This document shows positions 1 through 64,000 of a DNA stretch of 64,000 bases, one piece after another. Each line of letters starts with the position of its first letter. Position 1 is the stretch's first letter. The notes beneath the pieces were generated by a model. It did not search any database and had not been told where the DNA came from. It was given only the letters and a program-made list of their open reading frames with translations. This stretch comes from Chiloscyllium plagiosum (taxonomy: Eukaryota). The position numbers were made by a program, and so were the translations under genes. The stretch is taken from the NCBI RefSeq assembly GCF_004010195.1, contig NC_057751.1, positions 14,986,373 through 15,050,372 on the forward strand, written 5' to 3'.

Positions 1-189
1 ACCGGCCAGTGCAGCGGACAGCTGGAACTGACAACCGGAAGTGGCAGGTACAAATCACTATAAATGCCGGAGGAAACATCACAGAAGCGCTTCACAGGAG
101 GCTCCCAAGCACTGAGGATGTCACCTCGACAGGGGATGAAACGTCTGCAACACAAATTCCCAGCTCGGCGAACAGAACCACAACAACAA
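1..189 (+). mobile_element. Short Penelope-like repeat (family B) with minimal hammerhead motif at 109-148
   Basis: Near-identical to the arms at 23851-24222; gca-CTGAGGA-stem II-GAAAC-GTC-tgc. Confidence 0.7.
109..148 (+). ncRNA. Minimal type I hammerhead ribozyme motif (sense in an IKBKB intron)
   Basis: GCA/TGC helix I, CTGAGGA core, gtc-a-cct-cgac-agg-g-gat helix II, GAAA, palindromic ACGT helix III, GTC cleavage triplet. Confidence 0.65.
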
Positions 190-1344
190 TGGTAATTGCC
201 AGTAATTCAACAAACATAATTCCAATTAAAGTCAAGGAGAAGTGATTCGATTCCTTATTATTAGACATTGTCATTGCTTTTTTGAGTGTCTTCATACCAC
301 ACTTAGTCAAATGCTGACCTGATGTCAAGGGTAGTCACTCTCACTCCATGTCTAGAATTTAGCTCTTTTGTCCATATTTCGACCTATCGTGGAGTGAAGG
401 ATGGATATGAGTGACTGAACTGTCATTTAACTGCCCAGTCTGAAAAGCTTTCTAACATACTCCTATGTTACATTTCATTCTTCCTCGGTGCTATTATCCC
501 CAGTTTGGTGTTCTCGACTTATTTTCCCACATTGCCAATATTTTGTATGAACAGTTAGCAGAAATGATGGATTGGGGAAGAGAAAATCAAATGTTTTTAA
601 GGCCATGATGAATTTTCTTTCCTGTCAGCTGTTGGTAGTATTATCTTGGATATTTATTTCAATTTCCAGGTTAATCTAAGAGTGTTGGCAATCTTACTCT
701 CGACTCTAAGCCCTCTGATGTTCGCTCCCAGTTCCCAGGCACTGTGTGCTAACTTAGAGATAAATCTTCGCCTGCAGTTTTTGTGCAGAAACAATGAGTA
801 CCTCAGGGCTGCATCCTGTTTATAACAAGAATGTTATTAACATTGGACTTTTATTCATAAATGTTTTGGAAAACATAATGCCACTCAGTAAAGTAAAAGA
901 AAAAGCAATCGGTGTGTGGATGTTATAGGCTAAATGTGGGGGATTTCAGGCTAGGGGGATTAAAACAGAGAAATAAGATTTGATGCAAGAGAGAAAAGTT
1001 TTTATGCAGAAGTTTGTGAGGCTGCGAAATAGGTCTGCTATTGAAGCTGCCGTCAATAAACATTCAGAAATATGATATTGGAGAAAAAAGCGGATAAAGG
1101 GATATGGGAACACTGAAATGACATGGATTAGTTGTTCCTATGTTGAAAGTGATAAAGTTATACTCTTTTTAATCACACTTTCAGGGTCACTGGATGACCT
1201 CAAGGCTGCGATTTGAGAGTTTTCTCTGCAGATCTGAGTTGTTTTCACCACTGTAAAGTCAAAGATGTCAAGTCACCACGATTAAAGTCAAAGATGTGTA
1301 CTGCACAGAAACCCTTTGGCCCAACTCATTCATGCCAACCATAT

Positions 1345-2445
1345 TTCATTGAACATAGAACATTTCAGTGCAATACAGACCTTGTGGCTCTTGATGCTGC
1401 ACCGACTTGTGGAACCAATCTGAACCTCATCTAACCTACATGATTCCATTCTCATCCATATGCCTATCCAATGACCATTTAAATGCCCTTAAGTTGGCGA
1501 GTCTAATACCATTGCAGGCAGTGCATTCCACGCCCCTACTACTCTCTGAGTAAAGAAACTACCTCTGACATATGTCCTATATCTATCACCCCCTCAATTT
1601 AAAGCTATGTTCCCTTCCGTTAATCATCGCCATCTGAGGAAAAAGGTTCTCACTGTCCAACTTATCTAACCCTCTCATTATCTTATATGTCTCAATTAAG
1701 TCACCTCTCAACCTTCTCTCTAACGAAAACAGCCTCAAATCCCTCAGCTTTTCCTCGTAAGGCCTTCCCTCCATGCCAGGCAACATCCTAGTAATCTGCA
1801 ATCATTGTTTTTACCTGACATCCTAGTGAGTCTCCTCTGAATCTTTTCCAAAGCTTCCACATCCTTCCTATAATGTGGTGACCAGAATTGTACACAATAC
1901 TCCAAATGTGGTCGCAACAGAGTGATGTACAGCTGCAGCATGATCTCATGATTCCGAAACTCAATCCATCTACCAATAAAAGCTAACACATCACATGCTT
2001 TTTTCACGACCCAGTCAACCTGGGTGGCAACTTTCAGGGATCTATGTACCTGGGCACAGAGATCTCTCTGCTCATCTACACTACCAAGAATCTTCGTCAT
2101 TATTCACAACTCTACTGACCTTACTGTAATCCGCAAATTTATTCACCCATCCTTCTATGCCCTTATCCAGGTCATTTATAAAAATGACAAACAACAGGGG
2201 ACCCGAAACATCCTTGCGGTACCCCATAGTAAATGAACTCCAGGATGAATATTTCTCCTCAGCCACCACCCTCTGTCTTCTTTTGGCTAGCCAATTTCTG
2301 ATCCAAACCGCTAAATCACCCTCAATTCCATGCCTCCTTATTTTGTGCCATAGCCTAATCAAACAGCTCACTGAAGTCCATATATACCACATCAACTGCA
2401 TTACTCTCATCTACCTGTTTGGTCACCTTCTCAAAAATTTTCTGA
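1345..2445 (-). mobile_element. CR1-type LINE 3' fragment (RT C-terminus and 3' UTR)
   Basis: Minus-strand ORFs with GPLLFVIFINDLD, KFADYSK, RPHLEYCVQFWSP, LRGDLIETYKIM; frameshifted. Confidence 0.9.
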
Positions 2446-2500
2446 GCTGAACAAGTCCTATTTGTCTGTGTTTGGCTATATCCTTCTTAAACCTTTCCTG

Positions 2501-2729
2501 GGTAAAAACAATGACTGCAGATGCTGGAAACCAGATTCTGGATTAGTGGTGCTGGAAGAGCACAGCAGTTCAGGCAGCATCCGAGGAACAGTAAAATCGA
2601 CGTTTCGGGCAAAAGCCCTTCATCAGGATGCGGTATTCCTGACGAAGTGCTTTTGCCCGAAACATCGATTTTACTGCTCCTCGGATGCTGCCTGAACTGC
2701 TGTGCTCTTCCAGCACCACTAATCCAGAA
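2501..2729. mobile_element. Inverted pair of short Penelope-like elements (family A) with hammerhead motifs
   Basis: Arms approx. 2536-2628 and 2637-2729 are reverse complements; CTGATGA-a-gggc-tttt-gccc-GAAAC-GTC on the minus strand; aacctttcc duplicated at 2490-2498 and 2728-2736. Confidence 0.75.
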
Positions 2730-3670
2730 CCTTTCCACATACCTGTCCAAATGTCTTTTAATTGTTGTAACTGTACCTGCCTCTACCACTTCTTCAGGGA
2801 GCTCGTTCCATATATGCACCACTTTCTGTGTGAAAAAGCTGCCCCTCAGGTCCTTGTTAAATCTTTCTCCTCTCATCCTAAATCCATGCCCTTTCGGTTT
2901 GGATTCCCCTATGCTGGGGAAAAGACCTTGGCTATTCACCTCATCTGTGCCCCTCATGATTTTACAAACCTCAATATGGTCTTCAAAAATTCAATCAAAT
3001 TTGTGAGACACAATATCCCCTGCACAAAGCCACACTGACCATCCCTTTTCAAATGCATGTAGATCCTTTCTCTCAGATACCCCTCCAACAACTTACCCAT
3101 CACTGACATGGGGCTCACCACTCAGTTGTTCCCTGACTTTTTCTAAAGGCCTGTCTTCAATAATGGCATAACATTAGCCACCCTCCAGCGTTCTGGCACC
3201 CCACCCATGGCTATCGATGATAAAAATATCTCCGCTTAGGGGCCTTGCTTATTCTTCCCTAGCTTCCCGTTATGACCTAGGATACACTTGATCAGGTCTC
3301 AGGGATTTATCGACCTTCATGTGTTTTATGACTTCCAGCACCTTTTCTTCTGTGATGTGGACTCTTCTTTTTGAAACAGCATTTTTAATTCCCCAAATCC
3401 TTCGCTTTCAAGTCTCTGTCCAAGGTAAATACGGATGAAAAATATTTGTTTAGGATGTCACCCATCTCCTCTGGTTCCACACATCGATGGCTTTGCTGAT
3501 CTTTAAGGGGCCCTATCCTCTCCTGAATTACTCTTTTGCCTTTAATATACTTGGATAATCTTTTCAATTCTCCTTTGCCCTGTCTGCCAAAGATACTGCA
3601 AGTCCCTTTTTTGCTCTCCTGAAATCCCTCTTAAGTGTACTCCTACACCCTGTATAATCCTCAAGCAGTT
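2730..3670 (-). mobile_element. CR1 LINE fragments (rearranged)
   Basis: GHGFRMRGERFNKDLRGSFFTQKVVHIWNELPEEVVEAG and IGPLKDQQ..EMGDILNKYFSSVFT motifs. Confidence 0.85.
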
Positions 3671-3934
3671 CACTTGATGTAATCATTGGAGACCATCCAC
3701 TCATCTTGCCTCAGCTAGATTTTGTAAAACGTTAGCCTAGGTGGTACCAAATCATCTGCTTTTCCTCATGTTCAACTCCCTGTCCAATGCACACTTAAAA
3801 TTAATTGTGGAATCAACTTCCACCACCTTTTCAGGTAGAATATTTCAAATGCTAACAATTCTGAGTGAAAACCTTTCTCCTCATCTCCTCTGTTGATCTT
3901 ACTTTTACCACTGATTTTAATTTTTAATTTTACT

Positions 3935-5480
3935 GATGCCAGTCTTCAGCCACTTTGATGCACTCCACGTGATATCAAGAAGCAGTTGGAGGCACTGGAT
4001 ACTGCAAAGGCTGTGGGCCCTGACAACATTCTGGCAATAGTACTGAAGACTTGTGCTCCAGAAATTGCCACACCCCTAACCAATCTGTTCCAATACAGCT
4101 ACAACACTGTCATTTATGTGACAGTGTGGAAAACTGCCCAGCTATGTCCAGAAAAGCAGGATAAATCCAACCCAGAAATTGTTGCTCCATCAGTCTGCTC
4201 TCACACATCAGGAAAGTATGGTGTCATCAACAGGACCTGACCTCTCAGCTCGTGACCTCATTATAGTCTTGGTTCAAACATGGATAAGAGAGCTGAATTC
4301 CAGAGGTAAGGTGAGAGCAGCAGCACTTGACGTCAAGGCCATATTTGACAGAGAGAGATATTAGGGAGTCCCAGCAAAACTGATATCAATGGGAATGAGG
4401 GGGGAAACTCTCTGCTGGTTCCAGTCGTACCGAGCACATAGCAAGATGGTTGTGATTGTTAGAGGTCAGTCATTCCAGCTGCAGGGCATTTCTCCATGAG
4501 TTCTTTGGGAGGGTGTACCAGGCCCAACTATCTGCAGCTGCTTATTCAATGACCTTCCCTAAAGTATGGATGTTCACCGATTGCGCAATATTCAGCATGA
4601 TTCGCAACTCCTCAGATACAGAAGCAGTGCATGTTCAAATGCAACAAAACCTAGATAATAGCCCGGCTTGGCTCGCAAGTGACAAGTAGTATTCATGCTG
4701 CACAAATGCAAGGCAATAACCATCTCCAGTCAGAAAAAATCTAACCACTGCTACTTGACATTCAGTGGTGCTACCATCACTGAATTCCTTGCTATCAATA
4801 TCCTGGGGGTTACCATTGTCTAGTAATTTAACCAGATTTGCCATATAAATAGAGTCCGCTATAAATAGATTTGCCATATAAATAAATAGGAGCAGGTCTG
4901 CTGCTGGAAATCCTGGAGCGAGTAACTCACCATCTGACTCCCCAAAACATGTGCCACGGAGATGGTGGACAAGTCAGAAGTGTGACAGAAGACTCCCCAC
5001 TTGCCTGGATGAGTGCAGCTCCAAACAACATTTATGAAGATCAGCACTATCCAGGACAAAGGCGCCCACTTGATCCACAAGCATTTAGTCCGTCCACTAC
5101 CGATGCTCAATTCACACTGCTGCTACTATCTACAAGATATACTGCAGAAATTTGCCAAAGATCCTTAGACAGCATCTTCCAAGCCCTCAGCCGTATCCAT
5201 TTCGAGGAAGAAAGGCAACAGATACATAGGAACACCACCCCCTGCAAATTCCCCTGCAAGTTCCCCTCCGAGCCATTCACCATCCTGCTTTGGAAATGTA
5301 TCGTTGTTTCTTCACTGTTGCTGGGTTAAAATCCTGGAACTTCCTCCCTAACACCACTGTGTGGGAGTCCCTCCACTATGTGGACTGCAGTGGTTCAAGA
5401 AGCAGCTAACCCACCTTCTCAAGGGCAACTAGGGATAAGCACTAAAGATGGCTAGCCCATGTCCGATAAGTGAACAAAAT
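3935..5480 (+). mobile_element. Second LINE family (CR1/L2 clade) 3' portion, degraded
   Basis: KAVGPDNI..LKTCAPEIATPL and ALDVKAIFDR RT motifs; 3' tail aagggcaactagggat shared with other copies and with the second SINE family. Confidence 0.8.
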
Positions 5481-5732
5481 TCTCACATCATCTTGAAATC
5501 CTCTAAACTTTGTCCACTCCAAGCAGAGGTTTCAAAACTTGCCCAATCTCTTCTCAGGACTGAGGTCTCTCATTCTTGGGAATATCTTGGCAAACCTCCA
5601 AACTAAGGCCTTCACATCTTTACTGAAGTGTGGCCTGGAATTGTCCACAATACACCAGCTGAGGCCTGTGATCTATCAAGTTTGCTTTTGTTGACCTTGC
5701 AGATTGGGCTAACTCCATTTTAATTTATCCAG

Positions 5733-5850
5733 GTTGAATCATGTCAACGTGGTGGCAGCACGAGATGTTCCCGAGGGAATGCAGAAACTTGCCCTCAATG
5801 ACTTACCTTTGTTGGGAATGGAATATTGTGAGGGAGGAGATCTTCGCAAG
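5733..5850 (+). CDS. IKBKB: IKK-beta coding exon (approx. exon 4), kinase N-lobe; upstream exons lie outside the window
   Basis: ccag|G..AAG|gt; encodes [39 protein letters not shown], matching the IKK kinase domain. Confidence 0.96.
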
Positions 5851-5946
5851 GTTCGTACTGCGCTCCGCGAGTCGCTGTCCTATGCTGTTAATGTTCATTG
5901 TGTCACTGTGAGTGATGTGGAGTGTTGGCAGGTCTGTACTTTCCAG

Positions 5947-6240
5947 TTTTTTTTTCCTTCTTTCATTCCTCTTGTCCCTTCGCTTTCTGCTTCCTCCTTT
6001 TCTCTTTCCCTGCCCTTCTCTTTCCTTCGCCTCCTCCCTCTCTTTCCCTGTTCCTCTCCCTTCCTTCCTTTCTTTTACCTCCTTCCATTGCTCTGTACTT
6101 CATGCCCTTCCTCCTCTTTCTTCCTTTCTTTAGCTACCTCCCTCAATCCCTTTTTCTGACCATCACTCTCTTTTTCCCTCCCTTTGTTTTTCCTTTCCTC
6201 TCTCTCACTGTTCTTCTTCCTGTCACCATTTCTTAACTTC
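5947..6240. repeat. Pyrimidine-rich (C/T) low-complexity tract
   Basis: About 290 bp almost entirely C/T on the + strand. Confidence 0.9.
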
Positions 6241-6807
6241 ACTGCTTTGGGTTGGGTTGGTGCTTGGCAAAGCTCGTGGTCTTTCCGGAGTGCTAATGTT
6301 CCAGATTTGGTTGGGGAAAATGACAGTGTGGAAAATAGTGCCTGCTGATGGGCAAGTCATAGGATATTGCTAGATTGGGAATTGTGATCACATCTGTCCG
6401 AGGAAGAGATAAAAGGAAAATGAGTTTTCGAAAGACCTAACTGTATAAGACTTCAGAAACTTCACAGCTTGTTTATACAAAGATTTCTTTGTTATTTGTG
6501 TGATATAATTCATGGATGTGGGTTGCCTCCCTGATAACACTGGGGATGTGAGTTGTAGATTGGAGCGCGTTCAACTCTGTCCTTCAGTATGACTGTTTTG
6601 TTCAGAATCTTACATGTGTGTAATTTTGATTCTCTTCTCTTTGTGGGGAACACTCTTTGACAAAATTACTCTGAACCCCTCATCACTGTGATTATCTGAA
6701 GTGACCGCTCAACTAGTTAAACACCTCACTGCCTTCATGAGCCACGTTGTTTCCTATTCTTTTGTGTATTGTCCACATTCTAACTTTACTTTGTCTTGTT
6801 GTTCCAG

Positions 6808-6877
6808 TTTCTGAATAAATTTGACAATTGTTGCGGGATGCGTGAGAGTTCAGTGCTAACTCTTCTCACAGACATTG
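6808..6877 (+). CDS. IKBKB: IKK-beta exon (approx. 5)
   Basis: ttccag|..|gtgagt; FLNKFDNCCGMRESSVLTLLTDI; phases match the neighbouring exons. Confidence 0.94.
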
Positions 6878-9684
6878 GTGAGTATAGCAAGTGTTAAGGT
6901 TCAGCACTGGGCTGCACTCTGAGAAAGGGGTTACAAAGATTGTTGACGGCTTTGTATTATCCTGATTGCTCACTAATCTCAAGAAAGAACTCTCACTACG
7001 GCCTGATATCAGGGATAAAGCATTAAAATACATGAAGAGATTGCATAGATTTGGCTTGTATTCCCTCAATTATAGACTACTCCTTAAGGTAATTCAAGTA
7101 TTCCAGATGATTGAAGGATTTAATAAGTTAGTTAAAAAGAACCCGGTTTCTTCTGATAGTAAGAGTCCAGTAAGGGGCAGAACTTTAAAATTAGAGGGAT
7201 TCAGAGGTAATATTAGTCACACAAAAGGGAGTGTAAGTAAAAGGTTGTTGGGGAGAGTCACTTTTCAGTATTCAGGAATAAGAAACCAAGACAGATAAAT
7301 TGAATTAAAATCAGCTGGGATCTAATTAGGTTACATAACAAGCTCATGGGCTGAATGGCCTCCTGTGTTCCTGTGCCACACCAGTTATTGGGCTGGCTGA
7401 TTATAGAAGATATGATGCATCATTGAGCTGTCAGCTCTCTTTGCTCGCAGTGAGGTGAGGTGGTGGGTGTGGGGTGGGGAGGCATCTGAATGCGTCCACA
7501 TTTAAAAATACTTATTTGAATCTTACACTTCCCGGATGTTGCCAGCTCAGCCCTGTGGTCATGGTATGGGCTCATACATACGCACCCTAACTGTCCCACA
7601 AGAGCAGCCCTTTCTTTCTTCCCCCTCAATTGGCCATGATATCATGCAGCGTAATCTTTTGAAGTGACTTTTCACCTAATTGTCCCTTTTTCCTGATGCC
7701 AACTTGTGTTAACTGGATCAGCGCTGCCCTCGTTCCCTGATAGTGAATTTATCCGTTAATTTGGTTTCCTCTCAGTCAGTCAAGCCGTAGCTCATATGTC
7801 AAAAGATGTAACTATGACTCTAATTGCAGGAGAATGGAGTCACGTTGAAGAATTATTAATGGGAGGAAGGAGGTTGTGACTGTTGTCTCATTTCCTTCTT
7901 CCTGCAATAGAGTATAGGAGCTGAGAAACTCACGTTGCCGTTCGCTGTTACTCACTGAAGCTGATACTTACTGATTACCAGACAAACTTCTGTCTCTGCT
8001 AAATGTGCTGCCACTCACATTCCGGTTTTCACTGCCTGTATCCAGGTCTTTTCCAGTTTGTTATTTACATCATCAATTGAATACGAACAAATATTCTCTT
8101 CTTCTCCAGCCTCTGTGCTCTCCTCAATCATATTATGCCAGGGATAAAGTCCGTCCATTGAAGAGAACCATAGAATGGTTAAAGCACAGAAGGCAGGTAA
8201 TTAGTACATGCCGACTCTCTGTCAGAGCATTTCCTCTACATAAGTTCCTCCAATTTCCTCTGCACATTTCTTCCCCTGTAAGACAATTATCCAATTCTCT
8301 TTTGAAAGCCAGAATCATACCTGCCACCATCACGCTGTCGGGCATTGTCGATCATAACCTCTCACTGCATCAAAAAAAAAGTTCTTTCATTTTGGTTATT
8401 GATTCTTCCACGATGGGATCAGTATCTTCTGTTTCCTCTGTCCAGGCCCCTACAACTTAAACAGCTCGATTAAATTACTTCTTAATCTTAATCTTTGCTT
8501 CTCTTAAAGGAAATAAGTCCAACATCATTTGAAGCCAAGAAGCCATATCCATGATCTTGCAGCCAGTTCCTCACTAAGCTGTACTTCACTTCAGATGTTG
8601 ATAGGGCATAACTTTGGCAGACAGTAAATCTAAATCCCTCTATCATCTTCCCACATCAGGATGGTAACTGACCAGCACAACTTGCATTTATATCATGTCG
8701 TTAAAACAGCAACATGCTCAAAATGCATCACATGGAGAATTATCAAACAGACGTTGACTCTGGACCACATCAGAAAATGTTAGGACCAAATATTTTGCTG
8801 AAGAGCTGGGAGGAAAAAGAGGTGAAGAAGTTCAGGGAGAAAATTTGAAATCTTAGGATTATAGCAACTGAAGGCATGTCTACTATCGTGAATCAAGAAT
8901 GTGAAGTCGCCTGAAATGGCGAAGTAGAGATCTTTTGAAAAGTTGTGGGGCTGAAGGGAATGATACAGTTGTGGGGGAAAGGAAGTAGTGGGGCAGGAGG
9001 ATGGCATGCGATAAATGCTGCAAACATGGAAATGACAAGGTCAATCAGGAGAATTTTTAAATGATGTGAACAATGGGTTTTACAGGGTTTTAATTCAGGA
9101 CAGTGAAACCTTTTGCCCGATGGCACCATATGGGCATGAACCCATGAGCCATCTCCATCCCAGCCTCTGCCTAATTTCTAGACATCCTGTGATACTGATA
9201 CTTGATCTCAATATGATGAACTACACTAGATATATTTTTCTTAAGTAAAGGTACGAAAGGATATGGGCCAAAGATTGATATATGGAGCTAGGCTACTGAT
9301 CAGCCATAATTTTACTGACTGATGAAATAGGCTTAAGGGGCTGAAAAGCCAACTCTTGTTTTATTGATCCTGACATTGTCAGACTCAGTAGTATCTTTGA
9401 AAAGGAAGTTGAATAAATACTTGTGAAATAATTGCAGGTTTATGCGAAAACTGCAGGGTAGTGGGTCTAACAGGATGACTCTTTGAAGGAGTTAGTGTAG
9501 GGTGACCCAAATGACCACCTGTACAAAAAAACAGTTGAAGGTGGAGGTTTCCACTGTTTGACATCCTGCACTCAATGAGCTCAAGCAGGAGGTTGTGCAA
9601 TGATTTCAGCAGAAAGGGTGGGTTGTATTTGGGACTGTATGCTCTGCCTGATGTTTTAACTGTTGCGAGTCTTTGGTGTTTTAG

Positions 9685-9773
9685 CTTCTGCTCTCAGGTA
9701 CTTGCATGAAAACAGAATCATCCATCGTGATCTGAAGCCAGAGAATATCGTTCTACAGCAAGGAGAACAGCGG
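9685..9773 (+). CDS. IKBKB: IKK-beta exon (approx. 6), catalytic loop
   Basis: tttag|..|gtgagt; [30 protein letters not shown] (HRDLKPEN catalytic loop). Confidence 0.97.
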
Positions 9774-10852
9774 GTGAGTGACACTTGGGTCAGTGTTGGT
9801 GGAACAGCCTTCAGTTGTTTTGGAGCAGAAAAGCAGCTCCACCAATGTTTAGATTAGTGGAAGTGTTGCTTGTTTTAATACTTTGGTACCTGGTATGATA
9901 ATTATTTGATCAGCGATAACTGTATATACTGGCTCAGATGTGACATCGTGAATTATCACCCAACAGCTTCTTTAGTTTGGTTGTACTGTTTTATATGCAT
10001 TCATAAGTTCTGTTCGCATTTCTAGCATACCCTTATTTGCTCTGAAAAGGTGGTGGTGAACTGTTGCCGCCTTGCTAGTGCACATCAGAGAGAAATTCAG
10101 ACTCGATCACCTTATTATGGACCTAGGGTCACGTGTGGGCCTGACAATATAAGGCTGACAGATTCCCTCTGCAGAAGGACATATGAACCAATTAGATTTT
10201 TACAATCTGACAGTTTCATTTTTTTTTTACTTTTTAACTTAATGAATTTCTCATTTTCAAATTGGAATTCAAACCCAACTCTTTGCATGACGAATCGAGA
10301 TCTCTTGAATAAATTGAATAATTTATCCATTTCACTGCCATACACATTCATTGTCATTCTTCTTTGTAGAAATAGTATAATTTTGATTTGAGGATGATGT
10401 CAATGTTTCTTTGTACTGTTCTTTCAACCTTTTACACTTCAAAATGGGGGAGGCCATTGAGCCCTTTGACTCTCTTCTGCCATTCAATGAGACCATGGCT
10501 GATCTGTATCCTAACTCCTTTTACTTGACTCAACTCCAAATGCCATGCTTGACCAAAGAATTGTTGATCTCAGATTTAAAATGAAAATTGAGCAAGTATT
10601 TTCTGCTTTTTGTGGACCATGCTGCAGCTTTTTTTTTCTCTCCTCTAATTTTAATGCCAGGTCTCTTCCCCTAGATTTCCTCACCAACCTATCAATCCAC
10701 CCTCTTGATTCCTGTCAAAATCCTAAATCCCTCATTCATGTCTTCAATATTCCAGGAAGAACAAGCTTAATTTATATGATTTCTGTTCATTATCCTACTT
10801 TTGTAGCTCTGGTAACGTCCTGATAAATCTGTGCTGAATCCTTCCACCACAG

Positions 10853-11172
10853 TGGGAGGCAATGGCCTAGTGGTATTATCGCTGAACTGTTAATCCAGAG
10901 ACAAGGAAATATTCTGGGGACCTGGATTCAAAATCCCGCCATGGCAGATGGTAGAATTTGAATTCAATACATGTCCTGAATTAAAAGTCTAACGACCATG
11001 AAATCATTGTTGATCGCTGGTTCAGGGAAAGAAACTACCATCCTTACCAGGTTTGACCTACGTGTGACTCTAGACCAACAGAAAAGCAGTTGACTCTTAA
11101 CTGCCCTCTGGGCAATTAGGGATGGGCAATAAATGCTGCCCTAACCAGCGATGCCCACATCCCGTGAATGAA
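10853..11172 (+). mobile_element. tRNA-derived SINE, family 2
   Basis: A-box-like TGGCCTAGTGG, degenerate B-box, tail gggcaattagggatgggcaataaatg; homologous to 35574-35920. Confidence 0.75.
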
Positions 11173-12329
11173 AAACAATATGTAGAACTGCAGGCAGTAC
11201 TTCCAAGTGTAGTCTGAACAGCTGCAGTATATCTTCATAGACTTTGTTTTCAATCCTCTTATAAAGATTAACATGCTATTAACCTCTTTCATTATTTTCT
11301 GTACCTGACAACTGTATTTTAGTAATCGATGTACATCAATCCCTAAACCTCTTTGGATTCTTACTGATTCTTATTTTTCATTGACAAACCACTTTTATCC
11401 TTTTTTTGGTATAAACTGAATGACCTCACATTTAGTTGGATTGAAATTGCCAATTTACGTAATTCATCAATGTGTTTGTGATTGTAAGTTTCTTCCCGTA
11501 ATGCCTTGACATTTCATTTGAAAGGCAGCACCTCCAATAGGACAGCTGTCCTGAGTGTGTTTCAGCCTGGACAGTGTGTTCAAGTTTCTGGCATGGAACC
11601 TGGACTCAAAATCTCCTGATTTTGCAGTGAGATTGTTCCCCACTGATTTGTACTATTGACATATCTGACAGCTATGAACTCGTGGCACAACTTCTAGTGC
11701 CTCATTGAACATCAGGGGGTGGTCTACCACCATTTCCAAACAACTGCACAAGCTCCAACCTTTTAAGCAAAGTTGCCAGTGGCCAGAGGGTTAAACCCAT
11801 GATTCAGTCCTTTGAGAAAAGGTTCTATCTGCTGGGGAAATGATGTGTGACTTTGATGAATTTTTATTTGGAAGAAGCTGGTTTGTGTTTCTTGTCTTTA
11901 AAACCCAGAGTTGACATTTACGTTTTATCAGTTGTTTGACATTAGTGAAATAGTAAAAGCTGCTTCCCTCAGCACTCAGCTCCCAGGAGTAAAGCCATAA
12001 ATAAAATGTTTCAGTATGGGTTTTGGTAATCTGTAAAATTCATTGGCTCAAAGACGCACATCCTTGATAAGCAAGCAAGATCATTACAGCTAATCCCTAT
12101 TGTTAATTATTTATCCACACTTCCATGACCTCCAATACAATTTTTTCAAATGCCCATTTCACAGTTCTCTAGGGTAATGACAAGCTCAAGTTCTCATTTG
12201 GCCAAAGCCTGGTGCTCTTCCCCTCATACCCTGCTTGGTCTAGTGCACTGCTTACATGGTCCTTCAGGTCTTCCTTGATAAACCTCATTACATTCTTTAA
12301 GAAGTAATAGGAAGAGCAGATAAGGGTAA

Positions 12330-13670
12330 TGAAGTAGATGTAACCTATGTAAAATTTCAAAAGGTTTTTGCTCAGTTCCATGAAATAGGAATGTATGACA
12401 AGAAAATACAGAGTAATGAGATAAATAGCAGGGTGAAGATTTAGCTGGCTTCACAACAGAAATTAGGGACTGAGGGTAGTTATTCAAAATGGCACAAGAT
12501 GGGATGTGATGTTCCACAAGATCACTGCTGGGACTGTTAATGTTTAATTTTAATGATGTTGGTAGATTCTGGAATTAAAACCACAACTTCTTGGTATGTG
12601 GATGACATGAATTTAGGAGGGAATACTTAATGACAATATCACAAACAATGGTCTTTCGGGAATTAGCATGGAAATGCTTTGAAGATTATGGAGTGCTCAC
12701 TGGAGCTTATCTTTAAGGGCAGATGTCACCCAGATAAGAGAATGGATTAGAAAGGGAGATGATCAGATTGGAGTTTGTGAAATGCAAATAAATAGTTGTG
12801 CAAGAAAGGTGGATTCCTGCTTTGGTGAATGGCTGACCAGTATTGTAACAGTTAATATTAAGAAGGGCGACAACACATGACAAGGAAATATGAGCAAATA
12901 TGTAGGCTTATAATTGATGAATGAATTTCAATATAAAATAAATGTGAAGTATTATATCTTGGTCAGAAAGTTCAGATGCCACATTTTTTCTGAAAGAAAT
13001 ATTGTCTATATAGAGTGGAGGAGCAAAGTAGAAATCCACTTATCACTAAGAGTAGCATCACAGAATAAGATGATAAACTAAACAAAAAATTACTGAGCTT
13101 TAGTTCTAAAGGGATCAAATTATCAAGTTATGCTAAACTTGAAAAGATCTTGTGCATACACCAGCATGGTACAGTTCTGGTTGCTAAGCAATTGAAAGGA
13201 TTATAGAGGCACTGAAAAGGGTGCAAAAGACATTTGCCAGGTCCATGAGATTATACATCTCAGGAAAGGATTGACAGGCTTTTTCCAATCTTGGAAAGAG
13301 AAGGCTGGGAGGGTGACTTAATAGAGGTCTTTATATTTTCGGGAGGTTTTCACAGAGTGGATGCACAGAAATTGTTTCCTCAAACAGGGAAGAGAGCAAC
13401 TAGAGGCCATCACGATAAATAATCACCAAGCACTTTATTAATTCAGGAGAAAATTCAATCCCCAGAGAGTGGGTGAGAATGTGGAACTGGCTGTCACAGG
13501 GAGTGGTTGAAGTATTGATTATTAAAGGGGAAACTAGATAAGTACATGAGGAAGTGAGTTATAATGGCACATTTAGGTAAGGGAAAACAGGAGGAGGCTT
13601 GAGTGAAGCATAATCCTTCAGCATGGATGAGTTGGGCCAAATGACTAATTTCTGCACTGTATCTTCTATT
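12330..13670 (+). mobile_element. Old, degraded CR1 LINE fragment
   Basis: Remnants such as gtagatgtaacctatgtaaaatttcaaaagg, gggtgacttaatagaggtc and the CR1-type 3' tail. Confidence 0.6.
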
Positions 13671-14152
13671 TAAGTGTATGTATGTACATAAAATGAACTT
13701 TTAAAATGTTTTACTGATCCTTTTAAGGTGTTTGGCTATTCTTCCCCAAATATTGCTTCACATCTCTATTTCCTGCTTTTTTGCCTCTTTCCTTATTTTC
13801 TCATTAATCTTTCATTTTTATCATGGATGAGTTGGCCCAAGGGTCTATTTCCATGATGTACATCTCTATGATTCTATAACTTTTCTTCGAGTTCTTGTGG
13901 GATTTTTCTGTCAATTTAAATTTGTTTCAAATTGCTTTTATTATCGCTAGCATCTTCAAACCACCAGGAGTTACCTTATTTAATGGAACACATCCTGCAA
14001 TCTTTCCTTAAAAGCAATCCACTGTTTCTCTCCAGACCTGTGGGGTAGATTTTCCATCCACGTTTCCATGGAAAACAGAGTCTAAAGTTAAATTCCATTA
14101 TTTAACATGATTGCATGGTGAAAGTTTTTGGTGTGATTTGTTCCTAAACCAG

Positions 14153-14242
14153 TTGATCCACAAAATCATTGACCTGGGCTATGCCAAGGAGCTGGATCAG
14201 AGCAGCCTGTGCACCTCTTTCGTTGGAACCTTGCAATATCTG
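14153..14242 (+). CDS. IKBKB: IKK-beta exon (approx. 7), DLG motif and activation loop
   Basis: ccag|..|gtaagg; [30 protein letters not shown] with the SLCTS activation motif. Confidence 0.97.
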
Positions 14243-14833
14243 GTAAGGGCTGTTTTGTGGTGTCCTTGCTTATCTTTGAGTCTCTCAACTGAGCTTGGGA
14301 AGAGAAGGGGATGTTCAAGTTTTCAGTCAGAAACTGCTACTGGCATTGAACCTGCATTGGAATAAAATGTATGCTGATAGGGTGATTGAACAGGGATGGG
14401 AGGAAGCTCCTGTGAAAGCTCAGCAGCAGCGTAGAAATGTTGAGCCAAATGGTCCATTTCTGTGTTGGACATAATATGGAAAAGGACTATTTTTGCAGTT
14501 TGTCAGTGAAGGAGGTGTGGATTACACAATTCATGTGGAGGAACATTTTCATCTTTTTGGTTTTTTTTTGCGATGAGGGGCAGCATTATTGTCCACCTTT
14601 AATTGGTATTGCAAAGGCTTTGCTGAGCCATGGCTTTGAAATTTTGGAATCGATGTGGTTTAAATGTTTAAATTGACTGCACTGTTACAAAGGAAGTTCC
14701 AGGATTTCAACACAGCAATAATAAAAGTTTGGTGACTTAGTTTTGAGTCAGGATGATTAAAGTGTAACTTGGAGCAAACTTGTAAATGGTGATGTTCTCC
14801 TGTAGAGGTTGTGTTTGACATTCTAGGTGGTAA

Positions 14834-15043
<210 letters not shown>

Positions 15044-15219
15044 TAGGTGCAGATGGTTAAGGTTTATACTGAGAGGTTCAAGAAATCAGTGTTGTGTGCG
15101 TGCGTGAGGAACTGAATATGGAGGAGAGTTGGATCAGAAGGATCACGGGATTCTGGATCCTAAACAAGCCTCTGTAAAATGTTGAAATTCTGTCATCAGA
15201 AGTTTAACCTTGTATGTCT

Positions 15220-16095
15220 GCCGCAGTGGATAGCATTCTTGCCTCTTAACTCGTAAGATTCTGGCTTCTAAGGCTTGAGCACAAAAATGAAGGCTGCTGC
15301 TCCAGTGCAGGACAAATAGAATGATGCACTGTAGATGCATTTGCTTTTAGTTAAGGTATGGAATCACCCATTTAACTTTGGGTGCATGAAAAAAACCCTA
15401 CATCACGATGTGAAGAGCAAAGCAGTTCTCTCATGTGTCGAGGCCAACATTCATTCCTTAATCAGTATCACAAAAACAGATTATCTGGTTGTCAACAATG
15501 TTGATTTACAAGGATGTTGCTAGGGTTAGAGGGTTTGAGCGAAAGGAAGAGGCTGAATAGGCTGGGGCTGTTTTCCCTGAAGCGTTGGAGGCTGAGAGGT
15601 GACTTGATAGAGGTTTATAAAATCGTGAGGGGCATGGGTAGGATAAATAGACAAGATCTTTTCCCGAGGGTGGGAGAGTCCAGAACCAGAGGGCATAAGT
15701 TTAAGATGAGAGGGGAAAGATATAAAAGGGACCTAAGTGACAACTTTTTCACACAGAGGTACATGTATGGAATGAGCTGCTAGAGGAAATGGGGGAGGCT
15801 GGCATAATTGCAACATTTAAAGATATCTGGATGAGTATATGAATAGGAAGGGTTTAGATGGATATGAGCCAAGTGCTGGCAAATGGGACGAGATTAATTT
15901 AGGATATCTGGTTGGCATGGACTGTTTCTGTGGCTCTATGCGTCTAATGCCATTTGTAAAATCTTATAGTGGGAAAATTGGCTGCCTTTTTTTTCTATTT
16001 TCCAGCAGTGACTATACTTCAAAAAGCACCACTTTGGCTGTAAAATGCTTTGAGCTGTCTAGTGGTCGTGAACAACACGATATACATGCGAGTCG
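15220..16095 (+). mobile_element. Ancient Deu-domain/L2-tail SINE-like copy split by a CR1 3' fragment (approx. 15505-15945)
   Basis: gcttgagcacaaaa..ctccagtgcag..gcactgt core; tail gtgactatacttcaaaa..ttggctgtaaaatgctttg also seen at 33440 and 61990. Confidence 0.5.
15505..15945 (+). mobile_element. CR1 LINE 3' end
   Basis: RLNRLGLFSLKRWRLRGDLIEVYKIVRG..ESRTRGHKFKMRGE. Confidence 0.9.
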
Positions 16096-16596
16096 TTTTT
16101 TTTCTGAACTTTTTCATCAAGGAACTGATTGCAATTTATTTGCTGTCTGTGCAAAGAGGTGAATGCTGCTGAATTTGGATATCAAATTTGATGAAGACAA
16201 CCAATTGGCACGTTCACTCATCCCCCCCCAATCCTAGAACATTGACAGACTTTTGAGGAAATAAGTTAACTTTTTTTTTGTTCACAAACTGTCAAAGAAG
16301 TGAGTTAAGAGAACAATGAGCTGATGACTGTTCATCAATCTTCACTATTGGGACCAAATAGCAATTTCTTAAAGGTGAGCCAAATATTGTCAGAACAGTG
16401 CTCTGCATTACATTCCACTGGACAGTGGGTGGGATCAATCTAAGAATTTGGGTTGATATCATGGTTCACTATGGGGCTGAATAATTTACTTCTCATCATT
16501 TGGATAATCAAACTCTGCAGCTTTGGAGCTAAGGAGGATATGTGAATGTCTTGCTTCTCTTGTGATACCGCTCACTCTTGTCTTCCGTTTTGTCAG

Positions 16597-16704
16597 GCAC
16601 AGTAAAGTAAAGCACAAAGGCGATTGCGACATTATGGTGTTTGAAGACATGAATATGGAGGTAAAATTTTCCAGCCAGCTTCCTCAACCCAATAACCTCA
16701 ACAG
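16597..16704 (+). CDS. IKBKB: IKK-beta exon (approx. 9)
   Basis: tgtcag|..|gtgagg; [35 protein letters not shown]. Confidence 0.94.
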
Positions 16705-17701
16705 GTGAGGATTGCTGACATGTCCCAAGTGACAGAATCCAGATTATTTGGATGGGGGCGGGAGGCATTCCTGATTTCAATTTTCATTGCCTTTTTAATT
16801 GAAATTTCCATAGTCATATCTAACATGTTACCTGATAGAGGCACACTTCATTAAATGTGGACTTGATAGTGATCCTGATTGGCATTTTAGCAGCGGAGGG
16901 GGTTGTCAGAGTTTGCGCCCCAACTGTGTCCATGGGCAATCAAATCGAACATCTACAGTTTCGGTCAAAATTAAATTATTTTTTTGGATAACATAAGAAG
17001 GAACAACCCCAAAGAAACAAAATCTGGGGTAGCTGTTGCCGCAAAGAACCCCACTCTGGGATGGTGAATTCACCCTTTTAATGCAAGTTCTGCCGAATGT
17101 CACCACATCCTCAGTTGACACAAAGGATTGGGCTGCTGAATTGAGGTTCTCGCGTTGTAAGAGGAAGATTGGTGTCAGAATGGAGGAAGTTACATCTCCC
17201 AGCAATCCATTTGGGAACATGGGGAAATGTGGATACAATAAAACAGTAGGAATTTTGTGGTGAGTAACTGAACTCCTGATTCCCCAAAGCCTGTATACCA
17301 TTGACAAGGCTTAAGTCAATAGTGTGATGGAATGTACACCCATGCAGGCAAGTGAGGACACTCCAACAATAGACAATGCACTGCAGCAATTTGCTTAGGC
17401 TCCTTTGACAGCACCTTTTGAACACACTTCTCCACCGAGGAGGACAAGAGCAGCAGGTACACTGGAATGTTGCAGATTCTCCTCCAAGTCACACACCAAT
17501 CTGACTTGGAACTATATCAGCTATTCCTTTGATGTTGTTGATCCAAATCCTGGAAGTCTCTCCCTGTTGGTGGGACTTTCACAGTTCTTAAAGGCAGCTC
17601 ACCAGCACCTTCTCGAGCAATTAAGGATGGGTAACACATGTCAATCAGGCAAAGGACAAGGCCACTGAGCTTCTCATCTGTTGCTTTTTCTCTCCTGCTA
17701 G

Positions 17702-17831
17702 TGAATTAGCAGGTCCGTTGGAGAGGTGGCTGCAGTTAATGCTGCAATGGAATTCCAAAGAGAGAGGAACAGACCCTGTTCATGGACCAAACGGTTGTTT
17801 CAAGGCACTGGATGATATTCTTAACAGAAAG
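17702..17831 (+). CDS. IKBKB: IKK-beta exon (approx. 10), end of kinase domain
   Basis: ctag|..|gtgggt; [43 protein letters not shown]. Confidence 0.95.
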
Positions 17832-18031
17832 GTGGGTGAGTGGCATTTTCAGAGATGCAGACATTTCAGTACTCCTCTCTGAGGATTAATCAGATTCTCC
17901 TAACTTCCTGTTCTGATGAGTGAATGGATGACCTTTCTCCATTTTAAGTTCTCATTGGTGAACATGTACTTCTTAATCCAGCTGTCACTTAGTACTTATC
18001 CCTGTCACTCCTTGTTTTCTTGTCTTTCATG

Positions 18032-18342
18032 TTTATTTACTTACTTACAGTGTGGAAACAGGCCCTTCGGCCCAACAAGTCCACACCGCCCCGCCAAAGC
18101 ACAACCCACCCATACCCCTACATTTACCCCTTACCTAACACTACGGGCAATTTAGCATGGCCAATTTACCTGACCTGCACATCTTTGGACTGTGGGAGGA
18201 AACCGGAGCACCCGGAGGAAACCCACGCAGACACGGGGAGAACGTGCAAACTCCACACAGTCAGTCGCCTGAGGCGGGACTTGAACCCGAGTCTCTGGCG
18301 CTGTGAGGCAGCAGTGCTAACCACTGTGCCACCGTGCCGCCC
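18032..18342 (-). mobile_element. HE1/V-SINE-type tRNA-derived SINE
   Basis: Reverse complement of ggcacggtggcacagtggttagcactgctgcctcacagc..V-SINE core gtgtggagtttgcacgttctcccc; CR1-like tail. Confidence 0.9.
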
Positions 18343-18727
18343 ATGTCTTGCAACTTCCACAGCCATGGTGACAATTTGCCACATCCCTTTCATCAGCAAC
18401 ATTTGTCTCTCTGAATTTGTTCTGAAATTCCAGCCAGTCATGAATAAATGAAAATAAAGTGGAATTTACTGTTCAGAATCTGTTTTTTTTTCTCAGATTT
18501 CTGGTATGGTAAGCTATGGGGTGAACATGGTGAAAACAATCACTTCAAAGAAAGGGAGGGTTGCTTTCTGAATTAGAATGGCGAAGTGCACCAGGGCTGA
18601 GGTACTGAGACAGCCTGTCTCAGGGCTTAAATAAATGAAAACAGTGTATGAAAGTTAAGATGCTGCTGTATTCCCTCCCTCCCAAGACGGTGACAGTTTC
18701 TGTTCATGTGTTTGTGTTTTCTTCCAG

Positions 18728-18922
18728 TATGTGCAGATTCTGGATATGAAGTCAGGATTGCTCCACACATATCTGGTCTCCCCAGAGGCGAGTGTTCAGG
18801 CTCTGCAGCAGTGGATCAAGGCCATGACCGGCATTGAAGAATTTGATCAGGAACTTCTACTGGAAACAGGAACTGCCCTGGACCCCCGCAAACCTCTCAG
18901 CCAGTGTGCACCAGACTGCAGG
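18728..18922 (+). CDS. IKBKB: IKK-beta exon (approx. 11), ubiquitin-like domain
   Basis: ttccag|..|gtaagg; YVQILDMKSGLLHTYLVSPEASVQALQQWIKAMTGIEEFDQELLLETGTALDPRKPLSQCAPDCR. Confidence 0.95.
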
Positions 18923-19427
18923 GTAAGGGCGCAGCTGAAATCTAAGGAGTGAGAGATATGATAGATACTATGGGAGAATGTATCAGTCATTCTGCATCAT
19001 ACATAGTCCTCCATATGATGTAACTATGGAGATCTTCTCTGAGCCAGGAGCTCTGAGTTCGAGTCCAGTCTCAGGACGTGATGGCTAAGGAATGTTCAGT
19101 CCAAACACAACCAGACTATCAACCTGAAAACTCTTCCAACACATGCCAGCACCAGGCAGTAGGAACAGGAGAGATTTCTGGTCAGCCATCTGATGGGAAG
19201 AATCATTTACCATCACTATCCATGGCCCTGGACATCAACATGCATTTAAAAAGTGCATGTTGTCACAGGCACCTAGACTCCCTCAATGAACAGTACACAT
19301 TCCACCACCACTAACTTGCTGTGATATCCTGAACAACGTTGGAGGTGGTTGGAAGGGACAGGAGGAATGTGGATTTCTTTTCGCCTTGGCAAGCTGTAAT
19401 TTTCTATTTGTTGTAATGTCTCCCTAG

Positions 19428-19542
19428 CAGAATGAAGGGAAGAAGTCAGAACTGGCCATCATCTATCTGTTTGACAGAAGTACAAGTGACTATGATGGAC
19501 AGGTCACTGTTCCGAAGCATCCAGATGCTGTGAATTTCATAC
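19428..19542 (+). CDS. IKBKB: IKK-beta exon (approx. 12); tandem NAGNAG acceptor (alternative start 19431)
   Basis: ccctagcag acceptor, |gtaagc donor; (Q)NEGKKSELAIIYLFDRSTSDYDGQVTVPKHPDAVNFI. Confidence 0.9.
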
Positions 19543-19994
19543 GTAAGCCCCCGTGTTTATCTCTTGTGAAAGATGTGAAGCCTCAATGTTGAGCAATGGG
19601 TGGCAGGCAACAATCGTGGTCTGGAAGATTGGAACAGGGCTGTGATGATGTGAGATTTGGTCATAGGTTTGCTCAGTGCCCATGCCTTGCTCTCCCCATG
19701 GAGCTGATGTTGGGCATGGATCCTACTGAGCTTCCAGCTCCATCATGTTAACACTGGGAGAACCCTGACAGTCTGTTTCTGAAACTATTGACGACAGAAT
19801 ACCCTGGTTCTCTTCCATGTAACCTTTCCTACCTCAGCGGGATCACTCAGGGCGAGTTTGGCCACCTCCCTCAACAATTGCCCTCACAGATTGCAGCACA
19901 GACTGTCATCTCTGACCCGATTTGTATCTGTTGCTCATCCCTAGTCAACCAGAGAAGGTAGTGGTGAACTGCAGGTTTGATGAGTGACATAGAT

Positions 19995-21290
19995 TCATAG
20001 AGTCATGGCAATCTACAGCATGGAAACAGACCCTTCGGTCCAACCTGTCCATGCCGACCAGGTATCCCAACCCAATCTAGTGCCACCTGCCAGCACCCGG
20101 CCCATATCCCTTCAAACCCACCGTGTGGGCGGCACGGTGGCACAGTGGTTAGCACTGCTGCCTCACAGCGCCAGAGACCCGGGTTCAATTCCCGCCTCAG
20201 GCGACTGACTGTGTGGAGTTTGCACGTTCTCCCCGTGTCTGCGTGGGTTTCCTCTGGGTGCTCCGGTTTCCTCCCACCATCCAAAGATGTGCAGGGTCAG
20301 GTGAATTGGCCATACTAAATTGCCCATAGTGTTAGGTCAGGGGTAAATGTAGGGGTATGGGTGGGTTTCGCTTCGGCGGGTCGGTGTGGACTTGTTGGGC
20401 TGAAGGGCCTGTTTCCACACTGTAATCTAATCTAATCTAATCTAAATCTATTCATATACCCATCCAGATGCCTTTTAAATGTTGCAATTGTACTAGCCTC
20501 CACCAGCTCATTCCATACACGTATCCGACCTCTGCCTGAAAAAGTTGCCCCTTATGTCTCTTTGATATCTTTCCCCTCTTACCCTAAACCTGCGCCCTCT
20601 AGTTCTGGACTCCCCCAGTCCAGGGAAGAGACCTTGTCTATTTGTCCTATCTATGCCCCTCACGATTTTGTAAACCTCTTTAAGGTCACCCCTCAGCCTC
20701 CGATGCTCCAGGGAAAACAGCCTCAGCCTATTCAACCTCTCCCTATAGCTCAAATCCTCCAACTCTGACAACATCCTTGTAAGTCTTTTCTGAACCCTTT
20801 CAAGTTGTACAACATCTTTCTGATAGGATGGAGATCAGAATTGCATGACTAAAAGTGGCCTAACTAATGTCCTGTACAGCCGCAACATGACCTCCCAACT
20901 CCTGTACTCAGTACTCTGACCAATAAAGGAAAGCATACAAAACGCCTTCTTCACTTTCCTATCTACCTGTGACTCCACTTTCAAGGAGCTATGAACCTGC
21001 ACTCTAAGGTCTCTTTGTTCAGCAACACTCCCAACAACCTTACCATTAAGTGTATAAGTCCTATTAAGATTTGCTTTCCCAAAATGCAGCACCTCGCACT
21101 TATTTAAATTAAACATCATCTGCCACTAATCAGTCTATTGGCTCATCGGATCAAGATCCTGTTTCAATCTGAGGTAACCTTCTTCGCTGTCCTCTACACC
21201 TCCAATTTTAGTGTCATCTGTAAACTTAGTAACTGTATCTCTTATGCTCACATCCAAATCATTTATATAAATGATGAAAAGTAGTGACAC
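19995..21290 (-). mobile_element. CR1 LINE 3' fragment interrupted by an HE1-type SINE
   Basis: KFTDDTKIGG, KCEVLHFGK, LRGDLKEVYKI motifs on the minus strand. Confidence 0.9.
20127..20450 (+). mobile_element. HE1/V-SINE-type SINE, young copy
   Basis: A-box TGGCACAGTGG, B-box GGTTCAATTCC, V core, (ATCTA)n tail. Confidence 0.92.
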
Positions 21291-21599
21291 TTCGGACGAC
21301 AGTTGAGGGCCACCCACATTGGTATGAAACTGGGGTCAAAGTAGGCTCAGAGTGGTGATAGTGGCACATTTATTGGAGAAGCAATTCAAGAAGAGAGTTC
21401 CAAACCATCTTTCAGGTATAACTGGCACAGTTCATCTTGTCGTCATAGCCAGAATCCCTGAGCTTCGCTCCGTGTAATACTTCTGATCCTATTTGGGTTA
21501 GAGGGTGGGGATTGCGATTTTTAAAAAATACTAGATTTTAGTACGTCACGATAATCATGCTTCTGTAGTCCACACTGCCATCTTGTGTCTTGTTTGCAG

Positions 21600-21723
21600 T
21601 CCAGAACCCAAAGCAAATGCTGCCTTATCACCAACTGCGGAGGTCTTGGGGCCAGAGTTGGCATGTGATCCGTAGCCTAAAGGAGAACTGCATCAGACTG
21701 CAGCAAGGTCAGCGGGCAGCCAT
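21600..21723 (+). CDS. IKBKB: IKK-beta exon (approx. 13), scaffold/dimerisation domain
   Basis: tttgcag|..|gtaagt; QNPKQMLPYHQLRRSWGQSWHVIRSLKENCIRLQQGQRAA. Confidence 0.95.
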
Positions 21724-23316
21724 GTAAGTGTGGGACAATGGGATTCTGGTTTTCCCATCCTTGAAACTTGCTATGATTTGTGCTGTCCCCATCAGAATTA
21801 ATGAGTGCTTGCCCATGAGGTAAAGGTGGATTTCACTGTATTTCTGCAAGTACCATGCCAACTCAGTTTTCTCGTTTTCTCTCCTGAATGGAGCGATTGA
21901 AACTGGGGTCAGTTGTAAGGCCAGTGGAATCCTAAAGTATCTACCGATTTCCCCGCTTTCCTGATGGGAGCGAAGATGTGATGTGCGTCACATCCTATCC
22001 ATGTCTTGTTATGAAGCATATAAGTTAGATTTGACTGCTTTTCCCCTCTGTGATCTAAAGGCACTGAAGGAGGCTGTTTGTTAGCTAACTGGTGTTTGTG
22101 GTTTTGAAGGCTGAGGATCTACAGAAATAAATTATTTGGGCTTGTGGCTATTCCTTTCCACAACTCGCCGAGGGATAATTGGACACCTCCTGGCTTTTTG
22201 CCATTTTAGCATAAGGAATTGGCTTATGCTCTCTGATATCAAGCCAGTCACACCACAAGCTCAAGGGGAGTTGTCTCTGTTTGGGAAAACAATTCACTTT
22301 GATCCAGGACCCCAGAAAGGGTAGTGTAGGCAACGAGGGTGAGGTGAGCAGAATGGTCAAGGAGAGTGGGGTGAGGTGTTAAAGGAGGGTGGGAAGGCTG
22401 AGAGCTAGATAGGAAGAATGAGGATGAGCTAGTTGCTGAAGTGCATCAGAAAGTTGAGGATGGGATGGGAGGAATTGTCAACCTGTGAACATTATGTTGC
22501 TATTCATGTGACATTATGATTTCACTATCTGCTGGGAGAAACTGATGACTACAGCAGTTCCAAAATGACTTGCTATGATCATCCAATCTTAGTGTGCAAG
22601 TCCAGGAATGAAATGCTGGCAGGCTATTTAGTCACAGAAACCTGAGAGCTGTGCATCCCAATCCTTTTATTTGCTGACACCTACAAAAGTATTAGATTAA
22701 TTAGCTTGCAATATAGAAGTTAATGCCTTCCTTTTATTTTATAAATTGTGTTTTATACTGACATTCTGCAGTCTTTGGCACATATCCACACTCAATAAAA
22801 CCCTGAAATATAAATCCATGGTCTCTACTATGTTTCCCCTGCTATTTAATCTCTCCTATATATTGGATTGTTCCTGTCAGATATCAGCCTTTTGCTTTCC
22901 TTGACTTCATGAGTTGGCTGTTGCTGTCTGATCTCATTCCAGAAGAGGAAGCCATTCAGCCCATTGAGTCCATGCCGACTCTCTGCAGAGTACTCCAGAA
23001 ATGCCATTGTCACACTGTCTCTCCATCGCCCTCCCCATTTTCCTTAAGTGCCTGTCGATTTCCTTTTGAAGTTGTTCACTGTCTCCTTTCACCAGCATCG
23101 TGAGCAGCAGGTTCCAACTCATTACCACCTACAGCATAAAAAGTTCTTCTGCACATTCACCCTTCTTCATTGCTTGTCGACAATCTTAACTCTGTGTCCT
23201 GTAGTTGTTGTACCATCATCTTTCTTTGTTTACCTCTTCTTATAAAAGATTTGTCAACCTTTATCAGATTCCCTGTGGAGAATGGATCTTTGAACTGATG
23301 TCTTGTTTCTCTCCAG

Positions 23317-23468
23317 GATGAGTTTACTGCGCTACAACAGCAATCTGTCCAAACATAAGACAACCATGCTGTCCAGGTGCCAGCAGTTGAAAGCAAAGCT
23401 GGATTTCTTTCGAGTCAGTATCCAGATTGACCTGGAGAAATACAGTGAACAGATGGAATTTGGAATCA
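23317..23468 (+). CDS. IKBKB: IKK-beta exon (approx. 14)
   Basis: ctccag|..|gtgagt; [50 protein letters not shown]. Confidence 0.96.
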
Positions 23469-23711
23469 GTGAGTATTCAGGTGTCAGGCATCGAACAGGG
23501 CCAATGAGTCGATAGCCAGGAAACATTATTGAGGTCCTAGTCCGAAGAGCCAGGGCTGGCTCCAATCTCTGCCTCACCCTGCAACACTCCCTGGACACGT
23601 ACACTGCTGACAATATTGGCAAAATATCAGGGAACAGAAAGTTCTGGCAATTTGCAGCAGGTCACTCAGCCCCCGAGAGGGGACAGTGGTTGGGGGGTGG
23701 TGTGGAGGGGA

Positions 23712-23745
23712 TAGAGAGAGAGAGAGGGGGGGAGAGAGAGAGAGA
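23712..23745. repeat. (GA)n microsatellite
   Basis: agagagagagagagggggggagagagagagaga. Confidence 0.85.
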
Positions 23746-23831
23746 TGCACTATTGTGTTGGTTCCAGTCAGACCCCTTAAAACCAACCTTTCCTCTCCCT
23801 CTCTGTGCATGTCTGCTATATCTTCAAAGAT

Positions 23832-24223
23832 TGGGAGAAGATTTGTAGCTCGGGTGCTCATTGTTGTGGTTCTGTTAGCCGAGCTGGGAATTTGTGTTGC
23901 AGACGTTTCGTCCCCTGTCTAGGTGACATCCTCAGTGCTTGGGAGCCTCCTGTGAAGCGCTTCTGTGATGTTTCCTCCAGCATTTATAGTGATTTGTATC
24001 TGCCGCTTTCGGTTGTCAGTTCCAGCTGTCCGCTGCAGTATACTGGCCACTGCAGCGGACAGCTGGAACTGACAACCGGAAGCGGCAGATACAAATCACT
24101 ATAAATGCTGGAGGAAACATCACAGAAGTGCTTCACAGGAGGCTCCCAAGCACTGAGGATGTCACCTAGACAGGGGACGAAACGCCTGCAACACAAATTC
24201 CCAGCTAGGTGAACAGAAGCACA
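23832..24223. mobile_element. Inverted pair of Penelope-like family B elements (approx. 175-bp arms, 9-nt spacer) with hammerhead motifs
   Basis: approx. 23865-24039 is the reverse complement of 24049-24222; flanking atatct(t/c)caaaga at 23818-23830 and 24224-24236. Confidence 0.8.
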
Positions 24224-25047
24224 ATATCTCCAAAGAATTAAAGCATGGTTACAGCACAGTACTGAAGGACCATATTTAGCCCTTAATGTTTGAGCTGGCT
24301 CTCTGTAAGAACACCTCACCAAGCCCCAAGCATGTCCCACAGATCTTTTTCCAATTATCTCATTCCCTTTTGAAAGGCCTGATTGAAGCTGCCTCTACCA
24401 CAACCTAGGTAGTGAATTCCAGATAATTTTTCTTCACCTCACCTTTAGTTCTTTTGCCAATCACCGTAAATTGTTATCTTGCTTAACCCTTCTGCCAATA
24501 TGAACAGATTCTCTCTGTCTACTTTGTTCAGGCTGCTCATGATTTTGCACACTCCTTTCGTATTGCTCCCTCAGCTTTATCTTGAAGGAGAGTGATCCTG
24601 ATTCAAAAACATATTCACGATATTTTCCTGTTATGGTCCCTGGATTATTTCAACATCAATCAGTTAATCTTTAATATATTTCAAACGCATTCTATTGACT
24701 ATTGCAAAAAGCACTAAATATGTACAGATTGGTGTTTACACCTCCAGATCATAATAAAGACTTTATCTTAAATCTGGAGGTCCAATGAGAGACTCTTTTT
24801 GCTCCAATGGCTAGCTAAGAAATAGCTGACATGGATTTAGAAGAGGAGAAGTGCTGACTTCAGGAAGCATGAACATATGGCACTATTCTTCATGATATAG
24901 TTTATTTAGATTTTCAGGAAGTTTTTTGGCAAAGGTCCGAGACGGAGTTGTCCAATTAAATGGAATGATATTGAAACCTGTCACTGACTGCAGTGGGGAC
25001 AAAGCTTTGTTTCTATCTATGCTGACCCAATTATCATGCTCTTCCAG

Positions 25048-25109
25048 CCTCTGAGAAAATGATCACTGCCTGGAAAGAAATGCAACTGAAAGCAGAAGGT
25101 TGCAGAAGA
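25048..25109 (+). CDS. IKBKB: IKK-beta exon (approx. 15)
   Basis: cttccag|..|gtgagt; SEKMITAWKEMQLKAEGCRR; phase 1 to phase 0 fits the neighbours. Confidence 0.9.
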
Positions 25110-25569
25110 GTGAGTATTCTCGCCACCTGACTGTCTGTCTCCCTGTCCATGCTTGGGATCTGGGCTCTTCTGATGCTTAGCTGGGATCACCATCTTCGAT
25201 TGGTGCCTTTCTATCCACTTTCTATTAAGTGGAGTGGAGAAGTGATGTGGTGGGAGTATTGGGAGTGGACAAGGTCCATGTTTGAGGGATATCAAGGTTT
25301 ACATAATCGAAACATAAGAAATAGGATCAGGTGTAGGTCATTCAGCCTTTCAAACCTCCCTGCCAATCAACAAAATTATGGCCAATTTACTCCAGGTCTC
25401 GATTCCTCTATGATGCCACACAGAATTACAAAAATCTATCTACCTCCTTTTTAAGTACTTTCAGCGATCTTGCCTTCACAACTCTGTGGGGTACAGAATT
25501 TCAGACATTCATTATCCTCGAAGAGAAGAAATTCCTTTGCAACCCAATTTTAAATAAGAGTTACAGAAT

Positions 25570-26060
25570 AAGGGACTTTAGCAATTTCTGAAGAAGGATA
25601 TTTTTGCTGCAGAGGGAGTGCAGCCAAGATTTACCAGACTGGTTCCTGGGATTGCAGGACTGACATATGAAAGGTTGAATTGGTTAGGTTTATATTTGCT
25701 GGAATGAGGAGAGATCTCACAGAAACTTATAAAATTCTAACATGGCTGGACAGGATAGATGCAGGAAGGATGTTCCTGGTGGACAAGGAGTTCAGAAAGA
25801 GGGATCACAATCTAAGGATTTGGGACTGAGGTAAGACATTTCTTCACCCAGACAATGGTAGACCTGTGGAACTCGCTACCCAGAAAGCATTTTGAGGCAA
25901 ATACATTGATAACTCAGGGCTAAAGGAATCACAGGATATTGGAGAAAAGTTTGAACATGTTATTGAGTGGGACGGTCAGCCATGATCATATTGAATGGTG
26001 GAGCAGGTTCAAAGGGTCAAATGATCTTGTCGTGCCCTTGTTTTCTATGTTTCTATGTTT
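25570..26060 (+). mobile_element. CR1 LINE 3' fragment, degraded
   Basis: agatttaccagactg, gatctcacagaaacttataaaattct and a (ttctatg)n tail. Confidence 0.7.
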
Positions 26061-26973
26061 CCAAGTTTGAGATTCCCCCACTAATGAAACAATCTTCTCA
26101 AATTCTACCCTGTCAAACCCGTCAGAATCTTCTATGTTTCAAGAACTGAAGCTTGGGGACCATTTAATGATGGGAGGTGTCCTTGAAATGTAGGATCTTC
26201 AGATTCAAAAATAGAAAGATTGAGTACAGAGCAAGCAAGTTGTGTTGAAATTTTATCAAGCACAGATTAGACCACAAATGGAGCATTGTATCCAGCTCTG
26301 GTCAACACATCTTTTAAACAATGTGAGAGTCCTCAAGAAGATTGACCAAAATAGTTCCTTTTATGGGGGATTTTAGCTACGAGGTTAGTTTGGACAATCT
26401 GGGGCTGTTCCCCTTGTTCTGAAGAAGATTGAAGGGAGATTTCACAAGATGCTAACAGCATTATGTAACAATGTTGTATTATTGTGTAGACAAAATAAAG
26501 CTGGTAGAATATCCTACAGATGGTAGAAGAGTAGGGAACAGATTTAAGACTTAGAGAGAGATGCAGGAGATCAAAGTCAAGATGAAGCATTTCAAAAAGA
26601 AATTGGATGGGCATTTGAGCTAAATGAACTTCCTGGGCTTCAGGAAAAAGTAGGTAATGTGGCTGACAGATTGCTCAACAAAGAGTGAACAAGGACTTGG
26701 TGGGCTGAATAGCTTCATTCCATGTTGTCATGATTCTAAGAGGTAACAGCATGGGGCAGAATTTCGACAAGAGAACTGGACCAGAAATGGACAATGACCT
26801 TAGATCTGGAACAAGATTGTTCTCAGGACAGAGTTAAGGAGAAAATTGAGTTTGGAGCAGAGCAAAAACTAAGGATTCCCACCCCCCCCCTTTCAACACC
26901 TGCAACTCAGTGGAATTCCTGTCCAGCTCTTATGCTTCACTGTCTTTTCCAATAGTTTCTCTGCTCTCTTTAG

Positions 26974-27083
26974 ATGGATGATGTGACCACTCTGGATGAG
27001 TTATCTATGGCACTTCAAACCGATCTGGTTGACCTGCAGAGGAGTCCGTTAGCACGACAACGAGGAGAGGCTCTAGAAGTTCT
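26974..27083 (+). CDS. IKBKB: IKK-beta exon (approx. 16)
   Basis: ctttag|..|gtaaga; MDDVTTLDELSMALQTDLVDLQRSPLARQRGEALEV. Confidence 0.93.
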
Positions 27084-27866
27084 GTAAGAAACTCTTTGGT
27101 TTCTGAGATCATGTACTGTGTTTGCTTCTCCACGATATATTTATGGCTTAGTCTGTCCATTCAGAGAGGAATCATATTGTGTTTTTATCTGCTGAGTTAT
27201 CTTTGAATTAAATTAAAACTCACATTTATCTAAAATCATCATTGATATTCCTAACAATATGTGTATTTGTCCTAGTGACCTAAATATTGCCAGAGGATCA
27301 GGAAAGAATTCCCTTGGGTCAATGAGAATGTTTTTTTTTCCATATCCCAATTAGATTGAAGAAAGAATCCCAAAGTACTTCACAGCCAAGAAATCACATT
27401 GAAAGACTATCACTGTTGCTTTGTCAGCATATGCGATGGCTAATCTATGCACAGCAAGCTCCCCCAAGTAGCAATAAGATGGGTGACTAGTTAATGTGTG
27501 TGTGTTGGTGAAGGAGTGGTTCCTGTAAATTAGAGTGCATAGTCCTGATTAGTGACTGGGACCAATTTATGGGATTATATAGGATACGTGTCATTGAAGT
27601 AGACGATTCCGCCCAACCACTCTAAGCTCGTGTGTTTTTTTTGGAGTGTGGGTGTCATTTTGGACGCATTTCTCATTCCCCGGTAGGAATTAAGAGTCAT
27701 CCACGTTAATGTGTATCTGGAGTCACCTGGCATGTTTCCTTACCTGAAGGACATTAGTAAACCAAATAAGTTTTTACAACAATGAACAGTGGTTGTATGG
27801 TCACCATTCGGCTATACAGCTTTTTATTCCATATTTTTATGGACTTCAAAGAAGCCTGGGAACTAT

Positions 27867-29692
27867 AGGTTGATGAGGAGAGAGCAGTAGACATTGTTTC
27901 CTTGGACTTGAGTAAAGCCTTGGACAGGTTGCACATGGTAGACTAATTGGTCAAGTTAGATCATATGGGATTCAGGGAGAGCTTGTCAACTGATACAAAA
28001 TTGGCTTTACAGTAGGAGTCTGATATTGGTGGTGGGTAGGTTTTTGAGGTGATTCTGAAAGGTACGATTTATATGCATTTAGAAAGGCAAGGAATGATTC
28101 GGAATCGTCAGTGTGGTTTTGTGCATTAGAAATCGTGTCTCACATAATTGATTGAGTTTTCTGAGGAAGTAACCAAAAAGGTTGATGAGGAGAGAGCAGT
28201 AGACATTGTTTCCTTGGACTTGAGTAAAGCCTTGGACAGGTTGCACATGGTAGACTAATTGGTCAAGTTAGATCATATGGGATTCAGGGAAAGCTTGTCA
28301 ACTGATACAAAATTGGCTTTACGGTAGGAGACAGAAGATAGTGGTGAACGGTTGTTTTTCAGACTGGAGGCCTGTGACCAGTGGTGCTCTGCAAGGATCA
28401 GTACTGGGTCCACTTTTATTTGTCACTCATATAAATGGCTTGGATGAGAATAAAGGAGGCATGCTTAGTAGGTTTGTGGATGATACCAAAATTGGTGGTA
28501 TAGTAGACTGTGAAGAAGGTTTGAACGGCACGGTGGCACAGTGGTTAGCACTGCTGCCTCACAGCGCCAGAGACCCGGGTTCAATTCCCGACTCAGGCGA
28601 CTGACTGTGTGGAGTTTGCACGTTCTCCCCGTGTCTGCGTGGGTTTCCTCCGGGTGCTCCGGTTTCCTCCCACCATCCAAAAGATGGGTCAGGTGCAGGG
28701 TCAGGTGAATTGGCCATACTAAATTGCCCGTAGTGTTAGGTAAGGGGTAAATGTCGGGGTATGGGTGGGTTTCGCTTCGGCGGGTCGGTGTGGACTTGTT
28801 GGGCCGAAGGGCCTGTTTCCACACTATAATCTAATCTAATCTAATCTAAAGGTTAGGTAAGATTACAAAGGAATCTTGATCGATTGGGTTAATGGGCTGA
28901 GGTGTGGCAGATGGAGTTTAGTTTGGATGAATGCAAAGTTTTGCATTTTGGTAAAACAAAACAAGGACAGGACTTACACAATTAATGATAGGTGGTATTG
29001 TGGAACAGAGAAACCCAGGGGTTTAGGTACATAATTCTTCGAAATTTGCATCATTGGTAGTAGACAGGGTGGTTAAGAAGGTGTTCAGCAAGTGTTCATT
29101 TCTCAAACCTCTGAGTTATAGGAATTGGGACGTCATGATGAGGCTGTACAGAACGTTGATAAGGCGTCTTCTGGGGTTCTGTGTGCAGTTCTGGTTAACC
29201 TGTTATAGGAAGGATATTATAGGAAGGGTTCAGACAAGATTTACCAGGATGTTGCCAGGAATGGAGGTTTTGAAATATAAAAATAAGCTGGGACTTCTTT
29301 GATTGGAGTGTACAAGATTGAGGGGTGACCTCATAGAGGTTGATAAAATCATGAAGGGCATAGTTAAAGTGGGGCAGTTCAAATCTTGGGAGCAATTTTT
29401 TAAAGTGAGAGGAGAAAGATTTAAAAAAGGACATGAGCAGCAACTATTTTATACAGACAGTAGTTTGTGCATGGAACGAATTGCCAGAGGAAGTGATGAA
29501 CGCGGGTGCAGTTACAGTGTTTGGACATTTGGATAAGTAGATGAACAAGAAAGGTTTGGGGGGGGGAATTTGGACTAAATTAATGCAGGTGGGACTAGTT
29601 TATTTTGGGAACATGGTTGGCATGAACTTATTATTAATAGAACGGAGGATCTATTTCCATACTGTCTGATTCTTTGACTCTATGATTCTATG
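27867..29692 (+). mobile_element. CR1 LINE RT/3' portion with internal duplication and nested SINE
   Basis: WRPVTSGALQGSVLGPLLF, RFVDDTKIGG, LRGDLIEVDKIM. Confidence 0.88.
28527..28848 (+). mobile_element. HE1/V-SINE-type SINE nested in CR1
   Basis: Near-identical to 20127-20450; (ATCTA)n tail. Confidence 0.92.
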
Positions 29693-30349
29693 TTAGGATT
29701 TGAACATTAGCCTGGGGTTCAGATTACTAATCAGCAACATTACCACTACTTTATTGACTCTCCCACATTCTCAAGTTAAGTCTCCTTCTATCTTCCTTAT
29801 CCAAATCTACCAGCATAATTCCCAATACCTTCTTCCTTCTACGCTTGACGAGCTTAGTCTGAAATAAATGGATATATTCACTTCACTTATTCCCTGAGGT
29901 GGTGAATTCCATATGCTCATCACTCTTATGGCTAAGAAATTTTCTTCCGAATTCTTGGTTGGATTTCTTAGTTACGACCTTGTATTGTTGGTTTCTCGTT
30001 AGGATCTTCCCTCCATTCTGCCTTCATTCATGCTTTCAAAAACCTCTCTTTAGTCATCCCTGAATCTTTACACATCCAGTAGAAAGGAGACCCAATCTGT
30101 CAATCCTTTGTGATGTGTGTACCTTTGCATTTCTGGCTTCACCCTTGTAACCCTTCTCGACACACTCTCACAGATGCCTCAATCTCCTTTGAGTAATCTA
30201 TTAACCGGAACTATATGTAGTACCCATTCACTGTGTAAGTAGCACCTTTGAGTTGTCTTGCATTCAATTTCCTATTGGGACACAATCAGTACTTACTAAA
30301 TTACTGTGTGCTTTTCCTCATTGGATTTAATGCTTTCCTGCCACCCCAG

Positions 30350-30399
30350 GGAGGATGCTGCGATGGAATTGTACCGTAAACTCCGGGAGAGACCAAGAG
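30350..30399 (+). CDS. IKBKB: IKK-beta exon (approx. 17)
   Basis: cccag|..|gtaggc; EDAAMELYRKLRERPR. Confidence 0.92.
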
Positions 30400-31355
30400 G
30401 TAGGCAAAAAGACTTCAAACTCAAAAACAAATGGCAAAAATGTGAAATAGGAATAGAAATCATTGTCAGCAAACAGTGGACACATTAGTTGCTTAAGAAG
30501 TTGGAGAAAGGTTAACATTCAGAAGGGGAGTCCTGTCCAGGTGATCGATCTACAGCTGAAATATTTCTTTGCTTCAAGAGTAGCTTTAAAGTAATGGTGG
30601 GCTTTCACTTTCATTCCTGGTTTTATTTCGGGTATTACTTTAGTGGCAGGCAGAGAGGGTGATAGTAATTAGTTGTAACAGGATAACAATATACCAGTGG
30701 GTTAGCACAGTAGGTGAACAAGCAGCATATAGAATTTAACACAGAGGTGTATGGCGTGACATGTTGGGGATACCAATCTGGATTTAATTACGTAGTTTTT
30801 AAAGGGAACAGGGACAGAGGGTCCTGGAGGTGCACATGCCATCTTTGAAGGTGGCAGGACTTATTGACAGACTGCTCAGCAAAGCAGCTTGGGTTCCACA
30901 AATCGAGAAATGAGTACAAATGTTGAGAAATAATGTTGAATTTTTGTAAAATTTTGGCTCTGAGATAACTATAGTAGGAAGGGTGTTAAGGTCCTTGAGA
31001 GAATGTAGAAGTGATTTACCAGAATGATTTCAGGGAATAAATTTAAGGATTTTAGTTACACATTAGGTTGGAGAAACTGAGATTGCTCTTTTTGGAGCAA
31101 AGAATACTCGAAGTAAAGTTTGATAAAAGTGTACAAGATTATGACAGGTTTAGATCAGGTAAAGAAGGAAAACATTTAGCTGTTATTGGTACAGAGATGG
31201 GGGCTAGGCCAGATTTAAGAATGCAAGGGAGGATGCAATGAAGAGTATTTTTGCACAGCAATTGGCAATAACCTGGAACTTACTGCATGTGAATTAAGTG
31301 GATATGGAAACGATGTGATGATTTTAAATAGAAATTGAATGTGTTTGTTCCGTAG

Positions 31356-31455
31356 ACCAGCGGTCCAATGGGGACAGCCAGGAGATGGTCCGAATTCTTT
31401 TACAAACCCTGCAGAGCTTTGATAAGAAGGTGAAGGACATCTACTCGCATCTCAG
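31356..31455 (+). CDS. IKBKB: IKK-beta exon (approx. 18)
   Basis: ccgtag|..|gtatga; [33 protein letters not shown]. Confidence 0.94.
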
Positions 31456-31567
31456 GTATGACTGGTAGAGGGGACAGTGAGCTATCAGAATGCTGTACAC
31501 AAGCTCAGTGTGCTTGGTTTGGTTTTCAAGTCTCACATACAATCACTGCAGGTCAGGAGACCAAACT

Positions 31568-31928
31568 ATTATGAGGGGCTTGGATAGGATAAATAGACAA
31601 AGAGTTTTCCCTGGGGTGGGGGAGTCCAGAACTAGAGGGCATTGGTTTAGGGTGAGAGGGGAAAGATATAAAAGAGACCTAAGGGGCAACTTTTTCACGC
31701 AGAGGGTGGTATGTGTATGGAATAAGCTGCCAGAGGAAGTGGTGGAGGCTGGTACAATGACAGCATTTAAAAGGCATCTAGATGGGTATGTGAATAGGAA
31801 GGGTTTGGAGGGATATGGGCCGGGTGCTGGCAGGTGGGACGAGATTGGGTTGGAATGTCTGGTCGGCATGGACGAGTTGGACCAAAGGCTCTGTTTCCGT
31901 GCTGTACATCTCTCTGACTTTATGACTA
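31568..31928 (+). mobile_element. CR1 LINE 3' end, young
   Basis: ESRTRGHWFRVRGERYKRDLRGNFFTQRVVCVWNKLPEEVVEAG. Confidence 0.9.
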
Positions 31929-32304
31929 AGTAAAAACCAAGTAGTTTCTGACACCAAACAGGAGAAAAATATCACTCAAACTTGCTCTGCTGTCTGGTTA
32001 ATTAGGAATGGAACAACCGTATTATACAAACCTCCGTAAAGAATGCTATTTACTGAGGATGGGGTGGAGCAATTGGTGATTCTGTTTCTGCGATGCAACA
32101 TGGTAAGGGTAGTGAGCAGAATCTAGAACATAGCAGCAAGGAGTGGTGAAGTGACTTATCTTGTAGCCTGATTCCAAATATTGCTGCATCTCTGAGAACT
32201 GAGTAATGTTTGCTTTATTTGCTGACATCCTGGCCCAAGAACAATTACAGGGCTGAAGAAAATGTAATCCTCAACACTAATTGGTGACATCAGGGAAACA
32301 ACAT

Positions 32305-32540
32305 CCTGCTGGGACAGAGTAGAGGCAGTTTTCCTCTGTATCCAACCCCATTAAGTTGTTGTTCTTGAAGTGGTGAATGGAGACAGTGAAGAAGGAGCTT
32401 CACTCTGTATGTTAACCCATGCTGTAGCTGCCCTGAGAATGATGGCCATAGCTTTACTCTGTATTTAACTCATGGAATGCCTTCACTGATCCAATGCTGT
32501 CTCTTACTGTAACCAGTGTGATCTTTCAGTTCTAATGCTG
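32305..32540. repeat. Degenerate satellite-like tandem repeat
   Basis: Recurring gacagtgtagag..gctttactctgtatctaaccc units; same family at 36675-37025. Confidence 0.6.
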
Positions 32541-32924
32541 TGAAGATTAAGCAAGTGAAACGATTGGACGCATATCGCAAGGAATAGCACCACGGTTGGG
32601 TAGAGAGTTTTGATATTCTCTGTTTGGACATGAGAATTGCTGGCAAGGCTTGTATTCTTTACCTAAATTCTGTTTTTTTGGGATGATAGTGTTGGGCTGC
32701 CTTCTTGAGAAAAATAGTGGACAGCAATCATTTTGCAAAGGAATAATGGTCTTGGAACAGCAAGCTTGATTAGAAGGCAATGTATGGTATGGTAATTTTA
32801 CCCTGAGTTTTGTGGTACAGTGTGTTATCCAGATGGTATGTCTTTGGATTGGTTCATTTGTATGGCTACTATGAGATGGAGATGGTTGTGTCTTGGTCTC
32901 TGTATGTTTCCTCTTCTCTTGCAG

Positions 32925-33072
32925 TAAAACTCTGGCCTGTAAACAGAAAGTAATTGATCTGCTACCCCGGCTGGATGAGGTACTACAACAGATGGCAGAC
33001 GATGAGAAGCAGGTGATGAAACTACAGGAGAAGCGTCAGAAAGAACTCTGGCATCTCCTGAAGATTGCATGT
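32925..33072 (+). CDS. IKBKB: IKK-beta exon (approx. 19)
   Basis: ttgcag|..|gtgagt; [49 protein letters not shown]. Confidence 0.96.
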
Positions 33073-34149
33073 GTGAGTATTGTCAGCTAATTATTCTGCC
33101 TGTACAAGTGCCACCTCTGAGTGTTACTACCACAATTGGGCCTACCCCTCAGTTGCACAATCCCTGAGATATATGTCAGGGTAGCAGTGCCCAAGAAATG
33201 CTGCATTGTGAAAAGGACAGGGCAGAGGCAGTGAAGGAGCGTTGCACTGTCAGAGTTGCTGTGGACGCTTATCATCTGTCCTCTCAGGTGGATGCAGAGG
33301 ATCACATGACACTGCTATGAAAAGTGCAATGAAGTCCTCCTCCAGACAAATATGTAGCGTTAAAGGAAAAGACTACACATGTTATATGTTCAGTATCTCA
33401 TTATTATTTGTGGGATCTTGCTGCCATACATTACAATAGTGACTATACTTCAAAAGTACTTCATTGATTCCGGGGGTCTATTAGTGCTGTGGTTTATGTT
33501 GCTGGGCTCTTAACGTAAGCCAGATGTCTGGTGACATAGTTTAAACCTCATTCTGGCAGCGGTCAAATTGAGTGATCTAAATAAATTTGGAATAAAGTGT
33601 TTTGATGTAATTGTAACCATATAATTAAGGAATTGTTATTAAAGCCTACCTGGTTCTCTAACTCTCCTTCCAGGAGGGAATTTGCCGTCCTCACCTAGTC
33701 TGGTCTTTATGTGGCTCCAGACCTGCAACAAAGCCCTGGATTGTAAATGTTCTCCAAAATGGTCCAGCAAAATGCTTAGCTATATTTATGAAAATGCCAC
33801 ATCACAGCGCTCTGGAGGAGTGGAGAATAAATACTGTCAATGATGCCCAAGTGCCATGAATGAGTAATGGAAGAAAAAGTAGTTGAAAAGAAGTTAGGAG
33901 GTTCCAAACTTCAGTTGGATTTAAGTCCCATAGTTGATCATTTATCCTCTAACATGGTATCTCTGTGCATCCTCCCAGCTGGATGTCTCTATGACAGAAT
34001 TACAGTCAGCATTTCATTGACTGGAGCTCCTCTTGAAAACACCCTATTAACGATGGGGAGTATGCACTATTTCAGTATATTTTTAAGAAGGTAAAATATT
34101 TGAATTGGAATTTTTGTGAAGAAATTACATAAACACTTTAAAGAAAATT

Positions 34150-35096
34150 TAATGGTAAGGTCCTGGGGAGTGTTGCTGAGCAGAGAGACCTTGAAGTACA
34201 GGTTCATAGTTCCTTGAAAGTGGAATCTCAGATAGATAAGATAGTGAAGAAGGTGTTTAGGATGTTTTCCTTTACTGGTCAGAGAATTGAGTATAGGAGT
34301 TGGGAGGTCATGTTGTGGCTCAATAGGACATTGCTTAGGCCATTTTTGGAATATTGTGTGCAATTCTGGTCTCCCTGCAACAGGAGGATATTGTGAAACT
34401 TGAAAGGGTTCAGAAAAGATTTACAAGGATGTTGCCAAGGTTGGAGGGTTTGAGTTATAGGGAGAGGCTGATGAGGTTGGGGTTGTTTTCCCTGGAGTGT
34501 TGGAGGCTGAGGGATGACATTATATAGATTTAGAAGATCATGAGGGACATGGACAGGGTAAATAGACAAGGTCTTTTCCCTGGGTTGGGGAAGTCCAGAA
34601 CTAGAGGCCACAGGTTTAGGGTGAGAGGGGACAGATTTAGAAGGGACCTAAGGGGCAACTTTTTCACAGGGAGGACGGTGTATGTATGGATCTGCCGGAG
34701 GGAGTGGTGGAGGCTGGTACAATTACAATACTTAGAAGGCACCTGGATGGATATGGACATGGACAGGGTAAATAGACAAGGTCTTTTCCCTGGGTTGGGG
34801 AAGTCCAGAACTAGAGGCCACAGGTTTAGGGTGAGACGGGACAGATTTAGAAGGGACCTAAGGGGCAACTTTTTCACAGGGAGGACGGTGTGTGTATGGA
34901 TCTGCCGGAGGGAGTGGTGGAGGCTGGTACAATTACAATATTTAGAAGGCACCTGAATGGATATATAAATACGTAGGGTTGAGAGGGATATGGAACAAGT
35001 GCTGGCAAATGGGGCTACATTAATTTAGGATATCTGGTTGGCATGGATGAGTTGGACCAAAAGGTCTGTTTCTGTGCTGTACATCTCTATGACTCT
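34150..35096 (+). mobile_element. CR1 LINE 3' fragment with a 210-bp tandem duplication
   Basis: RPFLEYCVQFWSP motif; 34545-34754 repeated at 34755-34964. Confidence 0.9.
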
Positions 35097-35354
35097 GAAA
35101 CAAAAATGAAAGAATTGTAAGGTTGTGGAGAAGGAGTAGTGAGTATGGACTACTCATGATAACTTTTTAGAAGGGCAGTTAGGGTGAATGGACGCTTGTG
35201 TTGTACGATTCGACAAAACTGTTTTTTTCCGAAAGGTATTCTGAAATGCTGCTTTGGATTTTGCCAGCCCAAGTATTTGTTATGGTTACATTAAATTTGT
35301 GGCCACATCCAGTGCCACCAGCAAAATCTGAGATGAGTTTATGGTTTCTTTCAG

Positions 35355-35479
35355 AGCAAGGTGCGAGGTCCGGTCAGTGGAAGTCCTGAGAATCTCAGTA
35401 CCAGCCGTCTGTCTGCTCCAAGTCAGTCTATCTCTCCTCCCTCTCTCAGCATGCTGCCCTCAGAGAAGTCCAGAAATTT
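35355..35479 (+). CDS. IKBKB: IKK-beta exon (approx. 20), serine-rich region
   Basis: tttcag|..|gtaagt; SKVRGPVSGSPENLSTSRLSAPSQSISPPSLSMLPSEKSRN; SKVRGPVSGSP is typical of IKK-beta rather than IKK-alpha. Confidence 0.93.
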
Positions 35480-35573
35480 GTAAGTTTCAGAATTCCACCC
35501 TCTTTGTTTGGGCCAACTCCAGTTCTAATAAATGGGACAGAAATTGGTTTCTAAGGGTTTTTGGTCACAGAAG

Positions 35574-35920
35574 TGGGGAGGCCATGGCCTAGTGGTATTA
35601 TTACTAGACTGTTAATCCAGAGACCCAGGTAATGTTCTGGAGACCTGGGTTCGAATCCCACCATGGCAGATGGTGGAATTTGAATTCAATAAATATCTGG
35701 AATTCAGGATCTAATGACGACTATAAATTCATTGCCAATTGTCGGAAAAACCCATCTGGCTCACTGACGTCCTTAAGGGAGGGAAACTGCCATCATTACC
35801 TGGTCTGGCCTATATGTGACTCCAGATCCACAACGAAGTGGATGACTTTCAATTGCCCTCTGGGCAATTAGGGATGGGCAGTAAATGATGCCTAGCCAGT
35901 GACACCCTCATCCTGTTCAA
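35574..35920 (+). mobile_element. tRNA-derived SINE, family 2
   Basis: A-box TGGCCTAGTGG, B-box GGTTCGAATCC, tail gggcaattagggatgggcagtaaatg. Confidence 0.8.
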
Positions 35921-36500
35921 GAATAAGTGAGACCCATTTGGTTAACTCGGGAATGAGGAGCTAACTCTTGGAGCACCTTAGATAGAGTGACTGCCTCTAG
36001 TCATGAAAATAGCTTGTTTACAAAGCTTAGTGAAGAAGGTGGCAAGCTGGCCCTGATCAGGCCTACACTCTGTTCTCAAGCAAAGTAGTCAGTGTTCAAA
36101 TGCTCAGTCTCCCAAGAGACACAGGCTCCTGTTGAGAGATATCTTCCCTTCTCTTTCAGAATGACAGTTCCCCTGCCAGCTTCTCAACCACTGCCCAGAG
36201 CTGCTGGGCCATGCTGCATCAGTTCAGCCTGATCTGTCATAGTCTGGCACACAAGGAGCACAGCACCTTGGGGTCACCATCATGTTCAGAATAAGTATTT
36301 TCAGTGAATATCCATCAACCTCACAATTCGCAAACTGAACTGGGTACTTTGAGTGTGAATAATGATTAGATAGTAATGGAAAATGACTCTATGCTGTTCT
36401 TTGGAAGATCATTAGGTAAAGCGCAAAAAAGGGCAAATGTATGAATGAGTAGCACTTGGGTCCAAGATTTTTCAAAGCCTTTGCTTGCTTTCTCTTTCAG

Positions 36501-36600
36501 AGAGGAATCGCTTGTTGTAATTGAAGAAAGTCAGAGCTTCCGCAGTCAGCTTCTGAGTGCAATGAAAGAGACAACTCAGGATCATGAGAATTCTTTGCAG
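36501..36600 (+). CDS. IKBKB: IKK-beta exon (approx. 21)
   Basis: ctttcag|..|gtgaga; EESLVVIEESQSFRSQLLSAMKETTQDHENSLQ; phase 2 to phase 0 fits. Confidence 0.9.
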
Positions 36601-36674
36601 GTGAGATTAAGGCTGATGCATTTCTTCAATTTTATTTCCTTTTATTGTGTAATCTTTGTAAATTCTTCATTTCT

Positions 36675-37025
36675 TCTGAGGGAGCTTTATTCTGTATCTC
36701 CAATTTGCTACATGTGTCCTGGGAATGTCTGATGGGGACAGAGTAAAGGTAGCCTTACTCTGTTTTTAACCCTGTGCAGTACCTGTCCTGAGAGTGTTTG
36801 ATGGGGAAAGTGTAGAGAGGGCCTTACTTTTAGTTTAAAAGAGTAGAGTGAGCTTTACTCCATATCTAACTCTGTGTTGCATCTGCCCTGGAAATTTTCT
36901 TGAAAACTGCAGAAGCTTTAATAGAGTAGAGAGAGCTCTATTCCATATTGAACCCCATACTGTATCTGCCCCAGGAGTTTTATTGAAAACTGTAGAAGTT
37001 TTATTTTGTATCTAACCTGTGCTTT
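36675..37025. repeat. Degenerate satellite-like tandem repeat (approx. 65-bp unit) in the last IKBKB intron
   Basis: Repeated gagctttactc(t/c)gtatctaac..tgt(a)cctgtcctg(g/a)gagtgtttgatgggga. Confidence 0.7.
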
Positions 37026-37122
37026 TTGGTGTTGACGCTGTGTGCCTCTATTCCTAACCTCATGATTCACAATTTTAAAAAACAAAATTTGCCACAAAAA
37101 CTATCTTTGTTCTTTGTTACAG

Positions 37123-37155
37123 TCATTGGATTGGAGTTGGCTTTCTAGCTGCTAA
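37123..37155 (+). CDS. IKBKB: IKK-beta last coding exon with NEMO-binding motif and stop
   Basis: gttacag|TCA TTG GAT TGG AGT TGG CTT TCT AGC TGC TAA = SLDWSWLSSC*. Confidence 0.95.
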   Translation, partial: SLDWSWLSSC

Positions 37156-37728
37156 GGAATTGCACACTGGATTCAATAGTTCCTCATCAATGAGCTCTGA
37201 CTGTAATATTTCGTGAACACGGGCCTTCATCTCTATTAGGTAATGCAGAGGAAAGGCTGAATGTAATTTGCACCAATTTTGGTTTGAAAAGGAAGAATTT
37301 CAGACTTCGATCTGTCAAAACTTGGTCATCACTGCCTCCTGCCACTCACTGCTTCATGATCAACATTTCAACTTCCTCTCCTGCCTCCACACAATTGGTT
37401 TGAAACTGTTCAGCACCCAGGAACAATGTTACCATTCTTTCCCAGTTTGCTATCTCAGCAAGGATTGAGGAGATGTACATGGGTCAGATCTTGCTGCCCG
37501 GTAAAATGTTGAACTGGCCTGTGTGGAGTCCTGCATCTCGAGGAGAGATGGGCTTCGGAGTGTGTTGGGTTAGTAATGGTTCTGGACCTGGACCTCTGCC
37601 TCTAGTAGAAGAGCAAGATGTGATCCAAATGTATTTCTGACTGCTTTGTTTGAGCTAGTTTCCGCCACCTCAAATCCCAACTTCAGGTTATTTGCTGTAG
37701 TAAAATCACAGCACCACCTACTTTTTAA

Positions 37729-37739
37729 AATAAATTAAA
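37729..37739 (+). terminator. Candidate IKBKB polyadenylation signal (overlapping AATAAA and ATTAAA)
   Basis: aataaattaaa about 575 nt after the stop, followed by T/GT-rich sequence. Confidence 0.45.
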
Positions 37740-38419
37740 ATGCATTGTATTCCATGTATCCTCCATCCTGTCTCTATTATTTTGCTGTCCTGTGTGAAAA
37801 TGAAGTTTGAACCAAACCAGCTGATGCTTAGCAGATTTAGTACTCTAAAATCTGTAGCTCAGTCCATACAACCTGATCGATCAGGTAACTTTATCACAGT
37901 TTTCAGCTTCCTGTTAGCTGTGGTTCTGTAGGGCACGGTTTCTGAGTCAGTAGTTGCAGGTTCAAGTTTCGTTGCAAAAACCTGAGCTGAAACCCCAGTG
38001 CAGTGCTGAGGGAGTACTGCAGTGTCAAAGGTGTTATAAGAACCGAAGAAATAGGAGCAGGCGTAGACCACTCAGCCCCAAAAGCCTGCCCTGTCCTTCT
38101 ATAAGATTATGGCTGATCAGACCTAGGACTCTGCCTCTTTTCTGCCCTCTATCCCTGATATTTCAAAAATCTATCTTTTCCTCTCTGAATTCATTGTGGT
38201 CACACCTCCACAACTCTTCGGGAGAAAGATTTCTGGAATTTATGATGCTCCTGGAGAAGCATTTCCGTCACAGCTCAAATTTAAATAAGTGACCCTTGTT
38301 CTACTTGTGAGAAGCCTAGATTCCATTCGGCAGGGGAATCAATCTTACCTCTATGTTGAAAATATTCATTGATCTTGTTTCTACCACCTTCTGAGGCAGA
38401 GAGTTCCACTGGAAAAAGG

Positions 38420-40017
38420 TAATGTTGTCAAAGACAATATAGAGGTACAGGCTCCTAGACTAGACGGGGAGGAGGTGTTTGCAATTCTGGAAAGTGTGAA
38501 AATAGGTAAGTCCCCTGGGCCGGATGGGATTTATCCTAGGATTCTCTGGGAAGCCAGGGAGGAGATTGCAGAGCCTTTAGCTTTGATGTTTATGTCGTCA
38601 TTGTCTACGGGAATAGTGCCAAAAGAATGGAGGATAGCATATATTGTCCCTTGTTCAAGAAGGGGAGTAGAGATAATCTGGTAACTTTCGACCAGTGAGC
38701 CTTATTTTGGATGTGGGTAAAGTTGGAAAAGACTATAAGAGATAGGATTTATAATCATCGAGAGAGGGATAAGTTGATTCGGGATAGTCAACATGGTTTT
38801 GTGAAAGGCAGGTTGTGCCTCACAAGCCTTTTTGAGTTCTTTGAGATGGTGACCAAACAGGTGTTGAGGGTAAAGCGGTTGATGTGGTGTATATGGATTT
38901 CAGTAAGGCATTTGATAAGATTCCTCAGGATAGGTTATTGCACAAAATATAGAGGCATGGGATTGAGAGTGATACAGCTGTTTAGATCAGAAATTGGCTA
39001 GCTGAGAAATGGTAGAGGGTGGTTGATGGGCAAGGTTCATCCTGGAGTTCAGTTACTAGTGATATACTGCAAGGATCTGTTTTGGGGCCAATGCCATTTG
39101 TCATTTTTATAAATAATGTAAATGAGGGGGTAGAAGGATGGGTTAGTAAATTTGCGGATGACAGTAAGGTCAGTGGAGTTGTGGATAGTGCAGAAGGATG
39201 TTGCTGGTTACAGACGGACATAGATAAGCTGCAGAGCTGGGCTGAGTAGTGGCAAATGGAGTTTAATGTGGAAAAGTGTGAGATGATTCTCTTTGGAACA
39301 AGCAACAGGAATAAAGAGTACTGGGGTAATCGCAAGATTCTTGGCAATGCAGATGAGCAGAGAGATCTTGGTGTCCATGTACATAGATCCCTGAAAGTTG
39401 CCACCCACGTTGATAGCATTCTTAAGAAGGCATATGGTGTGTGATTTTCAGAGCCACAAGGTCACACTGCAGCTGTACAAAACTCTGGTGTGGCCACACT
39501 TGGAGTGTTACGGTGACCAGAACTGTTTGCATTACAAGAAGGATATGGAAGCTTTGGAAAGGGTCCAGTGGAGATTTACTAGGATGTTGCCTGGTATGGA
39601 GGGAAGGTCTTATGAGGAAAGGCTGAGGGACCTGAGGCTGTTTTCATTAGAGAGAAGAAGGTTGAGAGGTGACCTAATTGAGATGTACAAGATAATCACA
39701 GGGTTAGATAGGCTGGACAGTGAGAGCCTTTTTCCTCGGATGGTAATGGCTAGCACAAGGGGACATATCTTTAAATTGAGGGTGATAGATATAGGACAGA
39801 CACCAGAGGTAGTTTCTTTACACAGAAAGTAGTTGGGGTGTGGAATGCACTGCCTGCAACTGTCGTAGACTCGCCAACTTTCAAGGCATTTAAATGGTCA
39901 TTTGATAAACATATGGATGAAAATGGAACAGTTTAGGATAGATGGGCTTCAGATTGGTTCCACAGGGTGGCACATCAAGAGCCGAAGAGCCTGTACTGCT
40001 CTGTCATGTTCTATGTC
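38420..40017 (+). mobile_element. CR1 LINE ORF2 (RT) fragment of about 1.6 kb
   Basis: KSPGPDGIYPRIL, SQHGFVKGRLCLTSL, QGSVLGP, KFADDSKV motifs; frameshifts. Confidence 0.92.
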
Positions 40018-40779
40018 ATACAGCCCGCTGGAAAAAAGAAATTCTCCTGATATCTGTCCCCCTAAAAGGGTGAACCGTAATATTATAACAATGCCCCCTA
40101 GTTCCGGGCGCACACGACAAAATATATTTCTATGTCTACCTTGTCAAGACTATTAACGATCTTAGGAAATCAAGTCACACCTTACTCTTCTTATCTTCAG
40201 TGTAAACAAGCCCAGCCTGCCCAATCTTTCTGTTTCAGACAACTTATTCATCTCAGGTATCAATCATGTAAACTCCCTCTGAACCACCTTCACTGCGTTT
40301 ACTTCATTTCTTAAGACAGGAAGATAAAAACTGCAGTTTTCTATTTATAGTCTCACCAATGCCATGTATTGTTACCATACCTGGAAGCATAACATCCTTC
40401 CTTCCAATTGCTCTCATTACAAAGTGAGAGCATTGCATTAGCCGCCCTAATGATGTGCTTTATGTGCATACTAAACACTCATGCTCTAGAACATCTGAAT
40501 TTGTCTCTAGCATATAATTTTGCAATTGTTAGATTTAACTAACAGTCTGTTTTTCTCATTCTACCTGCCAAAGTGAACAACATCTGGTTTTCCAGATGGT
40601 ACTCCATTTTTGCCCACTTAGCCTATTCTATATCATGCTGCAAACTCGAGTCATTCTCATAACATAGTTTATGTATCTTTGTGTTATCTAAAAACTTATT
40701 TACCATGTCTTCATCACCCCCCCGCCCATCTAAATCACTGATGGAAGCTGTAAAATGTTTATACTCCACCAGACTACAG

Positions 40780-41053
40780 CATGGTGGCTCAGTGGTTAGC
40801 ACTACTGCCTTACAGCACCAGGGTCCTGGGTTCGATTCCTGCCTGTTTGTATGGAGTTTGCACACTCTCCCCTTGTCTGCGGGGGTTTCCTCTGGGATCT
40901 CCGGTTTCCTCCCACAATCTAAAGATGTGCAGGTCAGGTGAATTGGCCATTCTAATTTGCCCACAGTGTTAGGTGCGTTAGGGATAAATATAGAGTAGAG
41001 GAATGGGTTTAGGTGGGTTTCTCTTCGGAGGGTGGTGTGGGCTTGTTGGGCCC
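40780..41053 (+). mobile_element. HE1/V-SINE-type SINE, diverged
   Basis: tggctcagtggttagc A-box, ggttcgattcc B-box, V core. Confidence 0.85.
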
Positions 41054-41356
41054 AAAAAAGTCAAATAAATTTGTTAAACTTCTCCTTCACAAAAATATGC
41101 TTTTTCTTACCAGTTACCTTGAGATTTTCTAAATGTGCAGCTATAACCTCTTTAATGATCAATTCTGACACCTTCCCCATCATTGATGTTAAGGTAACTG
41201 ATCTATTGTTTCCTGTTTTATCCCACCCTCCCTCCTTCAATTTGCTCATTTCCAATATGGCAGAACTTTTCTTGAATCAAGGGAATTTTGGAAAACTAAC
41301 AGCAATGCACCTCCTCTCATGAACCACCTCTTTTAAGATCTAAGGGTGTAATGCAG

Positions 41357-42077
41357 TGTTATGAAGGTGTAAGGGGTGCTGTACCTTTAAGAGCATCAAA
41401 AGCTCGCAGAACTACCTGATAGCACCAAGTGTTCTGCACAAGATATAAAGTAACCTTTTGGTCTAGCTGCTAGTGTAGCTGGTTGCCTGTAGACAAAAAC
41501 AAATTTGAATTAGGCCAATCAGTTTAAATTATACCCCACAAAATACCAAACTCCAATCAAATTTGAAGTTAGTATATTGACAATATTAAAAACCAATGAC
41601 ACAATCCGATGCTTTGGAGATGTAAAACTGGCAGAACGTGAACAGTTTAGGGAGAACTGCCAAGCCATCAGCATGTACACTTTGCCTGAAACATAGTTCT
41701 CTTAAAGGTACCTTTATCAGTCGATGACCTGAGAAACAGAAATCCCTAAGAAGAAGAAAACTAACAGAGGAAGATACGAAGGGAAGATTCGACAACTGCC
41801 TGGATTTGAATTCTGAATTTTTGGTAAATCTTACTTGGGGGGGGGGGGGAGGGGGTTATCGGACAAGTATTATAGAAGGAAAATTAAAAGGTAGGTTAAA
41901 GGAAGGAGTTAGAGGGAGTTAGTTAATTATTCTGTATTATACTTTAAGAAATAACGTTGTTAATTTTTACTTTGAATATTTCTGGGCCTCTCAAATTTTA
42001 CAGATTACTGCACGGGGTAAATCATTTTGTGTTGCTGGTTTAAATTAGCAGGGGGGGTTTTACCACGTGTCGTAACA
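41357..42077 (+). mobile_element. Solo LTR candidate (approx. 720 bp)
   Basis: Ends TGTTATGA..TCGTAACA (7/8 inverted); flanks gcag/gaag; several CCAAT boxes; interrupts a CR1 remnant. Confidence 0.6.
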
Positions 42078-43914
42078 GAAGACATAGACTTGGAAGCTTG
42101 CAGGTCTGTCAATTTACTTTATTCGGTCTCTCCATTCCGCCTCATGCTTATCAGCTATTACTCAAAGTTTATTTTGTATTTTCTACAGCGAAAACAGTAG
42201 GAAACTACTTGCTCAACCACTATTTCTTTACTATCTACTATTAACTCCCTGTTCTCAATCCCCAGAGGATGAACACTCACTTTAGTTACTCTCTTCACTT
42301 TTTATATCTGTAGAAAATCTTCTTATCGAATTTCAGATTTCTACCCAGCTTCCTCTCATTCTAATTTCATCCTACTGATGGACTGTATAGCCATTCTCTG
42401 CCATTCGATATATTCTGAGCAAGCATCTGATGTGCAACTCATTTTCGTATAATTGTCTGCTTTTTCTTATGTTTGATGATTTCCTTAATTTTTGTTTTAC
42501 TGACCATGGATGGTGGATCCTCTCTTCAGAACTTTCTCTTTGTAAAAGGACCATACTTTTTATGACTATTCTGAAATACTACCTTAACTGTCTGCAACTG
42601 GCTCTCTATTGATCTATCCTTTAGCCTGGTTGCCAGTTCATTTCAGCTAGCTCAGCTTTCATGCCCACATAGTTGCTATTATTTTACTTTAAAATACTTA
42701 TCTTTGACCCAATCTTCTCCCTTTCAACTTGGATGTAAAATTCAATCATATTGTGGTGACTGCTGTCTTGGGGAGCCTTGTACTCTCAGGTGATGCTTAA
42801 TCCTGTCACCTTACACGATGTTTAGTCTAAGACAACAGGTTTTCTGTATGGTTTGAAATGAGCTGCACAAAAACACTGTATGAACTTCTCATCCAGACAA
42901 CTGCCAAAGGGATTTTTCTATTTTGTATGTAGATGACTCCATGACTCTATAAAAGTCCCCCATGAATATTGGTGCTCCTTTATTACAAGTATCCAGTATT
43001 TTATCTTATATACATTTTAGTTAATGTCACTGGACTTATGGATCAATCCTACTGGTGACTTATTTCTCTTGTTATTCTTCATCTCTGCCCAAACTGATCT
43101 AAAATCCTAATCTGTTGAACCAAGGTTTTCTCTCACCATTGCAGTGTTCAGGATGCATTGTAACCTTTGAGTGTCTCGCTCCTCATACCTTCTATGCAGA
43201 ACCTTTTTCCAAAGCTTACATTTCTACCTATATCATTGGTACCAACATGGACCACAGTAACTTGATCCTCTCTTTCCCATTGCAAGTTTCTCTCCAGGCC
43301 CCAAATGTCCCAAATTTGGAATTGGATAAGCAACACAGCTGTCGAGATAAATTTAAGAGAAAGCCAGATAGAGATATGAGGAAGAGGATGGGTGTCAATC
43401 TCCCAGACTGTACTATCCCCATTACCACTGCATCTCTTGTCACTCTTCCTGCTTGACTGGTTTCCTGTAACACAGTACCATATTAGCTCATCCACTCTGA
43501 AGCCCCTAAATTCATCGAAGAAAGCTGAGAGATCGTCAAATCTATTGGACAATGACAGAGGTTGACATTCCTCTAAGGGTCCTTCCCTGTCTCACTCAGT
43601 CAGAACCTCTTGTCTCTGACAAATGACCAAATCAGGAGACACTATCCTAAGTGGCATGATTGCCTCCTGATAGGAAGAATCCAGGTTATTTTTCCAATCC
43701 TCTGTGAATCACAGTATCTGTAATTTATTTGTTTCTTCTGTATTGCATTAACATTACCATCAATTTGTTTACTACGTTAAACTGATCATAAAGCATAATA
43801 ATAAAGATTCATAATTATTTTTCCAATTCCATCTTACATATTCTATATACGTCAATGTTTCTAGTAGTAAATTTCATGTCCCAACAATCCTGTATATAGT
43901 AACAATTGTCATAT

Positions 43915-44044
43915 ATCCTGATGAAGGGCTTTTGCCCGAAACGTCGATTTCGAAGCTCCTTGGATGCTGCCTGAACTGCTGTGCTCTTCCAGCACCACTA
44001 ATCCAGAATCTGGTTTCCAGCATCTGCAGTCATTGTTTTTACCT
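43915..44044 (+). mobile_element. Penelope-like family A element with intact minimal hammerhead (43915-43948)
   Basis: atc-CTGATGA-a-gggc-tttt-gccc-GAAAC-GTC-gat; 3' end catctgcagtcattgtttttacct as in the 2501 copy. Confidence 0.75.
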
Positions 44045-45309
44045 TATATATATGACCTGGGATGGATATGTTTGCTGCTGCTGTGACCTGGATGTGACTT
44101 TTTATTGTTTTAAATCTTTTTTGAAAATATTGAGAGAATTTACAGTCACTCCTGTAATTTTTCATTTTTGTAATTTATATTTATAGGTACCTTTGTCAAC
44201 CTGGTAAAATTTGAACTTTGCTTCCAGGAAACATCCTGAGATTTTTATTCAGGTTTTATTTGAGCCTGGCAGGCCCGAAATTGAAAAAGAATGTGAACCC
44301 TGGTAACACTGGTATTGCACTCTGCAAACTTTCAATATAGCTCACAGACTCTGTTCTTGGAGAACTTGCTGCCCCCACACCAAAGCTCACAAGTGCTGCA
44401 ATACTGCCCTCTGGTGACCTGACTTTCATCATCCTGGCTTGAGCATCGAGCAAATATTGTATTTGTGCCCCAGTTCCTTAAACAGCAGAAAGGACATTAT
44501 TTCTGTCTACATGTAAATTAGATCATTGAAAAGCCTCACACAGTTCATGGTCTGAGAAGATGTTAGACAGAGAAGGTTCCTCATCTTTGTGCTTTGCTCA
44601 AGCTGCAGAGGCTGCTGGTGAAAACCGAATACATGCAAATGGCTTCTCTGTTGCTTTGGTTCTGAAAATGATCATATTACATTGCTTTGGCCTGGAATGC
44701 TTTTTTCCTGCATGTGCAATTTGTATGAATTGCCCATTTCTTGCTATTGTATATTTGATTGAAGGCTGCCACAGCAACAGACTGTAAATCTGTTAAATAT
44801 TAATCTTCAGATCCTTCCATTAATTTGTTCCCACCATATCACTTTTTAAAAAAACGTATTCAGTCACTTGAGCTGGGCCAGCATTTACTGCCCATCCCTC
44901 GTTGCCCTTGAGAAGGTGGTGGTGAAGTGCTTTCTTGGATTGCTTCAATCAATATGCTGTAGATTGTTCAACAATGCCATTAGAGAGGGAATTCCAGAAT
45001 TTTGACCCAGAAATGAAATGGAAGGAATGGTAATATTTCCATGTCAGGATGGTGAGTGGCTTGGAGGGGAACTCGCAAGTGTTTCCATGTATCTTCCACC
45101 CTTGTTCTTCTAGATAGTAGCGTTCATAGGTTTGGAAGGTGTTGTCTGACAAGCCTTGGTGAATTCCTAAAGTACATCTTCAAGACACAACTCCCCTTCA
45201 CCCAGATTTTGAATTTAAATCTCCAAATTCTCTATTGGTAGTAGCGACAGCTGTTCAGATTTAAGACTGCAAGCTGTTGACAGCATTGAAGGTGGTTGGG
45301 ACAGGATGT

Positions 45310-45480
45310 CTGTGATCTCTTGCTATGAGCTGAGATATATCTGCTCTGTTGCTGTGGACATGGAATGTGCATGCTCTGTTCCTATGGTTCAGGGTTCTCA
45401 TGTTCTGCTGCTTTGGTCCAGAATTCTCACGGTCTGTTGCTATGGGCTAGGTTCTCATGCCATGTTGCTATGGCCATGAC
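45310..45480. repeat. Degenerate approx. 30-bp tandem repeat containing gttgctatgg
   Basis: ttgctatgag, gttgctgtgg, gttcctatgg, gttgctatgg (twice) at roughly 30-bp spacing. Confidence 0.55.
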
Positions 45481-45902
45481 GGTCGTAACTTGAAGCTCCA
45501 TGGAACAGTTGCTGACATTTTGTGTCCTTTTTCTTGCCTCTTTCTTTCTCAGTGGTGAGTGTCAGACTCCAAACCAGAACAGGACCTGGGAGTCCCAGGC
45601 TCGATGTTACAAGAAGCCTCTCAAACATCCCAACACAGGCCTCTAGCTCTGAAGCTGCAGGAGGAGACCTGCCTCTTTAAAAAGGGGATCCTGATCATGA
45701 AAAATCGTCTTTAAAATATACCTGGATGAGGATATTTATCCCTTTATAAAACGGGCCAGAAGATGATATGCTTTCTTTCATGGAATTGTAGAAGTCTTCT
45801 TTAAAAAGAGTCCTAATGAAAGTCCTTTCTGTTAATTGGATTGTATTGATGGTAAGACACCCTCCTTGAGTGTTGCTCAGTCTCTTCTCCATTTGTGTGT
45901 AG

Positions 45903-46062
45903 GTGGCACTGATGATTATGCTGGAAGAATGAGAAGCATTTCAAACATGCTGCGATGTTTAGGCCGTGACAATTTTAAATTTGACTTTGTTCCTTATGGT
46001 TGCCATTGCACCCGCAAGAAGAGGCGGATTCTGATTGGAAAGCCGGTGGACTTGATTGATTG
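45903..46062 (+). CDS. Secreted phospholipase A2-like (group X-type) exon: N-terminal helix and altered Ca2+ loop
   Basis: gtgtag|..|gtaagt; GTDDYAGRMRSISNMLRCLGRDNFKFDFVPYGCHCTRKKRRILIGKPVDLIDW; YGCxC..PVDxxDW motif; phase-2 end splits the W codon as in sPLA2 genes. Confidence 0.85.
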
Positions 46063-47609
46063 GTAAGTACTGCAATTCCTGGCGGTGAGGATGGAAGAGT
46101 GTACCTGCATTCATGATGCAACTTTCTCCATCCTCAGGATGCCCCAAAGTGCTTCACAAAGAATTTGCTTTTAGATTCAAACACCACTTCACACAGCAAG
46201 ATCTCACAGACAAGAATATGATAGATGATTCATTGAGTGGTTTAGGTAGTGTTACCCAGAAGAACCACTCTTGATTACTTTTTTCTTTGAATAGTGCTTG
46301 AGGATCTTTTATGTCTAACTGAAAATCCAACAATGCAATGTCCTTTCACACTACACCAAGGAACCAACCTGGATTGTGTGTTTAAATCTGGTTAGCTAAG
46401 GCTAAAACCTATGTTCACCCTATTCAGACAATAGCATTGAGTCATGAGAATAAATTTTAAATGGACAGGAAAGAACAGATGAACACAAGCTAACCTGTTG
46501 AACCTGCCCTATGCTGGCACAGTTTAACTTCTGCATGCAATTGCACCATCCCCTGTCCCATCCAACCATTCAATCTGTAAGAGAGGCAAAATAGAACAAA
46601 AGCCTCAAAAAACGTGGAAGGGAGGTGGCAGTGCAATGGTAATGTCACAAATTAATGTCTGAGGCATTCGTTCAAACCCACAGATAGTTCACCCATGTCC
46701 TTTATGAAGAGAAATCCGCCATCCTCACCTGATCTGTTTTACGTACAACTCTGCACATGCTGACTTTTCACCATCCTAATGGCCTTGCAAGCCACTCGGT
46801 TCAAGGGCACTACAGGATAGTCAACAATACAACCATTATGAACAATGTCGATGTCCCATGAAATGAGTTTTGAAAATTTAGGAGAAACCTGTGAAATTAA
46901 GAATGAATCTAATTACTTGAGGGGCTCAGTCATTCTGAAACCTGGATACTTGACATTTAACGAAATAGCAAAAAGGATTATAGATATAAATTAATAACTA
47001 ATAATAATACAGTAAAGTATGTATAGAAATAACGAAAATGGTAAAAGGCACTACAGAAAGTTTTGGAGAGGTTAGCGAAATGATTGAGTAAATCAAGAGG
47101 TAATGCATTAGGTATAATCCAGTGTCAATTTTGAAAGCCTGGAGTTTTTAAAAAGGATAGGGAAGTTTGGAGTTTTGTCGGCTTCCTGATGGGTAAAAGT
47201 CCTGCTTTACTTCTGTTGTTAGCATCCCTATGTAGTGATATTCTTTGCAATGACAGAAAGATATGGTCACGGTGCTGCAATCAGTCCCACAATATTGGCC
47301 TGTCATGGATATACATTTGAAGGAGACTGGTGGAAAAAGTACGATGATTTATGTAATATTTTCACTCTTTGAACCAAGAGTAATGTAGGAGGGTCTGCTG
47401 TTGTTTGATCAGCAATATAAAAAGCAGTTTGACAATGGAATGTCTCATCTTTTATATCTGTTACACAATTGTGTGAATTCTGACTATTATCTGCCTTCAT
47501 CATTGTAAATTTCCATAATGTTCTGATTCATTGATGCCCAGGTTAAATTCATCATTCCTCTAATGTAAATGTTTCTTCTAAATCAATGTTACTACCTCTC
47601 TTTTCTAAG

Positions 47610-47719
47610 GTGCTGCCTTCAACACCAGTGCTGCTACAAGACACGGGTAGGAGAAGGTTGCAATCCAATGGTCCACTACAGATGGAGCTGCATTGATGGG
47701 ATCGTAGCGTGTCCCTCAA
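47610..47719 (+). CDS. sPLA2-like exon: active-site helix
   Basis: ttctaag|..|gtaagt; CCLQHQCCYKTRVGEGCNPMVHYRWSCIDGIVACPS (the CCxxHDxCY motif with D49 changed to Q). Confidence 0.88.
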
Positions 47720-48074
47720 GTAAGTTTAAGTCACGGAGATTTATGTATGTTCAGAATATTGACAATGGAAAGTGCAGAGGCATAAATAAAGCAGATGCTC
47801 GGTATTTACAAACTCCTTAACCAAGCATAAGAGTGACCAGGTGAAGAGGGCAGTCTACAACACACATTGTAGCTTCCCTAGAAGGAAAATGTCTATTCTG
47901 AGGGAAGAAAGAAAGACTTGCATTTCTTTAGAATCTTTCAAAGCCTCAGGAAGCCTTGAAGCAGTTCACAGCTAATTAAGTATTTTTGAAGTGTAATAGC
48001 CGTTATAGTGTAGGGAAACATGGTGGCCAATTTGTGCATGGCAACTTCCTACAAATAAAAATGCAACAACAATG

Positions 48075-48260
48075 CATCCAAAGATGTGCAGGTTAGGTGA
48101 ATTGGCCATGCTAAATTGCCCATAGTGTTCAGGGATGTTTTGGTTAGATGCATTAGTCAGGGGTAATAATAGGTTTGGGGAATGGGTCTGAGTGGGTTAT
48201 TTTTTGGAGGGTCGGTGTGGACTTGTTGGGCCAAAGGGCCTGTTTCCACACTGTAGGGAT
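48075..48260 (+). mobile_element. 5'-truncated HE1-type SINE
   Basis: ccaaagatgtgcaggttaggtgaattggccatgctaaattgccc..gggcctgtttccacactgta. Confidence 0.85.
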
Positions 48261-49064
48261 TCGAACTCAAAACTGATCAGATTGACTATTAGTTGACGGA
48301 AAAATATTGGTCAGGCACCAGGGAGAATTCCCTGATTTCCCTCAAAATACTACCATGAGATCTTTTACACGGGATCTTTCTCTGAGGGAGTAATGGTGCC
48401 TTGTCTCATCCGAATGTTGGCACATTTGGTAATCTTGCACTTCTGGCAGTATAATATTTCATCAATACTGACAGTACTCCCTCACTACTTAATGTCTAGC
48501 AGTGCAGTATTCTCTCACTGAATATCTATCACAGCAGTATCCTCTCAATGAATTTCTGTCAATGCAGGGCTTCTTGAGTAATACCCCTGAGTACTGTAGC
48601 ACAGGGAATGTCAGCACCTCATTAATATTTTGTGCAAAGAGTATTTGGTATAACAGTTTATTTGAAAGAGTGGAGGAATGGGTTTCTTGTTGATCATGTT
48701 TGGACTACTAATATGGAAATGCCATCAACATAGTTATACAGCACCATTAATGTAATGCAATGTATCAATGTATTTGACAGAAGTATTATTAAATAAAATG
48801 AATCATCAAGTCACATAAGGTAATATTAGGTTAAATGAACAAAAGATTAGCCAAAGAGTTTGGTTTTAAGGAGTGTCTAAAAGGAGGAGCGTGAGGTAGA
48901 GTTGCGGAGAGGTAGTGGATGTGATCCTTCTGAGGAAAACCTGGGATTGTTCAATGTTTAAAAATGCTGCAATGAAACTGTAAAGAGTGAGTTTGTCTCA
49001 TGTACAGTTTACTGTATTAATAACATAGAATATTACTTTCTCTGTGTTGGAAACTTCTCAATAT

Positions 49065-49588
49065 TCTTATGGACCAAGCCAGACCCCTTCAAAACTTTTC
49101 AACAAGGTCATCCAGACCCTATCGTTTCCACTTGTTTTAAGCAGGTGTAAAGTGGATACTTGAGGAGTGGTGCAGCTAGCCTCATCACTCCGTTTCAAAC
49201 AAAACAGAATTTATTTGTACATGAATAAAAGAAAACCAAATTTAGAATAATGTAACTATTTGAAAACCAACATCCCCATAAACACCCCCTTGACAAAAAA
49301 GGTAAAATCAAGCACAGGTTCTTACAGGGGAGATGTCAGGGAGAGACAGGATTAGCAGGGGAGCTGTTTTTTGACCAGTAGCCTCAAAAAACTGACTGCT
49401 TGCTTAAACCCAATCAAACCAAACCCTGAACTGGGAGAACTGGCCATTTCCTTTTCATTGTAAAGTGTTTCAAAAGAAAGACTTAAAAACATTCTCAAGT
49501 AGATAGACATATAGGAACTTCTGACTTTATGATCCCTCTGAGAAAAAAAAGGACAACATTACCTTGTTAAAGAAGCAGCATCATCACA
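49065..49588 (-). mobile_element. Solo LTR candidate in an intron of the PLA2-like gene
   Basis: Ends tcttatg..catcaca; perfect 4-bp ATAT flanking duplication (49061-49064 and 49589-49592); AATAAA on the minus strand near 49210. Confidence 0.5.
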
Positions 49589-49746
49589 ATATGACCCTGC
49601 CTAGAAAGCATTGCTTATCTGGGGAAAATTAGCTATTTAGAAAATTAGCGATTTGGAGAACTTCTCTGAAAGTTTTTTAAAAAACGATTTTTGGTGAATT
49701 CTGCTCGATGATAGTCATTTCTGAATACTTTTTCCTCACCATTCAG

Positions 49747-49895
49747 GACCCAAGACACACTTGTGCCACACAGCCAGGTGCACATGTGACTACTATCTGG
49801 CTCTCTGTCTGCTCCCATTCCCAGTTTGGGAGAAGTACAAGAATCATCCCTTGAAACATTGTTCCAAGGACATACAGTGTTTTTTTACTACCTGA
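49747..49895 (+). CDS. sPLA2-like last coding exon with C-terminal Cys extension
   Basis: attcag|; PKTHLCHTARCTCDYYLALCLLPFPVWEKYKNHPLKHCSKDIQCFFTT*; CxxxxCxCDxxxAxC motif with D99. Confidence 0.85.
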
Positions 49896-50169
49896 AGAAG
49901 AATGCAAACAAAAATTAAAGCCTTTCAGAATGTCCAGACTATTTCGTGTGCAGTTTGTCATCTGCTAATCTGTCTCAGTGTTTGGAGTGACAATGAGGAG
50001 CTGCTAACATGTCAACTCAAAATGGAGAAGAACATGATGAACAAACAGCGTGTCTCCTATTGATGCGACCTTTTGTATATGATGCCTCCGTGTGGCATGC
50101 TTCAGAGTAAAAGAATCCAAATAGAGGCAGTGGTGGGGAAGTGAGAAGGATAGATATGTCAACTGGTCA

Positions 50170-50175
50170 AATAAA
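50170..50175 (+). terminator. Candidate polyA signal for the PLA2-like gene
   Basis: AATAAA 275 nt after the stop; ATTAAA also present at 49914-49919. Confidence 0.3.
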
Positions 50176-50584
50176 TTATGTGTTTAAAAAACGGTCAATC
50201 CAGAGATGATGCACAGCCTGTCTTATCATTGTCTTAACCCAAGATCATTCAATAATATTACTGAATGACAACCTGACCATGCAATCTTCAGTATCTTCCC
50301 CAGACAATTCGTCTTGCTCAGCCTTAATGGTTAATATAACTTCTTCTGAGTGTGCTGAGAAATGAATGTTTGGGCATGGGAGAGCTCTGCATTTCAAAGG
50401 TCTTCCGAAAATGCCTTTTTCCTCAGACGGTAGGGTCAAAAAAGTGTATGCCTTTGGAGAACGTGAGAGATGAAGGAATATCGGGAGGTGAAATTAACGA
50501 ACAGTGTCTGAAATACAGTGAGCATTTCCTTGTCACTGACGGTGAGACTCAATGAGTATTAATTATCCCCATAATGATGTTCAA

Positions 50585-50775
50585 TACTATGCACTGATAT
50601 TCACAGTGAAATTTGATACATAACACCCTGATGTTGACAATCAAACTCAACACTCTATATGCTGATGTTTGCAGTCACACTCGGTATAACACTCTGATAT
50701 TGACAGTGAAGCTCAGTATGCTGGTATTCACAGTGAGACTCGGAATAAGACCCCGATTGTCACACAGAAACTCAA
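50585..50775. repeat. Degenerate approx. 30-bp tandem repeat upstream of the ENKD1 promoter
   Basis: Recurring ctgat(a/g)tt(c/g)acagtgaa.ctc.gtataacac units. Confidence 0.55.
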
Positions 50776-50799
50776 TGAATATGTCATGGGATTTTGACA

Positions 50800-50960
50800 C
50801 TCAGAGGCGGAACCAGCCAGTGTTACCGAATGTGTTCGGACCACGTGAGGGACGCGGTTGCCACGGTGACGGAGGTGATGTAATGACGCTGCGTCGGCGT
50901 GTGCGACGCCGTGGACCGTTGGAAAGCTGGAAGAAGGTAAGCGAGCGGCTGTCGCGCTGA
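50800..50960 (+). promoter_or_regulatory. ENKD1: CpG-rich ENKD1 promoter/first exon with E-box (50842-50847), RFX X-box (50857-50870) and CRE-like sites; exon-1 donor at 50936|gtaagc
   Basis: Local CpG cluster in CpG-poor DNA; CACGTG; GTTGCCACGGTGAC; strong donor AAG|gtaagc; next acceptor at 53600. Confidence 0.7.
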
Positions 50961-51151
50961 TGGGCTCCTAATCCCAGCTCGGGGTGGTCCTGGTTGTTGG
51001 TGATTCCTTTCGGGCTTACACTGAAGGACCATGACTTATTCCAGCCTGCTCCTCCCCAAGCAGACTGAACTCCGAGCCTGGATACAGCTGATTGCAACTT
51101 GACTCCATAATGATACACTGGATTTTGACAATGCTCGGTTTTGTCCCACAA

Positions 51152-51179
51152 ACCCCCCCCCCCCCCCCCCCGCCCCCCC
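51152..51179. repeat. Poly-C tract
   Basis: Run of about 20 C, then gccccccc. Confidence 0.85.
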
Positions 51180-52444
51180 ACAACCACTGCAAAAGTGCGT
51201 CCAAGTCGAATAACCCCTGTACTGATTCTGACCAGAAACCAACTTGGGCCCAGGCTTTTAGTCTCAGCTGTCAAACAGGGTAAGAAGAATGGCTTCTTAA
51301 ACTGTGTTGTCCAAGGCCCCTTATGAGGGAAAAATGACCCTTTGAACTATCCATCGGTTCTACCTACCCACAGTCCTTACCACCGCAAAAACGCTTATCA
51401 AAATCAATGGTAAGAATTACACTTCTTCTGATGAGATGCCAATGAGGAGACATGCAGAACCATACAAGAAAGCTGCATTCGGACCTCATACAGCTATTTC
51501 CCCTTGTCATTGAGCCACACAAATGTTGAAAGTTCTAGTTCTTTGTTGACATAAGTTGGGCTTATAAAACTAGTTGTTGCATTTTGTGATTTGTGCATGG
51601 AGCTGGTCTGGTTGCCGGATGTTGTTAACTCATGTGACCTCAGCCGTAGTGTTGCATGTCAGTCACTTGCATTTTCAGCTACAGTAGTTAGTGGATCAAA
51701 TGCATTTATGTTGACAACCAGTGGCGTGGGACTGTACTTTGAGAACCACTGCTCTATAAGGACTTTCTGGGGAGGAAATCACATTAAATTTCAGGGTGGT
51801 GCAGATTATCTAGGCCTTTGGATTAAACAAAGCCACTTTAGTAGTTAAAGGATAGTTCAGAATATTGTTTAAAGTAGATTGTCAAATTAAAGTAAAAGAT
51901 TTGTAGATACATAAGCAATGGCAAAACTGTGGAAAAGGAATTGCCTCTCAAGGAATAAAATAGCATTGGAAAACATTCCTGTTGTGGCAAAGTAATGAAG
52001 TAAAGATTAGATTCAAAGAAGCAGCTTTCAATGTTACCAAAAAGGGTGTTGTGAGCCAGAGGATTTTAAAAATCAAGAAAACCTGACCAAAAAAATGAGA
52101 TAATGAGGATGAAAGAACAGGAGGAAGCCAGCAAGAAAATAGATAGTCAAAGCTTTTCTGAGAACTTATAAGAAAGGAATTAGTGGAATTAAAATTGACC
52201 CATGGAGGCAAAGGCAGGAGAAATTACAAGTGAAAATAACAATATGTCAGATATTAGGTCAAGAAATAATTCTTTATAATGTCATAATGGATACGCTAAG
52301 AAAAATAATCATTATTTGGGAACTGAACATTTAATGACAGTAAGGAATTAAATTCAAATTGTGAAGTTGTCATAAGGTTTAAAAAGAGGAGCTGCAAAAT
52401 TATTAGAAGCATTGGTTTTGATTTTCCAGTATTGTTAGATTTTA

Positions 52445-52574
52445 GGAGAAAGTGAGGACTGCAGATGCTGGAGATGTGCATTGAGAGTGTGGTGCTGGAA
52501 AAGCACAGCAGGTCAGGTCGCATCAGAGGAGCAGGAGAATCGATGTTTCGGGCATAAGCCCTTCAACAGGAATC
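52445..52574 (-). mobile_element. Penelope-like family A-related element, hammerhead core mutated
   Basis: Minus strand reads ttc-CTGTTGA-agggcttatgccc-GAAAC-ATC-gatt. Confidence 0.7.
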
Positions 52575-53609
52575 AGATATTAGGACTGTCCCCATGGATT
52601 GGCAAGTAGTAAATATGACTCTGCTATTCAGGAAGGGCAAGAGAGAGAAAACTTCAAATTAAAGGCAAACCAGGTGTATTAACTGTCGCTCCAAATTGAT
52701 CCATTGACATTTTAGATCCAGAGACAAATCAAAAATGATCAATAACTGATAGATTAAGAGTTAAGGAGACTCAAAGGAATTTTAGTGTGATGTTCATGTG
52801 CACAAATAAAAGTTAGTTGACAGATTTTAGAATTAATTTAACAACATTAATAGAATCATTCTCTAAAGTTAGCATAATGAGGAATAGTAGTAAAGACCTC
52901 ACTCAAAGTATTGTATTCAATTTTGGGCCCTGTACCTCAGGCAAGATTTAAACTCTGTGGAATTACCTCAAATTTACAGCGCAGTATTTTTCAGGTCATT
53001 AAACCCAATTGGTTCACATTGATGTTTCTGCTCCACATCACCCTTCTTCCACCTGTCAACTTATCAGTGTAATTTTCTATTCCTTTCTCCCTCACATATG
53101 TGATTGGCTTTCTCTCAAACATATCTCTGCTATTCAACTTAATAATTTCTTGTGATTTCAAGTTTCACCTCTGAGTACATAAGTTTTTCCTGAATCTCTT
53201 ATTGGATTTAAATTAGTAACAAGTTGGTTGATCCAATAAGGTTGCTTCAGGGAATCTATTGTGCCTATTGGGCAACTCAGAACAAGAAGGCATGACCTTA
53301 AAATTACAGCATTTGGATGGGAAATCGGGTTATATGAAGTGTTGAATAAGTCTGCAGTTTTGTTCGCCTTTTTGAAATTCAATTGTAATTTTCAACACAG
53401 AAATTGGAGTTTTCTTTTGTAAGCCAAGGTTTTCAAGTGATATAAAACAAACGGGAAAATGAGTTGAGGTACAGTTCAGACATGATCCAAATTAATGGTG
53501 GGACAGGCTTGAAGGACTGATGACCTCCTTCTGCTCCTGTGATGCTCCTTTCCTTTTTAAATTAAATTATTTTGACATAGCTCTGTTACTGTATTACCAG
53601 GAAGCAAAG

Positions 53610-53694
53610 ATGTCTGAGGGTCCGTCCAAGATATCTGGTCCCATTCCACCAGACCCAACACTATTCCCAGATTTCTACAAGCGTCCAATGTCAG
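53610..53694 (+). CDS. ENKD1: Enkurin domain-containing protein 1, first coding exon (exon starts 53601)
   Basis: taccag|gaagcaaagATG..|gtgagg; MSEGPSKISGPIPPDPTLFPDFYKRPMS, similar to the mammalian ENKD1 N-terminus MCEGPSRISGPIPPDPTL. Confidence 0.95.
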
Positions 53695-54495
53695 GTGAGG
53701 TTTTACCTTTTTGTTTCCAGTGAAGTGCTTTCCATCTTCCTTTTGTGTTATTCTCATCTGAGAGGAAACAAAGTTGAAAGAAGTGTTTCTGCATGCAATG
53801 ATTCTTGCCCTTTTGCCCATTCTATGCAATGGCTTAAGGTAGTCTGAAAGAACAAATTTAAACAAGAAATAACTTTTCCTAGCTACATTTGAAATAGAGT
53901 AATTGTGCAGGTACAGTATATTTGTAGAAACATGGGAAAGTAACCAATTGGAATCTAATTGAGAGCTTCATGGTGTTGTTATAGATACAATGATTGGACA
54001 CCCTATTAATACTAGGCTGAAATTCAGTCGAGAACTAAGTGCAAGTAATTGGGTGAGTGAAGATTCATATTCAGTAATTACTCCCCCAGTGTTGAATATT
54101 TCACAATATCTAATTAATAACAAATATGGTTTCAATTTTTATAATCTGATTCTGATTTTTTCGTTAGTTTAGTACTATTCCTAAAAATGACGGTTGCATA
54201 GGATGAAAGAGTAAAGGTGCTAATTGTTTTATCATTAATTATCCTGAATAGGGTTTGTTGTACAGATGGTGAGTGATCTTTGGGAGGTTTGTGATAAGAC
54301 TCTTAACACACTTGGAGGATATCTTGAAACATAACTATTTAAACAATTGTTTAACTGAGAATATGATAACCTTGAAACAAATGTTGGGCACTTTGCAATT
54401 TGACATTGAAAATTTTGCTCCTCTTTCTCCTCAGATGAGAGTCAAATTTACCCAGTGTTGTTCTATGCCTGCAAAACTGAGCTCAGTAAAGAAGG

Positions 54496-54720
54496 AGAAA
54501 GTGAGGACTGCAGATGCTAGAGATCAGAGCTTAAAAATGTGTTGCTAGAAAAGCGCAGCAGGTCAAGCAGCATCCATGGAACAGGAGAATCAACGTTTTG
54601 GGTATAAGCCCTTCTTCAGGGCTTATTCCTGAAGAAGGGGTTATGCCCGAAACGTCGATTCTCCTGTTCCTTTGATGCTGCCTGACCTGCTGCGCTTTTC
54701 CAGCAACACATTTTTAAGCT
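54496..54720. mobile_element. Inverted pair of Penelope-like family A-related elements with a 16-bp target-site duplication, in an ENKD1 intron
   Basis: approx. 54527-54620 is the reverse complement of 54628-54721; agctcagtaaagaagg at 54480-54495 and 54717-54732; + strand CTGAAGA..GAAAC-GTC. Confidence 0.8.
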
Positions 54721-54897
54721 CAGTAAAGAAGGGAAAAGATATTGATGGTTTTCATTTCTTGTAATTGTTCAGTTACAATTTTGGAAGCTGACACGATCAA
54801 TTCAGCATTAAGATCCTCATGGCTGAATGATCAATTTACAGGTTGTATATACTGACAAATATGTCTAATTGTTTTTGTCTTCTGTTTTTCACTGCAG

Positions 54898-55122
54898 CTC
54901 GGGGTCGGCTAGAAGGGAATAGCTTAAAACTAGACTTCCTTTTGGGACCATTAGCCCCTGATCCCACCTTGTACCCCTCATGCTACAGTGCCCGCCCATC
55001 GCGGCCAGGCCCACGTGTGCGTTCAAATGCCAGAGAGATCCTGGAGAGAGGGCAAAAGGGCTCTGTCGGCATGCTGCTGCAGCTGGAAGGAGCATCGTTA
55101 TATCGACCGTTGTCACCAAAAA
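54898..55122 (+). CDS. ENKD1: ENKD1 coding exon 2
   Basis: ctgcag|..|gtaaat; ARGRLEGNSLKLDFLLGPLAPDPTLYPSCYSARPSRPGPRVRSNAREILERGQKGSVGMLLQLEGASLYRPLSPK. Confidence 0.93.
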
Positions 55123-56654
55123 GTAAATGATCTTTGTAGTGTGTTGTTGTTTCTGTGGAATGACTTTGCTGATGAGTAAGCATCTGTCAGGATTGGAATC
55201 TTGCTAAGCCAAAGCTAAAATTAAAATTCTGGAACTAGGTGGAGATACTGCATTGATGTGTTATATTTCGATGGTAAGCTCTACATTTCGTTTGAGACTC
55301 TTGGCAGCCATTGTTCAGTTGATTTGACTAGCTTCACAACAGGCTACCTAGACCCTAACCACTGAAATTCCCTCTTTAAACCTAATTTTCCCTTCTCTCA
55401 ATACTGATCATGTTCACTGAGGTGAGTAAAAGATGGTGTTGACTGATTCTCAGTTGAATGGAATAAAAGACTACCTTTGGCAAATGAGGAGCCAGTTTTG
55501 CAGTGATGATTTCAAGGTATTTTTGGTTTTGACTATTGTGCCTTGACTCTGATACCAATTGAAAACAATATATCTCTCTTTTACTGACCTCATTGATCAT
55601 GATCAGTACTGGGAGAAGGGAAAATTAGGTTTAAAGAGGGAATATCAGTGGTTAGGATTGAGGTAGCCTGTTGTGAAGCTAGTCAAATCGGGGGTGCACA
55701 AACAGCCAGAATTGGAGGAGCACACAAATAAGGAGCGATGAAATGATGTATTTTGCGAGGAATATTGAGGAAGGACAATATAAGCTAAAGATTGCAGTTT
55801 TAAGGGAACTGTAGGAGCAGAAAGAGTGGAAATCTGTGCAGATATCACTGAAGGTGGTGTGGCAGGTTGAAAAAGTGGTACAGAGGTGTTGGGCTTTATA
55901 AAGAGAGGCATCGAACACAATGGAAAAGAAGTTCATGGAACTTATTCAAAACAGAGTTTGAACTTCGAAAGGAATGCTGTGAGGAGAATAGAATATCAAA
56001 GTAGGTATGTTTTGCGAAGTTTTAAGGGCACTGAAAAAACCATATCTGGAGTATTGTATGTAGTCGTCTTATTTAAGAAGGGACATAATTGTTTTATAAG
56101 CAATTCAGAGAAGATCCATTTAATTTATTTCTGCTTATGAGGACAAGTTTGAGGGGTTGGATCTTTATCCACTGGAATTTAGACGAATGAGGAGAGATCC
56201 TGAGTGAACTTGACAGGGTGGATGCTAAAAGGATAATTTGAAAGGATAATTGCAAGAAAGACTAGAACGAAGGGACACAATAAGGAGTCACATATTTCTG
56301 ACAGATGAGAATATTTTTATATTAGAGGATTGTGAATCTGTGGAATTCTCTTCTCTCGAGTGTGGCGAAGGCAGAAATACTGCAGTTTTAGAACTGAGGG
56401 ACATGGAATTCTTTTTTGTTCAGAATCTAAGAGTATTGGGGTTGACAGGAAATTGGAGTTGAGGCATTGCTGAGATCATGCATGATCTTAACGAATGGAG
56501 AACCAGCCTCCAGGAACTAAGCAGTTTACTCTTCCTTAATTATAGTTTCTGTCATTTTGTTTGAAAGGTCACTAGCCCTTAACATGAAGATATGTACAAA
56601 CTTACATGAAAAATGGTCACAATCAACATTTAGTTTGTTAATTTGATGATGTGC

Positions 56655-56815
56655 AGATGTTGGTTTTGGACTGGGGTGGATACAGTCAGAAGTCACATGA
56701 CACCAGTTTATAGTCCAACGAAGTGACTTCACCTGATGAAGGAGCAGCACTCTACAAGCTTGTGATTTCAAATAAACCAGTTGAACTCTGACTTGGTATT
56801 GTGTGACTTCTGACG
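56655..56815. mobile_element. Third Penelope-like short repeat (family C), degenerate hammerhead, partly inverted
   Basis: tcac-CTGATGA-a-ggag-cagca-ctct-acaa-gctt-gtga; gtcagaagtcaca and tgtgacttctgac are inverted; related fragment at 57939-58022. Confidence 0.55.
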
Positions 56816-56928
56816 TTGTTAATTTGATGTCATGAACATCAGTAGACCTCATAATGCTTTTTTTTCCTCATTTTTCCAGATATTCTGGACTCAGACTTCA
56901 ATTCACAGGAATCTTGTTTCTGTTTTAG

Positions 56929-57101
56929 AGAAAGAATTGAAAGATCATGAAAAGGAGAATGTGAGGCGCATACGGGAAATTCAGAAGAAATGCAGGGAGA
57001 AGGACCAAGAGCGAGAACTGAGTGGCCCCAAACCTGTTAAAGCGCTGTGGAAGTCCCAGAAATATGAATCCATTCCTTCAAAAGTGATGGCACAGTTACA
57101 G
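56929..57101 (+). CDS. ENKD1: ENKD1 coding exon 3
   Basis: gttttag|..|gtagat; KELKDHEKENVRRIREIQKKCREKDQERELSGPKPVKALWKSQKYESIPSKVMAQLQ. Confidence 0.94.
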
Positions 57102-57654
57102 GTAGATTTGGGCGAGCAATGAAGACAATACTGTGTTGTTAGCAAAATATTGGGATGGTTTTCTCATGACTTCAGGACAAAAGCATGAGATAGTTAGGAC
57201 TAACTTGCAAAACTGTTTTCTGTATGGAACACTGCTTATTTTCAGCCAGAATTATGAACGTGCCTCTCAACTTGGTTGCAATACTTCTGTGGCTAAATAG
57301 ACTCATTATTACAATTCACTCAAGAGGAGTGGCTCCTTGAGTACAGTTAAAAAGAACATCTGGAGTGTTTAGTGGAGAAATTGGATAACACAGTTCTATT
57401 TTGAAAAGAAAATTCAGTAAAATCTGTAAATACAGAGCAGATAAGGCTGTATTACTTGAGGAACAGAAGTTGAAATGTGTTTAGGTTCTAAGATCCTTTT
57501 ATCATAATTGTAAGAGGTGAAAAGTTGATTGATTGACCCAGTTTTTCACAAATGCTGCTTGACTCCTGAGGACTGTATTTTGTTACATTTGCAGATTTCC
57601 ACTACCTGCAGGATTTTGCAGATGTTTTGTAGTTTCTTTTAGTGTGCTTGTTAA

Positions 57655-59110
57655 TTTTCTTTTCATTCATCTGTGGAAAGTGGGCAATGCTGGCTTGCCA
57701 GTGTTTATTGCCTGTCCCAAGTTGCCCTTGAGAAGCTGGTGATGTGCCATCTTTTTCAAAATTGCAGTCCACCTGCTGTGGTTGACTCACAATACCATTA
57801 GTGGGGGGAATTCCAGGATTTTGACCCAGTGACCGTGAAGGAACAGCAATATATTTCCAAGTCAGGATGGTGAGTTGTTTGGAGAAGAACATGAAGTGAG
57901 TGGTGTTCCATTTTCTATGCTGCCCTTGTCCTTTGATTAAAGTTAAAAACTGGACTATAACCTGGTGTTGTGTGATTGTTAACTTTGTACACCCCAGTCC
58001 AACTCTGACATCTCCAAATCTTGCCGTTTTGAGGTGGACATGGTTGGAAGGTGTTGTCTGAGGATCTTTGAATTTCTACAGCACATCTTGCAGATAGTAG
58101 CAGCAGCGTGTACTGAGTGCCAGTGGTGGAAGGAGTTGTTACTTGTGAATGTAGTGCCAATCAACTGGGCTGTTGTATCCTGGATAGTGTCAAACATCTT
58201 GAGTGTTGTTGGAGCTGCAGCAATCCAGACAAGTGAGGTGTATTCCAACACACTCCTGACTTGTGTGTCATTGATAGTGCACAGGCTTTGGGGAGTCGAG
58301 AGGTGAGTTACTCACCACAGAATTCCTAGCCTCTGACCTGCTCTTGTAATCATGTGTTTATGCGGTGAGCATAGTTGATTTCTGGTCAATTGTGACCCTG
58401 AGAATGTTGATAATGGGGGATTCAGTGATGTTAAAGGGTGATGGTTAGATTGTCTCTTACTGGTGATGGTCATAGCCTGGAATTTGTGTGAATGTTATTG
58501 CCGCTGGTCAGTCCAAGCCTGGATATTGTCCAGATATTGTTGCATTTGAACATGGACTGCTTCAGTATCTGAGGAGTCGCCAGTGGTGCTGAACAATGCA
58601 ATCATTGGTGAATATCTCCACTTCTGACCTCATGGTGGAGGGAAGGTGAAGCAGCTGAAGATAGTTGGGCCTAGGATGCTACCTTCAAAGACTCCTGCAG
58701 AAAGTCCGGAGCTGAGATTCCTGACCTCCAATAATCACCACCATCTTCCTATGTGCCAGGTATGACTCCAACCAGTGGAGGGATTTGCCCCCTGGATATC
58801 CATTGATTCTAGTTTTGCTAGGGCTCTTTGATGTCATATGCAGTCAAATGGAGCCTTGATGTTACTACTGTTGCCTTACCTTTGGAATTCAGTTCTTTTG
58901 TCCATGTTTGAGCCACGGCTGTAATGTGGTCAGGAGCTGAGTGACCTGGCAGAAGCCAAAGTGGGCGTTGCTGAGCAGGTGCTGCTTGATAGCACTGCTG
59001 ATGACACCTTTGCTGGGGCACTAATTAACTGGATTGGATTTATTCTGCTTTTTATGTACAGGACATTGCTGGGTGAATTTTCTACATTGTTGGGTAAATG
59101 CCAGTAATAA
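57655..59110 (-). mobile_element. Second LINE family (same as 3935-5480), 3' portion
   Basis: Reverse-complement match to the 3935-5480 element (LEYTSLVWIAAAPTTLK; QTWTKELNSKGK). Confidence 0.8.
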
Positions 59111-59461
59111 TAGCAAATAAATTAATCTGGACTTAACTGCAAAATTCTTCATAAGTTTACTTGCCATGAAAATGGTGCGAAATATTCAGTCATGTTTCGA
59201 AAGCAATTCTGACATTTTGCTTGAAACTTTTGAAACCATATTGACATTTCTTTCTTTTCTATGTTACAACATGTTGTTTTCAAATTTGTGAACAGACATT
59301 TTTGTATGCTGATTTTTCTTTTATCCCTGAATAATCTTGTTAGCTGCAAGAAAGCTTGTCCTTCTCTTTCCTGCCATCATGGGGAGAATCCTCCAACTTT
59401 GTAGAACCAGGAACAAAGGGATTAATGGACAGCAAGTGTTACTTCTGTTTTCCCTTTTTAG

Positions 59462-60660
59462 ATTATAGAGTCATAGAATTATAGAGTCCGACAGTAGGGA
59501 GATAGGCCCTTTGGCCCAAACTGGTCTTCACTGACCTAAATGTCCATCAAAGCTAACCCCATTTCCCTGCACTGGCCCCATATCCTTGTGCAACTTTCCT
59601 ATCCATGTATTTATCCAAATGCCTTTTTAATGTTGTGAATGCACCTGCCTCCTCCACTTCTGCTGGCAGCTCATTACATATGCATTCCACACTCTGCTTA
59701 AAAATGTTATCCCTCAGATTCCCTTTTATTCTTTCCCCTCTAACCTTCAACTAATGTCCTCTAGTTGTCGATGCCTCAGCCCTGGGAGAAAGACTGAGTG
59801 CATTCACTCTGTCCATGCCTCTCATGATTTTATACGCCAATATAAGGTTTCCCCTCTGCCTCTTATGCTGTGAAGAAAAAAAGTCCTTGCTTGTCCAACC
59901 TCTCCCTATAACTCAGACCACTGAGACCAGGCAACATCCTTGTAAACTTCTTCTGCACTCTGCAGTTTAATAACATTCTTTCTATAGCAAGGTGACCTAA
60001 ACTGAAACAATACTCCAAGTGTGGCCTCACCAACGTGGTGTACAACTGCAACATAACTTGCCAACCTTTTATACTCCAATCCCTGACCGATGTAGGTCAG
60101 TGTGCCTGTGATTGAATTTTGCCCCTTCCTCTGTCCTGCTTGAGGAAATTGTCCTGAACACACTTAACAAATTTCACCCCATCTAAGCCCTTACCGCTCT
60201 GGCAATCCCAGTCTATGTTAGGAAATTTAGGAGGAAATCCCCTCCTATGACAATCCCAGTCTCCCTGCCATATTTTTCCTCTAATTCCCATTGATTATTT
60301 GGGGACCTATAGTACAACCCCAATAACGTCACCATCCCCTTCTTATTTCTTAGCTCCACCCACAAAGCCTCACTTGATGATTCTTCAGTTATTTCATCTC
60401 TGATTACTACTGTGCTACTAGCTTTAATCAAAAATGCAACTCCCCCTGACCTCTTTCGACCACCTCTGACCTGCCTAAAACACCTATACCCTGGTACATT
60501 CAGCTGCCAGTCCTGTCCTTCCCTTAGTCAAGTTTCTGTAATGGCGATAATATCCCAGTCCCACATACCTATCCTTGCCTTGTGTTCATCTGCCTTAGAT
60601 GCAGTTTAACCCAACAGGCATTCCTTACTCCCTATTCTGTTCCAGTCTGACCTGTCTCTT
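59462..60660 (-). mobile_element. CR1 LINE with endonuclease remnant joined to the RT C-terminus (internal deletion)
   Basis: EALWVELRNKKGMVTLLGLYYRSPN, IGGDF and RPHLEYC motifs. Confidence 0.85.
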
Positions 60661-60785
60661 CACTTTACTGTTTCTGATTACTATATGTGGTCTATTTCTG
60701 ATTATGTGGTCACACAAAGCAGTGAGCCTATACAGTTACTGCCTTTGCTGTTGAATTCCTGTATCGCTGGACATCAGAGTGCATC

Positions 60786-60992
60786 TGGGAATGAACTGCC
60801 AGAGGAAGTGGTGGAGACTCGTACAATTGCAACATTTAAAAGACATCTGGATGGGTATATGAATAGGAAGGGTTTGGAGGGATATGGGCTGGGTGCTGGA
60901 AGGTGGGACGAGATTGGGTTGGGATATCTGGTCGGTATGGACGAGTTGGACTAAAGGGTCTGTTTCCGTGCTGTACATCTCTATGACTCTAA
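60786..60992 (+). mobile_element. CR1 LINE 3' tip
   Basis: NELPEEVVETRTIATFKRHLDGYMNRKGLEGYG and the standard 3' tail. Confidence 0.88.
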
Positions 60993-61307
60993 TTGACAGT
61001 TTTTATTTTACTTTTCAAAAGTGAAATTTAAGTGTTGACCATTTTATTTGGAGCCAATTGAATTTCCTCCATACAATGACAGAACTGCATCTCTCCCATC
61101 TCTTAATTTCCTCCTCCAGGATGAGATACAGTTGTGGAAAATACTGTGGATGTTGTAAATCTGACAGTGTCACTGGATAGAGTTAATGTTTTGAATCTGA
61201 TAGGATTTTTCTTCAGAACTGAAAAGGGTTAGAAAATGATGGTTTTTCTCTTGATGGCAAAGGGGGAAAAGGGAGTAAGGGAAACAGATTGTGATGGTCC
61301 CAAAACA

Positions 61308-61570
61308 CAGCACTAGGGTCCCAGGTTCGATTCCAGCCTCAGGCGACTGTCTGTGTGGAGTTTGCACATTCTCCCCATGTCTGTGTGGGTTTCCTCCCAC
61401 AGTCCGAAGATGTGCAGGATAGGTGAATTGGCCATGCTAAATTGCCCGTCGTGTTAAGTGCATTAGTCAGGGGTAAATGTAGGGGAATGGGTCTGGGTGG
61501 GTTGCTCTTCGGACGGTCAGTGTGGGCCGAAGGGCCTGTTTCCACACTGTAGGGAATCTAATCTAATCTA
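61308..61570 (+). mobile_element. HE1/V-SINE-type SINE, 5' truncated
   Basis: B-box ggttcgattcc, V core, (ATCTA)n tail. Confidence 0.85.
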
Positions 61571-61780
61571 AAAAAGCAAAAGACAATGGGGTTACTCATG
61601 GTGCTGAAGGAGAGATTAAAATGTGAACTTGACATAAATACTTGTATGGAAATGAGTCCATTGTGCTGCAGATCCATTAGCTTTGTAATGTATTGCTAGA
61701 TTTTCTAAAGCACAGAATGGAGGCATGCTCTTTTGCTTCTTTTCCATTTTCTTTTTAAATCGTTTGCTGTTTATCCTTAG

Positions 61781-61930
61781 GAGAGTTCACCCCCTCAACA
61801 TTCTGAAAGTCAGCATTATCTTAAAGCACACTCAAGATGTGGGACAGGCATTTGCCCAAAGCGATCCTTGTCACCTAGTCCACCAAAATCAGAGACTTGT
61901 GCTGAAATCGCAGAAAGCGATAACAGAGAG
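61781..61930 (+). CDS. ENKD1: ENKD1 coding exon 4
   Basis: ccttag|..|gtgaga; ESSPPQHSESQHYLKAHSRCGTGICPKRSLSPSPPKSETCAEIAESDNRE (LxAHSRCG is conserved). Confidence 0.92.
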
Positions 61931-62181
61931 GTGAGAATAGACTTGTCCAAACTCACTTTCTGCACTAACGTAACATTCATGGTCGCACTTCCAAAATATT
62001 TCATTGTGTAGAGCGTCCTAAAGCCACCAAAGCCATTATTGTATAAATGCAAGTTTTTTACTTCGTGCACTTTATGATGTATCAATTCAGATTTCCTTAT
62101 TTTAATTGTCCACTTTTTTTCTTAAATTTATTTTAAATGTAAATGATCAATTATTAATCTCCTTGTTGTTTTCTTTTCAAG

Positions 62182-62351
62182 ATTCAAGTCAAAGGTGTTA
62201 ATATTGATTTTGTGAGGCATAATGCTCAGAATGCAAGGAGAATGCCAGTGCGACGCTCCAAATCTCTGCAGTCACTTGCAGAAGTGCTTGATAGGAAAGA
62301 GAAGGAACAGCAGGAATATATAAGCAAGAACAAAGGCCAGCTTCCTCAGTA
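62182..62351 (+). CDS. ENKD1: ENKD1 coding exon 5
   Basis: tttcaag|..|gtaagc; IQVKGVNIDFVRHNAQNARRMPVRRSKSLQSLAEVLDRKEKEQQEYISKNKGQLPQ. Confidence 0.94.
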
Positions 62352-62992
62352 GTAAGCAGGGACTATTGGTATATTATAAACCTTACTGATCCTTTTTTTT
62401 CTCCCCCTCTCATCTTTTGCAATCATTTATTTAAACCAGTCCATTACTACTGCAGCACTGTGTGCATTTTTTTAATTCTAGAGACATTCTTGTCTTATCT
62501 TAAACTTCCATCTCTGGAACCATCAACATTTCTCCGTTTTATGCCGTCTTTGTCATAGTTCTTCTTAAATTTTGGAGACCCTCTAAAACTTGAAATCCAA
62601 TTTTTTAGATGTGCTTTCTGTCTCTGCATCTCAATATGTTAAAATTAAACTTAATGTAGAGTTTCTTTCTCTGTCTTATCCTCAGAGGTTCAATTCTCTC
62701 TGGCTTTCTTCCCTTCTGTGGTCTGCAAGCCTTTAACTCCAGGTTGACATTTGTTTATCACTAGTTCCTGATGTACCTTGTTTGCGCTTTTATTGATTTT
62801 CCATTTTGATTGTGATCTTTAGCCTTGGTTTTTCTCATTTGAAGGACAGAGTTATGAGTTGTTGTAACATGCACCACATATTGTTGAATTGCGTGCTTTA
62901 CCTATCTCCCTGTATTTTTCGCTTTTAATTGAATTTTTCTTTTTCCTAGTTTTCGGTTGAGGATACTTAATTCATATTTTGACTGTTTTCAG

Positions 62993-63129
62993 TTTGATTG
63001 ATCGGAGAAATCAATGGCGTAAAGAGGAAGAGGAACGAAAGAAGAATATCCCTGATCCGAGCATGCCTCCTGGACATACTAGGATGCCAGAGAATGAACG
63101 TTTGGAAACACTTCATTCCCTGCAACAAA
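62993..63129 (+). CDS. ENKD1: ENKD1 coding exon 6, enkurin domain; the final exon is beyond the window
   Basis: ttttcag|..|gtatgt; LIDRRNQWRKEEEERKKNIPDPSMPPGHTRMPENERLETLHSLQQ. Confidence 0.95.
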
Positions 63130-64000
63130 GTATGTGTGATAGGCTCGTTCTGATTTAATGGCAATCAATCAACCTAAAGTTGGTTAATCAATCTGTATTT
63201 TTTCATCAATTTCCTAAGCATGCACTGCTCTGCAAATTTGCTGCTTGTTCTTCAATCGTTAATGTAATAATTAGTTCACTTTTAAAAACCAGAGTTAGTT
63301 TCCAGTAGTTGCAGTTGTGGAATTTATAGTGATTTATGAGACAATTGCTGCTCATATGATATAAATGGTTCAGAGACCATCAAATAATATGAGCTTAGAG
63401 TTCTCCAGCTGTTGTTGTAACTTAATGTGAGTGCAATATCTGCACCATGAAGCACATAAATATTTCATGTGAACATCCAGGACCATGAGTTTTAGGGGTC
63501 TGTCATTACTGGAATCCTGTTGTTTGAACATTTATTTCGGATACTCCTGTGTGACACCCATTGATGAAACTGATATATTTGCTATCTTTTTAAAATTTAC
63601 TGATCAGTTCTTGTTAAAGCTCTCGAAGGCAGGAGACATTTTCTCCTGCAGATATACCAACTATTAAGGTAAAAAAGCTGTGTGAGTTTGACTCGCTGTT
63701 TGATACACCTGTGAAGAATTATTTCAAAAACTACACATCCAAATGCAGTTGGAAAGACAGTTGAGGAGCAGAGCACATTTTGCTCCCATACTATTTGCGA
63801 GTTTGCAGCTTTCATCTGGTCCATATGCTTGTTCAGCACCGATCCAAACTTTATATGTCACTGGACCTGACCTCCCATCAACCATGCCCCGAACCCATGC
63901 AGGGGGATTCCCATGGCTTGTACACCAAACTTTGTCCCCTTAAGTAAACTCTCTTATTGGACCCTTGTGTCTGGCATTGGCATTCCTGATGCCATTTCAA

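Follow-up and report, generated by a model that had tools for sequence, protein, structure and literature searches.

Insertions of Penelope-like elements bear a characteristic signature, namely an inverted 5'-truncated copy, a one-sided tail of 30-40 bp, and target-site duplications of 8-10 bp (Arkhipova et al., 2013, PMC3846280; Craig et al., 2021, PMC8557442). A tail of 30-40 bp is also reported by Frangieh et al. (2024, PMC11167929). Members of the Penelope/Poseidon clade are described as differing from Neptune and Nematis by the absence of an extra Zn-finger-like motif between the reverse transcriptase and the endonuclease (PMC8557442). In the anole Poseidon element PAc, stem II of the hammerhead contains the start of the ORF. 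The enzyme cuts both strands and extends them, the tail lies between two start sites of reverse transcription, and cleavage by the ribozyme depends on the protein (PMC11167929). In the minimal hammerheads of metazoans, stem II is preceded by an extra base and helix III is palindromic. They also occur as pairs on opposite strands at distances of 100-700 bp, and when such a motif was assayed alone in vitro, it did not cleave (Cervera and de la Pena, 2014, PMC4209133). Non-LTR retrozymes have been described as units arranged head to tail in tandem, with both of their hammerheads on the same strand (bioRxiv 10.64898/2026.07.22.740005). Heavy editing was reported for lizard Penelope and for a palindromic Xenopus repeat (Harbinger), and about 200,000 hyper-edited sites for the elephant shark (Porath et al., 2017, PMC5625713), while inverted repeats of fly Penelope yield siRNA (PMC3681739).

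Here, we describe a palindrome in an intron of the IKBKB gene of Chiloscyllium plagiosum. The window, i.e., the whole stretch of DNA analysed, comprises 64,000 nucleotides of contig NC_057751.1. We consider it highly probable that the locus holds one short insertion of an abundant Penelope-like retroelement, in which two 5'-truncated 3' ends lie head to head within a 13-bp duplication, likely as the result of two reverse transcription events primed at staggered nicks. The insertion is most likely a tolerated passenger, whose predicted hairpin would keep the hammerhead unfolded on either strand. The features discussed below are the following:

1-190, + strand: third copy of the same family, 93-96% alike, lying in sense orientation in an intron further upstream in IKBKB; the window starts within this copy
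23317-23468, + strand: upstream IKBKB exon, residues about 456-505 of shark protein P0003
23818-23830, + strand: left copy of the target-site duplication, 13 bp, atatcttcaaaga
23831-23863, - strand: one-sided 33-nt tail of the inverted copy, between the left arm and the duplication, continuing the putative ORF-start frame of the element
23864-24039, - strand: left arm, the 3' end (pLTR) of the Penelope-like element, inverted and 5'-truncated, with 2 private changes
23899-23938, - strand: minimal type I hammerhead motif, antisense to IKBKB, ending GTC-tgc, with GUC and the palindromic ACGU intact
24040-24048, + strand: spacer of 9 nt, by which the sense copy reaches further upstream into the element
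24049-24224, + strand: right arm, tail-less 3' end of the element in sense orientation, with 5 private changes
24150-24189, + strand: minimal hammerhead motif, sense to IKBKB, ending GCC-tgc, with U16.1 changed to C at 24185
24224-24236, + strand: right copy of the target-site duplication, atatctccaaaga, its first base common to the element
25048-25110, + strand: downstream IKBKB exon, residues about 506-526 of P0003

Comparison with described systems

The shark insertion shares with the published Penelope/Poseidon unit the head-to-head inverted 5'-truncated copy, the one-sided tail, the duplication, and a pLTR that would contain the first ORF codons (Arkhipova et al., 2013, PMC3846280; Craig et al., 2021, PMC8557442). 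It differs from this unit in its shark host and in the fact that both copies are stubs of about 185-210 nt, which yields a nearly pure palindrome. Also, its duplication is longer than in the rotifer examples (13 bp compared with 8-10 bp; PMC3846280, PMC8557442).

The layout resembles that of PAc (Frangieh et al., 2024, PMC11167929). In both elements, the target is AT-rich and two end points bound the tail in an A/C-rich stretch; the putative ORF of the shark element would start at stem II, as does that of PAc. The cut site lies 28 nt after the ATG in the shark element and 26 nt after it in PAc. The end points are located about 66 and 99 nt into the putative ORF in the shark element, compared with 111-118 nt for the preferred site of PAc (PMC11167929).

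Features common to the shark motifs and the min-HHR of Cervera and de la Pena (2014, PMC4209133) are the CUGAnGA core, the extra base before G10.1, the G10.1-C11.1 pair, the long stem II, the palindromic positions 15.2-16.2 without loop 3 (the motif has no helix III loop here either), and the occurrence in opposite-strand pairs 100-700 bp apart. Stem I has 3 bp in the shark motif, as compared with 4-5 bp in Schistosoma (PMC4209133), and stem II contains an internal A.G mismatch. Sharks are not named in the searched parts of the text and supplement of that paper. A non-LTR retrozyme was rejected as a candidate: the locus has no tandem, and its two motifs are on opposite strands.

Every feature of the insertion is already published, as is the build of the palindrome, which is common in this genome. 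This shark Penelope family with its hammerhead may be undescribed in the literature searched, which misses most subscription papers.

Host gene

The location in an IKBKB intron, proposed in the original prediction, is confirmed by the flanking exons. The exon next to the insertion on its upstream side shares 96% identity with shark proteins that bear the name IKK beta, and 19 exon-like matches of shark protein P0003 were found on the + strand between 5725 and 37149. The host intron spans 23469-25047 (1579 nt). The element starts 362 nt after the donor, and the palindrome is 362 and about 820 nt away from the two splice sites. Residues 1-64 of P0003 are absent from the window; bases 1-5724 are therefore also intron. 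In run X7, the kind of which is not on record, the depth is ~110 on the downstream exon and 0-20 across most of the intron. This profile looks like that of RNA with the intron removed.

Identity of the element

Both arms represent the pLTR end of the element, in which the ORF end is followed by the hammerhead motif and a putative start of the ORF. The right arm encodes the last residues of the endonuclease-side ORF end and then this putative start. Its translation gives a 43-residue peptide, which is 84% identical to part of bamboo-shark protein P0122. Of 150 relatives listed for P0122, eight were scanned for Pfam domains; RVT_1 was detected in all eight and GIY-YIG in five, in two of them above the Pfam cut-off. 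The arm peptide and P0122 itself had no Pfam match, and no body of the element ORF was found in the window.

The ATG at 24159 marks the start of stem II in the sense copy. The frame that begins at this ATG and runs through the tail aligns weakly to the N-terminus of the 832-residue protein P0130, with 40% identity over 40 columns. The E-value is 9e-4 against 500 nt but only 0.2 against the whole window, and there were three further weak matches. By eye, the linker between the reverse transcriptase and the endonuclease of P0122 and P0130 contains no cysteine pair, and Penelope/Poseidon is a candidate clade.

Taken indirectly through the relatives of P0122, the arm peptide points to a Penelope-like element whose ORF would encode a reverse transcriptase with a C-terminal GIY-YIG endonuclease. 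Together with the insertion signature, these data bear out the Penelope-like origin that had been proposed from the letters. The last about 100 residues of P0123, a predicted bamboo-shark isoform with a 5'-nucleotidase domain, correspond to the ORF end of this element. This end of P0123 is a predicted exonisation of the family as a last exon.

Structure of the palindrome

The original prediction of two arms of about 175 bp around a 9-nt spacer, with flanks resembling a target-site duplication, agrees well with the measured layout. The two arms are 176 nt each, 96% complementary with seven mismatches, and 9 nt apart. The copies of the duplication in the window match at 12 of 13 bp. At the sole mismatch site, 24230, the single-copy contigs of both other runs that cover the right copy read T.

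The insertion is asymmetric, a feature that had been overlooked: only the left arm carries an extension, the 33-nt tail. Contigs of the family continue past 24224 into letters that match this tail. The nucleotide T24039 is common to both arms, which overlap by 1 nt. Loose ends before 24039 were found in all four runs, and their letters encode the HIDLDP stretch that precedes the arm peptide in P0122. The spacer is element sequence, since the sense copy starts at 24039-24040.

Four of the five right-arm changes and the mismatch in the duplication crowd into 46 nt at the base of the hairpin (24185-24230). This cluster is unexplained and could be due to local error-prone repair, a divergent haplotype, or an error of the assembly consensus.

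Insertion mechanism

The geometry of the insertion suggests the following course of events. The GIY-YIG endonuclease of the element would make a staggered cut whose two nicks lie 13 nt apart. At the bottom nick, copying would be primed from the inner start site of reverse transcription, giving the right arm, which has no tail. The top nick would prime copying from the outer start site, 33 nt further 3', giving the left arm with its tail. Both copies would stop after about 185-210 nt and join head to head through the 1-nt overlap. After insertion, the arms would have drifted apart at 7 of 176 sites, the GCC change among them. A second priming event on RNA is needed because the tail could not be copied from a tail-less cDNA; the dual priming as such is inferred from geometry.

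Alternatively, the same element may have been inserted with its mirror half formed mainly by fold-back self-priming of one cDNA, or by priming on an antisense template (Arkhipova et al.), and with the tail added in a separate short event. Self-priming of this kind has been proposed (PMC3846280), and the spacer has the orientation that fold-back of a bottom-strand cDNA would leave. The arms also share rarer states of the family, namely T at the positions that match 24109 and 24096, where family depth is mostly C (75-83% and 56-65%, respectively). These shared states fit one source RNA and fit equally well fold-back copying or later conversion from arm to arm. However, the overlap at the apex is only 1 nt, the tail of the left arm would still need an RNA-templated event at the other nick, and the anole enzyme extends both strands in vitro (PMC11167929). 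This route may account for the arm body, but we rate it as rather unlikely. Two reverse transcription events at staggered nicks remain our preferred explanation.

Abundance, age and related copies

The family is abundant. In three runs, 4486, 8966, and 5711 contigs were placed on 24025-25150, in addition to 235 RNA reads from run X21. The summed depth is 1e5-1e6 on the arm versus 5-10 on the unique flank, which is not a copy number. In each run, 15-21 contigs depart at 24224 into unlike flanks. Many copies of the family end at 24224, since the loose ends at this position enter either tail-like letters or unlike flanks.

Two single-copy contigs start inside the element and cross the right flank. 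One is from run X4 (organism label A) and covers 24195-25150. The other, from run X6 (organism label B), covers 24202-25150 and has 24 other letters in 953. The divergence of the right flank between labels A and B is 2.5%. The right junction is present in both runs, so the insertion is older than the split of organism labels A and B, as shown for this junction.

The search for inverted repeats of at least 40 nt with arms within 600 nt of each other revealed four in the window. In three of these long palindromes, hammerhead-type motifs are combined with a duplication and with a tail of about 31-34 nt on one side. Besides the palindrome studied here, these are 2533-2732 and 54527-54721, which belong to a second hammerhead-bearing family. 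The stretches 2490-2736, inside an IKBKB intron, and 54480-54732 hold the second-family palindromes. Their arms are 96 and 94 nt long with spacers of 8 and 7 nt, and at most a few bases separate the apex from the hammerhead core. Each has a duplication of 9-11 bp and a left-arm tail of 31-34 nt, and the tail-less end shows microhomology of about 5 nt.

The second family is also present as single copies with a tail at 43915-44043 (+) and 52444-52576 (-); they start 2-6 bases before the hammerhead core, and the hammerhead of the copy at 43918 is intact. The fourth inverted repeat, 55321-55689, has arms of 113 nt (92%) and a 143-nt spacer. It has no hammerhead match, no clear duplication, and no other copy in the window, and is perhaps a small DNA-transposon derivative. 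Exon-like ORFs at about 54830-57120 (+) presumably resemble an ENKD1-type gene.

Hammerhead motifs and the GCC change

Hammerhead positions are given in the numbering in which cleavage requires U16.1 (taken partly from a figure legend). The CUGAnGA...GAAA core, a stem II closed by G10.1-C11.1 after one extra base, and stem I are present in both arms as well as in the third copy (109-148). The NUH triplet and the palindromic ACGU are intact in the antisense copy and in 109-148 but broken in the sense copy 24150-24189, which reads GCC and ACGC. The two minimal hammerheads, antisense with GTC and sense with GCC, were thus found exactly where they had been predicted.

A descriptor scan of the window gave five matches to the minimal hammerhead, four of them with an intact triplet; it missed worn copies near 2639, 52573, 54619, and 54629. 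Intact matches occurred in none of 100 block shuffles of the window. The scan with Rfam hammerhead models, proposed as a check in the original prediction, was run as well, and no model matched at gathering score in the window or at E<=10 in 23700-24400. Rfam as a whole gave no match at gathering score. The 27 Rfam matches obtained at E<=10, all under gathering score, were discarded as an effect of the palindrome; the best of them were generic hairpin models of microRNA precursors and snoRNAs.

Position 17 (24186) is T, giving a GUU triplet, in 19-27% of family contig depth. The variation of the family at the triplet obeys the NUH rule, since position 17 varies while 16.1 is T in >99% of depth.

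The suggestion that the sense-strand ribozyme is disabled holds with regard to the cut site: GCC removes U16.1, so the sense copy should not be cut. It does not hold for the remainder of the motif. The catalytic core and stem II are unchanged, and the GCC copy could, in a dimer, serve as the enzyme half for an intact partner, with three of four helix III pairs.

A further reading is that the sense ribozyme would have been harmful to the IKBKB pre-mRNA, so that selection favoured GCC. C at 24185 is indeed rare at an invariant position, since T makes up 99.8, 99.5, and 99.7% of the contig depth of the family at this site, leaving 0.2-0.5% that is not T; 109 of 112 RNA reads have T as well. Within IKBKB, one of three sense motifs and both antisense motifs are intact, which is the direction expected under such selection, and each of the two IKBKB palindromes has its damage in the sense motif (24153 and 2639). 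However, the orientation difference has a Fisher p of 0.4.

The claim that the sense copy was specially disabled is not supported. When polarised against the family and copy 1-190, the seven arm differences fall into five on the right arm and two on the left (p = 0.45), and three of the seven are of CpG type. GCC is one of the five private changes of the right arm, and the chance that one of five changes falls in the 12-16-base core is 30-38%. The third copy carries an intact sense motif with GUC (109-148) in the same IKBKB pre-mRNA, and the motif is buried in the predicted hairpin on both strands. Single minimal hammerheads are inert in vitro, and the anole ribozyme needs its protein (PMC4209133, PMC11167929). 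Among the literature matches listed, no paper on point was found for selection against sense-oriented intronic hammerheads. Selection for GCC therefore appears to us quite improbable, and the change is better placed with the other differences by which the arms of a passenger insertion would have drifted apart.

Predicted RNA hairpin

A long dsRNA hairpin formed by the IKBKB pre-mRNA, as originally proposed, is supported as a prediction. The + strand is predicted to fold with 136 uninterrupted pairs, including two G-U pairs, at -353 kcal/mol. When the whole intron is folded, pairing of the motif with the left arm has a mean probability of 0.97. The pair probability of hammerhead stem II in this context is 1e-17 or lower on both strands and also for a chain ending at 24189. 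The models thus predict that the hairpin buries the hammerhead motif on either strand. Without the left arm, the predicted probability of stem II is about 5e-4, and for copy 109-148 it is 1e-5 to 7e-4; such low values would be in line with protein-assisted folding. During transcription, the left arm is predicted to be made first and to pair with the emerging right arm, giving a duplex of about 175 bp that would leave with the excised intron.

By analogy, a long hairpin with a short loop is a likely ADAR substrate. Like the lizard, Xenopus, and fly repeat hairpins (PMC5625713, PMC3681739), this repeat palindrome is complete in itself, has a short loop, and lies within a transcript. Those hairpins are known to be edited or diced, whereas the shark hairpin is a product of predicted folding.

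In RNA run X21, none of the 235 placed reads lies on unique intron, and 188 of them are only 90-95% alike. A>G places number 5 of 44 in X21 versus 2 of 32 and 2 of 47 in the DNA runs, which is too few for a conclusion and comes from other copies. No pile-up of RNA ends and no strand-change joints were seen in X21, a library unsuited to show ribozyme cleavage. The X21 reads of the family over 24025-24252 show a strand bias of about 4-8 to 1 across most of the arm, the direction of which depends on the kit.

Co-option of the hairpin as regulatory dsRNA of IKBKB, acting through editing-linked retention, splicing, or small RNA, is very unlikely. The 136 uninterrupted pairs, the right junction kept in two organism labels, the heavy editing of lizard Penelope repeats and the extensive hyper-editing in the elephant shark (PMC5625713), and the siRNA from fly Penelope inverted repeats (PMC3681739) speak in its favour. 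Against this, no compensating change accompanies the differences between the arms, which affect 7 of 176 sites and exceed the 2.5% flank divergence between A and B; the distances of the palindrome to the splice sites are 362 and about 820 nt; and the same build occurs three times in 64 kb. Nothing points to a host role of the insertion, and the copy would have drifted after insertion.

The palindrome is confirmed as a real feature of the sequence, and its origin as an assembly or library fold-back artefact is scarcely credible: the apex and the left junction are absent among the read and contig pieces listed, so that an artefact is ruled out only indirectly, and no strand-change joint is listed either, but the arms differ at seven sites with changes on both of them, the target duplication and the one-sided tail coincide with the end points of the element itself, the window holds two palindromes of another family with the same build, and the right junction was recovered from independent runs.

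Implications

The single locus matters little in itself. It shows the Penelope insertion signature in a clean and datable form. The asymmetry of the insertion fits the in vitro result of 2024, according to which priming by the enzyme takes place on both strands and at two sites of the RNA (PMC11167929). A wider idea, which we regard as unlikely, is that head-to-head palindromes with silenced ribozymes are the form best tolerated in introns, number in the thousands, and make up the main endogenous dsRNA load of the shark transcriptome. They would then be the equivalent of inverted Alu repeats, formed in a single step when a dimeric enzyme primes both nicks, and the IKBKB pre-mRNA would carry two of them. 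If such palindromes are enriched in shark introns and heavily edited, they would provide a large natural set for the study of self-dsRNA handling in vertebrates and of element integration.
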